This document shows positions 1-64,000 of a stretch of 64,000 bases of DNA, in pieces. Every line of letters begins with the position of its first letter. The stretch's first letter is position 1. The DNA lies in NCBI GenBank assembly GCA_026991575.1, contig JALXBF010000036.1, forward strand, positions 1 to 64,000, written 5' to 3'. Position numbers and translations under genes: made by a program. Source of the DNA: Planctomycetota bacterium (GTDB lineage Bacteria > Planctomycetota > Planctomycetia > JALXBF01). A model generated the notes under the pieces. That model did not search any database, had not been told where the DNA came from, and saw nothing but the letters and a program-made list of their open reading frames with translations.

Positions 1-1
1 G

Positions 2-1060
2 CGGAAGCCTGGTGAGCGCTTCGACGCTGGCGGTTGCGACGCCCTCCCAGCGGATCTTCGGCTCATAGTGTTCCGGGAACAGTGCCCCGTCGAGGCTGTA
101 GTGGAGTGCGTAGTAGGTGTTCATCCGGTTGAGCAGATGCGGCACGTAACCGGCCAGACCAAAGCTGCGTCGACCGTAGGCTGCGGGCTGACGGCGGAGC
201 GTGTCCCGGTAGGCGTCGGCACCGCGGGCAAGTTGCCATAAGAGGACGTTGATGGGCAGCAGCGTATGACGGCACTCGCGCCACTCGCCGCCGACCAAGT
301 CGCAGCGGTCGGTCTCGATCAGCGCGCGCAGGTGTTCGACGAGGTCCGGGTGGCGTTCGCGAAGCTCGTGGAGCTCTTCGCCCGTGGCAAGCAAGTTGAA
401 GGCCAGGTTGCGATCCAGCAGCGGCTCCAGGCGCTGGGGTTCAGGGGTGCCGAGCACGAAGCACAAACTGTACAGCTCCACGGGGTAGATGCTGTCGCGC
501 GCCCGGTCGATGTGGCGAAAGGCTTCCTGGAGCAGTTCGATGTGTTCCTGGTAGCCTGCAGCCTGGGCAGCCCGTTGGACAGCGTGCGCGTAGTTTCCAG
601 ACGCAAGCCCGTCGTCTCGGCCAAGGTGGCTGGAGACGATCCTCCACCATAACGTGGCCAGGCCAAGGGCAAAGAAGTCACGGGCGGTAGCGTCGTCGCT
701 GAGAGGCATGCCCAGCTCGCGGGCAAGCACGCGGAGCTGGTCTGAAAGCGAGCTAGCCCCGACCACGAGCGTAGCGCCGCTGCTGATCGCATGGCTTTCC
801 CACTCCGGGTCGGCGCTCCCCTGCAGCGGAGCAGGCACCAGCACGAGCGCTTCGGCCAGGTCGTCGACCACGTCATACGGGTTGACGAGCTGCGGGAGCC
901 GATCCGCCGCGCACAGCACGGCCGGATGCCACAAGGCAAGGTAGGCAGTTAGCCCCGCGGTTACCTCCTCCGCCTCGTAATCGGACGGGTCGGCATCCAC
1001 GTGAGCCAGGGGCCAGACCGCAAGCAACTTCTGGAACCGGGTCCGATCGGCCGTGGCCAT
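2..1060 (-). CDS. Partial (runs off left edge) conserved hypothetical protein, possibly with a GH38/GH57-like N-terminal barrel region
   Basis: Absent from the ORF track because it has no stop in the window. My manual translation from ATG at 1060 (GAGGAG SD just upstream) is open to the edge: MATADRTRFQKLLAVWPL...LALWHPAVL...DLVGGEWRECRHTLLPINVLLWQLARG...YGRRSFGL...KIRWEG. The 'LVGG.W.E...G...Y' and 'IRWEG' segments recall alpha-mannosidase-like barrels (inference). Confidence 0.75.
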   Translation of the reverse strand, partial: MATADRTRFQKLLAVWPLAHVDADPSDYEAEEVTAGLTAYLALWHPAVLCAADRLPQLVNPYDVVDDLAEALVLVPAPLQGSADPEWESHAISSGATLVVGASSLSDQLRVLARELGMPLSDDATARDFFALGLATLWWRIVSSHLGRDDGLASGNYAHAVQRAAQAAGYQEHIELLQEAFRHIDRARDSIYPVELYSLCFVLGTPEPQRLEPLLDRNLAFNLLATGEELHELRERHPDLVEHLRALIETDRCDLVGGEWRECRHTLLPINVLLWQLARGADAYRDTLRRQPAAYGRRSFGLAGYVPHLLNRMNTYYALHYSLDGALFPEHYEPKIRWEGVATASVEALTRLP

Positions 1061-1212
1061 GGGAACTCCTCGTGGGTGTACGTGAACTTATCGTACGCGG
1101 CGGCGGGTGGTCGGCAGCGGCTGCGGTGGGCACGCTGGCGGGAACGCCGCCGGGCACGACCGGCTCTAAGATATGTGCAGACGGCTTGTGCTGGTCGTAC
1201 CGGCCGGGGAGC

Positions 1213-1242
1213 TAGTCAGTGCACGGACGCGGATGTTAAACT
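1213..1242 (+). promoter_or_regulatory. Putative sigma70 promoter of the pilM operon
   Basis: TAGTCA (1213-1218), an 18-nt spacer, then extended -10 TGtTAAACT (1234-1242) in the divergent intergenic region. Confidence 0.4.
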
Positions 1243-1373
1243 TAGACGTGGTGCGCAGGGTTAGAGGTGCGCTCTGGGCCTTTCCGGCTGAGGCGGTCCG
1301 GAAACCGCTTCCGCACAGCCGCCTGCCCTAGACACATCGCGACTCCGACCGTCGCATTCGGAGGACCGGCCTG

Positions 1374-3830
1374 ATGGCAAGAGAGCAAGCCGTATGGGGC
1401 ATTGAAATCGGTCAGTCCGCTCTGAAGGCGTTGAGGCTGGAGAAGAAAGAGGACGGCTCGGTCGAAGCGACGGCGTTCGAGTACGTCGAGCACCCGAAGA
1501 TCCTCAGCCAGCCGGATGCCGATGCTGCAGAGCTAGCTCGAGCAGCACTACGTACGTTCCTGAGCCGCAACGACGTGTCCAACGATCGGGTGGTCATCGG
1601 CATCCCCGGTCAGAACGGCCTGATCCGCTTCGTGAAGCTGCCGCCGGTCGAGCCCAGCAAGATCCCCGACCTGATCCAGTTCGAAGCCCGTCAGCAGATT
1701 CCCTTCCCGCTGGAAGAAGTGATCTGGGACTACCAGCCGATCAGCGGTCCGGGCGGAAACGGCCAGGGGTTCGCGGGCCAGCAGCAGGAAGTTGGCCTGT
1801 TTGCTATGAAGCGGGACATTCTCTACGGCCACATCGCGCCGTACCTGGAAGCGGACATTGAGTTTGACGTGGTGCAGCTGCGCCCGCTGGCGGTCTACAA
1901 CTTCGCCGCCTACGACCTGCTGGGCTACCCGGAACAATCCGGTCCGAGCGAGGACGGCTACATTGTCGTCATGGAGATGGGAGCGGACAACACCGACCTG
2001 GTGATCACCGACGGCCTGCGGGTCTGGCAGCGCACGCTGACCATCGGTGGCAACCACTTCACCCGGGCGCTCACCAAGGAACTGAAGCTGACGTTCGCCA
2101 AGGCGGAGCACCTCAAGCGAAACGCGACCAAGGCGCAGGATCCGCGCGTGCTCTTCCAGACGATGCGTCCGGTGTTCAACGATTTCGTCAACGAGGTGCA
2201 ACGATCGCTGGGGTTCTTCGCCAGTGTGCATCGGCGGGCCAAGATCGCGCGCGTGGTCGGAGTGGGCAATGCGTTCAAACTGCCCGGTCTTCAAAAGCTG
2301 CTTGCCCAGCAGTTGAAGCTACCCGTAGAGCGTCTTGAGTCGTTTCATCGGCTCGGTGGCGCCAGCGTCGTCGAGTCCCCGGTCTTCCGCGATAACCTGC
2401 CCGGTTTTGCGGTCGCGTATGGCCTGGCACTCCAAGGGCTTGGCCTTGCCCCGATCCGCGGGAACTTGATTCCCAAGGAGATCGTACAGCGGCGGTTGAT
2501 CCGGGCCAAGAAACCCTGGGTCCTTACTGCGGCCGCGGCCCTACTTACGGCCTACACGCTGGTCTTCTTCGGCAACTGGTCACGCTATCACGCCGTGGCT
2601 GAAGCGCGGTACGGTGAGGCGGAGCGCGACGCAAAGGCAGCCATTGATCTGGCAAACCAATACAAGCGGGACTTCGAAACGGCAAAGAACAAGTGGCAGC
2701 AGGTCAAGAACCAGGGCGAGGCGCTGACGGCGAACGTGCGGAATCGCTACCTGTGGCTGGAACTGCTCCAGACCCTCACCGCCGAGCTGCCTGACCCGGG
2801 CGTGCAGGATCTGAGGAAGGTTCCCGACCGGAAGGATCTGCTGATCGATTCCATCGACACGCAGTACTTCACGAATCTGGCCGAGTGGTACCAGGGAATC
2901 GACTTCAATGACCCCGAGGTGAAGCTGACCGCCTTTGGACTGGACCGGGACAATCCCCCGAACGGCGAAGGTTGGGTGCTGTTCATCCGGGGCCATCACT
3001 TCAACCGGTTCACCGAGACGCACACCTATCAGGTGCTGTGGAAACTGCAGGAGTCGGCCCGGCTGCGTCAGCTCGGGGTGACACACATCACGCTCACGGC
3101 AAACGAAACCACGCTGTGGAACCCGAGCGAAAACCCGCCCACGCTCCGCCGCGCCAGCTCCTCCGGAACCCTGGCGTCGCGGGGTTCCGGCGGCGCGCTG
3201 GGTAGCATGGGCAGCATGACCAGTGGCAACCTGGGCTACGGCGCCAGCGACCGTGGCATGATGTCGGCTAACCCGGGTGGGTACGGCATGAGCGGTTACG
3301 GCTACGGCGGCGGTGGTGAGGATTACGCCACCGGTGGCCTTGGCGGCGGCATGCCCGGCATGGGAGGCATGATGGGCGGCATGCCACCGAGCGGCACCAG
3401 CGGTGCTCCCGCAACCGGCAGACCCGCGGCCCAGCAACAGCAACTGACCAATGTCGTCCGCTTGCCCCGAACGGACTTTATCATCGAGTTTGCCTGGAAG
3501 CCGACACCCAGCGATTCACGCAAGAACCTGGCGGAGGTGGCCAAGGAGATCCAGGACTACCTGAAAGCTCATCCACGGCCACGGCCGCGGGCCATTCGCC
3601 AAGAGGAAGTCCAGCAGGAACGCCAGCAGCAGCAACAACAATTGCAGCAGCAACAGAACCAACAGCAGCAGCCCCCAACAGGAGTGCAACCTTCTGCGCC
3701 TCAGTCTGCTCCCGGCCAGGGGCCCGCACCGGGCGGTCAACCGGCTCCATCGTCGACCGGGACAGCACCTGCAGCTGGTGGGCAACCCACAGGCCAGCCT
3801 GGTGCCGCTCCGAATCAGCCGCAGCGATAG
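1374..3830 (+). CDS. pilM: Type IV pilus assembly protein PilM (actin-like ATPase) fused to a TM helix and a PilN-like C-terminal region with low-complexity tails
   Basis: N-terminal WGIEIGQSALKAL; IQFEARQQIPFPLEEVIWDY; MEMGADNTDL; IGGNHFT; AVAYGLALQGL followed by a PilN-like 'NLIP' motif and a TM helix. GGAGG SD. Confidence 0.9.
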   Translation: MAREQAVWGIEIGQSALKALRLEKKEDGSVEATAFEYVEHPKILSQPDADAAELARAALRTFLSRNDVSNDRVVIGIPGQNGLIRFVKLPPVEPSKIPDLIQFEARQQIPFPLEEVIWDYQPISGPGGNGQGFAGQQQEVGLFAMKRDILYGHIAPYLEADIEFDVVQLRPLAVYNFAAYDLLGYPEQSGPSEDGYIVVMEMGADNTDLVITDGLRVWQRTLTIGGNHFTRALTKELKLTFAKAEHLKRNATKAQDPRVLFQTMRPVFNDFVNEVQRSLGFFASVHRRAKIARVVGVGNAFKLPGLQKLLAQQLKLPVERLESFHRLGGASVVESPVFRDNLPGFAVAYGLALQGLGLAPIRGNLIPKEIVQRRLIRAKKPWVLTAAAALLTAYTLVFFGNWSRYHAVAEARYGEAERDAKAAIDLANQYKRDFETAKNKWQQVKNQGEALTANVRNRYLWLELLQTLTAELPDPGVQDLRKVPDRKDLLIDSIDTQYFTNLAEWYQGIDFNDPEVKLTAFGLDRDNPPNGEGWVLFIRGHHFNRFTETHTYQVLWKLQESARLRQLGVTHITLTANETTLWNPSENPPTLRRASSSGTLASRGSGGALGSMGSMTSGNLGYGASDRGMMSANPGGYGMSGYGYGGGGEDYATGGLGGGMPGMGGMMGGMPPSGTSGAPATGRPAAQQQQLTNVVRLPRTDFIIEFAWKPTPSDSRKNLAEVAKEIQDYLKAHPRPRPRAIRQEEVQQERQQQQQQLQQQQNQQQQPPTGVQPSAPQSAPGQGPAPGGQPAPSSTGTAPAAGGQPTGQPGAAPNQPQR

Positions 3831-3895
3831 GCGTCCGGGGTTTCGTGGTGCATGCGCTCTTTTGAGCAACGGTCGTCGGAGTAGAGGTCAAGGTA

Positions 3896-5011
3896 ATGGA
3901 TCAGCTGAAGCAAATCTGGCAATACCGGTTCTGGATCGCCGTCGCACTGGCGGTGCTGATCCCGCTGGTGGGCTACGGAAACATCTCCAGCCTTTCGGAA
4001 CAGGTCCAGCAGCGCGAGAGCCAGCTGAACAACCTCGTCACCCAGCTCAACGGCCTCAGCTCGGCGACGAATCCAAACCCGAGTTGGGTCCGTGAGGTGG
4101 ATGGGCTGCGCGAGCAGCTGCGCAAGCAGGTCGACGAAGCGTGGCGGGTACTTTACGAACGGCAGAAGCCGTTCTTTGTGTGGCCGAAAACGGAGCAGTA
4201 CGATTTCGCCGTTGAAATCGGGTCGCTAGACCCGAAGGACACCAACGTGCAGGTTCCCATCGTTGTCTTGAACGCTTATCGGGACACCTATCCGGAGCAG
4301 ATGCGCGAAATCTGGCGTTTGGCTGAACCACGGCAAGACCCGGACACAAAGCAACTGGTGGACTTCCCCTTCGAACTCATCACCAACTCACCGCTGTACT
4401 GGGACTTCGGAGATAGGACGCCGAGTCTACAGGAGATCTGGCTGGCCCAGGAAGATGCCTGGTTCCTGAAGTCGCTAGTGGTGGCCATTGCGGCGACGAA
4501 CCGAGGGGCACAGTCCTGGCGCGACGCTCCGCTGAAGCAAGTGGTCCAGTTCGCTCTTGGGCCTGCGGCAGTTGATGACAGCTTCGCCAAGAGCGGCAAG
4601 TCACTTCAGCCAAGGGACCTACAACTTAGCACCCAGCAGACTACCACCTCAACGACCAGCTCCTCAAGCAACGAACAGGGTGGTTTCTATGTGGAGAAGA
4701 CCGAGCAGTTTGTCAGCGTTCCTGCGTACCTGAAGATCCGCATTGACCAGCGCAAGATCTGGTGGGTGCTGGCATCGCTGTCCAACGCGCCGATGCCACT
4801 GGAGATCAAGCAAATCAAGTTCCAGGCGTTGCGATTGCGTTCGCCTGAAGAAGAGCAGGCTCGGAAATCCGAGGTTGTCATCCGGGGACGGCGTGAGGAT
4901 GCTTTTTACCACATGGTGGAGCTAGACGTCTGGGGTGTGATTTATCGCTACCTGCCACCGCCGGGCAGCGAACAGCCGTCTTCGCCGGCAACGGCTGGTG
5001 GTGCCCAGTGA
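3896..5011 (+). CDS. Membrane-anchored protein of the pilus operon (PilO-like position)
   Basis: N-terminal TM helix followed by a coiled coil, directly after pilM; coding-like codon usage. Confidence 0.7.
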   Translation: MDQLKQIWQYRFWIAVALAVLIPLVGYGNISSLSEQVQQRESQLNNLVTQLNGLSSATNPNPSWVREVDGLREQLRKQVDEAWRVLYERQKPFFVWPKTEQYDFAVEIGSLDPKDTNVQVPIVVLNAYRDTYPEQMREIWRLAEPRQDPDTKQLVDFPFELITNSPLYWDFGDRTPSLQEIWLAQEDAWFLKSLVVAIAATNRGAQSWRDAPLKQVVQFALGPAAVDDSFAKSGKSLQPRDLQLSTQQTTTSTTSSSSNEQGGFYVEKTEQFVSVPAYLKIRIDQRKIWWVLASLSNAPMPLEIKQIKFQALRLRSPEEEQARKSEVVIRGRREDAFYHMVELDVWGVIYRYLPPPGSEQPSSPATAGGAQ

Positions 5012-5088
5012 GGGGGGCAAGCTGACGTGGCAGTGGGCGATTTGGTCAACAGGATCGGGACAGTCGGCGGTACTCCGGAGATCCGCCC

Positions 5089-7392
5089 ATGAAGCTGGAT
5101 TTGAACGCACTGAAGAAGCTGGACTGGCTTGACCTGCTGCTCCGCTATGGCGACAAGGCCCTGGTGGGGATCGCGGCCTTAGTGCTGCTGTGGGCGATGT
5201 GGAAGGCAGTCGCAGCGCTGCGGCAGGTGCCCGACGTCTCGCCCACGGAACTGACGGCGTTGGCAAACAACGTACGCTCGCGACTCAACCAGTCCAACGT
5301 GACGCCCGAACTGTTGGCCGAAGCAGGCGTCAAGAACCCCGATTTTACCGGCCTGGTTCAGGAGCTCAGCCGCGAAGTCAACCCGAACCTGGTCGCCGAT
5401 GCCGATCTCTTCTATCGCTTCCTCGACTTCGGTGGCATTTTGCGCGAGCAGCCTGAGATCTTTGCCCCCGAGGAGCTTTACGTTGCTGCCGGCCGCGGTG
5501 GCCTGCTGCTGTACGAACTGGATGAGCAGGGCAACAAGATTCCTGCCACGGTGAAGAAGAAAACGACTCGACCGAAGAAACGGCGCCGCCGTGCTAGCCG
5601 CCGCCGCGTCAGCACGGACGATGCGTCGATGATGGGCGGTATGGGTGAGATGGGCTATGGCGGCTACGGCGGCGACATGATGGAAGGCATGATGGGCTAC
5701 CCCGGCATGGGAATGGGTGGCTATCCCGGTATGGGAATGGGCGGCTACCCGGGCATGGGCGGCGGCTACCCGGGCATGGGGGGAATGGAAGAAGGCATGG
5801 CCGAGGGAATGGCCGGTCCGGCGCCGAGTCGGCCGGCAAGTCGACCGCGGGCCCGCGGCGGCGCGGACAGCCGACGCATCGCTGGTCTGAAGTCACGCAC
5901 TGAGGAAGAGGAGAAGAAGGAAGATACCGAACAGACCGGTACAACCACCGCTCAGCAGTACGAGATGCACCCCAGAGGGTTCCGCTGGGTCGTCATCACC
6001 GCCGTCTATCCGCACAAGAAACAACTCGAGGAGTACCGCCGTGCCCTCAAAGCTGCCGAGGCACCCGAATACGTCCGCGTCGTCGTCGAACGGCGGATGC
6101 TTCAAAGCGACGGGACCTTCTCAGACTGGCAGCCTGTGGACACGCGGCCGAACGCTTGGATCGCAAAGCGACGTGTCGGCGTGGAAGAGGAACTGCCCGT
6201 GCTGCAGCCATACCTGTTGGACGGGCTTGTTGAGAAGCTGCCCCGCCTGGCATACGGCGCCTGGGAGTACGTCGATCACGTGATGGCCATCGAGGCAGCA
6301 GGGCAAAAGCCCGAAGAGGTTGCTCGTCAGGCTCAGGGCCAGCAGCAAGGGGGGCCGTTTGGACCCGGTGGCATGCCAGGAACTGGTAGCGAAGAGGAAA
6401 TGTACGGCATGGGCGGCAGCGGTTATCCCGGCATGATGGGTGGCAATATGCCCCCCGGCATGGGTGGCATGGGCGGTATGGAGGGCGCCATGGAAGGTGC
6501 CGCTGGTTACCCCGGGATGGGTGGTGCCGGTGGCTACCCTGGCATGGGACCAGGGGGGATGCCCGGTCCGATGATGGGCGGGGGAGCAGCCGCGGGTGCG
6601 ACCGGACAGGGTGGCCAGAACGGCCAGCAGTTCGCGCCTCCGGGCAGCGCCGCCCAGGAACAGAAGCGGTACATCGAAGTCGAGTACGTCCAGGTGCGCT
6701 TCATCGATTACACGGTACAGGCCGGGCGGACATACCAGTACCGCATGAAGGTCGTGGTGAAGAACCCGAATTACAACCGCCCCGACGTAGCCGAAGATGC
6801 GTACCGCAAGCCCGAATTCCTGGAGGGGCCATGGAGCAAACCGTCGCGGCCCGTCTATGTGGGCAAAGACGTAGAATACTACCTGGTGAACGCCAAGTTC
6901 AACGAGCGGACCGGCATGCCCCGTGGCGTGTTTGAGGTCCATCGTTGGGACAACGAGACGGGCGATTGGTATTGCTCAACGTTCGAGGTTGTTCCCGGCG
7001 CGCCAGTCGGCAACCAGCGCAAAATCAAGATCCTCACGTGGGAAGAGGAGGTCAAGGAAGAACTGGTTGACTTCAACACCGGCGCCGTGTTACTGGACGT
7101 CGTTGGTGGCCGGCAACGGTTCCAGGAAAATGGCACAACGTACAGCTATGAAGAGCCGGTTCAGGCGCTTGTCGTCACGCGTGAAGGCGACCTGATCTGG
7201 CGCGCCTTGACCGACGACCTTGAGAACCCGATCCGCAAGGAACGAGCCGAGTACTGCGCGGAGATCCGCGAGATCATTCGCGAACTGGAGCGCGGCAGCA
7301 TCGAAGCGGAAACGCCGTTAGGCACGGGCCTGGGTGGCTTCAACACACCGCAAGGAACCGGATCGCGCATCCCAGGTCGTCGAAACCAGTGA
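5089..7392 (+). CDS. Membrane-anchored hypothetical protein with Gly/Met/Tyr/Pro-rich repeats and an FN3-like segment
   Basis: N-terminal TM helix; GYPGM repeats; FIDYTVQAGRTYQYRMKV resembles FN3 strands; third gene of the pilM operon. Confidence 0.8.
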   Translation: MKLDLNALKKLDWLDLLLRYGDKALVGIAALVLLWAMWKAVAALRQVPDVSPTELTALANNVRSRLNQSNVTPELLAEAGVKNPDFTGLVQELSREVNPNLVADADLFYRFLDFGGILREQPEIFAPEELYVAAGRGGLLLYELDEQGNKIPATVKKKTTRPKKRRRRASRRRVSTDDASMMGGMGEMGYGGYGGDMMEGMMGYPGMGMGGYPGMGMGGYPGMGGGYPGMGGMEEGMAEGMAGPAPSRPASRPRARGGADSRRIAGLKSRTEEEEKKEDTEQTGTTTAQQYEMHPRGFRWVVITAVYPHKKQLEEYRRALKAAEAPEYVRVVVERRMLQSDGTFSDWQPVDTRPNAWIAKRRVGVEEELPVLQPYLLDGLVEKLPRLAYGAWEYVDHVMAIEAAGQKPEEVARQAQGQQQGGPFGPGGMPGTGSEEEMYGMGGSGYPGMMGGNMPPGMGGMGGMEGAMEGAAGYPGMGGAGGYPGMGPGGMPGPMMGGGAAAGATGQGGQNGQQFAPPGSAAQEQKRYIEVEYVQVRFIDYTVQAGRTYQYRMKVVVKNPNYNRPDVAEDAYRKPEFLEGPWSKPSRPVYVGKDVEYYLVNAKFNERTGMPRGVFEVHRWDNETGDWYCSTFEVVPGAPVGNQRKIKILTWEEEVKEELVDFNTGAVLLDVVGGRQRFQENGTTYSYEEPVQALVVTREGDLIWRALTDDLENPIRKERAEYCAEIREIIRELERGSIEAETPLGTGLGGFNTPQGTGSRIPGRRNQ
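5695..5781 (+). repeat. Four tandem coding repeats of GYPGMG(M/G)G (21-24 nt units)
   Basis: ggctaccccggcatgggaatgggt / ggctatcccggtatgggaatgggc / ggctacccgggcatgggcggc / ggctacccgggcatgggg. Confidence 0.9.
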
Positions 7393-7399
7393 GGTCGCA

Positions 7400-8890
7400 T
7401 TAGCCTCGCCGTTGCCGCAGCGCGCGTGCCGCCGAGCGGAACGCTCGGCCCCGCTCGCGATAGTCAGCGAACTGGTCGGTGCTGGCACATCCAGGAGCCA
7501 GCAGGATCACTGCCCCGGGGCGGCTCTGCTGCCAGCACCAGTCCACCGCTTCATCCAGGTTCGCACACTGACGAAACCGGTGGAAGCCACACAGCGCTAG
7601 AGCCTCCTTCAGGGCAGGCGCCGTTCGGCCTAGAAGCGCCGCGCCCGCTGCCCGCTGGGCCACGGCCCGTGCCAGCGGCATGAGGTCAATCCCCTTGTCC
7701 TCGCCGCCGAGAATGACCCACAGCGGCGCACCGCGCCACGCCTCCAACGCACTGACGGCCGCATGAGGCGTGGTCGCCGCACTGTCATCGACAAAGACTC
7801 GGCCACCGATCCGCGCAGCAACCTGCATGCGATGGGGCAGCAGCCGCGGCCGAGCCAACACCGTGCGGACGGCGTCTTCTGTTGCGCCCAGCAGAACCGC
7901 TGCTGCGGTCCCCAGCGCGAGGTCCTGCCGATAGTGCTCGGCCAGTTGCATGCAGCTGGCCGGCCAGGGCACGAAGCGCTCACGCCCTCGCCCCACTGGG
8001 CGGATCAGCAGACCCCGCCTCCCGATCACCACCCCACGCTCTACCGGCTCGTAGCCCACTTCGTACCGCACACCGGCACTGCGCCATCCGCGCAGCCGCC
8101 GCGAAGCAACGTTCAACACGTACCAGTCCGACGGCTTCTGGTAGCGAAGCACAGTCTGCTTGGCGGCCACATACGCCGCTTCGCTGCCATGCCAATGCAA
8201 GTGATCCGGTGCCAGGGACGTCACCACAGCGTGAGGCGGCGAATAGCGGAGCCGGTCCAGCCAGTGAAGCTGAAAACTGGACACCTCCAGGACCACTCGG
8301 TCCCCTGCCCGGATCCGGTCGAGTTGGGATAGCAGGGATCGGCCGATGTTGCCCCCCAACCACGCTCGGGCCCCGGACCGCTTCAGCATGCGGTACAGCG
8401 TGATTGCCGTGGTCGACTTCCCGTTTGTGCCGGTGATAGCCACGACGGTTGCCGGGCAGTGCGCCAGGAAGATGGCCACCTCCGTCGTGACGGGGATTCC
8501 GAGTGCTTCTGCCTCGAGCACCAACGGATGATTCGGCGGCACCGCGGGGCTGACGACCAACAGTTGGCTACCGCGCAGCGCAGCGGAACCGCCATCCGCC
8601 GCGGTGTGAACCGGTATGGCAAACTCGGCCGCCCGCTGGCCGACCTGGCGCCGCAGCTGCTCGGTGCGCTTTGGATCGTCATCCAGGGCGACGACCGACA
8701 GGCCACGCCGGGTCAGAAAGCGACAGACGGCCAGGCCGGAGCCGTGGCGGCCCAGGCCGAGTACAACGACCCTGGCAAACCGGCTCTGGCAGATCTGGCG
8801 CAGTTCACGAAGCGAGCCGATGGATTCAGCCCGCTGCGGTTCACGGTCGCAGCCCCCCGCACTCTGACTGGACACATCCCTGGCTGGCAC
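7400..8890 (-). CDS. murD: UDP-N-acetylmuramoyl-L-alanine--D-glutamate ligase (start uncertain)
   Basis: VLGLGRHG; VVSPAVP; ITGTNGKSTT; GGNIG; LEVSSFQL; DHLHWHG; PHRMQ; DDSAATTP; LLAPGCASTDQFADYRERG. Confidence 0.93.
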   Translation of the reverse strand: MPARDVSSQSAGGCDREPQRAESIGSLRELRQICQSRFARVVVLGLGRHGSGLAVCRFLTRRGLSVVALDDDPKRTEQLRRQVGQRAAEFAIPVHTAADGGSAALRGSQLLVVSPAVPPNHPLVLEAEALGIPVTTEVAIFLAHCPATVVAITGTNGKSTTAITLYRMLKRSGARAWLGGNIGRSLLSQLDRIRAGDRVVLEVSSFQLHWLDRLRYSPPHAVVTSLAPDHLHWHGSEAAYVAAKQTVLRYQKPSDWYVLNVASRRLRGWRSAGVRYEVGYEPVERGVVIGRRGLLIRPVGRGRERFVPWPASCMQLAEHYRQDLALGTAAAVLLGATEDAVRTVLARPRLLPHRMQVAARIGGRVFVDDSAATTPHAAVSALEAWRGAPLWVILGGEDKGIDLMPLARAVAQRAAGAALLGRTAPALKEALALCGFHRFRQCANLDEAVDWCWQQSRPGAVILLAPGCASTDQFADYRERGRAFRSAARALRQRRG

Positions 8891-9030
8891 GGTTCTGCCG
8901 TCCGGTACGCGTTCGTTCTAGTAGGCTTGCCCCGTTTACTTCGCGGCGTCATGGCCGGAGAATGCTAGAGGTGCTGGCCTTCCGCCGTGTTCCTCACCGT
9001 ATTCAGCTCCCCACCAGGCGGCAAGACCAC

Positions 9031-11892
9031 ATGAACCACGCGATCCAAGGATGCACCACAGCCCGAAGCTCACAGCGCGACGGCTGGTTGAGCATCCGTG
9101 GTCTGCGCGTCCATAACCTACGCAACTTCGATCTTGATCTGCCTCTTCGCCGACTCATCCTGATCACGGGCGTCAGTGGTTCGGGCAAGAGCAGCCTGGC
9201 ATTCGACACGCTCTTCGCCGAAGGTCAGCGGCGGTACGTGGAGACGTTCTCCGCGTACACCCGTCAATTCCTGGAACGGATGGATCGGCCTGATGCCGAC
9301 GAGATCACCGGAGTGCCTCCCGCGATTGCAATCCGCCAGCGATTCCGGCGCCACACAGGCCGCTCCACGGTCGGAACGCTCACGGAGGCGGAGGACTATT
9401 TGCGACTGCTGTTTGCGAAACTGGCCAGGGTGTACTGCCTGGACTGCGGCATCCCCGTCCAGAGCTTTCAACCGGAGGCGGTGGTGGACGACCTGCGTCG
9501 CCTGCCGGAGGGCACGAGGGGGATGCTTGTGTTTCGTCGCGTGCGGCTGGGTGACGAGCGTTGGCCGGACGTGGTAACCTCGCTGCGGGAAGCAGGCTTT
9601 GTCCGCGTCATCGTCAACGGGCAGCTGTTCCGGCTGGACGACGCTGCGGTTCTCGAGGCACTGCCGGCGGCTGAGGCAGTGCAGGTGGTCGTGGATCGGT
9701 TCGTGGCCGGCCGTACCGAGGCGGCACGACTACGGGATTCGGTGGAGACGTGCTATGCCGAAGGTGGTGGTGAGCTAGCGGTCTGGTTCCGTTCCTCAGC
9801 CTCGGTGCCACCGTCCGACGGGGTCGGCGTCGCGGAAGCAACCCTGAATGGCGAACGCTGGCAAGTTTGGCGCTACGGTGCACAGTGGCGATGTCATCAG
9901 TGTGGCCGCGAGTACCCGGCGCCAGACCATCGGCTGTTCAGCTCGAACAGCTCTGTCGGAGCCTGTCCCACCTGTCGGGGTTTCGGCGACGTGATCGATC
10001 TGGATGAAAGCAAGGTGGTCCCGGACCCGCGGAAGTCGATCGAAGAAGGGGCCATTGTCCCGTGGACCATGCCGGTCGGGCACAAGAACTTCGTGCAGTT
10101 CCTGCGAGTGGCACGGAACCGCGTACCGTTGGACGTACCCTATGCTGAGCTCTCCGACGAGGCGCGACGCATCATCTGGGACGGCATCCCGTCCAGCCGG
10201 TACCGCGGTCTGCGGAGCTTCTTCCGGCGGCTTGAGTCGGAGCGGTACAAGGTGCATGTGCGTGTGTTCCTGGCCCGCTTTCGCGGCTACCGGCGTTGCC
10301 CGGACTGCGACGGCAAGCGGCTGCGGCCCGAGGCGCTAGCAGCGCGGTTGGGGGGAAAGAACTTCGCCGAGCTGTTGGCAATGCGCGTAGACGAGCTCGT
10401 TGCGTTCCTTCATGAGCAGACGTTTGACGAGCGCGTCCGGCCCGTGGTACGGAGCGTGTTGCCGCAGGTGATGCGTCGGTTGAGACTGCTGCAGGACGTC
10501 GGACTGGGCTATCTGACCCTGGACCGCCCGACGCGGACATTGTCCACCGGTGAGGTGCATCGGGTTGCTCTGACCCGAGCACTCGGCTCCGGACTGGTCA
10601 ACACGATGTATGTGCTGGACGAACCGTCCGTCGGGTTGCACGAACGGGATACCGAACGGTTGTTGCGCGTCGTCCGGGGCCTGTGTGATGAAGGCAACAC
10701 GGTGGTGGTCGTGGAACATGACCTCAAGTTCCTCTCGATCGCAGATCACGTGGTCGATCTCGGACCAGGCGGGGGCATCCACGGCGGCAGGGTCATCTAT
10801 AGCGGTCCCCCGGAGGGGTTGGCCAAGGCGGAGGGGTCGTTGACCGGAGACTTTGTGGCCGGTCGTAAGCGGATCTGGCCGCCAAAGCAACGCCAGCAGC
10901 CGACTGACTGGCTCGTGCTCCGCGGCGCCAGGGGTCATAACCTGAAGAACATCACGGTCGCGTTCCCGCTGGGTGTGCTGTGCGTGGTGACGGGGGTGAG
11001 CGGTTCGGGGAAGAGTTCCCTGGTGCTGGAAACGCTCTGTCCGGCCCTGGCGGCGGAGCTGGGGGAGGCTCAAAAGAGGCCGCTGCCGTACGACGCACTG
11101 GAGGGGGGAGAGGAGTTGGAGAAGCTGGTTCTGGTGGACCAGAATATCGCGAAAACCCGGCGCTCCAACCCGGCGACCTACATCGGTGTCTTCGACGCGA
11201 TCCGGGAGCTGTTTGCCGCCACGCCGGAAGCTTCCATTCGGGGCTACGAGGCGAGCTGCTTCAGCTATAACTCCCCCGCGGGCCGCTGTCCCGCGTGTGA
11301 CGGACTGGGACGGCAGGTGATCGACATGCAGTTCCTGGCCGACATCGTGATGACCTGTCCAGAGTGCGACGGGTCACGGTACAAACCGGACATCCTGCAA
11401 GTTCGCTTTCGGGGCAAGTCGATCGCGGACGTGTTGAACATGAGCGTGCAGGAAGCGCTCCGCTTCTTTGCGGGCTACGACCAGGTGGTTACCGGGCTGG
11501 AAACGCTGGTGCACGTCGGTCTTGAATACCTGACCCTGGGTCAACCGTGTGATACGCTCTCTGGTGGCGAGCTACAGCGGCTGCGGCTGGCCACGTTCCT
11601 GGCGCGGCATCGCCGTCGGCCGACGTTGTTCGTGTTCGACGAGCCCACCAACGGCCTGCACCTGGCCGACCTCCGCCGGCTACTGGCATGCCTTCGGCGT
11701 TTGGTGGAACAAGGCCACAGTGTGATTGTCATTGAGCACAATATGGAACTGATCAAGTGTGCCGATTGGGTGATTGACCTCGGGCCTGAGGCGGCCGAGG
11801 CAGGTGGCCAGGTGGTGGCAAGCGGACCACCGGAGGAGATCGCACGCTGTGAGCAGTCCATCACGGGGCGCTATTTGCGGCAGCACTTGTAG
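9031..11892 (+). CDS. uvrA: Excinuclease ABC subunit A family protein
   Basis: HNLRNFDL; TGVSGSGKSSLAFDTLFAEGQRRYVE; CxxC zinc fingers; second Walker A GVSGSGKSSL; LSGGELQRL; DLGPEA. Start taken at ATG 9031, not the ORF-track 8671, which overlaps murD. Confidence 0.95.
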   Translation: MNHAIQGCTTARSSQRDGWLSIRGLRVHNLRNFDLDLPLRRLILITGVSGSGKSSLAFDTLFAEGQRRYVETFSAYTRQFLERMDRPDADEITGVPPAIAIRQRFRRHTGRSTVGTLTEAEDYLRLLFAKLARVYCLDCGIPVQSFQPEAVVDDLRRLPEGTRGMLVFRRVRLGDERWPDVVTSLREAGFVRVIVNGQLFRLDDAAVLEALPAAEAVQVVVDRFVAGRTEAARLRDSVETCYAEGGGELAVWFRSSASVPPSDGVGVAEATLNGERWQVWRYGAQWRCHQCGREYPAPDHRLFSSNSSVGACPTCRGFGDVIDLDESKVVPDPRKSIEEGAIVPWTMPVGHKNFVQFLRVARNRVPLDVPYAELSDEARRIIWDGIPSSRYRGLRSFFRRLESERYKVHVRVFLARFRGYRRCPDCDGKRLRPEALAARLGGKNFAELLAMRVDELVAFLHEQTFDERVRPVVRSVLPQVMRRLRLLQDVGLGYLTLDRPTRTLSTGEVHRVALTRALGSGLVNTMYVLDEPSVGLHERDTERLLRVVRGLCDEGNTVVVVEHDLKFLSIADHVVDLGPGGGIHGGRVIYSGPPEGLAKAEGSLTGDFVAGRKRIWPPKQRQQPTDWLVLRGARGHNLKNITVAFPLGVLCVVTGVSGSGKSSLVLETLCPALAAELGEAQKRPLPYDALEGGEELEKLVLVDQNIAKTRRSNPATYIGVFDAIRELFAATPEASIRGYEASCFSYNSPAGRCPACDGLGRQVIDMQFLADIVMTCPECDGSRYKPDILQVRFRGKSIADVLNMSVQEALRFFAGYDQVVTGLETLVHVGLEYLTLGQPCDTLSGGELQRLRLATFLARHRRRPTLFVFDEPTNGLHLADLRRLLACLRRLVEQGHSVIVIEHNMELIKCADWVIDLGPEAAEAGGQVVASGPPEEIARCEQSITGRYLRQHL

Positions 11893-11968
11893 GCGGGCCG
11901 GATCGATCGCGTCATGCCTGCTGCGCCGCCTGCAACGCTTGCGTCAACCACCGTCGGCCGGGCAGCGC

Positions 11969-11996
11969 TACATCGCCTGGCCCGCGCCGCCGATAA
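11969..11996 (+). promoter_or_regulatory. Putative sigma28 (FliA/SigD)-type promoter upstream of csrA
   Basis: TACA (11969-11972), N16, then a perfect GCCGATAA (11989-11996). Confidence 0.5.
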
Positions 11997-12119
11997 CCGT
12001 AGACGGACGCCTGGGCGGCTGCCCCCCGGTTCGTACGCACTGGCTGTATCGCCTGGTGCGAAGTTGCCGGCGGTTGTGAAAATGGGACAACTGAAAAGGA
12101 CAAGACCTCTAGGAAGATA

Positions 12120-12128
12120 TGGTAAAAT
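12120..12128 (+). promoter_or_regulatory. Putative extended -10 sigma70 promoter upstream of csrA
   Basis: TGgTAAAAT in an A-rich patch about 160 nt before the csrA ATG. Confidence 0.5.
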
Positions 12129-12288
12129 TGGGTGGCAGCAGCAACAGGACTCGGTGGGATGGGATGGCCGATCGTGCGAGGTGGCGGACATCAACGGCTA
12201 GGCCGCGGGCTGCTCGGCCCTGGCGCCACGCCGGGCGCTGCCGTTAGGTCGCCGAGGCCCGGGCTACAAACTGGAAGGAGCCCCAGAC

Positions 12289-12591
12289 ATGCTGGTGCTA
12301 TCGCGACACAGAGACGAAAAGATCATCATCGGCGATAACATCATCGTCACCGTGGTCGACATCCGCAGAGACCGCGTCCGGTTGGGCATCACCGCGCCAG
12401 CCCACATCCCCGTGCATCGCGAAGAGGTCTACGAAGCCATCCAGCGGGAACAGCGTGAAGCAGCACGGCGGCGCAAGAAGGAAGCAGAAGAGGCCGGTGC
12501 TGAGAGCACGGGCGAGGCCGAGCAGGCTGCCGAGACCGAGCCGGCCGGCGATCAGGAACAAAGCGACCAGCAACAGCAAGAGAGTTCCTGA
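12289..12591 (+). CDS. csrA: Carbon storage regulator CsrA with an acidic C-terminal extension
   Basis: MLVLSRHRDEKIIIGDNIIVTVVDIRRDRVRLGITAPAHIPVHREEVY; GGAAGGAG SD. Confidence 0.96.
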   Translation: MLVLSRHRDEKIIIGDNIIVTVVDIRRDRVRLGITAPAHIPVHREEVYEAIQREQREAARRRKKEAEEAGAESTGEAEQAAETEPAGDQEQSDQQQQESS

Positions 12592-12656
12592 GCCCGCACC
12601 GGCCGTCCGCTCTGACGCCGCCTCGGTCATCAAGTAGCCACGTATTCACACCCACC

Positions 12657-12681
12657 ACGGCCAGGGCACTGCCCTGGCCGT
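12657..12681. terminator. GC-rich hairpin between convergent csrA and rpoN
   Basis: acggccagggc-act-gccctggccgt, a perfect 11-bp stem with a weak U tract. Confidence 0.5.
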
Positions 12682-12843
12682 TCGAGGTTTCAGCAACCGG
12701 ACACTCTTGCAACCCAGTCACACCGGGAACACCACCCCAAACTGGCGCGCGTACACGCCGGCGCTACTGAGGGCGCTCGATATGAGCGACCGGTCCATCA
12801 TCGCCACGGTAGGCACGCAAGAGTGGTGTCTGTGAGCTTCACT

Positions 12844-14310
12844 TCAGTACTGCCGGCGGAGCCGCGAACTGGGAATGCCCAGCGCTTTGCGGTACTTGGT
12901 CACCGTGCGCCGGGCGATGTGGATGCCCTCTTCTTCTAGCTTCGCCTTGATCTGGTCGTCGTTCAGTGGATTCTTCTTGTCCTCGTTCTCGATGATCTCG
13001 AGTAGCTTCCGCTTGATGACCTCAAAGGCCACCTCCTCCCCGCTGTCGGTCACCGTGCCGCTGCCAAAGAACCGCTTCAGCGGCAGGATCCCCTGCGGCG
13101 TCTGAATCCACTTCTCGTCGACTGCTCGGCTGACCGTCGTGACGTGCACGCCGACCTTCTCGGCGATGTCTTGCATCTTCAGCGGGTGCAGATACTCAGG
13201 GCCTTTGTCCAGGAAGTCCTTCTGGTAGTCCACGATTGCCTGAGCCACTTTACGCAGCGTGTTCTTGCGCTGCTGAATGGAGTCGATTAGCCAGCGTGCC
13301 GACTGGATCTTCCGCTGGATGAACTGCTTGGTACGTTCGTCCAGGTTCGGGTCCCGCAACAACCGTTGATACCGCCTGCTGATGGCAAGCTGCGGCGTGT
13401 GGTCATCGTGTAGCCGGACGACGTAGTTACCCTCCTCGTCTTTCTCCACAATCACGTCCGGTACGACGTAGGGCGCCTCTTCCGGCGTGAACTGTGCACC
13501 CGGGTGGGGGGTCAGGTGCTGCAGCGTCTTGAGCGCTTCCTTGATCTCTTCGATCGGAATCCCGCTCTTGCGTTCGATCTGCGGCAGCCGGTTCTGTTCG
13601 AGGTCGTCCAGGTAGTGCTCAAGGAGGATCTTGAGCGTCTTGTAGTGGGGCATTTCGGGCCGCAGTTGCAACAGCAGGCATTCTTGGAGCGATCGGGCGC
13701 CCACGCCCGGTGGATCCAGCCGCTGGACGAGACGCAGCGCCTCTTCGAGCTCCTCGACGGTTGTCTCCTCTGGCGCGTTCGGCACCAGCTCCGCCAGCGG
13801 CACCCGCAAGTAGCCATCGTCGTCGAGGTTGTAGATCAAGTACCGGGCAAGCGACTTGAGCCGTTCGGGGGCATCGAGGAACGCGAGCTGGTGATCGAGG
13901 TACTCCTGGAGGGTTTCCGGCCGGGAGGGCATGTTCTGCATCGCGTCATGCTTACGTTCGCCTGCTTCCTCGATCGCCCCGCGTGAGATGGTCGGCCGGT
14001 AGTCGTCGTCCTCTTCTGGCCAGCCCTCATCGGTTAGTTTGGCCAGCATGTCGAGTTGCTCTTCGGAAAGCTCTTCTTCGCCACCGCCGGAGTCGGCGTC
14101 CTCGGGCAATCCGGTCAGTTCCTCGGCTGTGGCCGGCTCATCGACGCCGAATTCCGGGTCCACGAGGGCCGGGTTCTCGTCCAGCTCCTGAGCGATCCGC
14201 TCCTGCAGGGCCATGATCGGCAGCTGCAGGATTTCCATGGACTGGATCATCTTCGGCGCCAATTTCAGGCGCATCTCTTGTCGCAGGTGAGGTGATTGTT
14301 CTAGACGCAT
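12844..14310 (-). CDS. rpoN: RNA polymerase sigma-54 factor
   Basis: MIQSMEILQLP region I; LDPPGVGARSLQECLLLQL; HVTTVSRAV HTH; RpoN box ARRTVTKYR. Confidence 0.97.
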   Translation of the reverse strand: MRLEQSPHLRQEMRLKLAPKMIQSMEILQLPIMALQERIAQELDENPALVDPEFGVDEPATAEELTGLPEDADSGGGEEELSEEQLDMLAKLTDEGWPEEDDDYRPTISRGAIEEAGERKHDAMQNMPSRPETLQEYLDHQLAFLDAPERLKSLARYLIYNLDDDGYLRVPLAELVPNAPEETTVEELEEALRLVQRLDPPGVGARSLQECLLLQLRPEMPHYKTLKILLEHYLDDLEQNRLPQIERKSGIPIEEIKEALKTLQHLTPHPGAQFTPEEAPYVVPDVIVEKDEEGNYVVRLHDDHTPQLAISRRYQRLLRDPNLDERTKQFIQRKIQSARWLIDSIQQRKNTLRKVAQAIVDYQKDFLDKGPEYLHPLKMQDIAEKVGVHVTTVSRAVDEKWIQTPQGILPLKRFFGSGTVTDSGEEVAFEVIKRKLLEIIENEDKKNPLNDDQIKAKLEEEGIHIARRTVTKYRKALGIPSSRLRRQY

Positions 14311-14498
14311 TGTCATGCCTCGGTCACGTGTTCGTCCCGGCCACGCATGCACCTATGCGCGCTGCGCCCGGTCCTGCGCCTGCCCTCATGGTGTGGCGGT
14401 CTGTTCAATTCTAGCGTGCTTCATTGCGCTGCGCCCGGCGATCGATCCTGGCGTCCGTCGCAGTGTCGTGCCCGCCTTGCCCCCGGGTGCCGCACCTC

Positions 14499-14528
14499 TT
14501 GTCCCATTAAGCCGTCGCACCGTATCCT
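14499..14528 (+). promoter_or_regulatory. Putative sigma70 promoter of the SRP RNA/dnaX operon
   Basis: TTGTCC (14499-14504), N18, TATCCT (14523-14528), placing +1 at about 14534-14535, the predicted RNA 5' end. Confidence 0.6.
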
Positions 14529-14533
14529 TAGCT

Positions 14534-14810
14534 GGCAGGCCGCGCTAGGCGGGGAGCTAGCGGTTCCCTGTACCGGCAACCCGCTACAGCCGGGCTGAAT
14601 TCCGGCTCCGAGGGGTTTCGAAGCCGTGCGCCGGCCTGGTAAGGAGCGATGACGGAGGGGACCCGCGCAAAGGGGGCCTGTGAACCGGGTCAGGTGGGGA
14701 ACCAAGCAGCCCTAAGCAGCGTACCCCTTGTGCTGCGGGCCAACCTCTCCCGAGCCACCTGCCAGGCCGTGCCGCGACGAGAACCTCGACGAGCCGGTGC
14801 GCGGCCTGCC
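14534..14810 (+). ncRNA. ffs: Large (Alu-domain-containing) bacterial signal recognition particle RNA
   Basis: Perfect 12-bp terminal helix (ggcaggccgcgc 14534-14545 / gcgcggcctgcc 14799-14810) followed by TTTT. Alu-like ggggagctagcggttccctgtaccggcaacccgctacagccgg. S-domain gtcaggtgg-GGAA-ccaagcagc (14689-14710). Located directly upstream of dnaX. Confidence 0.93.
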
Positions 14811-14845
14811 TTTTCCGTTGAGCAACTCCAGATGGCAGGCCAGCC

Positions 14846-16558
14846 ATGGCGCGCAAACGGGGCAACCATTCAACCGCACCGCAACAACCCGCCCACGGCT
14901 ACACCGTTCTGGCCCGCCGCTACCGGCCTCAGCGGTTCGACGAGGTGGTCGGCCAGCAGGCAATCGCTCAGGCCCTCCAAGGCGCCATTCGCGCAGGCCG
15001 CGTTGGGCACGCTTACCTGTTCGCCGGCCCACGCGGTGTCGGCAAAACCACCATGGCCCGTATCTTCGCCCGCGCACTCAACTGCGCCACAGGCCCCACG
15101 ACCGAACCCTGCGGCCGCTGCGATAGCTGCCGGGCAATCGCCACGGGCGAAGACATCGACGTGCTCGAAATCGACGGCGCGTCGAACCGCGGTATCGACG
15201 AAGTGCGCGAGTTGCGTCAGAACGCCTACTACCGGCCAAGCCGCTCCCGGTACAAGATCTACATCATCGACGAAGTCCACATGCTCACACGTGAGGCGTT
15301 CAACGCCCTGCTAAAGATCCTGGAAGAGCCCCCGGCGCACGTAAAGTTCATCTTTGCTACGACTGACCCCCAGAAGATTCCCCCCACGATCCTGTCGCGC
15401 TGCCAGCGGTACGACTTCTCCGGCATCCCGCCCGACCAGATGCGGTCCAAGCTGGCCGAGATCCTCAAGCAGGAGCAGGTTACTGTCACGGACACCGCCC
15501 TGGAGCTGGTCATTCGCCGAGCCGCCGGTTCCATGCGCGACGCGCTCTCGCTCCTGGACCAGCTGCTTTCGTTTGGCGGCAAGAAGATCGATGAGAAGCT
15601 TGTGCACAGCCTACTGGGCACGCTTCCCGAGGATCGGCTAGCGAAACTGGTCGATGACATCGCGCGCCGCGATGGTCGCGCCCTGCTGGAAGCGCTCGAT
15701 GAAATCGAACAACAAGGCGTTCGCCCGGAGGAACTGATCAGCCAGCTTCTGGAGTACTTCCGCGATCTGGCCGCCATCAAAGTAGCCGGACCCGACGCGC
15801 CGCTGGCCTACCTGAGCCCGTCGCTGAGAAGCACTCTGGTGCAGCAGGCGGAACGGTTCGGGCTGGAGAACGTGCTGGCCGCCGGGGACATCCTCATCGA
15901 AGCCCGCGCCCGCCTGCGAACCAGCCAGCTAGGCCGCACCGTCACCGAACTGGCCCTCCTGCGACTGGCCACCCTAGAAGACCTCCGCAAGCTCGCCTCG
16001 CTGGTCACTGCGCTGGAAGCCGGCGAGCTATCCAGCCACACGCCAAGGCCGGCTTCGCCGCCCGAGCCGGCAGCGCCGGCACCGACCGGCACGGCCTCAA
16101 CCAGCCCGGGCGGCATAAAAAAAAACGTTAGCCTGAGTCCGACTGCCGAGTCTCCCGCACCGCCGCCCGACACGCAGTGCGATCCTGGCACCAGCCCAGA
16201 CCCGCCCGGCGACTGGGAGACGCTTGTCGAAGATCTGCGCCAGGAGCTCTCCCCGTTGCTTGCTGTCGCCCTGGAGCAGTCGCGTGCTGAGTGGGGTAAC
16301 GGTCAGCTGCGCGTAACGCTGGGCGCCACAACGCTGACCGAGACACGGCTCCGTGAACTGGAGGAAGCCATCCAGGCCCGACTACCACGCGGCTGGCGTG
16401 TCCGTCTAGAGCTTGCGCCTCGCCGGCAGACAGCAAATGCCCAGGAAAACCTGCGGCAGGAAGCCGCCCGTGACCCGGCCGTGCGCGGCTTGCAGCAGCG
16501 CTTTGGCGCACGCATCATCAACGTGGAACCCAACGCCCATGGGCCGAGCTCAGGGTGA
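14846..16558 (+). CDS. dnaX: DNA polymerase III subunits tau/gamma
   Basis: LARRYRPQRFDEVVGQ; HAYLFAGPRGVGKTT; EIDGASNRGIDEVR; IIDEVHML; TILSRCQ; GSMRDALSLLDQ. Confidence 0.97.
   Translation: MARKRGNHSTAPQQPAHGYTVLARRYRPQRFDEVVGQQAIAQALQGAIRAGRVGHAYLFAGPRGVGKTTMARIFARALNCATGPTTEPCGRCDSCRAIATGEDIDVLEIDGASNRGIDEVRELRQNAYYRPSRSRYKIYIIDEVHMLTREAFNALLKILEEPPAHVKFIFATTDPQKIPPTILSRCQRYDFSGIPPDQMRSKLAEILKQEQVTVTDTALELVIRRAAGSMRDALSLLDQLLSFGGKKIDEKLVHSLLGTLPEDRLAKLVDDIARRDGRALLEALDEIEQQGVRPEELISQLLEYFRDLAAIKVAGPDAPLAYLSPSLRSTLVQQAERFGLENVLAAGDILIEARARLRTSQLGRTVTELALLRLATLEDLRKLASLVTALEAGELSSHTPRPASPPEPAAPAPTGTASTSPGGIKKNVSLSPTAESPAPPPDTQCDPGTSPDPPGDWETLVEDLRQELSPLLAVALEQSRAEWGNGQLRVTLGATTLTETRLRELEEAIQARLPRGWRVRLELAPRRQTANAQENLRQEAARDPAVRGLQQRFGARIINVEPNAHGPSSG
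16117..16136 (+). other. A9 slippage/frameshift site in dnaX with stops in both shifted frames
   Basis: ATAAAAAAAAACGTTAGCCTGA: nine A at 16117-16125; TAG at 16129-16131 (-1 frame) and TGA at 16134-16136 (+1 frame). Confidence 0.8.
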
Positions 16559-16583
16559 TCAGACCGCCCGGGGAGCAGTACCG

Positions 16584-16904
16584 ATGTTTGAGAAGCTGAA
16601 AGGCATGTTCGCGCAGCTCGGCCAGCTACAGAGTCTGCTTGGGCTTGCCGACCATCTGCGTGCTGAGTTGGCAGCCAAACGGCTGACGGCCGCCTCCGCC
16701 AGCGGAGCGGTCCGCATCGAAATCACGGGCGACGGTAAGGTACTGGGCGTGAGGATCGCTGAGGAGTTGGTGCAGCAGGCCGACCGCGACACGCTGGAGC
16801 GGGAGGTCTGTGAGGCGATCACGTCGCTTCTGTGCCAGCAGAAGGAACTGCTGCAGCAGACGATGATGGGGGCTGTGTCTCGGCTGATGGAAACCAGCCG
16901 CTAG
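16584..16904 (+). CDS. ybaB: YbaB/EbfC family nucleoid-associated protein
   Basis: Lies between dnaX and recR; TAASASGAVRIEITGDGKVLGVRI...DRDTLEREV; ATG at 16584 after GGGGAG. Confidence 0.85.
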   Translation: MFEKLKGMFAQLGQLQSLLGLADHLRAELAAKRLTAASASGAVRIEITGDGKVLGVRIAEELVQQADRDTLEREVCEAITSLLCQQKELLQQTMMGAVSRLMETSR

Positions 16905-16946
16905 CCGGTTTGGCCCGGTGTCGGCAGCGTCAGTGGGACGCGCGCG

Positions 16947-17615
16947 ATGGCTCAGTACAGCGAAGCGATCCAGAGACTCATCGAGCAACTTACGCGGCTA
17001 CCCGGCATCGGCACGCGTACGGCGGAGCGGTTGGCCCTGCACCTGGTGAATCACCCCGAACAGGCGCGCCAGCTGGCCGACTCCGTGCGTCAGGTTGGCG
17101 AGCAGATTCGGCGTTGCCGCCGGTGCTACAACCTGACAGAAAGTCATGACTTGTGTGGTATCTGTGCCGACGCCGGCCGTGACCAGCGGCTGCTCTGTGT
17201 GGTGGAACAGCCGCGTGATCTGGTCGCCATCGAGTCGGCCGGCGTCTATCGTGGCCTGTACCACGTGCTCGGAGGCAGGATCGCACCGCTGGATGGGGTT
17301 GGACCGGAAGCGTTGACGATCGAGGCGCTGGTGCGGCGCGTACGCACCGAGCGTCCCCGCGAAGTGATCATCGCAACGAGCCCGACGACCGAAGGGGATA
17401 CAACGGCCGCTTACCTGGTGCAGCTGCTGGAACCGTGCGGCGTGCACCTGACTAGGCTGGCCCGAGGGGTGGTGCCGGGTAGCACGCTAGAGATTGCCAC
17501 GCCCGAGATGCTGGCCAGCGCGATCCGGGACCGACGCGCGATTGAATCGGTCAGTGCGGCTGGGGGAAAAAAGAAACGTGATGCGGGCGGCGAAGAAACC
17601 GGTGGTTCGCTCTAG
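16947..17615 (+). CDS. recR: Recombination mediator RecR
   Basis: LPGIGTRTAERLA HhH; CxxC...CxxC; CVVEQPRD; YHVLGG; Toprim region EVIIATSPTTEGDTTA. Confidence 0.96.
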   Translation: MAQYSEAIQRLIEQLTRLPGIGTRTAERLALHLVNHPEQARQLADSVRQVGEQIRRCRRCYNLTESHDLCGICADAGRDQRLLCVVEQPRDLVAIESAGVYRGLYHVLGGRIAPLDGVGPEALTIEALVRRVRTERPREVIIATSPTTEGDTTAAYLVQLLEPCGVHLTRLARGVVPGSTLEIATPEMLASAIRDRRAIESVSAAGGKKKRDAGGEETGGSL

Positions 17616-17774
17616 CGGTATACAATCGGTAATGGTGTTCCCATCCCTTGTGCAGCAAGCCGGCTAGCCGGGCGGGATCGCCCAGGTGCCTGCCCCGTCC
17701 TCCCATCGCGTGCCGGGAACTGCTGGTTGATGTGGTGGTCCCGCGGGGATCGGCCACAGGGCCGGGGAGCAAGT

Positions 17775-19169
17775 ATGAGTGATTCGGTCTCGGGGCCTCG
17801 CCCGATCGTAAAGCTGTTGAGAATCCTTGTCTCCTTTTCCCTGTTCGTCGGCTTGATCGCCGCCGGCTACGCTGGGATGCGCGTGCTGGCATCGCTGAAG
17901 AAGCCCCCGGCCCGGGGCGGTCAATCGGTGCCGCGGTTGATCGTCGAGGTTCAGCCTTTGCGGCGTACCGACTACGTCGAGTGGCTGCTTGGCTACGGAA
18001 CGGCCAGGGCAGTACGCGAGTCCACCGTGGTGGCCGAAGTCTCGGGCGTGGTGCAGTGGTTGTCGCCGAAGCTTGAGCCGGGCCGGTACGTGGAGGCCGG
18101 CGAGGAGCTCGTTCGGCTTGATGATCGAGACTACCGCCAGCAGGAGATGTCTACCCGGGCGCGGCTGGCTCAGGCCAAGGCGGCCCTGCGTCGGATCGAG
18201 ACGGTCATTGAGGGGCTGAAGGAGAATCTGGCAGCGGCCCGTGCCGAACTGGAAGCAACGCAGCGGCAAACCGAGCGGCTGCGCCGCGCGGTGGAACAGG
18301 GCGCCGCCTCTCCGAGCGACCTCGACGCGCAGCTGATCGCCCTCAAGGCGCGGCAGCGTACAGTCATCGGGCTCGAGTCGCAGCTGCGATCCGCCCTGCC
18401 CGACCTGGAGCAAGCGCGAGCCGAGGTGGATGCCGCCGAAGCCACGTTGGCCCAGGTACGCAATAACCTGGTGCGCACCGCGATCCGCGCCCCTTATGCC
18501 GGGTTCATCGTGGAGCGGCTCGCTCAGATCGGCGTCTTCGTGGCACCGGGCACGCCTCTGTTTCGCATCGTCGACCGCTCGCGCGTGGAAGTCCCCATCT
18601 CGTTGCCGGCAAGCCGCTATGGCCACGTGCGCCGCGATGCATCCGTCGAGGTACGGCTCAAGGAGGACGGCCCGGTGGTCTGGCGGGGTGTCGTCGCCCG
18701 CATTTCGCCGGAAATCGATCCCGCCTCACGCATGTTCCGCGTGTATCTGGATGTCAGAGGAGACGGTGCTGAAGCACCGATTGCGCCGGGAGCCTTCGTA
18801 TCGGCCCGCATCCAGGGCCGCGTCTTCGAGGATGTCTTCGTGTTGCCCCGAACCGCATTCATGGGGAGTCGCGTCTTTGTGGTCAAACCCGAAGGGAACA
18901 GTCCCGAAGTAGCAGTGGTCGAGGAACGGATCGTGGAGGTGGTTGAAGCGCTGCCCGATGTTGTACTGGTCCGCGACGGCGTGGCCGAGGGTGAAGAGTT
19001 GGTGGTGACCAACGTCGACCAGGTGGGTCAGGGGACCAGGGTGAGGGTCTATCGGCGAGAACAGGAAAGCACAGGCATGCTACCGCTGGAAGATCTGCTT
19101 GTCTCCCCGGAGGGCGATGCGGGGAATGCGCGCGGCCAGCTCGGCCAAAGCGGCTCTACCACCCCGTGA
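17775..19169 (+). CDS. RND efflux periplasmic adaptor (membrane fusion protein)
   Basis: N-terminal TM helix; VVAEVSGVV...G..V.AGEELVRLD; coiled coil; IRAPYAGFI. Confidence 0.9.
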   Translation: MSDSVSGPRPIVKLLRILVSFSLFVGLIAAGYAGMRVLASLKKPPARGGQSVPRLIVEVQPLRRTDYVEWLLGYGTARAVRESTVVAEVSGVVQWLSPKLEPGRYVEAGEELVRLDDRDYRQQEMSTRARLAQAKAALRRIETVIEGLKENLAAARAELEATQRQTERLRRAVEQGAASPSDLDAQLIALKARQRTVIGLESQLRSALPDLEQARAEVDAAEATLAQVRNNLVRTAIRAPYAGFIVERLAQIGVFVAPGTPLFRIVDRSRVEVPISLPASRYGHVRRDASVEVRLKEDGPVVWRGVVARISPEIDPASRMFRVYLDVRGDGAEAPIAPGAFVSARIQGRVFEDVFVLPRTAFMGSRVFVVKPEGNSPEVAVVEERIVEVVEALPDVVLVRDGVAEGEELVVTNVDQVGQGTRVRVYRREQESTGMLPLEDLLVSPEGDAGNARGQLGQSGSTTP

Positions 19170-19223
19170 CCAGCGTGCTCACGGCCGGCAGGTCCCGGGG
19201 AATTCCGCTGCGGGAGCACCGCT

Positions 19224-22200
19224 GTGAACCTACCGCGTTTCTCCGTGAACAATCCGGTCGCGGTCAACCTGCTAATGGCCGCCGTCTTGGTGGGTGGCGC
19301 ACTGGCCGCCGTGACCATCAACCGTGAGTTTTTCCCGAACATCCAGACCGACTTGATCGTGGTCTTCGTGCCTTACCCGGGCGCGTCACCGGAGGAGGTC
19401 GAGAAGGGGGTCACGCGGCCGTTGGAACGGGAGCTGATGGACCTGGAGGAGGTGGAGCAGATCCGGTCGCAGATCTACGAGGGCCTATCCATCACGGTGA
19501 TTGAGCTCGAGGAGGGGGCCCGTGGCACCGAGGTGGTTAACGATGTGCGGGGGGAGGTGGAGCTGGCAAAGGCGGACTTTCCGGACAGCGTCGAAGATCC
19601 GCGCATCGTCGTCGTGCGTCCCTTCATCCCGGTCATCGCGGTCGTGCTTCATGGCCAGGTCAGCGACGAGCAGCTGCACGAGGCCGCGCTGCGGATGCGC
19701 GATGACATCCTGTCCATTCCTGGCGTTGCCCGCGCCGTGGTCTCGGGCACGCGTGCTAAGGAGCTCTGGGCCGAGGTGCAGCCCGAAAAACTGGAAGAGT
19801 ATGGCCTGACGTTCGAAGAGGTCGGCCGCGCCGTGGCCTTGTTGAACGTTGACCTCCCGGGCGGTCGGCTCAAGAGCGCCGCTGGCGAAATCGGCGTGCG
19901 GACGCTGGGTGAGACCGACCAGGAAGAAGCTCTCGAGCAGCTTATCGTCCGTTCGACGCCCGACGGGGGAGCGATCCGCCTCGGTGATGTCGCCACCGTG
20001 CGTGAAACGTTCGAGGACACACCTGAGAAGGGCTACTACCGAGGCGAACCGGCCGTACAGATCCTGGTGTTCAAGACGCCGGAAGCGGATGCCATTAAGC
20101 TTTCCGAGACAATCAAGCAGTACGTTCGCCGGCATCAAAACCAGCTCCTGGGTGGGGCAATCAAGCTGACCACCAGCACGGACCTGTCCCGCTTCATTGC
20201 CCAGCGGCTCGACCTGATGATCCGAAACGCCAAGTGGGGCATTGTCTTCGTGGCCATCACGCTGGCCATCTTCCTGGACTTACGTGTCGCCTTTTGGGTT
20301 GCCTTTGGCCTGCCTGTCTCGTTCATGGGTACCTTCCTGGTTATGGCGGCAACCGGCGTGACGTTTAACCTGATCTCGCTGTTCGGTCTGATTATCGTGC
20401 TCGGCCTGATCGTCGACGACGCGATCGTGATCGGCGAGAACGTGTTCCGGCGGGCACGCGAGGGTGAGCCGCTTGAGGAGGCGGCGGTCAACGGCGCCAC
20501 GGAGGTCGCTCTACCGGTCGTTGCCGCCGTTGTCACAACGATTGCCGCGTTCGTGCCGCTGGCGTTCGTCGAAGGGGTCATCGGCCAGATGATGGCCGTC
20601 CTGCCGATCGTCATGTGTGCTGCGTTGGGCGTGTCGCTGATCGAGGCGTTCGTCATCTTGCCGACCCACCTGGCGCACACCCGCGACCGGCACCTGCTGG
20701 ACCGCTTCTGGCTCACCAGCCTGGCGAAGCGCCGCGTGAACGAGCTGAAGCGCAGCGTCTTCGACCAGTGGCTCCCGGGCGCGTACCTGGTGCTGCTCCG
20801 CTGGAGCCTGCGCTGGCGCTACCCGGTCCTGGCCGGTGTGATCGCCTGCTCCATGATCGTCGCCGGGCTTGTTCAGGGGGGCATCATCCCGTTCGTCTTC
20901 CTGCAAGAAGCGGACGCTGAGTCCATGTCGGTGACGGTGGAGATGGCTGCAGGCACGTCGGGTGAACGGACCACGGAGGTGATCAAGTACATCGAGCGAG
21001 TAATCACGGAGTTCCCCGAGGTGCGGCACGTGTTCGCCGTCGTGGGTCGGGCGGTCAACGAACGGGGGGAACTGCTGGCTGCTGAACCAAGCACGCTCGG
21101 CCAGCTCACGGTTGAGCTTCTTCCGGCAGATCAGCGGGAGCTGCGCGGACTGCGGACCAGTAAGCAGGTGGCAAACGAAATCCAGCGGCGTTGCGGCGAT
21201 CTGCCCGGGCTGAAGCGGCTGTCCGTCGTGACACACAGCGGCGGACCTGCTGGCCCGGACATTGAGATCCGGGTGCAGGGTGATGATCTGGAGACGCTTA
21301 CGCAGGCTGTGGCCTACGTCCGGCGTGAAGTGGAAAGCTACCGTGGGGTTACCGAAGTGGAGGACGATCTAAAGCTAGGCAAACTGGAAGCTCGCCTCCA
21401 GCTGCGGCCTGCCGCGCGCGCCCTGGGACTGACCACCTTCTCCGCCGCCATGCTTGTGCGCCACGCGCTGTTCGGCTTCGAGGCCCAGGAACTGCAACGG
21501 GAGCGGGAGGAGATCAAAGTCCGCGTGTTGCTGCCCGACGAGATGCGCCGCAGCTTCTCCGACCTGGGCCGCTTGCGCGTGCCCACCCCCAGCGGGCACC
21601 GCGTCCCGCTGGAAGAAGTCGTCACGTTCAAGACCGGCCGTGGCTACGCAACGCTGGCGCACGTCAATGGCCGCCGGGCGGTGACCGTCTCGGCAGAAGT
21701 CGACGAAGACGTTGCCAATGTGCGCGAGATCACGCAGAGCCTGGAGCAGCGCCTGGCCGATATCGGTCTCCGCTTCCCGGGCGTCACCGTCAGCTTCGAA
21801 GGACAGCGTAAGGAGACCGCCGAGGTGTTCGCCTCGCTGCGTATCGGCATGCCGGCGGCCTTGTTGGCAATCTACGCGATCATTGCCGTGGTCTTCCGGT
21901 CCTACATCCAGCCGATCATCGTCATGACCGCGGTGCCGTTCGGGCTGGTCGGCGCGGTCGTCGGCCACCTGATCACCGGTTACCCGTTCACCATGCTGTC
22001 CATGATCGGCTCGGTCGCCCTGAGCGGCATTGTGGTCAACGACGCCATCGTGCTGGTCGACTTCGTCAACCGTGCGCGACGAGAGGGTATGCCGACGCTG
22101 GATGCGGTTGTGCAAGGCGGCAGGCTGCGGCTGAGACCAATTCTGCTCACGACGGTCACAACCGCGGCGGGCATGGCGCCGTTGATGTTGGAGCGCAGCT

Positions 22201-22400
22201 TCCAGGCTCAGTTCCTCATTCCCATGGCAGTGGCCATTGTCTTTGGGCTGATCTTTGCCACGGGCCTCACGCTGATCGTTGTACCCATCCTGTACATGAT
22301 GCTCGAAGACGCCCGAGGCTTTGTACGCTGGCTCTGGACCGGCCGCTGGTCTGCACCCGAACTGACGCCGTCCCGCCGCGTCGAACCGCGGTCGGCGTAA
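19224..22400 (+). CDS. RND efflux permease (AcrB/AcrD/AcrF family)
   Basis: 1058 aa; YPGASPEEVE; GLIVDDAIVIGENV; GIVVNDAIVLVDF; RLRPILLTTVTT. Confidence 0.95.
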   Translation: MNLPRFSVNNPVAVNLLMAAVLVGGALAAVTINREFFPNIQTDLIVVFVPYPGASPEEVEKGVTRPLERELMDLEEVEQIRSQIYEGLSITVIELEEGARGTEVVNDVRGEVELAKADFPDSVEDPRIVVVRPFIPVIAVVLHGQVSDEQLHEAALRMRDDILSIPGVARAVVSGTRAKELWAEVQPEKLEEYGLTFEEVGRAVALLNVDLPGGRLKSAAGEIGVRTLGETDQEEALEQLIVRSTPDGGAIRLGDVATVRETFEDTPEKGYYRGEPAVQILVFKTPEADAIKLSETIKQYVRRHQNQLLGGAIKLTTSTDLSRFIAQRLDLMIRNAKWGIVFVAITLAIFLDLRVAFWVAFGLPVSFMGTFLVMAATGVTFNLISLFGLIIVLGLIVDDAIVIGENVFRRAREGEPLEEAAVNGATEVALPVVAAVVTTIAAFVPLAFVEGVIGQMMAVLPIVMCAALGVSLIEAFVILPTHLAHTRDRHLLDRFWLTSLAKRRVNELKRSVFDQWLPGAYLVLLRWSLRWRYPVLAGVIACSMIVAGLVQGGIIPFVFLQEADAESMSVTVEMAAGTSGERTTEVIKYIERVITEFPEVRHVFAVVGRAVNERGELLAAEPSTLGQLTVELLPADQRELRGLRTSKQVANEIQRRCGDLPGLKRLSVVTHSGGPAGPDIEIRVQGDDLETLTQAVAYVRREVESYRGVTEVEDDLKLGKLEARLQLRPAARALGLTTFSAAMLVRHALFGFEAQELQREREEIKVRVLLPDEMRRSFSDLGRLRVPTPSGHRVPLEEVVTFKTGRGYATLAHVNGRRAVTVSAEVDEDVANVREITQSLEQRLADIGLRFPGVTVSFEGQRKETAEVFASLRIGMPAALLAIYAIIAVVFRSYIQPIIVMTAVPFGLVGAVVGHLITGYPFTMLSMIGSVALSGIVVNDAIVLVDFVNRARREGMPTLDAVVQGGRLRLRPILLTTVTTAAGMAPLMLERSFQAQFLIPMAVAIVFGLIFATGLTLIVVPILYMMLEDARGFVRWLWTGRWSAPELTPSRRVEPRSA

Positions 22401-22410
22401 CCGCTTGCCG

Positions 22411-23844
22411 TCATGCTTCTGTCGGCTTCTGTCCTGCCGCAGCGGTGCGGTCGGTCGCCGGTTTGGCGCCCCCCTGACCGTTTCCCACCCGGATCCGAAC
22501 ACTGGCGGCATGTGCGGTCAGCCCCTCAACTTCGGCGAGCTCGTAGATCAGCGGAGCTACGTCGGCCAGGCCTGCCGGAGAGTACTCGATGACGCTGGTC
22601 CGTTTCAGGAAGTCGAGCGCGGTCAAGCAGCTTGCGTACCGTGCGCTTGAGCCTGTAGGTAACACGTGTGACGGGCCGGCGGCGTAGTCGCCGAGTGCCA
22701 CGGGGCTGTACGGGCCAAGAAAAACCGCGCCGGCGTTGCGGATCTGTTCTAGCAGGCTGCGAGGCTCTCTGGTCAGGATGGCGAGATGTTCCGGGGCGAT
22801 CTCGTTGGCCAGCGCCACGGCCTCGTCCCGATCGCGGGCAATGACGACGGCACCGAACTCTTCCAGCGATTCCCTGGCCAATTCGGCACGCTCGAGTCCG
22901 GCCAGCTGGCGGTCCAGCTCGCGCAGCACCCTGCCAACGAGTGGCTCGCTCCAGGTGATTAGGATGCTACATCCGGGGGCGTGCTCTGCTTGAGCAATCA
23001 GCTCGCTGGCCACCAGCGCTGCCTTCGCGGTGCGGTCCGCCAGGACGACCACCTCGGTGGGGCCGGCCAACATGTCGATCCCGACCGTTCCGAACACTTC
23101 GCGCTTGGCAAGCGTCACGAACAGGTTGCCCGGCCCCACGATCTTGTCTACCGGAGGGATACCATCGACGCCGTACGCCAGAGCGGCGACCGCTTGCGCG
23201 CCGCCGCAACGGTACAGTTCTCGGACGCCCAACTCGTAGCAAGTCGCGCGCACGTAATCGTTGTCAGCTCCGTTTGCCGTTGGCGGCGACACCACGGCGA
23301 TCTCCGAGACACCCGCCACCTGGGCGGGCACGACGGTCATCAGGATCGTCGAGGGGTAAGCTGCAGCCCCTCCTGGCACGCACACGCCAACCCGCCGAAT
23401 CGGAGTCCAGCGCAGTTCCAGCACGAAACGGTCCGCGTAGCTGAGCCGGGCGGACCGGGACAGCAATCCGCTGTGGAACCGCTCGATGTTCCGCCGGACG
23501 CGGCGCACGGTAGCCAGGAACGACCGCTCGACCCGCCGATGTGCCTCGCGCAATGCCTCTTCGGGAACACGAACCGTGCTGGGTGTCAAGCGGATGCCGT
23601 CCAGCTTCTCGGTGTATGCGGCCACCGCCTTCCAGCCTTTGTCGCGCACGTCTCGGCAGATCCGCTCCACGACCTGCCTCGGGCTCAACGGCTCACCGAA
23701 CACGGCCACCGTCTTCTTGCGGCCGGCAGCAGTGACCACGTCACCAGAAGGACTCAGCTTGCGACGGATCTGCGCGATCAGCGTGTGTGCTTTTCGGTCC
23801 GTGGTCTTGACGACCTGGATCGCTACGCTTCCAGTGGTCGGCAC
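22411..23844 (-). CDS. hisD: Histidinol dehydrogenase
   Basis: VGVCVPGGAAAYPST; GGAQAVAALAYG; KIVGPGN; DMLAGPTEV; AQAEH; APEHL; GDYAAGPSHVLPT. GTG start at 23844 after GGAG. Confidence 0.96.
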   Translation of the reverse strand: MPTTGSVAIQVVKTTDRKAHTLIAQIRRKLSPSGDVVTAAGRKKTVAVFGEPLSPRQVVERICRDVRDKGWKAVAAYTEKLDGIRLTPSTVRVPEEALREAHRRVERSFLATVRRVRRNIERFHSGLLSRSARLSYADRFVLELRWTPIRRVGVCVPGGAAAYPSTILMTVVPAQVAGVSEIAVVSPPTANGADNDYVRATCYELGVRELYRCGGAQAVAALAYGVDGIPPVDKIVGPGNLFVTLAKREVFGTVGIDMLAGPTEVVVLADRTAKAALVASELIAQAEHAPGCSILITWSEPLVGRVLRELDRQLAGLERAELARESLEEFGAVVIARDRDEAVALANEIAPEHLAILTREPRSLLEQIRNAGAVFLGPYSPVALGDYAAGPSHVLPTGSSARYASCLTALDFLKRTSVIEYSPAGLADVAPLIYELAEVEGLTAHAASVRIRVGNGQGGAKPATDRTAAAGQKPTEA

Positions 23845-23869
23845 CGAACAACTCCGATCCTGTATGAGC

Positions 23870-25591
23870 CTAGTCGCGGGGCGGCGTAGCAAGCTCAGGG
23901 CTGAAGAAACGCTGGACCAGCTCTCTGGGCGGGGCTGGCGTCAACAGGCTGACCACCACCAGGGCCACCGCTGCTGCCGCGAGCACCGCCGTAACGGGCA
24001 TCATACCTGCGATCAGGAAGGCATGGCCAGCGCGAGCGGCTGCCAGGGCATCGTCCAGCCAGTACAGCCACAGCGCCGCCACCGTCAGCACACACGCAAT
24101 CGCACCGTACTTGTTGCTGCGTGGCCAGTAGATCGCTGCGGCCGCAAGCGGGAACAGAGCGGCAAAGCCAGTAAAGCACCACACACCCAGCGGGAACACC
24201 GGCGCCGGAGCCCACAGCCCGATCAGCCAGGCTGCCAGCACCAGCAGCGTTACGAAGAGCCGCCCTAAGTAGACGCGCGTCCGGTCGCTGATCCGCTCCT
24301 TGCGGATGTAGTGGCCCACGATATCGTTGCTGAACATGCTGCTGAGGCACAGGAACTGGGAGTCCATGCTGGACATGATCGCTGCCAGGATGCCTGCCCC
24401 GAGCACGCCGGCCAGGACGGGCGTTGCAAACCGGAAGATCATGGCGGGCAACACCGCATTACGCGGAGTCGACTCCGGCAACACTGCCGCCGCCCACATG
24501 CCGATCAGCACGCAGGGCAACCAGGTAATCATGATGCAGATCGGGTGGGCCACCACCGGGAGCTTGAACGTCTCGGCCCGACGCGCGGTCAGCCAGTGTT
24601 GGAACAGATGCGGGAACATTGCCACGGATAAGGGGATGAAACAATAGGTGGTAAACTCCAGCCGGCCGATCAGTCCTTCGCGCGCCATTCTGGCCGCCGC
24701 ATGTGGGGTGGCGAGCACGCGGCTGGTTGCCTCCTCTGCTCCCCCCAGTCCGCGCATGATCACCACGAACGTCACCACGCCCGCCAGCATGAAGAAGACG
24801 GTCTGCAGAGTGTTGGCCCAGGCCGTTGCCCGCATGCCACCGGTAAAGACGTAAAAAAGCACGACCAGGCAAACCAGCCCTGTGCCCCACTGGTACGGGA
24901 GCCCGCCGTTCGGTGCCCGCCGAAACAGCTCGTCCACCGCCGCATGCCATTCGGGTTGATCGCTCCAGCGCATCAACTCACCGCGGCGGCGTGCACCGAG
25001 CGACCCACGAAGCACCAGCTCGCCCGCCTCCGCGTCCAGCTGAATCCTGTCTCGCCACTGCGGCGGTATCGTCACCCGACCGACATCGCCACGGAACGGT
25101 ACGCGCGTGATCTGGTCACTCATCGGGAACGCTTCCTGGGTGAGGATGTTCAAGACGCGGCCGGCTCCGATGACCCCCATGAGGATGTAGATGAGCACAA
25201 AGCCGCTGACCAGAACAAAGAGCAGCAGGCCGAGTAGATCGGACTGGTACCGCTCGCGGAAGAACGCGATCTGCGTCAGATAGCCATAGCGTTTCCCGTA
25301 CCACCAAACCCGCGCGCCGATGAGGAAAAAGCACGCGGAGTGCACGATGCCGGACCAGGAAGCCATTAGTCCGTAGACCCCAATGCCGCGCTCGAACGTC
25401 TCACCCGTGCTGCCGATGAGGGCGAAGGCCGTCATGGTGGTGCCGAACAGCGACATCAGCAACATGAACGGCCCGATCCCTCGACTGGCCAAGAAGTAAT
25501 CACCGGCAGTCACACGGAGCAGCCGCTGCGTGATGAGCCCCAGCACGAGCAACAGGCCCATGTAGCCCAACATGATCACCAGTGTGGTCAC
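23870..25591 (-). CDS. Sodium:solute symporter family protein
   Basis: DYFLASRGIG; YVFTGGMRATAWANTLQ; AAIMSSMDSQ; about 13 hydrophobic segments. Confidence 0.92.
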   Translation of the reverse strand: MTTLVIMLGYMGLLLVLGLITQRLLRVTAGDYFLASRGIGPFMLLMSLFGTTMTAFALIGSTGETFERGIGVYGLMASWSGIVHSACFFLIGARVWWYGKRYGYLTQIAFFRERYQSDLLGLLLFVLVSGFVLIYILMGVIGAGRVLNILTQEAFPMSDQITRVPFRGDVGRVTIPPQWRDRIQLDAEAGELVLRGSLGARRRGELMRWSDQPEWHAAVDELFRRAPNGGLPYQWGTGLVCLVVLFYVFTGGMRATAWANTLQTVFFMLAGVVTFVVIMRGLGGAEEATSRVLATPHAAARMAREGLIGRLEFTTYCFIPLSVAMFPHLFQHWLTARRAETFKLPVVAHPICIMITWLPCVLIGMWAAAVLPESTPRNAVLPAMIFRFATPVLAGVLGAGILAAIMSSMDSQFLCLSSMFSNDIVGHYIRKERISDRTRVYLGRLFVTLLVLAAWLIGLWAPAPVFPLGVWCFTGFAALFPLAAAAIYWPRSNKYGAIACVLTVAALWLYWLDDALAAARAGHAFLIAGMMPVTAVLAAAAVALVVVSLLTPAPPRELVQRFFSPELATPPRD

Positions 25592-25842
25592 CCGTTCACC
25601 TCCCCGGTCTCCGGCTGTTCTGTCGTGCGATCAAGCCCGCTGAGCGGGTCGACTGTCAGGATGGACGGCCAGCAGTACAGCGTTGCCAGGTACCAGAGCA
25701 AGCCGGCCGCGAGCGACACCAGGGCGTGCCAGGCAAGCCCGACGGGCAGGAAGCCGAGCACAACGGCCCGGCTGTCCCACCACCAGAAGTCCTGGTGCAG
25801 TACAGCCAGCGCTACCAGCAGCGCGGTGACCACACGACACAT
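25588..25842 (-). CDS. Small membrane partner of the SSS transporter (DUF3311-like)
   Basis: LHQDFWWWD...LGFLPVGLAWH; stop overlaps the SSS start; AGGAGGA SD. Confidence 0.85.
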   Translation of the reverse strand: MCRVVTALLVALAVLHQDFWWWDSRAVVLGFLPVGLAWHALVSLAAGLLWYLATLYCWPSILTVDPLSGLDRTTEQPETGEVNG

Positions 25843-25855
25843 CAACCTGGTCCTC

Positions 25856-27085
25856 CTACTCGGGCAGGGGGATCATGCGGGCCATGTCATCAAAGATGCG
25901 GTGCACGTCTTCGTTAAACACGTTACCGACCAGCAGGTCGACCAGTCGTTTGCGGTGCTCCGGATAGCGGCGTACAAACGCACCGAAGCTGAACTCCTTC
26001 GTGTAGAACGCCAGCACCAGGCGGCGAATCGCTTGGACTCCCTTCTTGAAGGCGGGTACCCAGGCGGCGATCGTCTCCGGCGCCAGGTTCCCGGAGGCGA
26101 ACCCGCTGAGGATAGCCGAAGCTGCCAGTTCGCCCGACTTCAACGCCAGGAACACGCCGCTGGAGTAGATCGGGTCCACAAAGCCGAGTGCATCGCCGAC
26201 GAGCAGCCAGCCTGGGCCCGCGGGCTGGCGCGTCGAGTACGAATAGTCTCGAACCGTGTAGTACGGCCCGAACTGGCGGCCCTTCGCCAACCGCCACTCG
26301 ATCGCCGGACAGTTGGCCACCTCCTCCTGGAAAATCTCCTCCGGCCGATTCGATCTCAGCAGGTAGTCCCGATCGCTGACGACGCCGACGGAAACGACAT
26401 CGTCCGGTAGCGGGATATACCAGAACCAGGCTTGCTTTTCGCGGGTGTGCAGGATCAGCGTAGCCCCTTCGTCGATGCCGGGCTCGCGATGCGCACCACG
26501 GTAATAGGTCCAGATGGACGCTTTCTTCAGCAACGGATCGGTCTCGATTAACCGGAACCGGCGGGCAATCAGCGCGCTCAACCCGCTGGCGTCCACCGTC
26601 AGCTTCGCCTCCACCGCCAGCGTCTCGTCACCGTTCGCTGTGGATCGAGCTTGGACGCCGCGTACCGCGTCGCCCTCCTGGATCAGGTCCACGACGTTGT
26701 AGCCACCCAGGAACTCGACGCCTGCCTCTCGGGCACAGTTCAGCAGCATGGCGTCAAAATCGGCCCGCCAGACCTGCCAGGTCACCGCGCTTTCATGCGG
26801 GTTGGTCTCGAAAAAGTAGAACGGAACCGACTCCTTGCCGCGGTGACTGACAAATTGCACGCTGTACTTGCGCGGGAACTTGCTGGCACGCAGCGCCGGC
26901 AACAATCCCAGCCGCTTGAACACCCAGTAGGTTTCTGGCATGAGCGATTCGCCGATGTGAAACCGAGGCGGCTGGTCTCGATCCAGGATGGCGACACGCA
27001 GCCCCGCGCGCGCAAGGAATGTGCCCAACGTCGTTCCCGCGGGGCCGGCCCCGATAATGGCAACGTCATAGACACGAGTGTTCAT
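25856..27085 (-). CDS. FAD-dependent oxidoreductase of the flavin-dependent halogenase family
   Basis: GAGPAG; PRFHIGESL; FPRKYS (position of the catalytic Lys); WFWYIP (WxWxIP); GDALGFVDPIYSSGV. Confidence 0.85.
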   Translation of the reverse strand: MNTRVYDVAIIGAGPAGTTLGTFLARAGLRVAILDRDQPPRFHIGESLMPETYWVFKRLGLLPALRASKFPRKYSVQFVSHRGKESVPFYFFETNPHESAVTWQVWRADFDAMLLNCAREAGVEFLGGYNVVDLIQEGDAVRGVQARSTANGDETLAVEAKLTVDASGLSALIARRFRLIETDPLLKKASIWTYYRGAHREPGIDEGATLILHTREKQAWFWYIPLPDDVVSVGVVSDRDYLLRSNRPEEIFQEEVANCPAIEWRLAKGRQFGPYYTVRDYSYSTRQPAGPGWLLVGDALGFVDPIYSSGVFLALKSGELAASAILSGFASGNLAPETIAAWVPAFKKGVQAIRRLVLAFYTKEFSFGAFVRRYPEHRKRLVDLLVGNVFNEDVHRIFDDMARMIPLPE

Positions 27086-27417
27086 GGCGACCAGTTCAGC
27101 AGGCGGGTGCACTGGGGAGGCTCGTAACACCGTCGCGAATCGTCTCTATGTAGGCTAGCCACGTGATCTTGCTGGGACAAGCGTTGCGCTGCTTCGGACC
27201 CATCTGAAGCTGCCGTCGCCGGACCCCGCATCAGGCGATCCGCGTGCGTTGGTCCGGCTTGTCTGCCGAGAAGCAGAAGCTATAGTTGTCCGGGCAACAT
27301 TCTCGCTACAGCGGGCAAAACTGATCGGGTAACGGGACCGGAGCAGTTCAGTACGGCTGCTGGCGGGCCCGAAACGGAAGGACGTGGGCCGCAGCCGTGA
27401 GACAGGGGGGGTACTTG

Positions 27418-28410
27418 ATGATCGGGCAACGCTCTCGCCAACGTCGCGTCCGCCCCGCTTTGCGGGTCGAGCCACTCGAAGCACGCCAGCTCCTGAGCCG
27501 CAACGTCCTGGTTCTGGACTTCACCCCGGATCGCTTGCCGGGCGAGACGCCGTTGAGGGGGTTTGCCCGCGAGTTTGAGCGGTTTGCCGGCGAGAACGGG
27601 CCGCGTTTCCTTGACTTTAACGGCGATGGCGTCGTGGACACGCGCGATGCACGTCGAGCGGCCGCGGCCATCAAGCGGCGGGTCGCCCGTTACTTCAAGG
27701 GTTACGACATCGAGATCGTTGCCGGAGACGTCACAGCCAACCGGGGCCTGGGCAGACGCTGGCTCGCCCGCGGCGAAAGCCAGAAAGACCTCTACGTCAT
27801 GGTCCTCTACGTCGGCGGGCGCGACCGGTGGCAGCCGGACGTCTGGGGGGTGGCGTACCAGGCCCCCGTGGGGTCAAACAACGAGTACTACGCGTACGCC
27901 TACGCCGGCTCGATGGTGCGCTGGTTCCAGCAGTTCGCCCCGTCGGCCTCACCCACCTTGTTCCGCGACGAAGCCGCCCTGACGATCGCTCATGAAGCGG
28001 GCCACCTCATGGGCCTGGGACACGTCAAAGACCACCCGCCGACGATCCCCAGCGTGATGAACTACAGCATCCCGCCGAACCGAGCACGCTTCATCGACCA
28101 GGCGTACACGGCCGATCTGATCTGGCGTTGGGGGCAGCAGAATCCGCACCGGGAAATCATCCGATCGCTCCGAGGCCAACCAGCGACGCACCTGCTGCCG
28201 ACCTACTCGTTGCGGGAAGGGCCTGCGGAGAATCTCGTGCTGGACCGCGCGCCACAGCCTCCCACTGACGCAGCGCGGCCGCTTGGTGCCACGGTCCGGG
28301 CGGTGGTCTCCGAGCTGACAAACAGCCACGCGCCCCGGCAACGGCGGACCACCGTCGACTGGCTCCTTGAAACCAGTCTCGACGAGCTTACCGGCACGAT
28401 CGCCGCGTAA
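27418..28410 (+). CDS. Secreted metzincin-type zinc metalloprotease with a planctomycete N-terminal motif
   Basis: RQRRVRPALRVEPLEARQLLS; dockerin/EF-hand-like DFNGDGVVDTRD; HEAGHLMGLGH and Met-turn SVMNY. Confidence 0.85.
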   Translation: MIGQRSRQRRVRPALRVEPLEARQLLSRNVLVLDFTPDRLPGETPLRGFAREFERFAGENGPRFLDFNGDGVVDTRDARRAAAAIKRRVARYFKGYDIEIVAGDVTANRGLGRRWLARGESQKDLYVMVLYVGGRDRWQPDVWGVAYQAPVGSNNEYYAYAYAGSMVRWFQQFAPSASPTLFRDEAALTIAHEAGHLMGLGHVKDHPPTIPSVMNYSIPPNRARFIDQAYTADLIWRWGQQNPHREIIRSLRGQPATHLLPTYSLREGPAENLVLDRAPQPPTDAARPLGATVRAVVSELTNSHAPRQRRTTVDWLLETSLDELTGTIAA

Positions 28411-28572
28411 CTGGTCCACTGCTTGTTGCCTTGGTAAGAGCTGAGTTCCCCTTAGCCGACCGGTCATCCCGTCACTGCGTGCACGCGTCGCCGACCTCGG
28501 CGGGTGCTCACCCGGTCGGAGCGACGTCGGCCCGGTCCCGGGGCCCCATCGCCAACCGCTCAGAACGTCCCG

Positions 28573-29709
28573 TCACGTGTCCAGCCAGGCGGAGAGCCAG
28601 GCCTGCGCGTCAGCGAATGCCACGCTCAACGACCGGCGATCAGGCCCCGAAGCCAGTAGCGTCACGATCGGTTCGCCAGCGGTGAACCGGGTGCCCGCCC
28701 TGGGCAAATCCGCGAACTCGACCGTTGCACCTGCTGAACCGAACTGCCGCTCCATCGCCTTGCGCGCGCCGCAGACGAGTCGGCAAGCTCGCTCGGCGTA
28801 CACAATCCGCTTGCCCCACACCCGGCGACACCGGCTAACCTGCTCCCATAGGGGGCCATCGCCTCTTTCGCCACCGGTTGCTTGCGCTGGTGACAGTGCC
28901 AGGCTTGTTCCCCACAGCCTCTCGGCCAGCTCGACGGTGGCTGTCCAGCGCGGATTCACCTCTACCGGCCAGAGCCGGCCGCGGAACCGGATCACGTCGA
29001 CCCCGACCAGTCCCCGCAGCCCGGGTACGCTTGCAAGCAGCTCGCCAAGGCGACGGATATCGGCAGTCTCCTCCGCAGAGGCCCGCTCTGGCCCGTCTGC
29101 ACCGACAAACAGAAAAGGCTGCCGGCGACCGCCACGGATTACCTGCCTGCCGAACCACAACAGCTGCCAGCTGCCCTCGCCCACCGCAAACAGCACGGAC
29201 GCCGGTTTACCGGGCACGAACTCCTGCCAGTACCAGTGTCGGGGGTCGTCGCGCAGTTTGCCTGACCAGAACCGGACGCGCAGCCCCCCGCCGCTCGCTC
29301 TCGGCTTGATCAGCCATCGCTTCGCTGTTCCGGGGGGCGGTGGGCAATAGCGCCAGGCGGGCACGGCCAGGCCAGCCTGCCGAAGCTGCGGCCCGAGCGC
29401 TGCCCAGTCGCGCAGCCGGCCGACTGCCTGAGCCGTCGATCCGAGGTTTTGGCCCACGGCGTCCAGTGCAGCCAGGGCCTCGGGCACGTTCTCCAACGGC
29501 GCCCCCCAGAGCACGCCATCGCAACCGGTTGCGCACGCGAGGCGAGTCAGCTGCTCGGCAGCATCCGCCACGACCAGCCGATGCCAGCCTAGCACGAGCC
29601 GCCGCAGATCCTGGTCCCCGAAGCAGTCAAGCGCTACAACCTCGTGGCCGGCCGCCACAAGCGACTGCGCCAAGGCTCGAGCACTGACGGCTGCCACCAG
29701 GATCCTCAT
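28573..29709 (-). CDS. ATP-grasp protein of the type associated with C1-cofactor (H4MPT/methanofuran) gene clusters
   Basis: SARALAQS...DCFGDQD; IKPRASGGG; WQEFVPG; GVDVI...VEVNPR; divergent from fae. Confidence 0.8.
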   Translation of the reverse strand: MRILVAAVSARALAQSLVAAGHEVVALDCFGDQDLRRLVLGWHRLVVADAAEQLTRLACATGCDGVLWGAPLENVPEALAALDAVGQNLGSTAQAVGRLRDWAALGPQLRQAGLAVPAWRYCPPPPGTAKRWLIKPRASGGGLRVRFWSGKLRDDPRHWYWQEFVPGKPASVLFAVGEGSWQLLWFGRQVIRGGRRQPFLFVGADGPERASAEETADIRRLGELLASVPGLRGLVGVDVIRFRGRLWPVEVNPRWTATVELAERLWGTSLALSPAQATGGERGDGPLWEQVSRCRRVWGKRIVYAERACRLVCGARKAMERQFGSAGATVEFADLPRAGTRFTAGEPIVTLLASGPDRRSLSVAFADAQAWLSAWLDT

Positions 29710-29987
29710 GACTGCTGCTGCCTCAGATCATCCGACCGCTTCCCGATGCGTATGCCTCTGCGATCAGTCGCCGTTACGACCGGGCTAGGATCGTACAGGG
29801 CCGCTTGTGGCCCGGCACCGGGGCACCGCCGGGCGGGGACCCGTGGCTGGTCAGCGGCGACGGCGCCAGATCGGACGCGATGCGCGTGGTCTCGGCAGAA
29901 GCTGGCACCAGGCCGTACAGATTGCCACCCCCGCCGCTCGTTTGGGGCATGCGGAGCGTAGGTCCTGGTGCTGCATGCGCGGCCCCA

Positions 29988-30016
29988 TTGACAACCGCGC
30001 CCGCGTGTCGGACAAT
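29988..30016 (+). promoter_or_regulatory. sigma70 promoter of fae
   Basis: TTGACA (29988-29993), N17, GACAAT (30011-30016); AAGGAGG SD at 30061-30067. Confidence 0.7.
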
Positions 30017-30075
30017 CTGCCTTCGGTAATCGTTCGGCGCGGTGAACCCGTGTGTGGTGGAAGGAGGATCGGAAC

Positions 30076-30567
30076 ATGAGCTTCTACGTCGGCGAAGCCC
30101 TCGTTGGGGAAGGCAACGAGGTAGCCCACATTGATCTGATCATTGGGGATAAGTCCGGTCCGGCGGGCATCGCGTTTGCAAACGCTCTGGCTCGCCAATC
30201 GCAGGGTCACACGAACCTGCTGGCTGTGCTGACGCCCAACCTGGTTTGTAAACCAGCCACGGTGATGATCACCAAGGTGACGATCAAGGGGGCGCGCCAG
30301 GCGGAGCAGATGTTCGGACCGGCCCAGTACGCGGTCGCCAAGGCGGTGACCGATTGTGTTGCCGAAGGCATCATCCCCAAGCACCTCGTCGATGAGTACG
30401 TCATCGTCTGCGGCGTGTTCATTCACTGGGAGGCGAGCGACAACCAGAAGATCTTCCAGTACAACTACGAGGCGACCAAGTTAGCGATCCAACGGGCGCT
30501 TAGCGGCCAGCCAACGATCGATGAGATTCTGGCTCAGAAGGACGAAGTCAAGCATCCGTTCGCGTGA
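30076..30567 (+). CDS. fae: Formaldehyde-activating enzyme
   Basis: [34 protein letters not shown]...QMFGPAQ; VFIHWEA; YNYEATK. Confidence 0.97.
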
Positions 30568-30590
30568 CGTGAACTGCCCGTAGTTGCTGT

Positions 30591-30624
30591 GTCACGCCGC
30601 GTCACCGACGCGGCGTGACTTTTT
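30591..30624 (+). terminator. Intrinsic terminator between fae and mtd
   Basis: Perfect 13-bp stem gtcacgccgcgtc-acc-gacgcggcgtgac followed by TTTTT. Confidence 0.85.
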
Positions 30625-30662
30625 GTCTCTGGTAAGATCGCTCGGTGAGCGGGGCAGGCGCT

Positions 30663-31523
30663 GTGAAGCGGATTCTGTTACAGCTCGACACCGATAGTCA
30701 GCCCAGCACGTTTGACGCCATTGTGGCGTTGGACGCAGCAGCAGACCAACTTCTTCGGCACGGCCTGGTGACACCAGAGAACGTCGAGCCACTGGTGCAC
30801 GGGGCGATGTTCACCCGCGCGCCGCAGGACCTGCGCAACACGGCGATCTTTATCGGTGGCAGCCGGTTGGAGGAAGGCGAGGCCGTGCTGCGCCGTGTGC
30901 TGGAGACGTTCTTCGGTCCGTTCCGCGTCTCGGTCATGTTGGATTCGAACGGCGCCAACACCACGGCAGCGGCCGCGGTGCTCCGTGTGGGGCAGCACCT
31001 GAAGCTGGCGGAGGCCCGCTGCCTGGTGCTGGGCGGTACGGGTCCGGTGGGCCGTCGCGTCGCGCGTCTGCTCGCCGCCGAAGGAGCGTACGTCCTGCTA
31101 GGTTCGCGCCGCCTCGAGCGGGCAAAGCAGGCATGGCAAGCCGTGCAGGAGGCCGTGCCGGTGGCACGGGGTGAAGCATGCCAGACGTCCGATCCGGAGG
31201 CACTTGCCCAGTGCATCGCATGCGCCGACGCGGTAGTTGCCGCTGGAGCCGCCGGTGTCCAGCTCTTGCCCGCCCAACTGTGGCAGCAGCAACGCCAGCT
31301 GCGCGTTGCGGTGGACCTGAACGCAGTCCCCCCCACCGGAATTGAGGGAATCGAGCCCAGTGACAAGGCACACGAGCGGCATGGCGTCATCTGCTACGGC
31401 GCACTGGGTGTGGGGTCACTGAAGATGAGGATTCACCGGAGGGCGGTGCAGCGTCTGTTTGAAACAAACGACGCTGTACTCGACGCTGAGCAGATTTACG
31501 CGCTGGGAAAGGAGCAGCTCTAG
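30663..31523 (+). CDS. mtdC: NAD(P)-dependent methylene-H4MPT/H4F dehydrogenase (MtdA/MtdC type)
   Basis: LLQLDTDSQPSTFD; GAMFTR; TAIFIGG; FFGPFRVSVMLDSNGANTTAAAAV; GGTGPVG; DLNAVPP. The MtdC label is inferred from the planctomycete context. Confidence 0.9.
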   Translation: MKRILLQLDTDSQPSTFDAIVALDAAADQLLRHGLVTPENVEPLVHGAMFTRAPQDLRNTAIFIGGSRLEEGEAVLRRVLETFFGPFRVSVMLDSNGANTTAAAAVLRVGQHLKLAEARCLVLGGTGPVGRRVARLLAAEGAYVLLGSRRLERAKQAWQAVQEAVPVARGEACQTSDPEALAQCIACADAVVAAGAAGVQLLPAQLWQQQRQLRVAVDLNAVPPTGIEGIEPSDKAHERHGVICYGALGVGSLKMRIHRRAVQRLFETNDAVLDAEQIYALGKEQL

Positions 31524-31546
31524 CCGGCGGCCGCATGCTGGATCGT

Positions 31547-32239
31547 TCAGGCGGCCCGCGCCAGCCTGCCGATCTGCCACCAGGCGCGCTGTCGGTCCTG
31601 CCACAGTCGTTCCACATGGGTCGAACTGACACTTCGGGCACGCTCCGCGGCCGCCAGCACCAGCGCTCCCTGCACGAACCACACCACACGCCGCGGAACG
31701 CCACCGCTCAGCGCCGCAATGGCCTCAAGCGCCCGTTCGCTGAACGGCACCAGCGCCCCGCCACCCGCCCTAACCCACGCCCAGCGAATGGCCTGGCGCA
31801 CCGCCGGCCGCGTCCATGGCTCCAGCAGCAGTACCCTGATTGAGCGGCTCAGCCGGGCAGACGTCAGGCTCGTTGGTATGCGGCTACCACCAATTCGAAC
31901 TGCATAGATTGTCGGTGGCCCGGTGGTGGCCCGGGCTACAAGCATCGTCTCCGTGGCGTTGTCCACCAGCCCAAGTGGCGTCCCGTCGTGATCGTCCAAT
32001 TGCAGGAGATGCCTGAGGAGTTCCAGAGTCAGCGTCTTGCCGACGCCGGCCAGACCACAGAGTACCGCCGCCTGTGCTCGGTCGGGCCGGCGGAGCCAGT
32101 CAACCAGCGCACTCAAGACCGCCCGATGGTTCCCCACCGGCGCGTAGGCCGAGAGCACGTCCCCGGTAAATGGCAGGCGGTTAAGCCTCCAGTGGGCTAG
32201 TGTCGCGGAAGTGAGCGCCCCGGCAGGCACGTTTATCAT
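31547..32239 (-). CDS. ExeA/GspA-like small AAA protein with a degenerate Walker B
   Basis: HWRLNRLPF; LCGLAGVGKT; LVDNA; FSERALEAIAALSGGVPRRV. Confidence 0.7.
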   Translation of the reverse strand: MINVPAGALTSATLAHWRLNRLPFTGDVLSAYAPVGNHRAVLSALVDWLRRPDRAQAAVLCGLAGVGKTLTLELLRHLLQLDDHDGTPLGLVDNATETMLVARATTGPPTIYAVRIGGSRIPTSLTSARLSRSIRVLLLEPWTRPAVRQAIRWAWVRAGGGALVPFSERALEAIAALSGGVPRRVVWFVQGALVLAAAERARSVSSTHVERLWQDRQRAWWQIGRLARAA

Positions 32240-32259
32240 TGCGGACCTCTCTGCCTGAC

Positions 32260-33084
32260 TCAGCCTACCGTGGTCATCGACCGGGCGGCCGGTTCGGCCG
32301 CAGCGTTCGCGAACGTTTCAAAGATGGCCTCGATCACAACCCCCTTTCGCTGGAGCTCGCCAACCAGTTGCTCACGCGGTTCACTGCCGTCACCCCCGGC
32401 ACGGTCCACGACCACGGCGCTGGTCAGCGGCAAGCGTTCCACAGGCAGGGCAGCGGTCGTCGGGTGACCACCCGCATCGATGATCGCCAACGCCAGGTGC
32501 GGGGCAAGCTTCTCCAGCAACTCGCGGAGTGCGTTGATCGTTCGGGCTCGGTACGCACGGCGGCAGCCGGTGAGCGTTGGCGTCAGCAGGCCGACGCGGG
32601 CGCGCCGGTCGAAGAAGAGTGGCTTCCACAACGGCTTCTGCGGTAACCCGGACACCTGGACCACAGCCCAGTCGATACCGTCATCGACGTGGATGCCGAG
32701 CACTCTTGCCAGTGAGGGGGAGTCGAACGCCAAGTCCACGAGCAAGCTGTACTCGCCAAGCTCGGCTGCCGCGCGCGCCAGAGCCACGGCAATCGTCGTG
32801 CAGCCGCTACCAGGTGCCGGTGAAACCACCGCAACGGTCGGCGTTCGCCCCAGCGGTCGGCTGAAGAGCACGCGATGCACAACGTTCACCAGTGCGGGGC
32901 CGGCCAGATCATAGAGCCGCAAGGCCGTTTCGGGCCAGCGCAGCCCGAGGCGGGGCGCTTCGGACGGTGCCGACCGACGCTTCCGCTCTGTAAGCCGCCC
33001 AAAATGCGGCCTGCCAGACCTGTGCGCTCTGTCCAGTCTCATTTCCGGTGCCATCGACCACCACTCCCCGGTGTCTAACGCCAT
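32260..33084 (-). CDS. MinD/ParA/CpsD-like P-loop protein with a degenerate Walker A
   Basis: VAVVSPAPGSGCTTIAVALARA; LLVDLAFDSPSLARVLG; LAIIDAG. Confidence 0.7.
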   Translation of the reverse strand: MALDTGEWWSMAPEMRLDRAHRSGRPHFGRLTERKRRSAPSEAPRLGLRWPETALRLYDLAGPALVNVVHRVLFSRPLGRTPTVAVVSPAPGSGCTTIAVALARAAAELGEYSLLVDLAFDSPSLARVLGIHVDDGIDWAVVQVSGLPQKPLWKPLFFDRRARVGLLTPTLTGCRRAYRARTINALRELLEKLAPHLALAIIDAGGHPTTAALPVERLPLTSAVVVDRAGGDGSEPREQLVGELQRKGVVIEAIFETFANAAAEPAARSMTTVG

Positions 33085-33530
33085 TCACCCCGCTGAACCC
33101 GCTCTGATCGCAACGCCGCCCCGGTCTCTGCCGCCGCCCTCGACTCAGCTCGGTCCGTCGCAAGCAGCTCGGAACCCCGCCGCGGGACGCCCCGAACGAC
33201 CAGCGGCTTGACGGGCAGAATCGGCATCAGCTCCCCTTGGCCATCCGCCGTCGCGTTGGCCTGGCTCTGCTGGGCTGAAAGGTGCCGAACCAGAGCCGTC
33301 CGTACCGGCTCCAGCCGAGGACTACCGAATAGCACCGCCGAACTGACAACGAGCACCAGGACGATGAGCAGGCCGATGTTGTGTTCTCGGTGCCGTGATC
33401 GTGGGCGACCGGAGTTCGGCTGCGTCAACCGTGCGAAATCGGGCACGCGTACGACCAGAGGTTCACTGGCCAGCCGCTGCCGCCACGAGCTGAGTTGCGG
33501 ACTGCTGCACCTGGCTCCATTCACTGGCAA
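33075..33530 (-). CDS. Hypothetical single-TM protein
   Basis: Central hydrophobic helix IGLLIVLVLVVSSAVLFG; overlaps the start of the next gene. Confidence 0.55.
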   Translation of the reverse strand: MPVNGARCSSPQLSSWRQRLASEPLVVRVPDFARLTQPNSGRPRSRHREHNIGLLIVLVLVVSSAVLFGSPRLEPVRTALVRHLSAQQSQANATADGQGELMPILPVKPLVVRGVPRRGSELLATDRAESRAAAETGAALRSERVQRGEWR

Positions 33531-33599
33531 GTACCCTGCCGTCTGCGTCAGAGATGCCGTGTACGCCGGCGCACCAACCGCGCGGCGTGCTTATCCCTA

Positions 33600-33628
33600 G
33601 AATCGGCCCGGCCGGTTACCGGCCTTTA
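33600..33628 (-). promoter_or_regulatory. Putative sigma28-like promoter of the 33530-31547 operon
   Basis: Minus strand TAAA (33628-33625), N17, GCCGATTC (33607-33600). The spacer is longer than the canonical 15-16. Confidence 0.35.
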
Positions 33629-33833
33629 GCAGCCCTTCGCGACGTGGTCAGCGTCCTTGCGCTCCTCCATTGGCATTCGAGTATCCCATCGGTTCCGATC
33701 GGCTTCGACCCGGTACCCACGGATGGGACCGAGTGGTGGCACGGGACCGCCGGCCGGCAGCATTCCGTCCGAACATCGCACGTCCGGCTCGGTCACCGTG
33801 CTCACCAGTTGGGGCCCTGTTGCGTGCGGACGG

Positions 33834-34256
33834 TCACTCGCCGATGATCTTGATCAACACCCGCTTTGGACGCCGGCCGTCGAATTCGCCGTAGAAGATC
33901 TGTTCCCACGGGCCGAAGTCAAGCTTCCCGTTCGTGATCGCCACGACGACCTCCCGACCCATGATCTGGCGTTTCATGTGTGCGTCCGCGTTGTCCTCAC
34001 CGGTTCGATTGTGCAGGTAGCGCTCTGGCGACGGGTCGAAGGGGGCAAGCTCCTCCAGCCACCTGCGGTAATCTTCGTGCAAGCCTTCCTCGTCGTCGTT
34101 GATGAAAACGCTGGCCGTAATGTGCATCGCGTTGACCAGGCACAGGCCCTCGCGAACACCGCTCTTGCGCACGGCCTCTTCCACCTGCGGCGTGATGTTG
34201 ATGAACTCCACGCGATTAGCCGTGTTGAACGTCAGGTACTCCGTGTAGGACTTCAT
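33834..34256 (-). CDS. yjbQ: YjbQ family (secondary thiamine-phosphate synthase) protein
   Basis: [46 protein letters not shown]. Confidence 0.93.
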
Positions 34257-34824
34257 GGCGTGCTCCCGCACACAGCCACCAACGCGTCGCCATTAGCTTC
34301 GAGCTGTTCCGGCAGCTCGCTAAGTACCCTTTCCGCGAAGTGTACACGTTGCCGGCACCTGTGGCCGGACACGCCCTGGCCCACTCAAGCCGAAGGCCAT
34401 CTGCGATCCACGCCAGACAGAGGCCGGCGCCGGCGAGCGCCGTCGGTCTCCAATCCCGTCGTTCCGTTCCCCCTTTGACCGGATCCGACCCCACACCAAG
34501 TGCACCAACCGACACGCACGCCGGCACGAAATGCCCCGCAGAGGTCGTTGACGAGAAGCACAGTTGTTTCACTTCCGTCTCTGTACCAGTCGCCGGCAGC
34601 CGAGCCACGCATCCGCGCAGACAGGAGGCTGAGCACGGCCGCACGGAATCGACGAACGCCAATGCCTACCCGGGGGCGGGTGGAGGAGCACTTGGCGGCT
34701 CTCCGCTTCCGAACCATGCTTATGTTCTCGAACTGCCCCACACACGCAAGCAAGCCTCTCGCGTGGTCACGATCCGTTGCCCCCCGTGCTCGGCATCGAA
34801 AACATCGCGCCGCGCACCGGGCGG

Positions 34825-35043
34825 TCAAGAGTTTGGATAGCACCACGGAACCCATACGGTCCCCCACGCGCTAGCCATCCCTTGCACGGCTTCGGGCACC
34901 GTGCCCCCGCGGTCTTCGATTGCGTTGAGCAGTCGCAGGAACAGCTCACCGAATGTTTCTTCGTTCTGGCGGCGTTGGACGCGACAGCAGCCATCGGGCC
35001 CGGGCACGGCTAACGTCGCGCAGGCCACGTCGTGCGGCCGCAT
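34825..35043 (-). CDS. Possible small hypothetical protein (72 aa)
   Basis: MRPHDVACATLAVPGPDGCCRVQRRQNEETFGELFLRLLNAIEDRGG...; coding-like core, but no clear SD. Confidence 0.3.
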   Translation of the reverse strand: MRPHDVACATLAVPGPDGCCRVQRRQNEETFGELFLRLLNAIEDRGGTVPEAVQGMASAWGTVWVPWCYPNS

Positions 35044-35516
35044 ACGCTTCGCACTGGCGCTGGCCCTCGTGCGTCGGGATGGCCTGGCTACACCGCGTGC
35101 GCCACCGGCCAGGCCACGGCGGGCTACAGCAGGGGAAACAAAGAGACTCCTCGCGGCGGCCGGCGCTACGCATTGCGGCTGGATGGGAAACGACCACATC
35201 CCGCCACAGCCGCGTAAGGTACCGGCCCACAGTACCTTGCCTTCGGCAACCGGCACCAACATCCTGTGCAACGTCGCCCACCCTACCCCTCGCGGGCCGC
35301 CGTCCCGGCCACGCCACAACGGCTGGGTGGGCCGGCGGAGCAGCCATCCGCATTGACGCAACCGGCATGGTTCCGCACGCTCTTTGCCAGGAGAGTGGTC
35401 TGCGATAGCGGCTGGGCCGATGTGCTAAGAGGGGGACGCCGGCGAAGCGGTCATCGGTCCGAGCAGCTCGGCGCCACCATGGGCCAATCGGGGAAGGGAC
35501 GCAAGGACTCGTGACC

Positions 35517-36587
35517 ATGAATCTGCGTGGTCTTGCGATCGGTCTGGTACTCGGTGCTGCCCTGGGATCGGGACCGGTATTGTTGTACCGACTGTCCAGC
35601 CAGGCGCCCGGCTCAGCGGGTTCGCCGACCGTGGAGCACGCGCCGGAGGCCGTGCCTTCCCCGCAGCGGAGCCAAGCAACCGGTTCGGGGGCAAGCAATC
35701 CGGCCGCCGCAGCACCACGCGTGCCCACCTCGCGGCCAGAGACGCCAGCCTCCCCACCGCCGGCCCGAGTCGGCACGCAGCAGCCGTCCGATTCGCCGGC
35801 GGTTGCTAGCCGCATCTTGGCCAACCTGGCAGCGCGTCAAGCGAAAGGTTTTCCTCCGCCGCGGCAGGGACTGCTCGGCGATCGGGACCTGACTCGGGCG
35901 CTGGCACAGGCCGAGGAGCTGGTCGCCACCGGTCGGCTTGAAGAGGCACATCGGTTCTTGTCGGACGTTTACTTTGGTCCGGAGCTGACGGCGGAGCAAC
36001 GCAGCCAGCTTGCCCGCGTCCTCGAACCGCTCGCGGAGCAACTACTCCGGTCGCTCGACCCTGCCTACTACGGCCCCGTACATGTGGTGCAGCCGGGAGA
36101 CACGCCTGCCCGCATTGCGGCACCGTTCAGAATTCCGTATCAGTACCTTGCCCGTCTCAACGGCTTCGGCCGTTACATCCGCGTCGGACAGCGGTTGAAG
36201 ATCGTCCGCGGACCGTTCGACGTGCTTGTCGAGCTAGGCCAATTCGAGCTGGTGGTCCTGCTTCACGGTCGGTTCATCAAGCGGTACCCGATTGGCATCG
36301 GCCGTGACGGTAGCTCGCCGACAGGGCTGTTCAGGGTGACCCAGAAGGTGGTGAATCCTACGTGGTATCCGGCCGAAGGCGGGATCGTGCCACCGGATGA
36401 TCCCCGCAACCCGCTGGGCACGCGCTGGATTGGAATCGGTGGCTCGTATGGCATCCACGGCACCCGCGAACCGGAGTCGATCGGCAAGGCGGCTAGTCGG
36501 GGCTGCATCCGGATGCACAATCGCGACGTCGAGGAGCTGTACGATATGCTCGTCGAAGAGCATTCGCGCGTGCTGATTCGGCCCTGA
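35517..36587 (+). CDS. L,D-transpeptidase (YkuD family) with a LysM domain
   Basis: N-terminal TM helix; Pro/Ala linker; LysM HVVQPGDT...LNG...VGQRLKI; NPLGTRWIG...YGIHGT...ASRGCIRM. Confidence 0.93.
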   Translation: MNLRGLAIGLVLGAALGSGPVLLYRLSSQAPGSAGSPTVEHAPEAVPSPQRSQATGSGASNPAAAAPRVPTSRPETPASPPPARVGTQQPSDSPAVASRILANLAARQAKGFPPPRQGLLGDRDLTRALAQAEELVATGRLEEAHRFLSDVYFGPELTAEQRSQLARVLEPLAEQLLRSLDPAYYGPVHVVQPGDTPARIAAPFRIPYQYLARLNGFGRYIRVGQRLKIVRGPFDVLVELGQFELVVLLHGRFIKRYPIGIGRDGSSPTGLFRVTQKVVNPTWYPAEGGIVPPDDPRNPLGTRWIGIGGSYGIHGTREPESIGKAASRGCIRMHNRDVEELYDMLVEEHSRVLIRP

Positions 36588-36617
36588 CGATGGCCACGGT
36601 CCGGGCCGTCGAGCCAG

Positions 36618-37256
36618 ATGGAAACGACGCTCCATCAGCAGTTGAAACGACTTTATGCTGCGGGCGGTGCGGCAGTCGAAGTCCCCGTAGGCGGCTATCG
36701 CGCAGACGCTTCCGTGGGCCGCCTACTGGTCGAGATCCAGTGCTCGACCCTGACGGCGATCCGCCCCAAGCTCCAGACGCTGCTAGGTGCCGGCCACCAC
36801 GTGCTGTTGGTGAAGCCGTTCGCCACGGCAACGCATGTCCGGTACCGGCCCAGCAACCGGCAGCGCACCTATCGGCATGACCGTGTCGCGCTATTCCAGG
36901 AGCTCGTCCCTCTTCGCCACGTGTTCCCGTCTGAGCAGTTGATCGTTGACATTGTGTTCGTTGAACTGCTCGAGGAGCGGCACCGCGAGCGCGGAGCACG
37001 TCACACTCGGTTGGTGGACCGACGTCTGCGGACCGTGAACCGGGTGGTCCGGTTGCGGGAAGGCCCTGATCTGTGGCAGTTGTTGCCGGTGGTACCTTCC
37101 GGTGGCTTTACAACCCGCTGGCTTGCGGAAGCGTGCGGCATTAGTCTGTGGCTGGCCCAGTGCGTAGCGTACTGCTTGCGTGAGTGCGGGGCAGCAAGGC
37201 CCGCCGGCCGCGACGGCCGGTTCCGTCGTTATGAGCCAGTGCTGTCACTGGGCTAA
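36618..37256 (+). CDS. Conserved hypothetical protein with a PD-(D/E)xK-like nuclease motif and a C-terminal wHTH-like region
   Basis: METTLHQQLK...EVPVGGYRADA...LVEIQ; FTTRWLAEACGISLWLAQCVAYCL. Confidence 0.75.
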   Translation: METTLHQQLKRLYAAGGAAVEVPVGGYRADASVGRLLVEIQCSTLTAIRPKLQTLLGAGHHVLLVKPFATATHVRYRPSNRQRTYRHDRVALFQELVPLRHVFPSEQLIVDIVFVELLEERHRERGARHTRLVDRRLRTVNRVVRLREGPDLWQLLPVVPSGGFTTRWLAEACGISLWLAQCVAYCLRECGAARPAGRDGRFRRYEPVLSLG

Positions 37257-37780
37257 TCTTTTGCGGCGGCGAAATGTCCCGGGCCCGTCCGCGCCGCGGG
37301 AGCCGACGTACCGTTTCGATCCTGCGCCGGCCGACAGGCACCGCACGACCAGGTAGCACCGGTGCCCACTCGTGCCCGGACGGCTGCGGGTTGGCGCCCT
37401 CGAAAGGTGCTCGGCAGGGCCCTGCTGCCGCCCCAGACCGTAACGAGCATCTGGCGGATTGCTCATCGGGCAGCATCACGCGCAAAGGCCGCGGGCTGCC
37501 GCGGCAGGGGATCCGTGCTCGGTAGCTGGCCCGCACGGGTTCTTGATTCCGCAACAGGTCTGTTGCGCCGGGGCAACACCGATGCCGTCTTCTGCGGCGG
37601 CAACTGCCCGTCACGGACCGAGTTCGCCGGCCACGTACTATGGAACAGGGATTGCTCATCTAGAATTCGACGGGGTCAGCCAGCCCGTTGGACTTGCCGC
37701 TTACGCCGGTTTTCGCTCAACTCGCGGTGCCCCGATCCGGACCAGTGCTGCGAATCCTTGCGTGGAACGTGCAACTGCCC

Positions 37781-39067
37781 ATGACCACCGCGCTGTCCAA
37801 TCTGGCTGGCTGGTTCCTGGGCTGCCTGGGTCTGGTCACCGGCCATGTGGCCCTTGCCGTGTGGGTGCTGAACGTTTGCTATGGTTTGCCCTGGCCGAAG
37901 CCGCGGCTGAGACGGCTGCGCAAGTTGCATCTGGCGTGGGTCCTGATCGGCACCCCTCTCCTGGTGGTCTGGTTCACACTCAGCTGGTTTGGCCACGATG
38001 TGCCACCGGGCGTCGGCCGGGCCCTGTGGCTGTACACGATCGGTTGCTGGGCAGTAGCGTTGGTCGGTTTTCTGCCCGCTCAGACCGCCCGCTTGCTACG
38101 GCGACGGCCCGAATGGCAGCGGTCCAATCACACGCGCGTCGTGGACCTGGAACGGAAGCTGGGTGTTCGTCCGGTTGCTCGTGGCCCGAAATGGTGGTTT
38201 GCTCTGCTGAAGGGCAACCAGCAGTTTCAGGTTGAGTTTGTGCAGAAGGAGTTTGCTCTGCCTGCCTTGCCGGCCGAGCTGGACGGGGTGACAATCTTGC
38301 ACGTCACCGATCTGCATTTTTCCGGGGTGCTCACCCCCAGGTTCTATGAGGCGATCTTTGCGGAGTTGAGCCACTGGCCCGAGCCAGACATTGTCGCGCT
38401 GACCGGGGATTACATCGACAACGAAGCGTGCTACGACTGGATCCCGGAACTGCTCGGTCAGCTTCGTGGCCGCTTCGCGCAGTTCGCCGTCGTGGGCAAT
38501 CACGACAACTGGTTTGACGTGGCCGGCATTAAGCGGCGGCTGCAAGCGGCTGGCTTTGAGCTCGCACGGCCCGAAGGCCGGATCCTTGAGCTTCACGGAC
38601 GCCGGCTTCTTGTGGCCGGTACGGAATGGCCATGGATCGGCTCACTGCCTGCTCCGGTCGATGCGCACCGCGCGGACTTTGCGCTCTTGTTGAGCCACGG
38701 GCCGGACGTCGCCTACGAAGCTGCCCGCCGGGGCTACCATCTGACTCTGTGTGGCCACAATCACGGCGGGCAGGTACGGCTACCTGTGCTGGGACCGGTC
38801 TACATGCCCAGCCGCTATGGTCGCCGCTTCGACATGGGCCTGTTCCGTGTGGGCGACATGGCGCTGTTCGTTAACAAGGGCCTTGGCGGTGAGCATCCTC
38901 TTCGCATCGGTGCCCGTCCCGAGGTCGCCCTGATCACGCTTCGTGCCGCATCGTTAGAATGCCAGCCACGGCAAGGCGTTCCCCGACGGTGGCGGCAACA
39001 GCATGAGACGACGAGCCTGCCGCAGCGGAAGGCTAAGACGTGCCAGGCGAGTGCCTGCCGGGCCTAG
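37781..39067 (+). CDS. Membrane-anchored metallophosphoesterase (calcineurin-like)
   Basis: Three N-terminal TM helices; TDLH, TGDYID, GNHD, LSHGPD, GHNHGGQ. Confidence 0.9.
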   Translation: MTTALSNLAGWFLGCLGLVTGHVALAVWVLNVCYGLPWPKPRLRRLRKLHLAWVLIGTPLLVVWFTLSWFGHDVPPGVGRALWLYTIGCWAVALVGFLPAQTARLLRRRPEWQRSNHTRVVDLERKLGVRPVARGPKWWFALLKGNQQFQVEFVQKEFALPALPAELDGVTILHVTDLHFSGVLTPRFYEAIFAELSHWPEPDIVALTGDYIDNEACYDWIPELLGQLRGRFAQFAVVGNHDNWFDVAGIKRRLQAAGFELARPEGRILELHGRRLLVAGTEWPWIGSLPAPVDAHRADFALLLSHGPDVAYEAARRGYHLTLCGHNHGGQVRLPVLGPVYMPSRYGRRFDMGLFRVGDMALFVNKGLGGEHPLRIGARPEVALITLRAASLECQPRQGVPRRWRQQHETTSLPQRKAKTCQASACRA

Positions 39068-39190
39068 CCGCAGCAGAGGCGCCGTCGGCCGCCTGTCGTG
39101 CGACAGTCGTCCGGCCCGCGCGCCACGGCCGAACGCCGCCACCCTACGCCCACCGTTCGCGCAACCGGACCGCACACGGAGCATCCCCGC

Positions 39191-39847
39191 ATGGCAGCGA
39201 CCGCGCAGGACGAAGCCAGGTACCGCGATGAAGTGCTCGATCAGTACAGCGGCCTGAAGGGCGCCCTGCTGACGCTGACGGGTTACCTCTCGGGCCATGA
39301 GCAGATGGCCGAGGCGTTCTTTCGCCGGGGCTGGATCGAGCTGGGTCGGTGCTGGCGTGTGCTGGACGTCGGCTGCGGCCTCGGCAGGTTCACGCGACGT
39401 CTGCTCCGGTACGGACCACCGGAGCTGACCGTCTATGCAGCCGACCTGGCATTGCCGATGCTCCGCCGCGCCCGCGCCAGGAGCGGGGCAAGCCGCGTTC
39501 GTTACCTGGCTGCGGACATGAGCCGGCTGCCGCTGCGCTCCGACTACTTTGACGCTGCAATCTGTGGCTGGGTGCTGGAACACCTGCCCGAGCCGGAAGC
39601 AGGTCTGCGCGAGCTGGCTCGGGTCGTACGGCCCGGTGGATCCATCTACGTGTTCGTCACCGAAGACTCCTTGCCCGGTCGTCTCTCCGGTTGGCTCTGG
39701 CACTGCTTCCCGCAGAACCGCGTGGCGTTCCTGGACTGTTGCCGCCGGGTGGGGCTGGAGCTGGAGCGGGAGCTGTGGTGGACGCCGATTCATCGGCTGC
39801 TCGGGCTCGGGGGAATCACCCTGGCGCTGCGCCGTCCCGCTGTGTGA
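39191..39847 (+). CDS. Class I SAM-dependent methyltransferase
   Basis: VLDVGCGLG; ADMSRLPL..DYFD; LEHLPEP...ELARVVRPGG. Confidence 0.9.
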   Translation: MAATAQDEARYRDEVLDQYSGLKGALLTLTGYLSGHEQMAEAFFRRGWIELGRCWRVLDVGCGLGRFTRRLLRYGPPELTVYAADLALPMLRRARARSGASRVRYLAADMSRLPLRSDYFDAAICGWVLEHLPEPEAGLRELARVVRPGGSIYVFVTEDSLPGRLSGWLWHCFPQNRVAFLDCCRRVGLELERELWWTPIHRLLGLGGITLALRRPAV

Positions 39848-40075
39848 ATCCCCCCTCCACGGGCTTCAACGATCACGGCACAGTGCCGCTGGCGCGATCC
39901 GGAGCGAACGTTTCGCGGAAGCTGCAGCTCTCCGCCTGATCCCTCACCCCGGCACCGCGGTCCAGTTCTAGCCTGGCCACGTGGTCCCTGGCTGTGTTGG
40001 CTCATTGGACAGCCGCGTCCGGGCCGTCACCGTCGCACGAACGTCGCTCGCACAGCCGCACCGGCGCGCCCCCCT

Positions 40076-42076
40076 TCACCACGCACGCCACGGTCCGCGC
40101 CACATCCAGGGCCGGTGGCCCGCAGGACTATAGTGCAGTTCGACTTCGCGCATCGGTCGCGGCACACGCAGCACCAGAAACGGCACCGGATCGTCTCCCA
40201 CGCGTTCCGGCCGGATCGTCACGGGCGGTTCGGACCGCCAGCCCGGCATGTAGTGCAGCGACAACAGCAATTCACCCCGTTCGTCGGGCTCCACCCCGCG
40301 AAGCACGATCCGGTTCAACGACTGCTCCACTTCCTTGACCCGGCCACGCAGCGCCCAACCGGTCGGCAGGTTGACAACGAACACGTAGTAGCGGTCCTCG
40401 CCGGGCCGGGTACTGGACCGCGGAAGCACGGCAACCTGCCGGCAGAACGGCAGAGCACCGAACACTTCCGTTGATCCCGGCTGATCAGCCTCATGCTGAG
40501 AGCGGGACCAGGTCACGACCCAGCCGATGTTGTAGCGAACCAGGAACTCACGCAGCTCGTCCGGACGCCATTGCCCGATTGGTCGACCGGCCAGGTGTCG
40601 GTCACCGAAGGATGCATAGCGGTGCGGCAGAGGCGTCAGCTCGTACAGGCCACCGATAAAGGTCCGGCCGGTCAGCCACGGCAGTAGTGGTGTCCAGTGG
40701 GTCGATTCCGGGTCGGTCGCCTCCCAGAGCCGCAGCTGGTCCTCGAACAGAATCCGATGTTCCCCAGTGGTCGCTTGCTTCAGCGTCCGGACCAGCGCAT
40801 GCATCTCGGGCCGCAGCCCCGCAGGTAGCGGCCGCTTCATGCTGAGCCGAACGCGGCTAGCCGGCAGCGTCGCGCGAGCAACGAGTAGGAGCGTCGCCCC
40901 AGCCGCGATCGAGACAGCCACGAACTGTGTCAGTTCGCGGCCATCTCCGAGTTTCTTGGGCCAGGGCCGCTGCAGTTCAAGTACCCCCCTCGATGCCAGC
41001 ACGACCAGCATCAGAGCCAGTGGTACCTGGAAACGCACCGGTTCCAGCGTCCGGGTCAGCGACCACAGGCTGCCGCCAAAGGTCAGCACGGCCAGATACG
41101 CCCCGTGCAATAACCACAGGCCCAGGCTGCTAGCTCGAGCCGGCTGCCTGCCGTGGGCCGCCAGCGCCGGTATCGACCACAGCAGGGCGATTGTCGGCAG
41201 GTGGGCGTCCGCGCGGTAGCTCCACCAGCCCACAAAATAGTCCACGACAAAGAACACCGACGTCGCTTGCAGAAACGGAGTCGCAGCGGAGCGGGCGGCA
41301 AAGTGAACCATCAGCGGCCACCACCACGGCCATGTAGCAATCAGGGCCACTAGAGCCCCTGCCACGGCGGTTGCCCACCAGCTCAGCGACCAACGCGCCC
41401 GCATCACCACCCAGCAGATCACTGCCGGCAATACCTGGATAACAAAGGTCGGATGCCCCTGAAGGCCGGCGGTTGCTAACAGCGTGCACAGCAACCATCG
41501 ACGCAGTGTCCATCGGCCATCGTGGCTCGCCAGGGCAGCAATGAGTAACGTCGCCAGGGCAGCACTCCAGAGAAACGCGACCAGCCCGCTACGGAGTAGG
41601 CCGTTCGGATAGCCGACCCACCAGTAGAGCACGGTCAGCCACAGAGACACGACCGCGGCCCCAGGCTGTCGCCACAGCAACCAGGCAGCCCCGGCCACGC
41701 ACACCGGTGCGGCCAGCGTCGTAGCAAAGACCGCCATCTTGTAGGCAGCCGGTCCGGAAGCGATCAGCTGACTGAGTTCCGCCAGATTGGCCGACGGGTC
41801 GAACAGCGGAGTGCGCGGATAACCGGCCATGAAGTTCGGGTCATACGCGCAGACTCTGCCCGACGACCGTATAGCCGCAGCACCGAGGACGCCGTGGTAG
41901 TAGTGCAGTGCGTGATCCACGGCGACAACGGGGGCGTCGTCGGTCAGTCGCTTCAGGCTGCCGAAGAGGCTAAGCGTGCGTTCCGCATGGAGGGCAAGCG
42001 CAGCAGAGGCGGCCACCGCCCCCGCAAGCACCGTCGTCCAGGAGTTCGAACGAGTTCGTTCGGTCGAATCGCACAC
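40076..42076 (-). CDS. Multi-pass membrane protein, GT-C glycosyltransferase-like
   Basis: DHALHYYHG...YDPNFMAGYP loop after the first TM helix, about 11-13 TM helices, soluble C-terminal domain. The family is inferred. Confidence 0.65.
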   Translation of the reverse strand: MCDSTERTRSNSWTTVLAGAVAASAALALHAERTLSLFGSLKRLTDDAPVVAVDHALHYYHGVLGAAAIRSSGRVCAYDPNFMAGYPRTPLFDPSANLAELSQLIASGPAAYKMAVFATTLAAPVCVAGAAWLLWRQPGAAVVSLWLTVLYWWVGYPNGLLRSGLVAFLWSAALATLLIAALASHDGRWTLRRWLLCTLLATAGLQGHPTFVIQVLPAVICWVVMRARWSLSWWATAVAGALVALIATWPWWWPLMVHFAARSAATPFLQATSVFFVVDYFVGWWSYRADAHLPTIALLWSIPALAAHGRQPARASSLGLWLLHGAYLAVLTFGGSLWSLTRTLEPVRFQVPLALMLVVLASRGVLELQRPWPKKLGDGRELTQFVAVSIAAGATLLLVARATLPASRVRLSMKRPLPAGLRPEMHALVRTLKQATTGEHRILFEDQLRLWEATDPESTHWTPLLPWLTGRTFIGGLYELTPLPHRYASFGDRHLAGRPIGQWRPDELREFLVRYNIGWVVTWSRSQHEADQPGSTEVFGALPFCRQVAVLPRSSTRPGEDRYYVFVVNLPTGWALRGRVKEVEQSLNRIVLRGVEPDERGELLLSLHYMPGWRSEPPVTIRPERVGDDPVPFLVLRVPRPMREVELHYSPAGHRPWMWRGPWRAW

Positions 42077-42526
42077 CGCAGGGACAACTCAGGTCGTTTC
42101 ACGTATGCCGCTCTGCGACTGTCGCAACGCGGGGTAGCGTTACACAAGGTTACCGGCCGCTTCCAGCGGGGGTAACCGTGGACGAGCGTGTACGCCCTGC
42201 GTCGCGGAACCGCAACGGCGGTTGCCTGGTGCCAGGCGGCCCGTGAGCTTGCGCCCGGGCCGACCCGAAGACGCAGCTCTGTGAGGAACTCCCGCACCGT
42301 CCGGCTTGCTGCCACGGAACGCAGCCTCCGGTAATCAGGCCGAACAGGAAGCTATCGCGCCCGTTCCCGGCGAGCGCACCGTCCGGGCAGCAGAGGCGGC
42401 GGACAGCGTGCATGGGTGTCAGAGCCGCGGGAGTTGCGGCCCGGTTCGTTAGAATGCAGTGGTTCGCACGAATGCACGGGGAGGAGCTGGCCGTTCGGTG
42501 TCCTGGCCGGTTGTCGTTGTGTCATC

Positions 42527-43489
42527 GTGGCCAAGAGGTTGTCATTCCTGCCAAGTCGCCGTGAATGGCTCTCCGTCGCATGCCGCCTGCTGGTTGGAGC
42601 GTCGCTGTGCGCTTCGAGCTCTTGCCTCCGACAGCGTGGGCCGCGCGTACCTGACGCGCAGGTAATCGGCGGACCGGGCCGGCGGCCGGGGCGGTTCCAG
42701 ACGCCACGTGCGCTGGCGTTGGACCCGCGTGGCCAGCTTTATGTTGCCGACATGACGGACCGGATCCAGGTCTTCGATTTCGAGGGCCGTCTACTTCGTT
42801 GGTGGCGTCTGCCCGACTTCAACGTCGATGGCCCCACCGGCCTGGACGTCGATGCCGAAGGCAATGTGGTCGTGACGGATACTCACCTGTACCGGATCCT
42901 GGTATGCTCACCGGAGGGAACGGTGCGGGCGTCCATCGGTGGGGTCATGGGCTCGGGGCCGGGTCAATTTACCAGTCTTCGTCACGTTGCCGTCCGACCG
43001 CATGGCAAGGGCTATGTGACCACGGAGTCGGGGGGCAACGATCGCGTGCAGGTTTTCGATCGCGATGGTGTGCCGGTCGCCTGGTGGGGTAGCCATGGCA
43101 CGCGACTGGGCCAGTTCCGGAGGCCCGAGGCTGTGGAGGTAACGGCAACTGAGGAAATCATCGTTGCCGATTCTTGCAATCACCGCATCCAGGTCTTTTC
43201 GCCGGACGGCGAGCTACTGCGGTGGTGGGGCTCGCCCGGTCGGGCCTTGGGCCAGCTACTGTATCCGTACGACCTATTCCTTGCATCCGACGGGCTGCTG
43301 TACGTGTGCGAATTCGGCAATCACCGGATCCAGCGCTTCACGCTGGCGGGGGATCCGGTGGACACATGGGGCGGACCGGGGCGCGACCCTGGTCGCATGG
43401 CGGGTCCGTGGTCGGTGGTCGTGACCGAAGGTAGGACCGTCTTCGTGGCCGACGGCTCAAACCACCGCGTGCTGCGGTTCGAAGTGTAG
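42527..43489 (+). CDS. NHL-repeat beta-propeller protein, possible Tat lipoprotein
   Basis: SRREWL...SSSC; six repeats of the form G..PGQF..P..v......yVaD..NhRiQvF. Confidence 0.88.
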   Translation: MAKRLSFLPSRREWLSVACRLLVGASLCASSSCLRQRGPRVPDAQVIGGPGRRPGRFQTPRALALDPRGQLYVADMTDRIQVFDFEGRLLRWWRLPDFNVDGPTGLDVDAEGNVVVTDTHLYRILVCSPEGTVRASIGGVMGSGPGQFTSLRHVAVRPHGKGYVTTESGGNDRVQVFDRDGVPVAWWGSHGTRLGQFRRPEAVEVTATEEIIVADSCNHRIQVFSPDGELLRWWGSPGRALGQLLYPYDLFLASDGLLYVCEFGNHRIQRFTLAGDPVDTWGGPGRDPGRMAGPWSVVVTEGRTVFVADGSNHRVLRFEV

Positions 43490-43506
43490 AGGGCCACTAC
43501 CAGGGA

Positions 43507-46500
43507 GTGGCTTCGGGCGTGTTGGCGGAACTGCTTCGAGAAGGAGTCATCCTGCTTGTGCTGCTGCTGGCGGCAGCCGCAGCCATCGCTCTGCTGCGCC
43601 GCCGGCTGACCGGACCGGCCGTGCCTTGGCTGAGTGCCAGCCTCGTGCTTCTGACACTGGCTGCGGTGTCGGGCACCGTCTGGCATTATCACGGCGAGAC
43701 GCTGCGTGCGTTCGTTGCCCGGCTTTCGGTGGACCGCCCCTGGTGGCTGCTTGCGCTGGGCGTGCTGCCGGTGCTGGGCTACTGGAGCCACCGGTCGCTT
43801 GCTCCCCTGGGGCCGGGACGCCGCGTTGTGGCGCTGCTGTTGCGTGGTCTGGTCGTTTCTCTCCTGGTCCTTGCGCTGGCCGGACTGAACTGGCTGATTC
43901 CCAGCGACCGGCTGGCCGTGCTGTTCGTCATCGATGTGTCGCGTTCCATTCCGCGTGAACAGTTGCGGCGTGCCCAGCGGTGGGTAGACAGTCAGCTTGC
44001 GGCCAAGCCGGCCGAGGACCTTGCTGGCGTGGTCTACTTCGCCGGCGTCCCACGGCTGGAGATTCCTCCCGTGGAGTACGCGGAGCTACGGGATCCGGAA
44101 GGGGACGTAGCCGATGAGGCCACCGATATAGCTGCCGCGCTCCGTCTGGCACAGGCCGCCTTCCCCGACGGTGCGGCTCGCCGGATCGTGCTGGTGACCG
44201 ATGGCAACGAGACCACCGGAGACGCTCTGATTGCTGCCCAGGCGAGCGCCTCCGATCAGATTCCGATCGATGTCTTTCCGATTCGCTACCGGTACCGATC
44301 GGAGGTCATGGTCGACCGTGTTCTGGTTGCGCCTCAGGCTCACGTTGGCGAGGCGTTACGGGTGCGGGTTGTCCTACGCGCGACCGAACCGGTCTCTGGC
44401 ACGCTCCGACTGTACGCCCGCGGTGGCGGTCGCCAATTCCTGGTGGGCGAGAAACCGGTCCGGCTGGTCCGCGTGGCCGGCACGACGGGCGACATTGTGC
44501 ATGCGGAGGATTTCATCTTCGACGTGACCGAGCCGCAGTTCTACGAGTTTCTTGCGCAGTTCGAACCCGACGACCCAGCAGCCGATCGCATTGCCGCCAA
44601 CAACACGCTCACCTCATTCAGTTACGTGCGCGGCCAGGCCAAGGTGTTGCTTGTGGCGCGCGAGCCAAAGGAAGCGAACCTGCTGCAGCAGGTGCTGGCG
44701 GCCGAGCAGTTCGAGGTGCGCCTGATCCGACCGCCGGAGTTACCGGCACGGCATTCTGAGCTGTACGCCTACGACCTGGTCGTGCTCAACGACGTTCCGC
44801 TGACGGACGTCCAGCTCGATGCCGGTGGTAACGTCATCAGCGAGTATGCCATCACGGATGCGCAGCTGACGGCGATCGAGCGGGCCGTGCACGATCTTGG
44901 CACCGGGCTCGTCTGCATTGGCGGTCCTCATTCGTTTGGCGCGGGCGGTTACAACGACACCCCGCTGGAGCGGGCGCTGCCCGTAACCATGGATGTTCCC
45001 GGTCTGAAGGTTGTCCCGAACGGTGCGCTGGTATGCATCTTCCACGCCTCGGAGATGCCCCGCGGCAACTTCTGGCAGAAGGTGATAGCCAAGGAGGCGA
45101 TCCGCGTCTTGGGTCCGCGCGACGAAATCGGCGTCATCGCCTGGCGCGGCATTACGTCGTGGATTCACCCGCTCCAACCCGCCGGCAACAAACGTGTTGT
45201 CCTGGCACGCGTGGACACAATGGTGCCAGGTGACATGCCCGATTTTGATCCTGGGCTGCGCCTGGCATTGCGTGCGCTGCGTCAGAGCAAGGCCATGTTG
45301 AAACACATCATCGTCATCAGTGATGGCGATCCGACGCCACCGACGCCGCAAGTGATCCAGGGGTTGCGGCAGAACAAGATCACGGTCACGGCCGTGGCCG
45401 TGGCCACACACGGAGGTACCGGCCGGGGTACCATGCGCGACCTTGCGCGGCTGACCGGTGGCCGCTTCTACGACGTCGTGAATCCCCGCACCCTGCCGCG
45501 GATCTTCCAGAAAGAAGCCCGCGTTGTGGCCAGGTCGCTGATCTACGAACGCCCCACACCCTGGCAGCCCACCGTGCGTGTTCTCACCGACCCGCTCACG
45601 GGCCTTGCCCCCGAGCAACTGCCTGGCATCACCGGCTATGTGACCACCACGGCCAAGGAAAGCGAGTTGGTGGAGGTGCCGATTGTGTCCCGCGTTCCGC
45701 TGCCCGATCAGCCCGCCCCCATCCTCGCGCACTGGCGATACGGCGTGGGCAAGTCGGTCGCCTTCACGAGCGATGCCGGTGCCCGCTGGACGAAGCTCTG
45801 GCTGAACTGGCCCGGCGTCCGGCAGTTCTGGGGTCAGATCTTCCGGTGGGCCACGCGCGAGCTGCGCTCGGACAACTTCCGGATCACCGCGCACCACGAA
45901 GACGGCCGCCTGCGGATCGTGGCGGACGTGCTGGACGAACAGAAGACCCCGGTTAACTTTGCGAACGTGGTCGCCCGAGTGATCAGCCCGAGCCTGAAGT
46001 CAGCCGAGGTGAAGCTACGTCAGGTGGCTCCGGGGCGGTACGAAGGCAGCCTGGAGGCGACCGAAGAGGGCAGCTACTTCATCGGCGCCGTGGCACTCGT
46101 TCCCGGCAAAGGTCCGGTGCAAACGGTCAGTGGCCTGACGGTGCCGTACTCGCAGGAGTACGCGTTCCTGGAATCGAACGAGGTCATCTTGCAGAGTGTG
46201 GCATCAATCACGGGCGGACTGCTGGTCGAACCGGCCGAGGCGCAGAGCGCCCGCTACAGCGCGTTCCGACACGATTTGCCACCACAGATCAGGGCCCGGC
46301 CGCTCTGGCCATGGCTGCTGTTCCTGGCGGCCTGCCTGTTCCTGGCCGACGTGGCCAATCGGAAGATCGCCTTTAGCCTCGAGCCGATCCGCCGATGGCG
46401 TGCCGAGTACCGCGAGCGGCGCCGGCGTGAACTAGCTCGACGTGACGAGCGTCTGGAGCGGCTCCGCCGCCGCAAACAGGAACTGACCGCGCAGTGGGAA

Positions 46501-46763
46501 CAACTCAAGCAGCCGCCTCCTGCCAGCGTGCCCGAGCTTGAGCCCGCCGAGTCGATTCGGCCAGCAGCGTCCACGCCGACCACCACCACGGCACCGGACA
46601 TACGGTCGCCGCATGCCGAGACGCCGGCCGGCCAGACGCAGCAGGAAGAACTGAGCGAATCGTACACGCAGCGGTTGCTGGCGGCCAAGCGCAAGGTTTG
46701 GGAATCGCGTGGCTCGCTGCGTCCGCCCTCTGAGCATCCGGATCAGCAAGGGGAGAGCAAGCA

Positions 46764-46767
<4 letters not shown>
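43507..46767 (+). CDS. Large membrane protein with VWA and GATase-like domains
   Basis: MIDAS DVSRS; LVTDGNET; IGGPHSFGAGGY..TPLERALPV; IVISDGD; WRYGVGKSVAFTSDA; C-terminal TM helix. Confidence 0.88.
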
Positions 46768-47798
<1,031 letters not shown>

Positions 47799-47813
47799 CA
47801 CGGACAAGAGGCG

Positions 47814-48734
47814 ATGTCATCCGAGGCCACCACGACGCGGCAAGAGACTCACGACCCACACGGCCTGCTGAGCCCCGAGTTCCTGCGCACGCTCGAACGG
47901 CTCGAGCTGGTCAGTCGCAGGATATTGATCGGCCGGCTCAAAGGGGAGAGACGTTCGAGGCGCAAGGGACAAAGCGTTGAGTTTGCCGACTACCGCGACT
48001 ACGTTCCCGGGGACGACCTGCGATTCCTGGACTGGAACGTCTACGGCCGGCTCGATCGCCTGTTCCTCAAGCTCTTCGTCGAAGAGGAAGACCTGCACTT
48101 TCACGTACTGCTGGACGTCAGCGAGTCGATGGGCTACGGAGCGCCGGCGAAGCTGCGTACTGCCTGCCAGTTTGCTGCTGCGCTGGCCTTCGTCGGTTTG
48201 ATCGGTCAGGACCGAGTAGCCGTGCACGCGATCACCGATGGTGTCGTCGCCGGAACGGGCGGCTTGCGGGGGCGCCGCTCCGTGTTTCGACTGCTGGAGT
48301 TCCTTCAGGGCCTGCGAGCTCAGGCACCGGGCAACCTGAACCTGGCACTGCGTCGGTTCGCGGCTGCCCATCGCACGCCGGGCATCGTGCTGGTGCTGAC
48401 CGACTTCCTGGACAAGCATGGCTACGAGAGCGGACTTCGCTACCTGTTGGCCACTGGCATGGACGTCCATGTGGTCCAGGTTCTGGCGTGGGAAGAACTG
48501 GATCCGCCGCTGCGCGGCGACCTGAAGCTCGTCGACATAGAGGACGGCGACGAAGTGGAGGTATCCGTCAGTGCACCACTGCTGGAGCACTACCGCCGAC
48601 GGGTCCGAGCGTTTTGCCGGGCGATCGAGCAGTGGTGTGTCGCGCGAGGAATCAGCTACCTGCTGGCCACCACGACGATGGACCCCGAAAAACTCGTCCT
48701 GGAACACTTCCGCAAAGTGGGCCTGTTGAGGTAA
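47814..48734 (+). CDS. DUF58 domain protein
   Basis: GQSVEFADYRDYVPGDDLRFLDWN; LLDVSESM. Confidence 0.93.
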   Translation: MSSEATTTRQETHDPHGLLSPEFLRTLERLELVSRRILIGRLKGERRSRRKGQSVEFADYRDYVPGDDLRFLDWNVYGRLDRLFLKLFVEEEDLHFHVLLDVSESMGYGAPAKLRTACQFAAALAFVGLIGQDRVAVHAITDGVVAGTGGLRGRRSVFRLLEFLQGLRAQAPGNLNLALRRFAAAHRTPGIVLVLTDFLDKHGYESGLRYLLATGMDVHVVQVLAWEELDPPLRGDLKLVDIEDGDEVEVSVSAPLLEHYRRRVRAFCRAIEQWCVARGISYLLATTTMDPEKLVLEHFRKVGLLR

Positions 48735-48740
48735 ACGGCA

Positions 48741-50720
48741 ATGCAGTTTCTCAATGCGCTGGCCACGTGGCAATGGTTCGTCCTGGCGGCCGTGCCGATC
48801 GGCATCGTCCTGTTGTATTTCCTGAAGCTGAAGCGTGATCCGGAAATCGTCTCCAGCACGCTACTGTGGCGGCGCACACTAGAGGACCTCCACGTCAACC
48901 GGCCCTTCCGCTGGCTGCGGCTCAACGTGCTGCTTATCCTGCAACTGCTGCTCATCGGCCTGCTGGCGCTGGCCTGCCTTCGGCCGGCGATCAGCCGCGT
49001 GGCCGAGGGAACCAGGCACTTCGTGATCCTGATCGACAACTCGGCTAGCATGGCAGCCCGCGACGTGCCCCCGTCACGGCTGGAGGCTGCCAAGAAAGCG
49101 GCTATCCGCGAAGTGATCGACGGGCTGATGGACGCCGACGATCAGGCGATGGTCATCACTTTCAACGAACGAGCCCAGGTTGTTGCCTCCTACACGTCGG
49201 ACAAGAAAGCTCTGCGTCGCAAGATCCGGGCCATCACCCAGTCTCACCGGAGGACCGACCTGCGCGAAGCGCTACGGATTGCCGTTGCCTTGGCCAACCC
49301 GGAAACCGTTCAGACCGACGACCTCGTGTTGGACGAAAGCGGCCGGCCGATTGCGGCCGTCAAGCCTGTGCCCGCTGCGGCGGTGCTCTACAGTGACGGA
49401 GGCTTCCCCGACCTGCCGGACGCGCTGCTTGGAAACCTGGAACTAGCCTTCCGTCCAATCGGTACCGACACGGCGAACACGGCCATCACCACGCTTTCGG
49501 TCCGAGAGATCGAAGGCGATCCGGAGACGGTTCAGGTGTTTGCCGAGCTGAGCCATTTCGGGAGCGCGCCGGTGACCGTCCCGGTGCGCCTGTTCTGGAA
49601 CAACACGATGATCGCCGCACAACAGATCCGCTTCACCGAACCAGGCCAGCAGACCGTGGCATTCCGCGTGCGCGCCCAGCCGGGTCTGGTTCGATTAGAA
49701 CTGGCCACGAACGACAGCCTTCCGCTGGACAACCATGCAGCAGCAGTTCTGAGCGAGCCGCGTAAAGCTCAGGTACTGCTGGTCACGGCGGGCAACCGGT
49801 GGCTGGAGCGGGCCCTGAGCACCGAGGAGGTAACCAGAATCGCGGAGGTGCGCAAGGCGGAGCCGGCTGAGCTGAGAACGTCCGCTCTGAGGACGCAACT
49901 GGCCACAGGTCAGTTCGACCTGGTCATCTGTGACCGCACGGCACCGCCGGAACTGCCCGAAGCGAACACGTTGCTTTTTGGCGCGGTTCCGCCCGACTTG
50001 CAGGACACGCCAGGCCAGGAGGTTGCCTGGCCCAGAATCATCGACAGCGACGCCACGCATCCGCTACTGCGGTATGTGAATCTCACTCCGCTGAGGATCG
50101 CGCACGCAACGGTGGTCAAGCCCCCTCCCGGGGCCAACGTCCTTGCCAGCGCCGCAGCGGGACCACTCATCTGGCTCCGCCCGCGCGGCTTCTACGTCGA
50201 CTGCGTGGTCAGCTTCCCGCTGCTGGATGACAACGGCCGTCCTGTAACAGATTGGCCGATTCGGATCAGCTTCCCGATCTTCCTCATGAACACGCTGCGT
50301 CTGCTCGGGAGGGCCCAGATCTCGGTTGCTCGCGAGCCGATCAGACCGGGCACGCCGATCGAATTGCCCGCCTCGCGGGTGGGTGCTTCGGCGAACCGTC
50401 TGCTGGTGCGTACCCCCGATGGCACCAGCCAGCCGCTGACACGGCTCGGTGACCGGTGGGTCTTTGCCCGCACGGACCGTGTCGGGCTGTACCGGGTGAT
50501 GGCCGGCAGTGAGGAGCTGGTGGCGGTTCCCGTTGCGTTACAGGATCGCCGGGAAAGCGATGTGACGGTGCGCTCCGGCACGCGAATCGGCGCGCGTGAG
50601 ATCCGGGCAAGCGAACGGCCAATGACCGTACGCCGCGACCTGTGGCCGTTGCTGGCAGCCGCCGCCCTGGCCGTCTGCCTGGTGGAGTGGTACATCTACA
50701 ATCGGCGCATCGCCCTTTAG
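48741..50720 (+). CDS. BatA/WFA N-terminal plus VWA domain membrane protein
   Basis: VPIGIVLLYFLKLKR...SSTLLW; IDNSASM; LYSDG; C-terminal TM helix ending LVEW. Confidence 0.9.
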   Translation: MQFLNALATWQWFVLAAVPIGIVLLYFLKLKRDPEIVSSTLLWRRTLEDLHVNRPFRWLRLNVLLILQLLLIGLLALACLRPAISRVAEGTRHFVILIDNSASMAARDVPPSRLEAAKKAAIREVIDGLMDADDQAMVITFNERAQVVASYTSDKKALRRKIRAITQSHRRTDLREALRIAVALANPETVQTDDLVLDESGRPIAAVKPVPAAAVLYSDGGFPDLPDALLGNLELAFRPIGTDTANTAITTLSVREIEGDPETVQVFAELSHFGSAPVTVPVRLFWNNTMIAAQQIRFTEPGQQTVAFRVRAQPGLVRLELATNDSLPLDNHAAAVLSEPRKAQVLLVTAGNRWLERALSTEEVTRIAEVRKAEPAELRTSALRTQLATGQFDLVICDRTAPPELPEANTLLFGAVPPDLQDTPGQEVAWPRIIDSDATHPLLRYVNLTPLRIAHATVVKPPPGANVLASAAAGPLIWLRPRGFYVDCVVSFPLLDDNGRPVTDWPIRISFPIFLMNTLRLLGRAQISVAREPIRPGTPIELPASRVGASANRLLVRTPDGTSQPLTRLGDRWVFARTDRVGLYRVMAGSEELVAVPVALQDRRESDVTVRSGTRIGAREIRASERPMTVRRDLWPLLAAAALAVCLVEWYIYNRRIAL

Positions 50721-50828
50721 TGCGCCGCCCCCCCCTCGATATCCCGCTTGATCTGACACCGTAGACTACCACGTAGGGCCGGGAAGGTCCGGCAAGGCAG
50801 GACAGCAACCAAAGCCAGGGCGGACGCT

Positions 50829-52598
50829 ATGTTCCGACTGAAACGCACGCACACGTGTGGAGAGCTTCGGGCCGAGCATGTGGGGCAGACCGTTCGGCTG
50901 AACGGCTGGGTCGACACGTGGCGGGATCACGGCGGTCTGCTGTTCGTCGACCTCCGTGACCGCTACGGCAAGACACAACTCGTATTCGATCCAGCCGTCG
51001 ACCGCGCCATGTTTGAAGCAGCCAAGGGGCTCCGTGCCGAGTATGTCATTGCGGTCGAGGGTGAGGTGGCTCGGCGGCCGGAGGGCACCGAGAACCCGAA
51101 GCTGGCGACCGGCGAGGTCGAACTACGGGTCCGAAGGCTCGAGATCCTCAACCGCAGCGCGACGCCGCCGTTCGAAATCGAGTCGCGTGAAGCTCCGTCC
51201 GAAGAGGTACGCCTTCGCTACCGCTACCTTGACCTGCGCCGTGCACCGCTGCAGCGAGCCATGTTGCTGCGGCACCGACTTTGTACCGTGATCCGGAACT
51301 ATTTGAACCGGCTCGACTTCGTAGAAATCGAAACGCCGATCCTGGCCAAGAGCACCCCCGAGGGGGCGCGTGACTTTCTGGTGCCTTCGCGGCTGCAACC
51401 GGGCCACTTCTACGCCCTGCCGCAGTCGCCACAGCTGTTCAAGCAACTGCTCATGATCGCCGGCTATGACCGCTACTACCAGATCGCCCGCTGCTTCCGG
51501 GACGAAGACCTGCGTGCTAACCGGCAGCCGGAGTTCACGCAGCTTGACCTGGAGATGTCGTTTGTCACGCGTGACGATGTGCTAGAGGTGATCGAAGGGT
51601 TATGTGCCGAAGTGATGCGGGAGTTGAAGGGAATCGAGCTTTCGCTGCCGCTCCGGCGATTGTCGTACGAAGAGGCGATCACGCGCTACGGCAGCGACGC
51701 TCCGGACTTGCGCTACGAGATGACCATCACGGACATCACCGACCTGGCTGCCGAAAGCGACTTCCAGGTGTTTCGGCGGGTGGTCGACGGTGGCGGTGTC
51801 GTGCGCGGGCTCTGCGCACCGGGGGCCGCTGGGCGGTACTCCCGAAAGCTGCTCGATGAGCTGACCGCATGGGTCGGTCAGTTCGGCGCGCGTGGCCTGG
51901 CATGGTTCCGGGTGGATGAGGAGGGGCTGAACAGTCCGATTGCCAAGAACTTTGCCCCGGCCCTGCAACGGCGTATCCGCGAACGGATGGCCGCCGCGGT
52001 CGGCGATCTGCTGCTGTTCGTGGCCGACAAACCGGAAGTCGTTGCCGAGGCGCTGGGCGCGTTGCGCACGCGACTGGCCGGCGAGCTGTCGCTGTACTCG
52101 GAAGACAGCTACAGCTTCTGCTGGGTCCTGGATTTTCCGATGTTCGAGTGGGACGAGGACGAGCGCCGTTGGACAGCCACGCATCACCCGTTCACGATGC
52201 CGCATGAGGAGGACCTGGACCGGCTTGAGAGCGACCCGGGCAATGTTCGTGCGTACGCATACGATCTGGTAATCAACGGCGAAGAAGCCGGTGGTGGCAC
52301 GATTCGATGTCACGACCCAGAGATCCAGCGGAGGATCTTCCGCGTGCTTTCGCTCAGCGAGGAGGACATCGAGCAGAAGTTTGGCTTCTTCGTTAACGCA
52401 TTGCGGTACGGCACGCCCCCGCATGGTGGTATCGCGTTGGGGCTGGATCGCTGGGTGATGTTGCTGGGCAATTACCAGAGCATTCGCGACGTGATCGCGT
52501 TTCCGAAGACGCAACGAGCTGCGGACCTGATGCTCGGCGCGCCGTCTCCCGTGGAGGAGCGACAGCTGCGTGAGCTGCATATTCGGGTGGTTCCCTGA
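50829..52598 (+). CDS. aspS: Aspartate--tRNA ligase
   Basis: RTHTCGELR; RDHGGL; STPEGARDFLVPSR; ALPQSPQLFKQ; CFRDEDLRANRQPEFTQ; PPHGGIALGLDR; VIAFPKT. Confidence 0.98.
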   Translation: MFRLKRTHTCGELRAEHVGQTVRLNGWVDTWRDHGGLLFVDLRDRYGKTQLVFDPAVDRAMFEAAKGLRAEYVIAVEGEVARRPEGTENPKLATGEVELRVRRLEILNRSATPPFEIESREAPSEEVRLRYRYLDLRRAPLQRAMLLRHRLCTVIRNYLNRLDFVEIETPILAKSTPEGARDFLVPSRLQPGHFYALPQSPQLFKQLLMIAGYDRYYQIARCFRDEDLRANRQPEFTQLDLEMSFVTRDDVLEVIEGLCAEVMRELKGIELSLPLRRLSYEEAITRYGSDAPDLRYEMTITDITDLAAESDFQVFRRVVDGGGVVRGLCAPGAAGRYSRKLLDELTAWVGQFGARGLAWFRVDEEGLNSPIAKNFAPALQRRIRERMAAAVGDLLLFVADKPEVVAEALGALRTRLAGELSLYSEDSYSFCWVLDFPMFEWDEDERRWTATHHPFTMPHEEDLDRLESDPGNVRAYAYDLVINGEEAGGGTIRCHDPEIQRRIFRVLSLSEEDIEQKFGFFVNALRYGTPPHGGIALGLDRWVMLLGNYQSIRDVIAFPKTQRAADLMLGAPSPVEERQLRELHIRVVP

Positions 52599-52649
52599 CG
52601 GCAGCAGTTTGCTGGCCCCGTGGCACAACGGCGCTCCGGTCGGACAGGA

Positions 52650-52693
52650 GCTTGCCGGCGCGGCCCTGCAGGCTCACCGACGCGCCGGCAAGC
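52650..52693. terminator. Hairpin between convergent aspS and the DUF11 gene
   Basis: 13-bp stem gcttgccggcgcg / cgcgccggcaagc with an 18-nt loop; no U tract. Confidence 0.45.
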
Positions 52694-52708
52694 CGGTGGT
52701 TCCAGGGC

Positions 52709-54976
52709 TCAGCCGTTGCCGTTCTCGGGTTGGATCACCTGGGTTGGTTCCTGCTCCTCAACGGGCCCGGTCAACACCGGTTCATCGGCCTCCAACACGA
52801 TGCGCAACACCTTCGTGCCCGGCGTCACCGCGCGAACTCGGATCCGGTAGGTCAGCGACATCTGCGGTTCGAGATCGTTGACAGGGGCAAACTGCACCCG
52901 CCGCCCGTCGGGGCTGGCCTGACTCTGCGACGGCCCCTGAGCGTCCACCAGCTCCACGCCCTCCGGCAGGAACACTGTGATACGCACTCCGTTGGCCGCT
53001 GCATTGCCCTGGTTGGTTACGCGGATCTGATACTCGCCCTGTTCCCCGAGCGGCAGCGGATCGCGCAGGTCGACCGCTTCCAGCAGCAATCCGGCAATGC
53101 CGCGCACTTCGAGCAGATGCCGATCTTCGACCCGGATGCCGTACGCAGCGGTGGCCACGGCCACATTCTCAATGCGTGCTCCCTCTTGCCGGGCGATGAA
53201 CCGCGCCACAAGCTGACGAGTCTGACCCGGAGCTAGCGTGCCGAGCTGCCAGACGACTCGGTTTCCGTCAAGACGACCGCCCTGAGTCGCTTCCTGGAAG
53301 CGAAGTTCTGGTGGCACGAGATCGCTGACCACCACGTCCGGTATTGGAATCTGCGTGGGGTTCTGCACCACGATGGTGTACTCAACCGGCCGGTTCAGGT
53401 ACCGCAGCGACGGCCCGGTCTTGTCGATCTGAAGCGTGGGCTGCACGAACGTTGTCTGCGTCTGTGCACTTGCCTGCACACCTCCGTCGGCCGTGACGAC
53501 CACTCGGTTAACGTGTGTTCCCGGAGCGGTGCCCACCAGGTCGATCGAGATCTGCTTGGTTTCGCCGGGCGCCACAGTGCCCAACTCGGCCTCGACCGTC
53601 TGCGAGCCTGACTCATGTGCCAGCCCCTCTCCGATTTCATCCGTGACGACCACGCCGGTCAGCGGGGTCGGGTTTGGGTTGGTGACGGTGATCGTGTAGG
53701 TCACAGTCTGGCCGACCGCGGCGAGCTCCGGCCCGATCTTGGACACTTGGATTTGCGGTGAGGATACTTCCGTCGAGACGCACGACTCATCCTGCACCCT
53801 GCCGCCCAACAGTACCTGGGCGCAGTTGTCGTAACGGCCAGGACGAGTCGCTCGCAGCACGACGCTCAGCGCGCTGGAGCCCCCGGCTGCCAGGCTACCC
53901 AGTGACCAGCGTACCCGATCCCCCTCGACCGCGCCCGGCGGGTCCGAGCGCACGAACTGCATGCCTGGTGGCAAGAGGTCGACGACCTCCAATTGGTCGG
54001 CGTCAGCGTCGCCTTCGTTGATCACGGTGATCGTGTACTCCACGTCCGCTCCGACCATCGCGTGGGCCGGCCCGCGTTTCTCGATCTTTACCGCCGGTGC
54101 CACCCACGTCTTGGCCGTCTCCCCGGTTGCGATCACCGCTCCGTCCCGTGGCCGAATGATCTCGATGCCAATCCGGTTCGTGCCCGGCCGCGGCTCGCTC
54201 TGAGCCAACGTCACACTGGCCACGCCGTTGGCATCCGTGTGCACTTCCGCCGGGGTGGTGAACGTCGCAGGGGGACCGTCCAGGATGCGGTACCGCACCA
54301 GGTAGTTGGCAACCGGTTTGCCGGTGGAGATGCTGCGCAGCCTCGTCGTGAAGGTATGCTGGGTGCCCACCGGGTTGACCGCCGGCTCTGGAAACTCCCA
54401 CTGCACGTCCACCCAGTGCTTGACTGCGTATGCCTTGTGGCTTTGCCAGTTGTAGATGGCCGGCACGTAGGCAATGACATGGGTGTCACCCTCGATGGGT
54501 GACGTGATCACGCACCAGGTCTGGCCCGGTCCGATGCAGATGTCGTCGGCCGGATCCGGCGTACCTCGCGTGATGCGCTGGGGGAAATGGGCCGTATAGG
54601 AGACCGCGTAGTAATTGTCCACCTTGTGGCCACGACTGGGCAGGACACCGCTTTCATCCACCTCAACGATCTCCCCCACGCCGCCACGTGCCAACATCCA
54701 TTCCACCCGCACCCCGGGCAGCGGGCACCCGCTGCCGTCCAGCACCGTCGCGATCAGGACATGCTGCGTGCGGACCGGATTGGTGGCTTCGACCGGCGTG
54801 AGGATAATCTGGCAAGCTCGGGGGTCGAAATTCCGATGATACAAAAGGCCCGGCGGTTTCGGGTGGGTGCGCACGATGGGATCGTAGAGCTGCGAGGTGC
54901 AGCCGAAGGTCAGCAGGACGGGCAACAGGGCCACGATCCATGCGGCAACTTGGAGGTGCGTGCCGACGCGCCTCAT
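52709..54976 (-). CDS. DUF11-repeat lipoprotein (OmcB-like C-terminal repeats)
   Basis: Lipobox-like LLTFGC; repeats KRGP...VEYTITVIN, KIGP...VTYTITVTN, KTGP...VEYTIVVQN, and D..DPL..GE..EYQIRVTNQG. Confidence 0.88.
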   Translation of the reverse strand: MRRVGTHLQVAAWIVALLPVLLTFGCTSQLYDPIVRTHPKPPGLLYHRNFDPRACQIILTPVEATNPVRTQHVLIATVLDGSGCPLPGVRVEWMLARGGVGEIVEVDESGVLPSRGHKVDNYYAVSYTAHFPQRITRGTPDPADDICIGPGQTWCVITSPIEGDTHVIAYVPAIYNWQSHKAYAVKHWVDVQWEFPEPAVNPVGTQHTFTTRLRSISTGKPVANYLVRYRILDGPPATFTTPAEVHTDANGVASVTLAQSEPRPGTNRIGIEIIRPRDGAVIATGETAKTWVAPAVKIEKRGPAHAMVGADVEYTITVINEGDADADQLEVVDLLPPGMQFVRSDPPGAVEGDRVRWSLGSLAAGGSSALSVVLRATRPGRYDNCAQVLLGGRVQDESCVSTEVSSPQIQVSKIGPELAAVGQTVTYTITVTNPNPTPLTGVVVTDEIGEGLAHESGSQTVEAELGTVAPGETKQISIDLVGTAPGTHVNRVVVTADGGVQASAQTQTTFVQPTLQIDKTGPSLRYLNRPVEYTIVVQNPTQIPIPDVVVSDLVPPELRFQEATQGGRLDGNRVVWQLGTLAPGQTRQLVARFIARQEGARIENVAVATAAYGIRVEDRHLLEVRGIAGLLLEAVDLRDPLPLGEQGEYQIRVTNQGNAAANGVRITVFLPEGVELVDAQGPSQSQASPDGRRVQFAPVNDLEPQMSLTYRIRVRAVTPGTKVLRIVLEADEPVLTGPVEEQEPTQVIQPENGNG

Positions 54977-55120
54977 AGTGCAACGCTCCATATCGCACTC
55001 GGTAAGCAGACCGGTCGACTGCCGTCGCGGTAACGCTAGACCGCACCAGACGACCGTAACGGGACCAACGGCTGTCGCAGCCCCCGGTGCACAGACTCGC
55101 TTCGACGCTGCCCGGCTGGG

Positions 55121-55149
55121 TGTATAGCCGTTCCGCCGCGATAGGGCAA
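55121..55149 (-). promoter_or_regulatory. Putative sigma70 promoter of the DUF11 gene
   Basis: Minus strand TTGCCC (55149-55144), N17, TATACA (55126-55121). Confidence 0.4.
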
Positions 55150-55268
55150 GCCCACCCGGATAGGTTAGCCAGGAAAGGTAGGTAAACCGGATCCGTTCAC
55201 CGGCACATCGTCGCTGACCGCGGACACCGCCCGCCGGACCGCAGCCTTCCGTCGTCGCATCAGTCTGG

Positions 55269-55955
55269 TCAAGCCTCGACGTGGCTCGTCAACCAGCTCT
55301 TCGCCTTCCGGACCCACTGGCGCTGCCGCTCCCTCTGAAAGGCCGGCCCAGACTCAACCGCCGCAATCATCTCACGCAATAGTGCCGCTGCCCTGGCCCG
55401 CTCACCGCCCCGTTCCAGCAGCATGGCGAACCGATAGGTGGCCTCCGGGTGGTTGGGGTAGTACCGCAGGAACCGCTCGTAAGCCTCCAGCGCAGCGGCC
55501 CGGTCACCGGCCTCCTCCAGCGAGCGCGCATACAGAAAGAACGCCTCCCCGTACGCATGGGTCGGCCGCTGCTTGATGACCTCCTCCAGCTGCCGCCCTG
55601 CCGCCTCGTAGCGACGCTGCAGGAAGTAGCAGCGGCCCAGGTGGAAGCGGGTCTCCAGTGAGTGCGGATCCCGCTCCAGGGCCTGTTCCAGCCAGCGACA
55701 GGCTTCATCGTAGGAACCGGCCTCCAGCAGTGCCGCACCGAGCTGCATCATGTGATAGGGCGTGCCCAGCCGATCGACCGCGGCACGCAGCTCGGCAATC
55801 TGGCTGCTCAGAATCTGCTTCACCTTCCGCCTCTGCCCCATGGCCACCTTCAGCGGGTACAGCAGGAACGGTGCGATGAACAGGCCCACCATGATGGCCA
55901 CGGCGAGCACCTCTAGCGCCAGCCGCATTGTGACGGTCCCTTCGTGCAGAGGCAT
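55269..55955 (-). CDS. Membrane-anchored tetratricopeptide repeat protein
   Basis: N-terminal TM helix; about four TPRs (LGAALL..G.YDEA..WLEQAL..DP). Confidence 0.85.
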   Translation of the reverse strand: MPLHEGTVTMRLALEVLAVAIMVGLFIAPFLLYPLKVAMGQRRKVKQILSSQIAELRAAVDRLGTPYHMMQLGAALLEAGSYDEACRWLEQALERDPHSLETRFHLGRCYFLQRRYEAAGRQLEEVIKQRPTHAYGEAFFLYARSLEEAGDRAAALEAYERFLRYYPNHPEATYRFAMLLERGGERARAAALLREMIAAVESGPAFQRERQRQWVRKAKSWLTSHVEA

Positions 55956-55967
55956 GGCTTAGTGAAC

Positions 55968-57134
55968 TCACCGCGCAAGGAGTCGGTCGCGTACCGAGCG
56001 AGGCTTTCGCTGCTGCCGTGCGATGGCTTTCATGTATTTCACCAGCTCTGCGTCGACCGCTTCAATCGGCCCGAAAAACTGCTCGAACTCCCGCACGCGC
56101 TCCTCAGGCGACCCCTGCCACAGGTACGGTTTCTTGCCCAAGTGCTGCAGATACTCGAAGTAGCGGCGGGCCTGCGTGCGGACCAGATAGTAGGTCAACG
56201 CCCATGATTCGGCGTAGGCGGCCACGGCCTGGTCAAGCTGCCGGATCCGATCGTCGCTGGCGATGAGCTGGCGGAGCGAATCCTGCGGCCGTCCCTCTTG
56301 AACGTAGCTCAGGAACTGCTCCAGTCGGTTGTGGTTCACGGCTCCGACACCTCCCCAGCGACCAGTTGTGCCTGCTGGCACCTCGAAGAACATCGCCATC
56401 CCCTCCACCAGCCATAGCGGTGGGTCGGAGAACCGCTTCAGGAACCCAAGGTTGAAGGCAAGCTGATGGACGCCCTCGTGGGCAATGGTCGAGACATTCT
56501 CCGGGCTCAGCCGACCGCGGGTGTACCGACCCGGCGGCAACACCTGGTGCAAGGCCAGCCGGTTGGTCTCCAGTGAGTAGTAGCCATTGATCCGCGGATC
56601 GACCACCTCCAGCTCGCGGGCCGCGTAGTCGGCAAACTCATCGCGCGTGCGGAACAGAACTGCAACTAGCGGGAATCGGGCTCGCTGGATCGTAAAGCCG
56701 CGTAGCCGGTAGTAGCGCGTGAACGCTGCGTAAAGCCGTTCAAGCATCGTGGCTGTCGCCTGGGCGTACGTCCGCTCCGTGTTGTAGACGACCAGGTAGT
56801 GCCGCGACTGGAGCACCTGGAACGTCGGTCCGAATTCCGCTTCGAGCCGCGGGGCCAGCTCCGCGGGGGTCAACGGCCTCAGCGGTCGGTCGTCGATCTG
56901 AACCTGCCGGACCTGGTCGCTGGCCAAGAGGTGCATCTGGCCATCAGGCGTGACCAACAGTAGCTCATCAGCCGTCTGCGCAAGCACCTTGCCGCAGAGC
57001 TCCGCCAGCTGACCGCTCTCGCCACGCACAGACACCACATCGGCACGCAGGTCCACCCCCCTGCCGACGACACCCAGAGCTGGCGCGGCAAGCAGCAGAA
57101 GCAATGGCAGCAACGATTGTGGCTTGATACGCAT
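55968..57134 (-). CDS. DUF1570 domain protein (HExxH peptidase-like), secreted
   Basis: Signal peptide from MRIKPQ; GYYSLETNR; TIAHEGVHQLAFNLG; PLWLVEGMAMFFE; YAESWALTYYL. Confidence 0.85.
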   Translation of the reverse strand: MRIKPQSLLPLLLLLAAPALGVVGRGVDLRADVVSVRGESGQLAELCGKVLAQTADELLLVTPDGQMHLLASDQVRQVQIDDRPLRPLTPAELAPRLEAEFGPTFQVLQSRHYLVVYNTERTYAQATATMLERLYAAFTRYYRLRGFTIQRARFPLVAVLFRTRDEFADYAARELEVVDPRINGYYSLETNRLALHQVLPPGRYTRGRLSPENVSTIAHEGVHQLAFNLGFLKRFSDPPLWLVEGMAMFFEVPAGTTGRWGGVGAVNHNRLEQFLSYVQEGRPQDSLRQLIASDDRIRQLDQAVAAYAESWALTYYLVRTQARRYFEYLQHLGKKPYLWQGSPEERVREFEQFFGPIEAVDAELVKYMKAIARQQRKPRSVRDRLLAR

Positions 57135-57166
57135 GGAACGGACCTGGATAAGCCCGCCTAGCCCGA

Positions 57167-58348
57167 TCATTCGCCCGTATTGTATGACGCCGCAGCAGGA
57201 GCAGCCGACGGCCGTCGGCGACCGGGCGGCGGCAGCGCCTGCTGATGCCGCTGGCCCAACCGCTCGCCCCCCATGACCGGCACACGGTCCAGCTGGCTGC
57301 CGACCCATTGCAGTAGGTTGTACACAACGCTGGCCATGAAGCTTTCCACATGTGTCCCATCCGGATACGCAACCGCCTCGACCTTCACGCCCATGCGACT
57401 GGCCACATACAGAAACGACTCGATCTGGGCATCCAGGTTCATTTCGTCGCACCGTCCGTAGGCGACAAACAGCCGGTTGTGCCTTAAGTCCGGCCGGCGA
57501 CGCACCAAGATGTCGAGCGGATTCTCCTGAATGATCCGCCGCACGGCCGCCCGGCCGCGGCCCCAGACCGGGTAGATCACCCACCAGGCCCGCACCTTGA
57601 CCAACCCATGCCAGTATCGGCCGACGACGTCCAGGCCGGTGAAGTGATCACGCATGTGCCAGCAGTTCGGGTCAAAGTCGCCGAAGTAATTGCCGGTGCA
57701 GTCGACGTAGCGCAGGTTCAAGGGGGGTGAGACGGCTGCTACGATCCGGAACCGGTCCGGGTACTTGAGCACCATGTTGTACGCGCCAAAGCCCCCCATG
57801 GACCAGCCAGCCAAGATACGACGGGACGGGTCGCGGGTAACGGAGAAGTTCCGTTCCATGAAGCGGATAACATCTTCCAGTACGTACGTCTGGAACCGAC
57901 CGCGGCGTGAATCGATCCACCAGCTGCCCACGCCCACGTAGTAGAAGTCGCCGGAGATGCTGCCATCGGGGATGGCCGCGACCAGCGGCGGCAGGTCGCC
58001 GCGTCGGATTGCTTCGTCCAGCGCCGGCAACACGGTGTAGAGCGATTGTCGCTCATCGGCCATGTAACCGTGCAGCCAGATCAGCAGCGGGTAGCGTTTG
58101 CGGCGGTCGTAGCCGGGTGGCAAGTAGACGTACATGTCGCGCTTTTCGCCCAGAGCGGACGAGTAGAACCGGCGATCGGCGCCATGGTTGCGTGTCAGAT
58201 CGACCAGGGAACCGCCGAGCACCGGCACCGCAACCCCCCCGGCCAGGCAGGTGCTAGCCAGCCATGGGGACAGCGGCACCAGCAGAAGAAGGAGCAGCGG
58301 CAGCAGAGCGGACAGCCTCCACACCGGTGCGCGCCACAGTCGACTCAT
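57167..58348 (-). CDS. Secreted alpha/beta-hydrolase (esterase family)
   Basis: Signal peptide; VYLPPGY...YPLLIWLHG; nucleophile motif GWSMGG; C-terminal GTH. Confidence 0.88.
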   Translation of the reverse strand: MSRLWRAPVWRLSALLPLLLLLLVPLSPWLASTCLAGGVAVPVLGGSLVDLTRNHGADRRFYSSALGEKRDMYVYLPPGYDRRKRYPLLIWLHGYMADERQSLYTVLPALDEAIRRGDLPPLVAAIPDGSISGDFYYVGVGSWWIDSRRGRFQTYVLEDVIRFMERNFSVTRDPSRRILAGWSMGGFGAYNMVLKYPDRFRIVAAVSPPLNLRYVDCTGNYFGDFDPNCWHMRDHFTGLDVVGRYWHGLVKVRAWWVIYPVWGRGRAAVRRIIQENPLDILVRRRPDLRHNRLFVAYGRCDEMNLDAQIESFLYVASRMGVKVEAVAYPDGTHVESFMASVVYNLLQWVGSQLDRVPVMGGERLGQRHQQALPPPGRRRPSAAPAAASYNTGE

Positions 58349-58604
58349 GCCGGCCCTCATCTCACAGGTGCGTCCATACTGGGCGAAGGAAGCGGGTGCT
58401 GGGGCAAGGGAGCGGTTCTGATGCGACGTTCCCGGCAGGCACCGCCGCGCCGCCTCCGCCGGCACCGACCGCAGCCTCCGGTCCACGCCCTGCCTCGGCA
58501 ACAGATCCGCCTTGCCTTCTTTCGGCAGCAAGGCCGACGGGCCGCAACCGGAATCTGGTGAATCGGGAACGGTTTTGCGGGCTAGGATGGCTGGGAAAGA
58601 TCCG

Positions 58605-59369
58605 CTACAGAGCGCGCAGACGGATCCTGCGGAACTGCACTGTCATCGGCTTGCCCTGATGGAGCTGCAGTCCCAGGAGCCCGCTTCTGGCAGCGTGCAC
58701 GCGGTCACGGTCCTCAACCTCGACCATCGTCGTGCCGTTGATGATGTGCTTCAAGCGGTTACCGCGGGCCACGATTCGATAGCGGTTCCATTTGGTCGGG
58801 TCCAGGTTGGCCACGAGCTCTTTCGGGTCGCCCAGACTGCCAATCACCCGGCGTCGGAACGAGCGTCGGCCTCGACGAGGCTGCAAGAGCGGCTCTATGA
58901 TCACCTTCTGGCCCCGCAGCGCCAGGATGCCGCGGCCTCGTTCTTCGTACAGGATGCCGATGTACTGTTTGCTCAAGTCGATATCGGCCTGATAGCCGCC
59001 CAGCACCCAGCGGCCAACCTCGGGCAGCTCACGGCTACGGTACTGGATACCGGAATTCGCCCATCCTTGCTCCCCCTCCACCCGGAACTCAAGCTCCAGC
59101 TCGAAGTCGCCAACCTGGCCACCGCGCCAGATGATGAACGTGTTCCGTCGAAGCGGCCGCTCAGCAGTGGTCCGGCCTGTGATGGCACCGGCTTGAACGG
59201 ACCAGTAGTTCGGGTCACCGTCCCAACCCCGTAGCGTCTTCCCATCGAACAGCTCCCGCCAGCCGTTCTCGGCCTCGGCAGCCCCCGACACGAACACCGC
59301 CAGGGTGGCCATGAGCACACCAATCCCGGCTACCGCCACAGACGGACACCAGCTCAAAGAGCGCACCAT
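58605..59369 (-). CDS. DUF1080 (3-keto-disaccharide hydrolase family) protein
   Basis: Signal peptide; LFDGKTLRGW; NSGIQYRS; GYQADI; WNRYRI; GLQLH; FRRIRLR. Confidence 0.9.
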   Translation of the reverse strand: MVRSLSWCPSVAVAGIGVLMATLAVFVSGAAEAENGWRELFDGKTLRGWDGDPNYWSVQAGAITGRTTAERPLRRNTFIIWRGGQVGDFELELEFRVEGEQGWANSGIQYRSRELPEVGRWVLGGYQADIDLSKQYIGILYEERGRGILALRGQKVIIEPLLQPRRGRRSFRRRVIGSLGDPKELVANLDPTKWNRYRIVARGNRLKHIINGTTMVEVEDRDRVHAARSGLLGLQLHQGKPMTVQFRRIRLRAL

Positions 59370-59617
59370 GGTTGCAGCCTCCCGTTGGCTTGTATCCGAA
59401 GAAGCTCACCCCTAATGCTACTGCAAAGCATCACCTGGGCCGTGCCGCCCCCCACCACCGGTCGCTCGGACGCGAATCGATCCGCCGAGGCCGGATAGGA
59501 TTAATCCCCCCTGCCTGGCCGACGCCTGTTCGCCCCGGGCCCATTCCCCCCTGCCGTGCCGGGCACGCTGTAACAGCGCTCACCGACTGACTCTATCCCG
59601 GTATTTGAGGTACAACC

Positions 59618-60487
59618 ATGGTCTGTTGCTCCGGAAAAAGGATTCTCCCGCGTAGGACCGACGGGTTCACGCTGATCGAGCTGCTCGTGGTGATCGCCAT
59701 CATCGCCGTCATGGTCGCTCTGTTGCTGCCGGCCGTGCAGCATGCACGAGAGGCGGCACGGCGGGCTCGTTGCCGGAACCACCTGCGTCAGCTCGGCATC
59801 GCGTTGCATCGCTACCACGACGCGCATGGCGCGCTGCCACCGGGCTATCTCTGGTCGCCGGGCTATTCGCATGGCGGTTTCGGCTGGGGAGCCCTCATCC
59901 TGAGCCAGCTCGGCTACAGCAGGCTGTACAACGCGCTGAACTTCTCGTTGCCACTGTGGCACGCAGCGAACGCAACGATCGCTGTCCTGCAGCCTGGGGT
60001 CTTCCTGTGCCCGTCCGACGACACGTCGCTCGGAACGCTCGACCGCGAAGGTCTGCGGTACGGGCGGGCCAACTACGTCGGCAACTTTGGTCCCGGTGAT
60101 ATGGACGAGAATCCGGACGATCGCCGCGGCGTCTTCAGCCGCAACAGCTTCACGCGCTTTCGCGACATCACCGACGGACTTGCCCACACGTTCCTTGCCT
60201 CTGAACGGCACAACGACAAGTTCCTGTCCTTGAGTACGGGAGGCCACCTCTGGGCCGAAACGGTCTGGATCGGCGCAATCAAAGAAGGCGACGATGACGA
60301 CCACGCCCACACGACACTCTTCCAGACGGGCCACACCCCGAACAGTCCCTACATGGATGATCGTGACGTAGCGAGCAAACACATGGATGGGGCAAACTTC
60401 CTGTTCTGTGATGGATCGGTACGGTTTCTCAGTAACGACATCGATCTGGCGATCTATCGCGAACTTAGCTCGCGAGCGCCATTCTGA
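59618..60487 (+). CDS. DUF1559 prepilin-type N-terminal cleavage/methylation protein
   Basis: [66 protein letters not shown] (H-X9-DG). Confidence 0.95.
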
Positions 60488-60683
60488 TACCACCGACACC
60501 ACCCCCGTCACGCCTCCCCCCGGCCGAACCAGGCTCCGTGGCACCGAGCCGGCGGACGATACGGGCCATGCGCCAGCCGTGTGGGCTGACCGAGCCTCCG
60601 GCTACGCATGGCCCGGATTGTTTCCATTCAAGCTGACAGTGCCGCGGAGCATCTGCCTCCAGGCAGACCGCAGCTGCGTTCGC

Positions 60684-61700
60684 CTAGCTCTTCGTTTCCT
60701 GGCGCAACGCGATGTTGATGTACGCATGGATGTGCGGTGCACCGCGGAAGTGGAATACGGCCGTCGGCCCTTCGATCCGCCAGATGTCCCAAATGCCGTC
60801 GTTGCCTATGTCACCTTGCTTGTAGAACGCAATGTGCAGCGCATCCAGACCGCCTCCGGCCTCGATTATGGCCAGCGCCTCACGCCGGTCCGACTCGCGA
60901 TACGGTAGCAGGATGTCGTGAATCACTTCCCGCACCAAGGCCTTCTGATCGTCACTCAGCTCTGCAACTGGGATTCCCGGGCGTGGCGCATCCGGTGCGC
61001 GCAGCTGAACCGCGGTCTCCGGCGGCGCCTTCGGCAGCAGAGCCTTGGCCCGTTGCTTGCCATCCAGCATCTGGAACACCTGGTTGGCCCGCACCGCCTG
61101 GTACCAGAACACGTTGCCCGGATGCCCGGGCTTTTCGTTGAACTGGGGCGCGTGCCCATAAACGAGCGGTCCACCAAAGGCCTTACCCGGCACGCTGTCG
61201 CCATCACACCGCATCGTTACGTGCCGACCGGTCAACTCCCATTCGAACTTGCCACGCTCCGGATCACCAAAGATCGCACACGTGTACCGACCCAGCCCTC
61301 CCCAATCGTCCTTCATCTGGCGCATGAACCGCTCGAAGCCGTCCTCGGACGTGATGCTCCTGATGATCTCCTGCACGAGCCGCTGTTGGTCCTTGTTCAA
61401 GACGTCGCTGATGGGCAGGTCGACGATCTCCCAGTTCGGGGCCACCTTGTGCCGCCGGGGATCGTCCCAGGGCAGAACCAGAATCTCGCGCTGCTCCTTG
61501 GTCAGCGACCGGTACAGCTCTCTGACCAGCGACTCCCCGGTCTTCTTCGGCTTCGCCTCGCTAGCGGCCGCCTGTGCCGTATGCACCAGGCAGCCCGCTG
61601 CGGCGGTCGCCGTGACGGCCCGTCGCAGGAACTCACGCCGATCAACCAGTTCCCCACACTCCGGGCATCGCACCAACCGGGCATCGTGCTTGGCCGACAT
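60684..61700 (-). CDS. DUF3500-like protein with a Tat signal
   Basis: DRREFLRR; IFGDP...WELTGRHVT; WRIEGPTAVFHFRGAPHIHAY. Confidence 0.8.
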   Translation of the reverse strand: MSAKHDARLVRCPECGELVDRREFLRRAVTATAAAGCLVHTAQAAASEAKPKKTGESLVRELYRSLTKEQREILVLPWDDPRRHKVAPNWEIVDLPISDVLNKDQQRLVQEIIRSITSEDGFERFMRQMKDDWGGLGRYTCAIFGDPERGKFEWELTGRHVTMRCDGDSVPGKAFGGPLVYGHAPQFNEKPGHPGNVFWYQAVRANQVFQMLDGKQRAKALLPKAPPETAVQLRAPDAPRPGIPVAELSDDQKALVREVIHDILLPYRESDRREALAIIEAGGGLDALHIAFYKQGDIGNDGIWDIWRIEGPTAVFHFRGAPHIHAYINIALRQETKS

Positions 61701-61808
61701 CACACGTCCTCCGCTGGCGAGGTTCTCAGGCTCAGGCAGGCTCCTCCAGTTTAACAATGTCGCATGAACGCATGCAATTGCGTCGATAAAGTGCCGCACA
61801 GACCGGTC

Positions 61809-62693
61809 TCAGAGGGCGAGATCCAGCCAGGTGACCAGTAGCAAGCCGACGCTGATCACGGCGTTGACGTGGAAGAACGCGACGTTTGCTCGGGCCAGAT
61901 CGTTTGGTCGCACCAGGGCATGTTCGTAGACAAGCAGTCCAGCGATGAAAACTAACCCGGCCCGGTAGATCCATCCGAGCGGGAAGACCAGCGGGAGCAG
62001 AGCCAGCAGGACTACGGTCAGCAGGTGCAGCAGCGCAGCCACACGCAACGCGCGCGCAACGCCCAGTCGGGCTGGAATGCTGTAGAGCCCCACCCGCCGA
62101 TCGAACTCGACATCCTGGCAAGCATAGATGATGTCGAAGCCGGCCACCCAGGTCAGCACGGCGGCCCCGAGCAACACCGGCGGCCACTCAACCGTGCCGC
62201 GAATCGCAATCCAGGCGGCTAGCGGTGCCAGCATCAGCGACGCGCCCAGCCAAAGGTGCGACAGGGACGTGAACCGCTTGCTAAAGGAGTAACCCGAGAT
62301 AAACAGCAGCACGGGCACCGATAGCGCCAGTGGCAGCCAATTGTCGTTCGACACCACAAACAGCGTGCAGCTAGCCACGAACGCCACCGCGCAGCCGAGT
62401 GCAAAGGCGGCAACCTGGCCAACCGTGACGACTCCCCGCGGCAAATGACGGTTCGCGGTTCGGGGGTTTTGGGCATCGAAGGTACGGTCGGCCAACCGAT
62501 TGACCGCCATGGCGGTGCTTCGCGCGAAGACCATGCAGAGCAGGATGCCAAGCCAATCGAGCCAGCGGAAACCTCCCCCGTAGCGAGCGTCCACTACGGT
62601 GGCCATCGTGGCGGAGGCCAGGGCGAAGGGCAGCGCGAAGACCGTGTGGCTGAAGCGGATCAACTCCAGCATCGTGCGCAGCCAACCGAGCAT
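61809..62693 (-). CDS. UbiA-family prenyltransferase (MqnP/ubiA-other type)
   Basis: IRFSHTVFALPFA; NRLADRTFDAQNPRTANRHLP; YSFSKRFT; GFDIIYACQD. Confidence 0.92.
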   Translation of the reverse strand: MLGWLRTMLELIRFSHTVFALPFALASATMATVVDARYGGGFRWLDWLGILLCMVFARSTAMAVNRLADRTFDAQNPRTANRHLPRGVVTVGQVAAFALGCAVAFVASCTLFVVSNDNWLPLALSVPVLLFISGYSFSKRFTSLSHLWLGASLMLAPLAAWIAIRGTVEWPPVLLGAAVLTWVAGFDIIYACQDVEFDRRVGLYSIPARLGVARALRVAALLHLLTVVLLALLPLVFPLGWIYRAGLVFIAGLLVYEHALVRPNDLARANVAFFHVNAVISVGLLLVTWLDLAL

Positions 62694-62726
62694 CTCGCAG
62701 CCCTCCACGGCCTGACGGTTCACCAC

Positions 62727-63551
62727 CTACGCTGTAGCTGCCAGGGGGCTTTCGAACTGCCAGCGGGGACACTGAGAGAAGAACGCGAGCGGGTTCTCGT
62801 AGACGATCTTCCGAATCGTCTCCTCGCTGTGCCCGCGCATGCGCATCTCGTGGATGAAGTCGGTAACCGCCAGCGGATTGGAGGGCCCCCAGTCGCCGGC
62901 AGAATTGACCATGATCCGCTCGGTTCCATACATCTCGACCATATCCGCGGCGCGCTGCGGAGTGCACTTGGTCACCGGGTACAGCGTCATTCCCACCCAG
63001 TAGCCTTCCTCCAGCGCATAGCGAATCGTGTGCTCCTCGACGTGGTCAATGAGTACCTTCTCTGGCCGAATGCGGCTGTCGCCGCGGAGCATGTCCAGGA
63101 TCATGCGCGTCCCCTGGTACTTGTCCTCCAGGTGGGGCGTATGCACCAGGATCAACTCGTTATGGCGGGCCGCCAGGTCCACTTGCTCCAGAAAAATGAT
63201 CGCCTCGTTGCGTGTGTTCTTGTTCAGCCCGATCTCGCCTACGCCCAAGCAGTTCGGACGGTCCAGGAACTCTGGCAGGATCGCGATCACCTCGCGCGCC
63301 AGGCTGACATTCTCGGCCTCCTTGGCGTTGATGCAGACCCAACAGTAATGCTTGATGCCGTACTGGGCGGCGCGCTTCGGTTCGAACTCGGTCAGATGCC
63401 GGAAATAGTCGCGGAAGCTCTCGGCCGAGCCCCGGTCGAAGCCGGCCCAGAATGCTGGTTCGCTGACGGCCACGCAGCCTGCCCGTGCCAACCGCTCATA
63501 GTCGTCCGTCACTCGAGAGACCATGTGATTGTGCGGATCGATGTAGTACAT
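62727..63551 (-). CDS. TatD-related amidohydrolase-fold protein
   Basis: DPHNHM; GVGEIGL; VHTPH; IDHVEE; NSAGDWG. Confidence 0.9.
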   Translation of the reverse strand: MYYIDPHNHMVSRVTDDYERLARAGCVAVSEPAFWAGFDRGSAESFRDYFRHLTEFEPKRAAQYGIKHYCWVCINAKEAENVSLAREVIAILPEFLDRPNCLGVGEIGLNKNTRNEAIIFLEQVDLAARHNELILVHTPHLEDKYQGTRMILDMLRGDSRIRPEKVLIDHVEEHTIRYALEEGYWVGMTLYPVTKCTPQRAADMVEMYGTERIMVNSAGDWGPSNPLAVTDFIHEMRMRGHSEETIRKIVYENPLAFFSQCPRWQFESPLAATA

Positions 63552-63564
63552 GGCGGCACGCCTC

Positions 63565-63837
63565 TTACGGGTTTGTCGCGCTCAGGTCGAACTTCTGCTG
63601 CCAGTCCGGATCATACGGTCGGCTGAAGATGAGCTGGATCTCCTCGGCATAGTTGGTGCGCTCGCTGGCCAGCACCTCAAGGGCACGGCGGAGCTGGCCG
63701 ATGCGGGGATCGTTGCGCAGCTGCTCATCATCGCCCGGGGCTCGCCGGATGCGATCCAGGATCGCGGCCGCGTCGAGCAGTTTGCACCGAAGCTCAAGAA
63801 AATACCGCTCGAAAACTTCTTTCTTGGTCAACGGCAT
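63565..63837 (-). CDS. Small conserved hypothetical protein
   Basis: YFLELRCKLLDAAAILDRI...AEEIQLIFS..YDPDW; GGAG SD; co-oriented with the TatD-like gene. Confidence 0.8.
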   Translation of the reverse strand: MPLTKKEVFERYFLELRCKLLDAAAILDRIRRAPGDDEQLRNDPRIGQLRRALEVLASERTNYAEEIQLIFSRPYDPDWQQKFDLSATNP

Positions 63838-63872
63838 CGGCGGCACTCCAAGCAGTTGTCCGGTCTTTCCGC

Positions 63873-63999
63873 CTAATTCTTCACGATAGCGCGCGGCCAC
63901 GCGCGGATCAACCGCCCCACTTGATCGCCCAAATACGGGCGATCGTCTCCGTCATGCACCCCCTCGTTGCGCGTGGTCATCCCTGGTCACGTAGGATCG
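63873..63999 (-). CDS. Possible C-terminal end of an upstream gene (partial)
   Basis: Only one minus-strand frame is open from the window edge, to a TAG at 63875-63873; no recognisable motif. Confidence 0.25.
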
Positions 64000-64000
64000 G

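Follow-up and report, generated by a model that had tools for sequence, protein, structure and literature searches.

A conserved A9 run in planctomycete dnaX, a probable transcriptional slippage site of the Thermus type

Our analysis of dnaX in a Planctomycetota bacterium revealed a run of nine A's downstream of the region encoding the clamp-loader core, a reading frame that continues through the run into a full-length tau-like protein, and stop codons shortly beyond the run in both shifted frames. The gene lies in a stretch of 64,000 nucleotides (contig JALXBF010000036.1, positions 1 to 64,000), which we refer to as the window. Based on these features and on their recurrence among relatives, we regard the run as a genuine recoding site that is conserved and very probably functional, and we propose that it is probably a programmed transcriptional slippage site of the kind found in Thermus thermophilus dnaX. 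The mechanism itself is known, and the site adds no new one.

We propose the following model for the expression of the gene. While RNA polymerase copies the nine template T's, the rA:dT hybrid can realign, and the resulting mRNA pool would contain A9 along with A10, A11, A8 and other lengths. Transcripts of the templated length, or differing from it by three, would yield full-length tau of 570 aa. On transcripts of other lengths ribosomes would enter a shifted frame that ends 2 to 4 codons on, and the predicted gamma-like products of 428 or 429 aa would keep clamp-loader domains I to III and lose the C-terminal tail. What is observed is the run at this place in the gene, the stops beyond it, and the conservation of both; from this we infer that the polymerase slips here, with some frequency, and that the short protein accumulates.

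The A9 run and its place in dnaX

The features of the locus are as follows.

14846-16558, + strand: dnaX, full-length tau-like frame of 570 aa (open reading frame; Pfam and NCBIfam matches)
15590-16006, + strand: clamp-loader domain III, aa 249-387, the last domain common to tau and gamma (Pfam PF12169 DNA_pol3_gamma3, E 1.9e-15)
16117-16125, + strand: A9 run, candidate slippage site, codons 424-427 ATA AAA AAA AAC (sequence and relatives)
16129-16131, + strand: TAG ending the +1A product (or the product of a -1 ribosomal shift), ...KKKR, 428 aa
16134-16136, + strand: TGA ending the -1A (or +2A) product, ...KKTLA, 429 aa
16130-16555, + strand: tau-only C-terminal tail, 142 aa, absent from the short product (weak NCBIfam tau C-terminus matches)
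16584-16904, + strand: ybaB/ebfC, the downstream gene of the usual dnaX-ybaB-recR cluster (Pfam YbaB_DNA_bd, E 1.4e-13)
16947-17615, + strand: recR (Pfam Toprim_4, RecR_HhH, RecR_ZnF)

The gene is identified as dnaX by the NCBIfam models TIGR02397 (455.4 bits, cut-off 250) and NF004046 (464.5 bits, cut-off 400), and its product carries the AAA+ clamp-loader domains I to III together with a match to the DnaX-specific N-terminal model. The Pfam domains found are DNA_pol3_delta2 (PF13177, aa 37-192), the lid (PF22608, 199-245) and DNA_pol3_gamma3 (PF12169, 249-387). The last 142 residues weakly match the extreme C-termini of several NCBIfam tau models, best of all NF011520 (E 8.2e-8, profile positions 491-609 of 624), and short products would therefore lose the tau-specific tail. 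In other bacteria, the C-terminal tail of tau links the clamp loader to the polymerase and the helicase.

Positions 16112-16135 read GGC ATA AAA AAA AAC GTT AGC CTG in frame with the dnaX open reading frame, GGC being codon 423, and the run lies 37 codons past domain III within a Pro/Ala-rich linker. By computation, one added A leads to I-K-K-K-R and TAG, and one A removed to I-K-K-T-L-A and TGA. A preliminary description of this DNA, made from its letters alone, had given the same sequence, position and frame for the run, the same two shifted stops and the lengths of 428, 429 and 570 aa; all were recomputed as stated. It had also placed the run in the Pro/Ala linker past the clamp-loader core, in agreement with a domain III that ends at aa 387 and a run at codons 424-427, and had singled the run out as the longest noticed in the window and its ATA and AAA codons as uncommon in neighbouring genes.

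Both of these last observations hold on a larger scale. The dnaX A9 is the sole run of at least eight A's in the window, where A8 has two overlapping matches against 0.16 expected, a number reached by 1 of 100 shuffles. The whole genome (4,962,839 bases, 64.2% GC) contains one A9, two T9 and no longer run of A or T; one T9 is an opposite-strand A9 inside a Lys-rich open frame, and the other lacks a convincing frame. The codons that make up the run are rare in long open reading frames genome-wide, AAA accounting for 22% of Lys codons and ATA for 3.9% of Ile codons.

Conservation of the run and of the stops beyond it

The preliminary description had proposed an alignment of planctomycete dnaX genes as a check on the run and its flanking stops, and in Planctomycetia both prove to be kept. 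Our class sample comprised 121 genomes from 15 families and 76 genera, in which 120 dnaX loci were read and one fragment was left out. Some of these loci are identical or nearly so to named public records, which put Planctomicrobium and a Gemmata relative inside the class and a Brocadiia record outside it, and the class is accordingly Planctomycetia. A run of at least nine A's is present at query residues 391-468 in 95 of the 120 genes, as A9 in 64, A10 in 29 and A11, the longest in the set, in 2. It occurs in 13 of the 15 families and in 88 distinct flanking contexts; families f9 (0/5) and f91 (0/3) are without it, and f5 (18/28), f4 (13/17) and f7 (21/24) have it in part. The remaining 25 genes consist of three with A7-A8 and 22 with no run, and a search of their linkers for decayed runs found no A-rich 10-mer save the A8 of two of the A7-A8 genes. 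The run is therefore dispensable or replaceable.

What is it that is conserved at this site? The first A of the run occupies the third codon position in 52 of the 95 genes, the second in 38 and the first in 5, and the peptides encoded by the run vary among relatives (IKKN, AKKN, QKKT, EKKK, KKKV). One genus of family f5 retains ..AKKKL.. at the site with the A run broken to five or fewer, and AAA supplies just 42% of Lys codons elsewhere in Planctomycetia dnaX genes. Because of the three codon phases, the differing peptides, the genus with a broken run and the modest use of AAA, the conserved entity is, by this comparison, the nucleotide run and not a Lys peptide.

The stops beyond the run are conserved as well. 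Within 12 codons, the +1A frame meets a stop in 85 of the 95 run-bearing genes against a background of 0.30, and the -1A (or +2A) frame does so in 85 of 95 against 0.33, the background being taken from ordinary positions of the same dnaX genes. Both frames stop within this distance in 78 of 95 genes, against a background of 0.108, and the median distance is six codons in each frame; in a simulation based on the backgrounds of the individual genes, stops in both frames occurred on average in 10 and at most in 22 genes of 94. Enrichment of stops in both frames is what the Thermus model predicts; -1 frameshifting by ribosomes would, by itself, have no need of it.

These data bear on the possibility that the run has no role in recoding, being a linker motif rich in Lys or a homopolymer that arose by chance, with slippage as tolerated noise. 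Such an origin would suit a linker that is otherwise poorly conserved and a class in which 25 of 120 members do without the run. It is hard to square with the three codon phases and differing peptides, with the rare codons of the sole A9 of the genome, and with stops in both frames at more than the background rate; in addition, long A/T runs are described as disfavoured in the coding regions of many bacteria (PMC1088944). The comparative data already disfavour a run without a role, and we consider it very unlikely.

Relatives share descent, so the 95 genes overstate the number of independent observations. In a FastTree phylogeny built on the N-terminal 385 residues (246 rows), Planctomycetia form one clade, within which presence and absence of the run require at least 13 changes, compared with 21.9 on average and no fewer than 18 when the labels were shuffled. 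The trait thus passes down by descent but has been lost or gained repeatedly, and the comparison shows the putative Thermus solution to be a widely inherited trait of Planctomycetia. The probable programmed tau/gamma recoding put forward in the preliminary description is thus supported by the frequency of the run in the class, by its three codon phases and by stops in both frames above background.

The run is also found beyond the phylum. A cross-phylum sample consisted of 80 named dnaX loci among the matches listed, which are biased towards similarity to the query, and 23 of these 80 carry a linker run of at least nine A's. Among the matches listed, these 23 comprise 11 from Planctomycetia/Planctomycetota, six from Phycisphaerae and six from other phyla, namely Ignavibacteriota (twice), Bacteroidetes, Fibrobacteria, Burkholderiales and Methylophilaceae. 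Named carriers in this sample include a Gemmata strain, with A9, and Aporhodopirellula aestuarii, with A10. With carriers in several phyla, the Thermus solution would be widespread.

Transcription or translation as the source of the short product

The slippage at Thermus thermophilus dnaX was reportedly described by Larsen et al. in 2000. As in that gene, the planctomycete site has nine A's on the sense strand, tau encoded in one open reading frame and stops near the run in both shifted frames, and the predicted short product ends just past the clamp-loader core. The sequence-level features of the Thermus type are all found here: a sense-strand run of at least nine A's, its place past domain III, stops in both frames, and selection on the run among relatives. 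Unlike the Thermus gene, the one described here belongs to Planctomycetota, a different phylum. For Thermus, the A9 run is described as giving about 50% short product, a ratio of about 1:1, with stops in both shifted frames (PMC1088944, PMC5009743). The preliminary description had named this system as precedent, alongside the -1 frameshifting of Escherichia coli dnaX on A AAA AAG, and agrees with these two papers as far as they bear on it.

It is conceivable that the short product arises instead mainly by -1 ribosomal frameshifting on an in-phase A_AAA_AAA, in the style of E. coli dnaX. There, too, an A-rich heptamer lies in phase and gamma ends soon after domain III, as predicted here. Any A9 holds A_AAA_AAA in the right phase whatever the codon phase of the run, so codon phase does not discriminate between the two routes. 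At the planctomycete site, the -1 frame would end after two further codons at the TAG of 16129-16131 and give the same KKKR product, and heptamer-type sites do exist in the phylum (G_GGA_AAA in family f50, 5 of 6 genomes). The E. coli signal, however, consists of A_AAA_AAG with an upstream SD-like element and a downstream stem-loop, in a genome whose one Lys tRNA (UUU) decodes AAA as well as AAG. In the window the run is followed by C, so that AAG is absent and the available heptamer is A_AAA_AAA and not A_AAA_AAG; the genome encodes both tRNA-Lys(ttt) and tRNA-Lys(ctt) (UUU and CUU; ARAGORN); and stops follow in both shifted frames.

Stimulatory elements were sought around the run in the window and in the 95 relatives. 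Predicted RNA structure at the window site gave z = -0.25 downstream (16126-16190), +0.22 upstream and -1.29 across the site. For the relatives, the mean z was +0.20 downstream, with 2% of genes below -2, and -0.29 upstream, both to be set against -0.13 for control segments (mononucleotide shuffles); neither a terminator-like hairpin upstream nor a frameshift-stimulating hairpin downstream is enriched in the window and these 95 genes. The SD-like motifs GGAG, GAGG and AGGA are absent from the 22 nt upstream of the run in the window, and an SD-like 4-mer precedes the run in 17 of 95 relatives against 0.12 at control positions, which is no enrichment.

The length of the runs provides a further distinction. 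The sharp floor at nine A's found in Planctomycetia, with A7-A8 in 3 of 120 genes, is compatible with a need for the run to fill the RNA:DNA hybrid; a -1 ribosomal shift leaves the near-absence of runs shorter than nine unexplained, as it does the early stops of the other frame in 85 genes. Given the lack of AAG, the presence of both Lys tRNAs, the lack of enriched structure or SD-like elements and the sharp floor at nine A's, we favour slippage by RNA polymerase, to which ribosomes may add a minor contribution, and we regard frameshifting as an unlikely main source of the short product. The preliminary description had leaned the same way, towards the transcriptional type, on the grounds of stops in both frames and the lack of AAG; the hairpin and SD-like searches and the two Lys tRNAs are consistent with its preference.

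Three routes to gamma are described (bioRxiv 10.1101/2022.11.10.516041). In Caulobacter crescentus, gamma is produced from tau by ClpXP proteolysis, so that two forms likewise come from one gene; unlike the route proposed for the window, this one is post-translational and needs no nucleic-acid signal. We speculate that the 25 of the 120 class members that have no run could use a route of the ClpXP type.

The preliminary description had known of no such report for planctomycetes, and our full-text literature searches gave none for the phylum. Specifically, they returned no report of slippage, frameshifting or transcriptional realignment at dnaX in Planctomycetota, one supplement of PMC3711429 standing outside the search. 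In the accessible text of that paper planctomycetes appear only in a table of genome counts, and two of its text supplements contain no match for dnaX or for planctomycete genus names.

Alternative dnaX layouts in Planctomycetota

Outside Planctomycetia, an evenly drawn sample of other classes yielded 131 dnaX loci, 125 complete and 6 incomplete. A linker run of at least nine A's is present in 11 of the 125 complete loci; in two others a run of this length lies far downstream, and 95 are without any run of at least seven A's. Compared with 95 of 120 inside the class, these 11 of 125 argue that the trait is characteristic of Planctomycetia and sporadic elsewhere in the phylum.

In 3 of the 11 other-class linker runs (genomes G044, G153 and G041) the layout is reversed. 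The order of G041, which belongs to another class, was followed up in 30 dnaX loci, and one family of that order, f94, has an in-frame A9 or A10 in 6 of 6. The reversed layout is found throughout much of another family of the order, f11: in 5 of 6 genomes, representing 5 genera, an A10 is followed 4-11 codons on by a stop in the 0 frame, and the +1A frame encodes the tau tail of 191-239 codons. These five out-of-frame tails share homology with the tail that the sixth f11 genome encodes in frame (E 2e-26 to 2.5e-5). The layout is kept over genera and is therefore not an assembly error, and with a stop in the 0 frame and the tail in the +1A frame the long product needs a frame change at the run. 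We consider the f11 layout, as read from these genomes, the best available indirect evidence for efficient runs in the phylum. Within Planctomycetia, one genome (L060) carries an A11 in the reversed layout, two congeners having an in-frame A10 and A11; its tail shares homology with those of both congeners (E 4e-55 and 7e-39).

A related arrangement is known from 'reversed' dnaX genes composed of two open reading frames, for which Antonov et al. 2013 (PMC3711429) describe a poly-A run in 12 of 17, its length being 10 A's in nine. The kind of run and its place match those found here, and the layout itself is seen in f11 (5/6), G153, G044, G041 and L060. The window has the opposite polarity: its tau is encoded in the 0 frame, and slipped transcripts would give gamma.

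Could the run instead act at the level of DNA, as a hypermutable tract in which replication slippage or phase variation toggles cells between making tau and making gamma only? Homopolymers are described as mutation hot spots (PMC1088944), run length does differ between species (A9, A10, A11), and the A11 of L060 leaves its tail out of frame. The out-of-frame layout of f11, on the other hand, is fixed over 5 genera rather than polymorphic. A DNA contig of depth 34 over the site in the window is identical to it, without gaps or indels and with a single run length, its reads being probably the source of the assembly and thus not independent. Moreover, tau is the form that joins the clamp loader to the polymerase, and it is described as essential in the bacteria studied (bioRxiv 10.1101/2022.11.10.516041), so that a heritable state without it would be lethal. 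A DNA-level switch of this kind is, in our judgement, highly improbable, more so than any other explanation considered here.

Two further layouts do not involve a poly-A run. In 5 of the 6 genomes of family f50, G_GGA_AAA lies two codons ahead of a TGA in the 0 frame, again in the reversed layout. In family f21, dnaX is split in 29 of 29 loci at a conserved C_CCU / stop / GGCCGG junction, of which the accessible text of the dnaX recoding papers cited here contains no description. Four dnaX layouts thus occur in Planctomycetota, namely an in-frame A9-A11 run in most Planctomycetia, a reversed A10 in f11, a reversed G_GGA_AAA in f50 and the split gene of f21.

What is the relevance of these runs and their variants? 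Annotation pipelines give one protein of 570 aa for the gene in the window and miss a further product that this essential replication gene probably has. Lineages in which the run is present, lost or reversed bear on the old question of why bacteria keep gamma. We tentatively suggest, at a little short of even chances, that the poly-A run acts in planctomycete dnaX as a switch open to evolution, not as a fixed signal, and that lineages have moved between layouts. Slippage would be so efficient that a change of one base in run length swaps which of the two products, tau or gamma, needs the slip. If this is true, the tau:gamma ratio would be under strong selection, different recoding routes would have met that need time and again, and Planctomycetota would offer a natural setting in which to study how one route turns into another.

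Reversed dnaX layouts at A runs

In several relatives the dnaX layout is reversed with respect to that of the window, such that the templated (0) frame gives the short, gamma-like product and the tau tail lies in a shifted frame. At an A10 run, this layout is found in five loci of family f11, which lies outside the window's class (L357, L345, L356, L360 and L361), as well as in L342 and L146, with a gamma-length protein encoded in the 0 frame and the tau tail in the frame entered by one extra A (+1A). It is kept across five genera of f11, and the tails are homologous to that of genome G281, which is in frame.

The same polarity occurs with only seven A's in L349 and L355 (f93) and L338 (f78), again elsewhere in the phylum, where the 0 frame stops after 4–8 codons and a tail of 119–181 codons follows in the +1A frame. 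Because A7 is short for polymerase slippage, these sequences may instead support a ribosomal shift.

Within the window's own class, the dnaX of L060 (genome G227, family f5) carries an A11 run with TAG immediately after it in the 0 frame, and a tail of 175 codons in the +1A frame. Congeners of G227 have dnaX in frame, with A11 in G251 and A10 in G255. L060 may thus have truly reversed its layout, or else the G227 assembly miscounts the A's of this homopolymer.

Other homopolymers in linkers and in the source genome

The dnaX linkers of the window's class hold further homopolymers. In genus g17 (family f6), L021 and L023 carry two A9 runs with three bases between them (A9-TTG-A9), and L080, L081 and L085, of the same genus, have a single A10 with AAATTG just before it. 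A C9 run (PPPP) is located at about residue 424 in L090 (G222, f9), a family in which dnaX lacks an A run.

The sole other coding-sense A9 of the source genome lies outside the window on contig C158 (C158:32637-32645), read as T9 on the plus strand; it falls at residue 277 of a minus-strand open frame of 318 codons, in a Lys/Glu-rich stretch (...KSKKKKKKEEQEEKEE...). The window also holds the following feature, whose C-terminus we take, by eye, to resemble a sigma-54 (RpoN) protein.

12844-14352, minus strand: ORF of 502 aa, upstream of dnaX and on the opposite strand

Heptamer and stop-codon junctions

In L339-L341, L343 and L344 (f50) and L350 (f93), the 0 frame of dnaX terminates as ...GGG AAA AGC C TGA, with an in-phase G_GGA_AAA heptamer, a stop two codons later and the tail in the -1 frame. 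Judged by its sequence, the arrangement in five of the six f50 genomes is a reversed layout of the ribosomal type; the sixth, G283, has a full-length dnaX with an A7 run.

Family f21 (L362-L390; 29 loci, 17 genera) belongs to a class of Planctomycetota other than the window's. In all 29 loci the 0 frame stops at about residues 397–429, and the tail, in the -1 frame, extends 176–716 nt beyond that end. The conserved junction consists, in order, of C_CCU (or CCCC), 0 or 1 codon, a stop (TAG, TGA or TAA) and GGCCGG, with a constant 6 nt between CCCT and GGCCGG, as in these examples:

CGC CCT CGC TAG GGC CGG
CAC CCT TAG GTC GGC CGG

No earlier description of this junction was found in the literature consulted on dnaX recoding. 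How might the frame be changed at a junction that, in all 29 loci, is free of an A run? Our guess is that a slow stop would let the P-site tRNA-Pro slip by -1, leaving CCU to pair with CCC.
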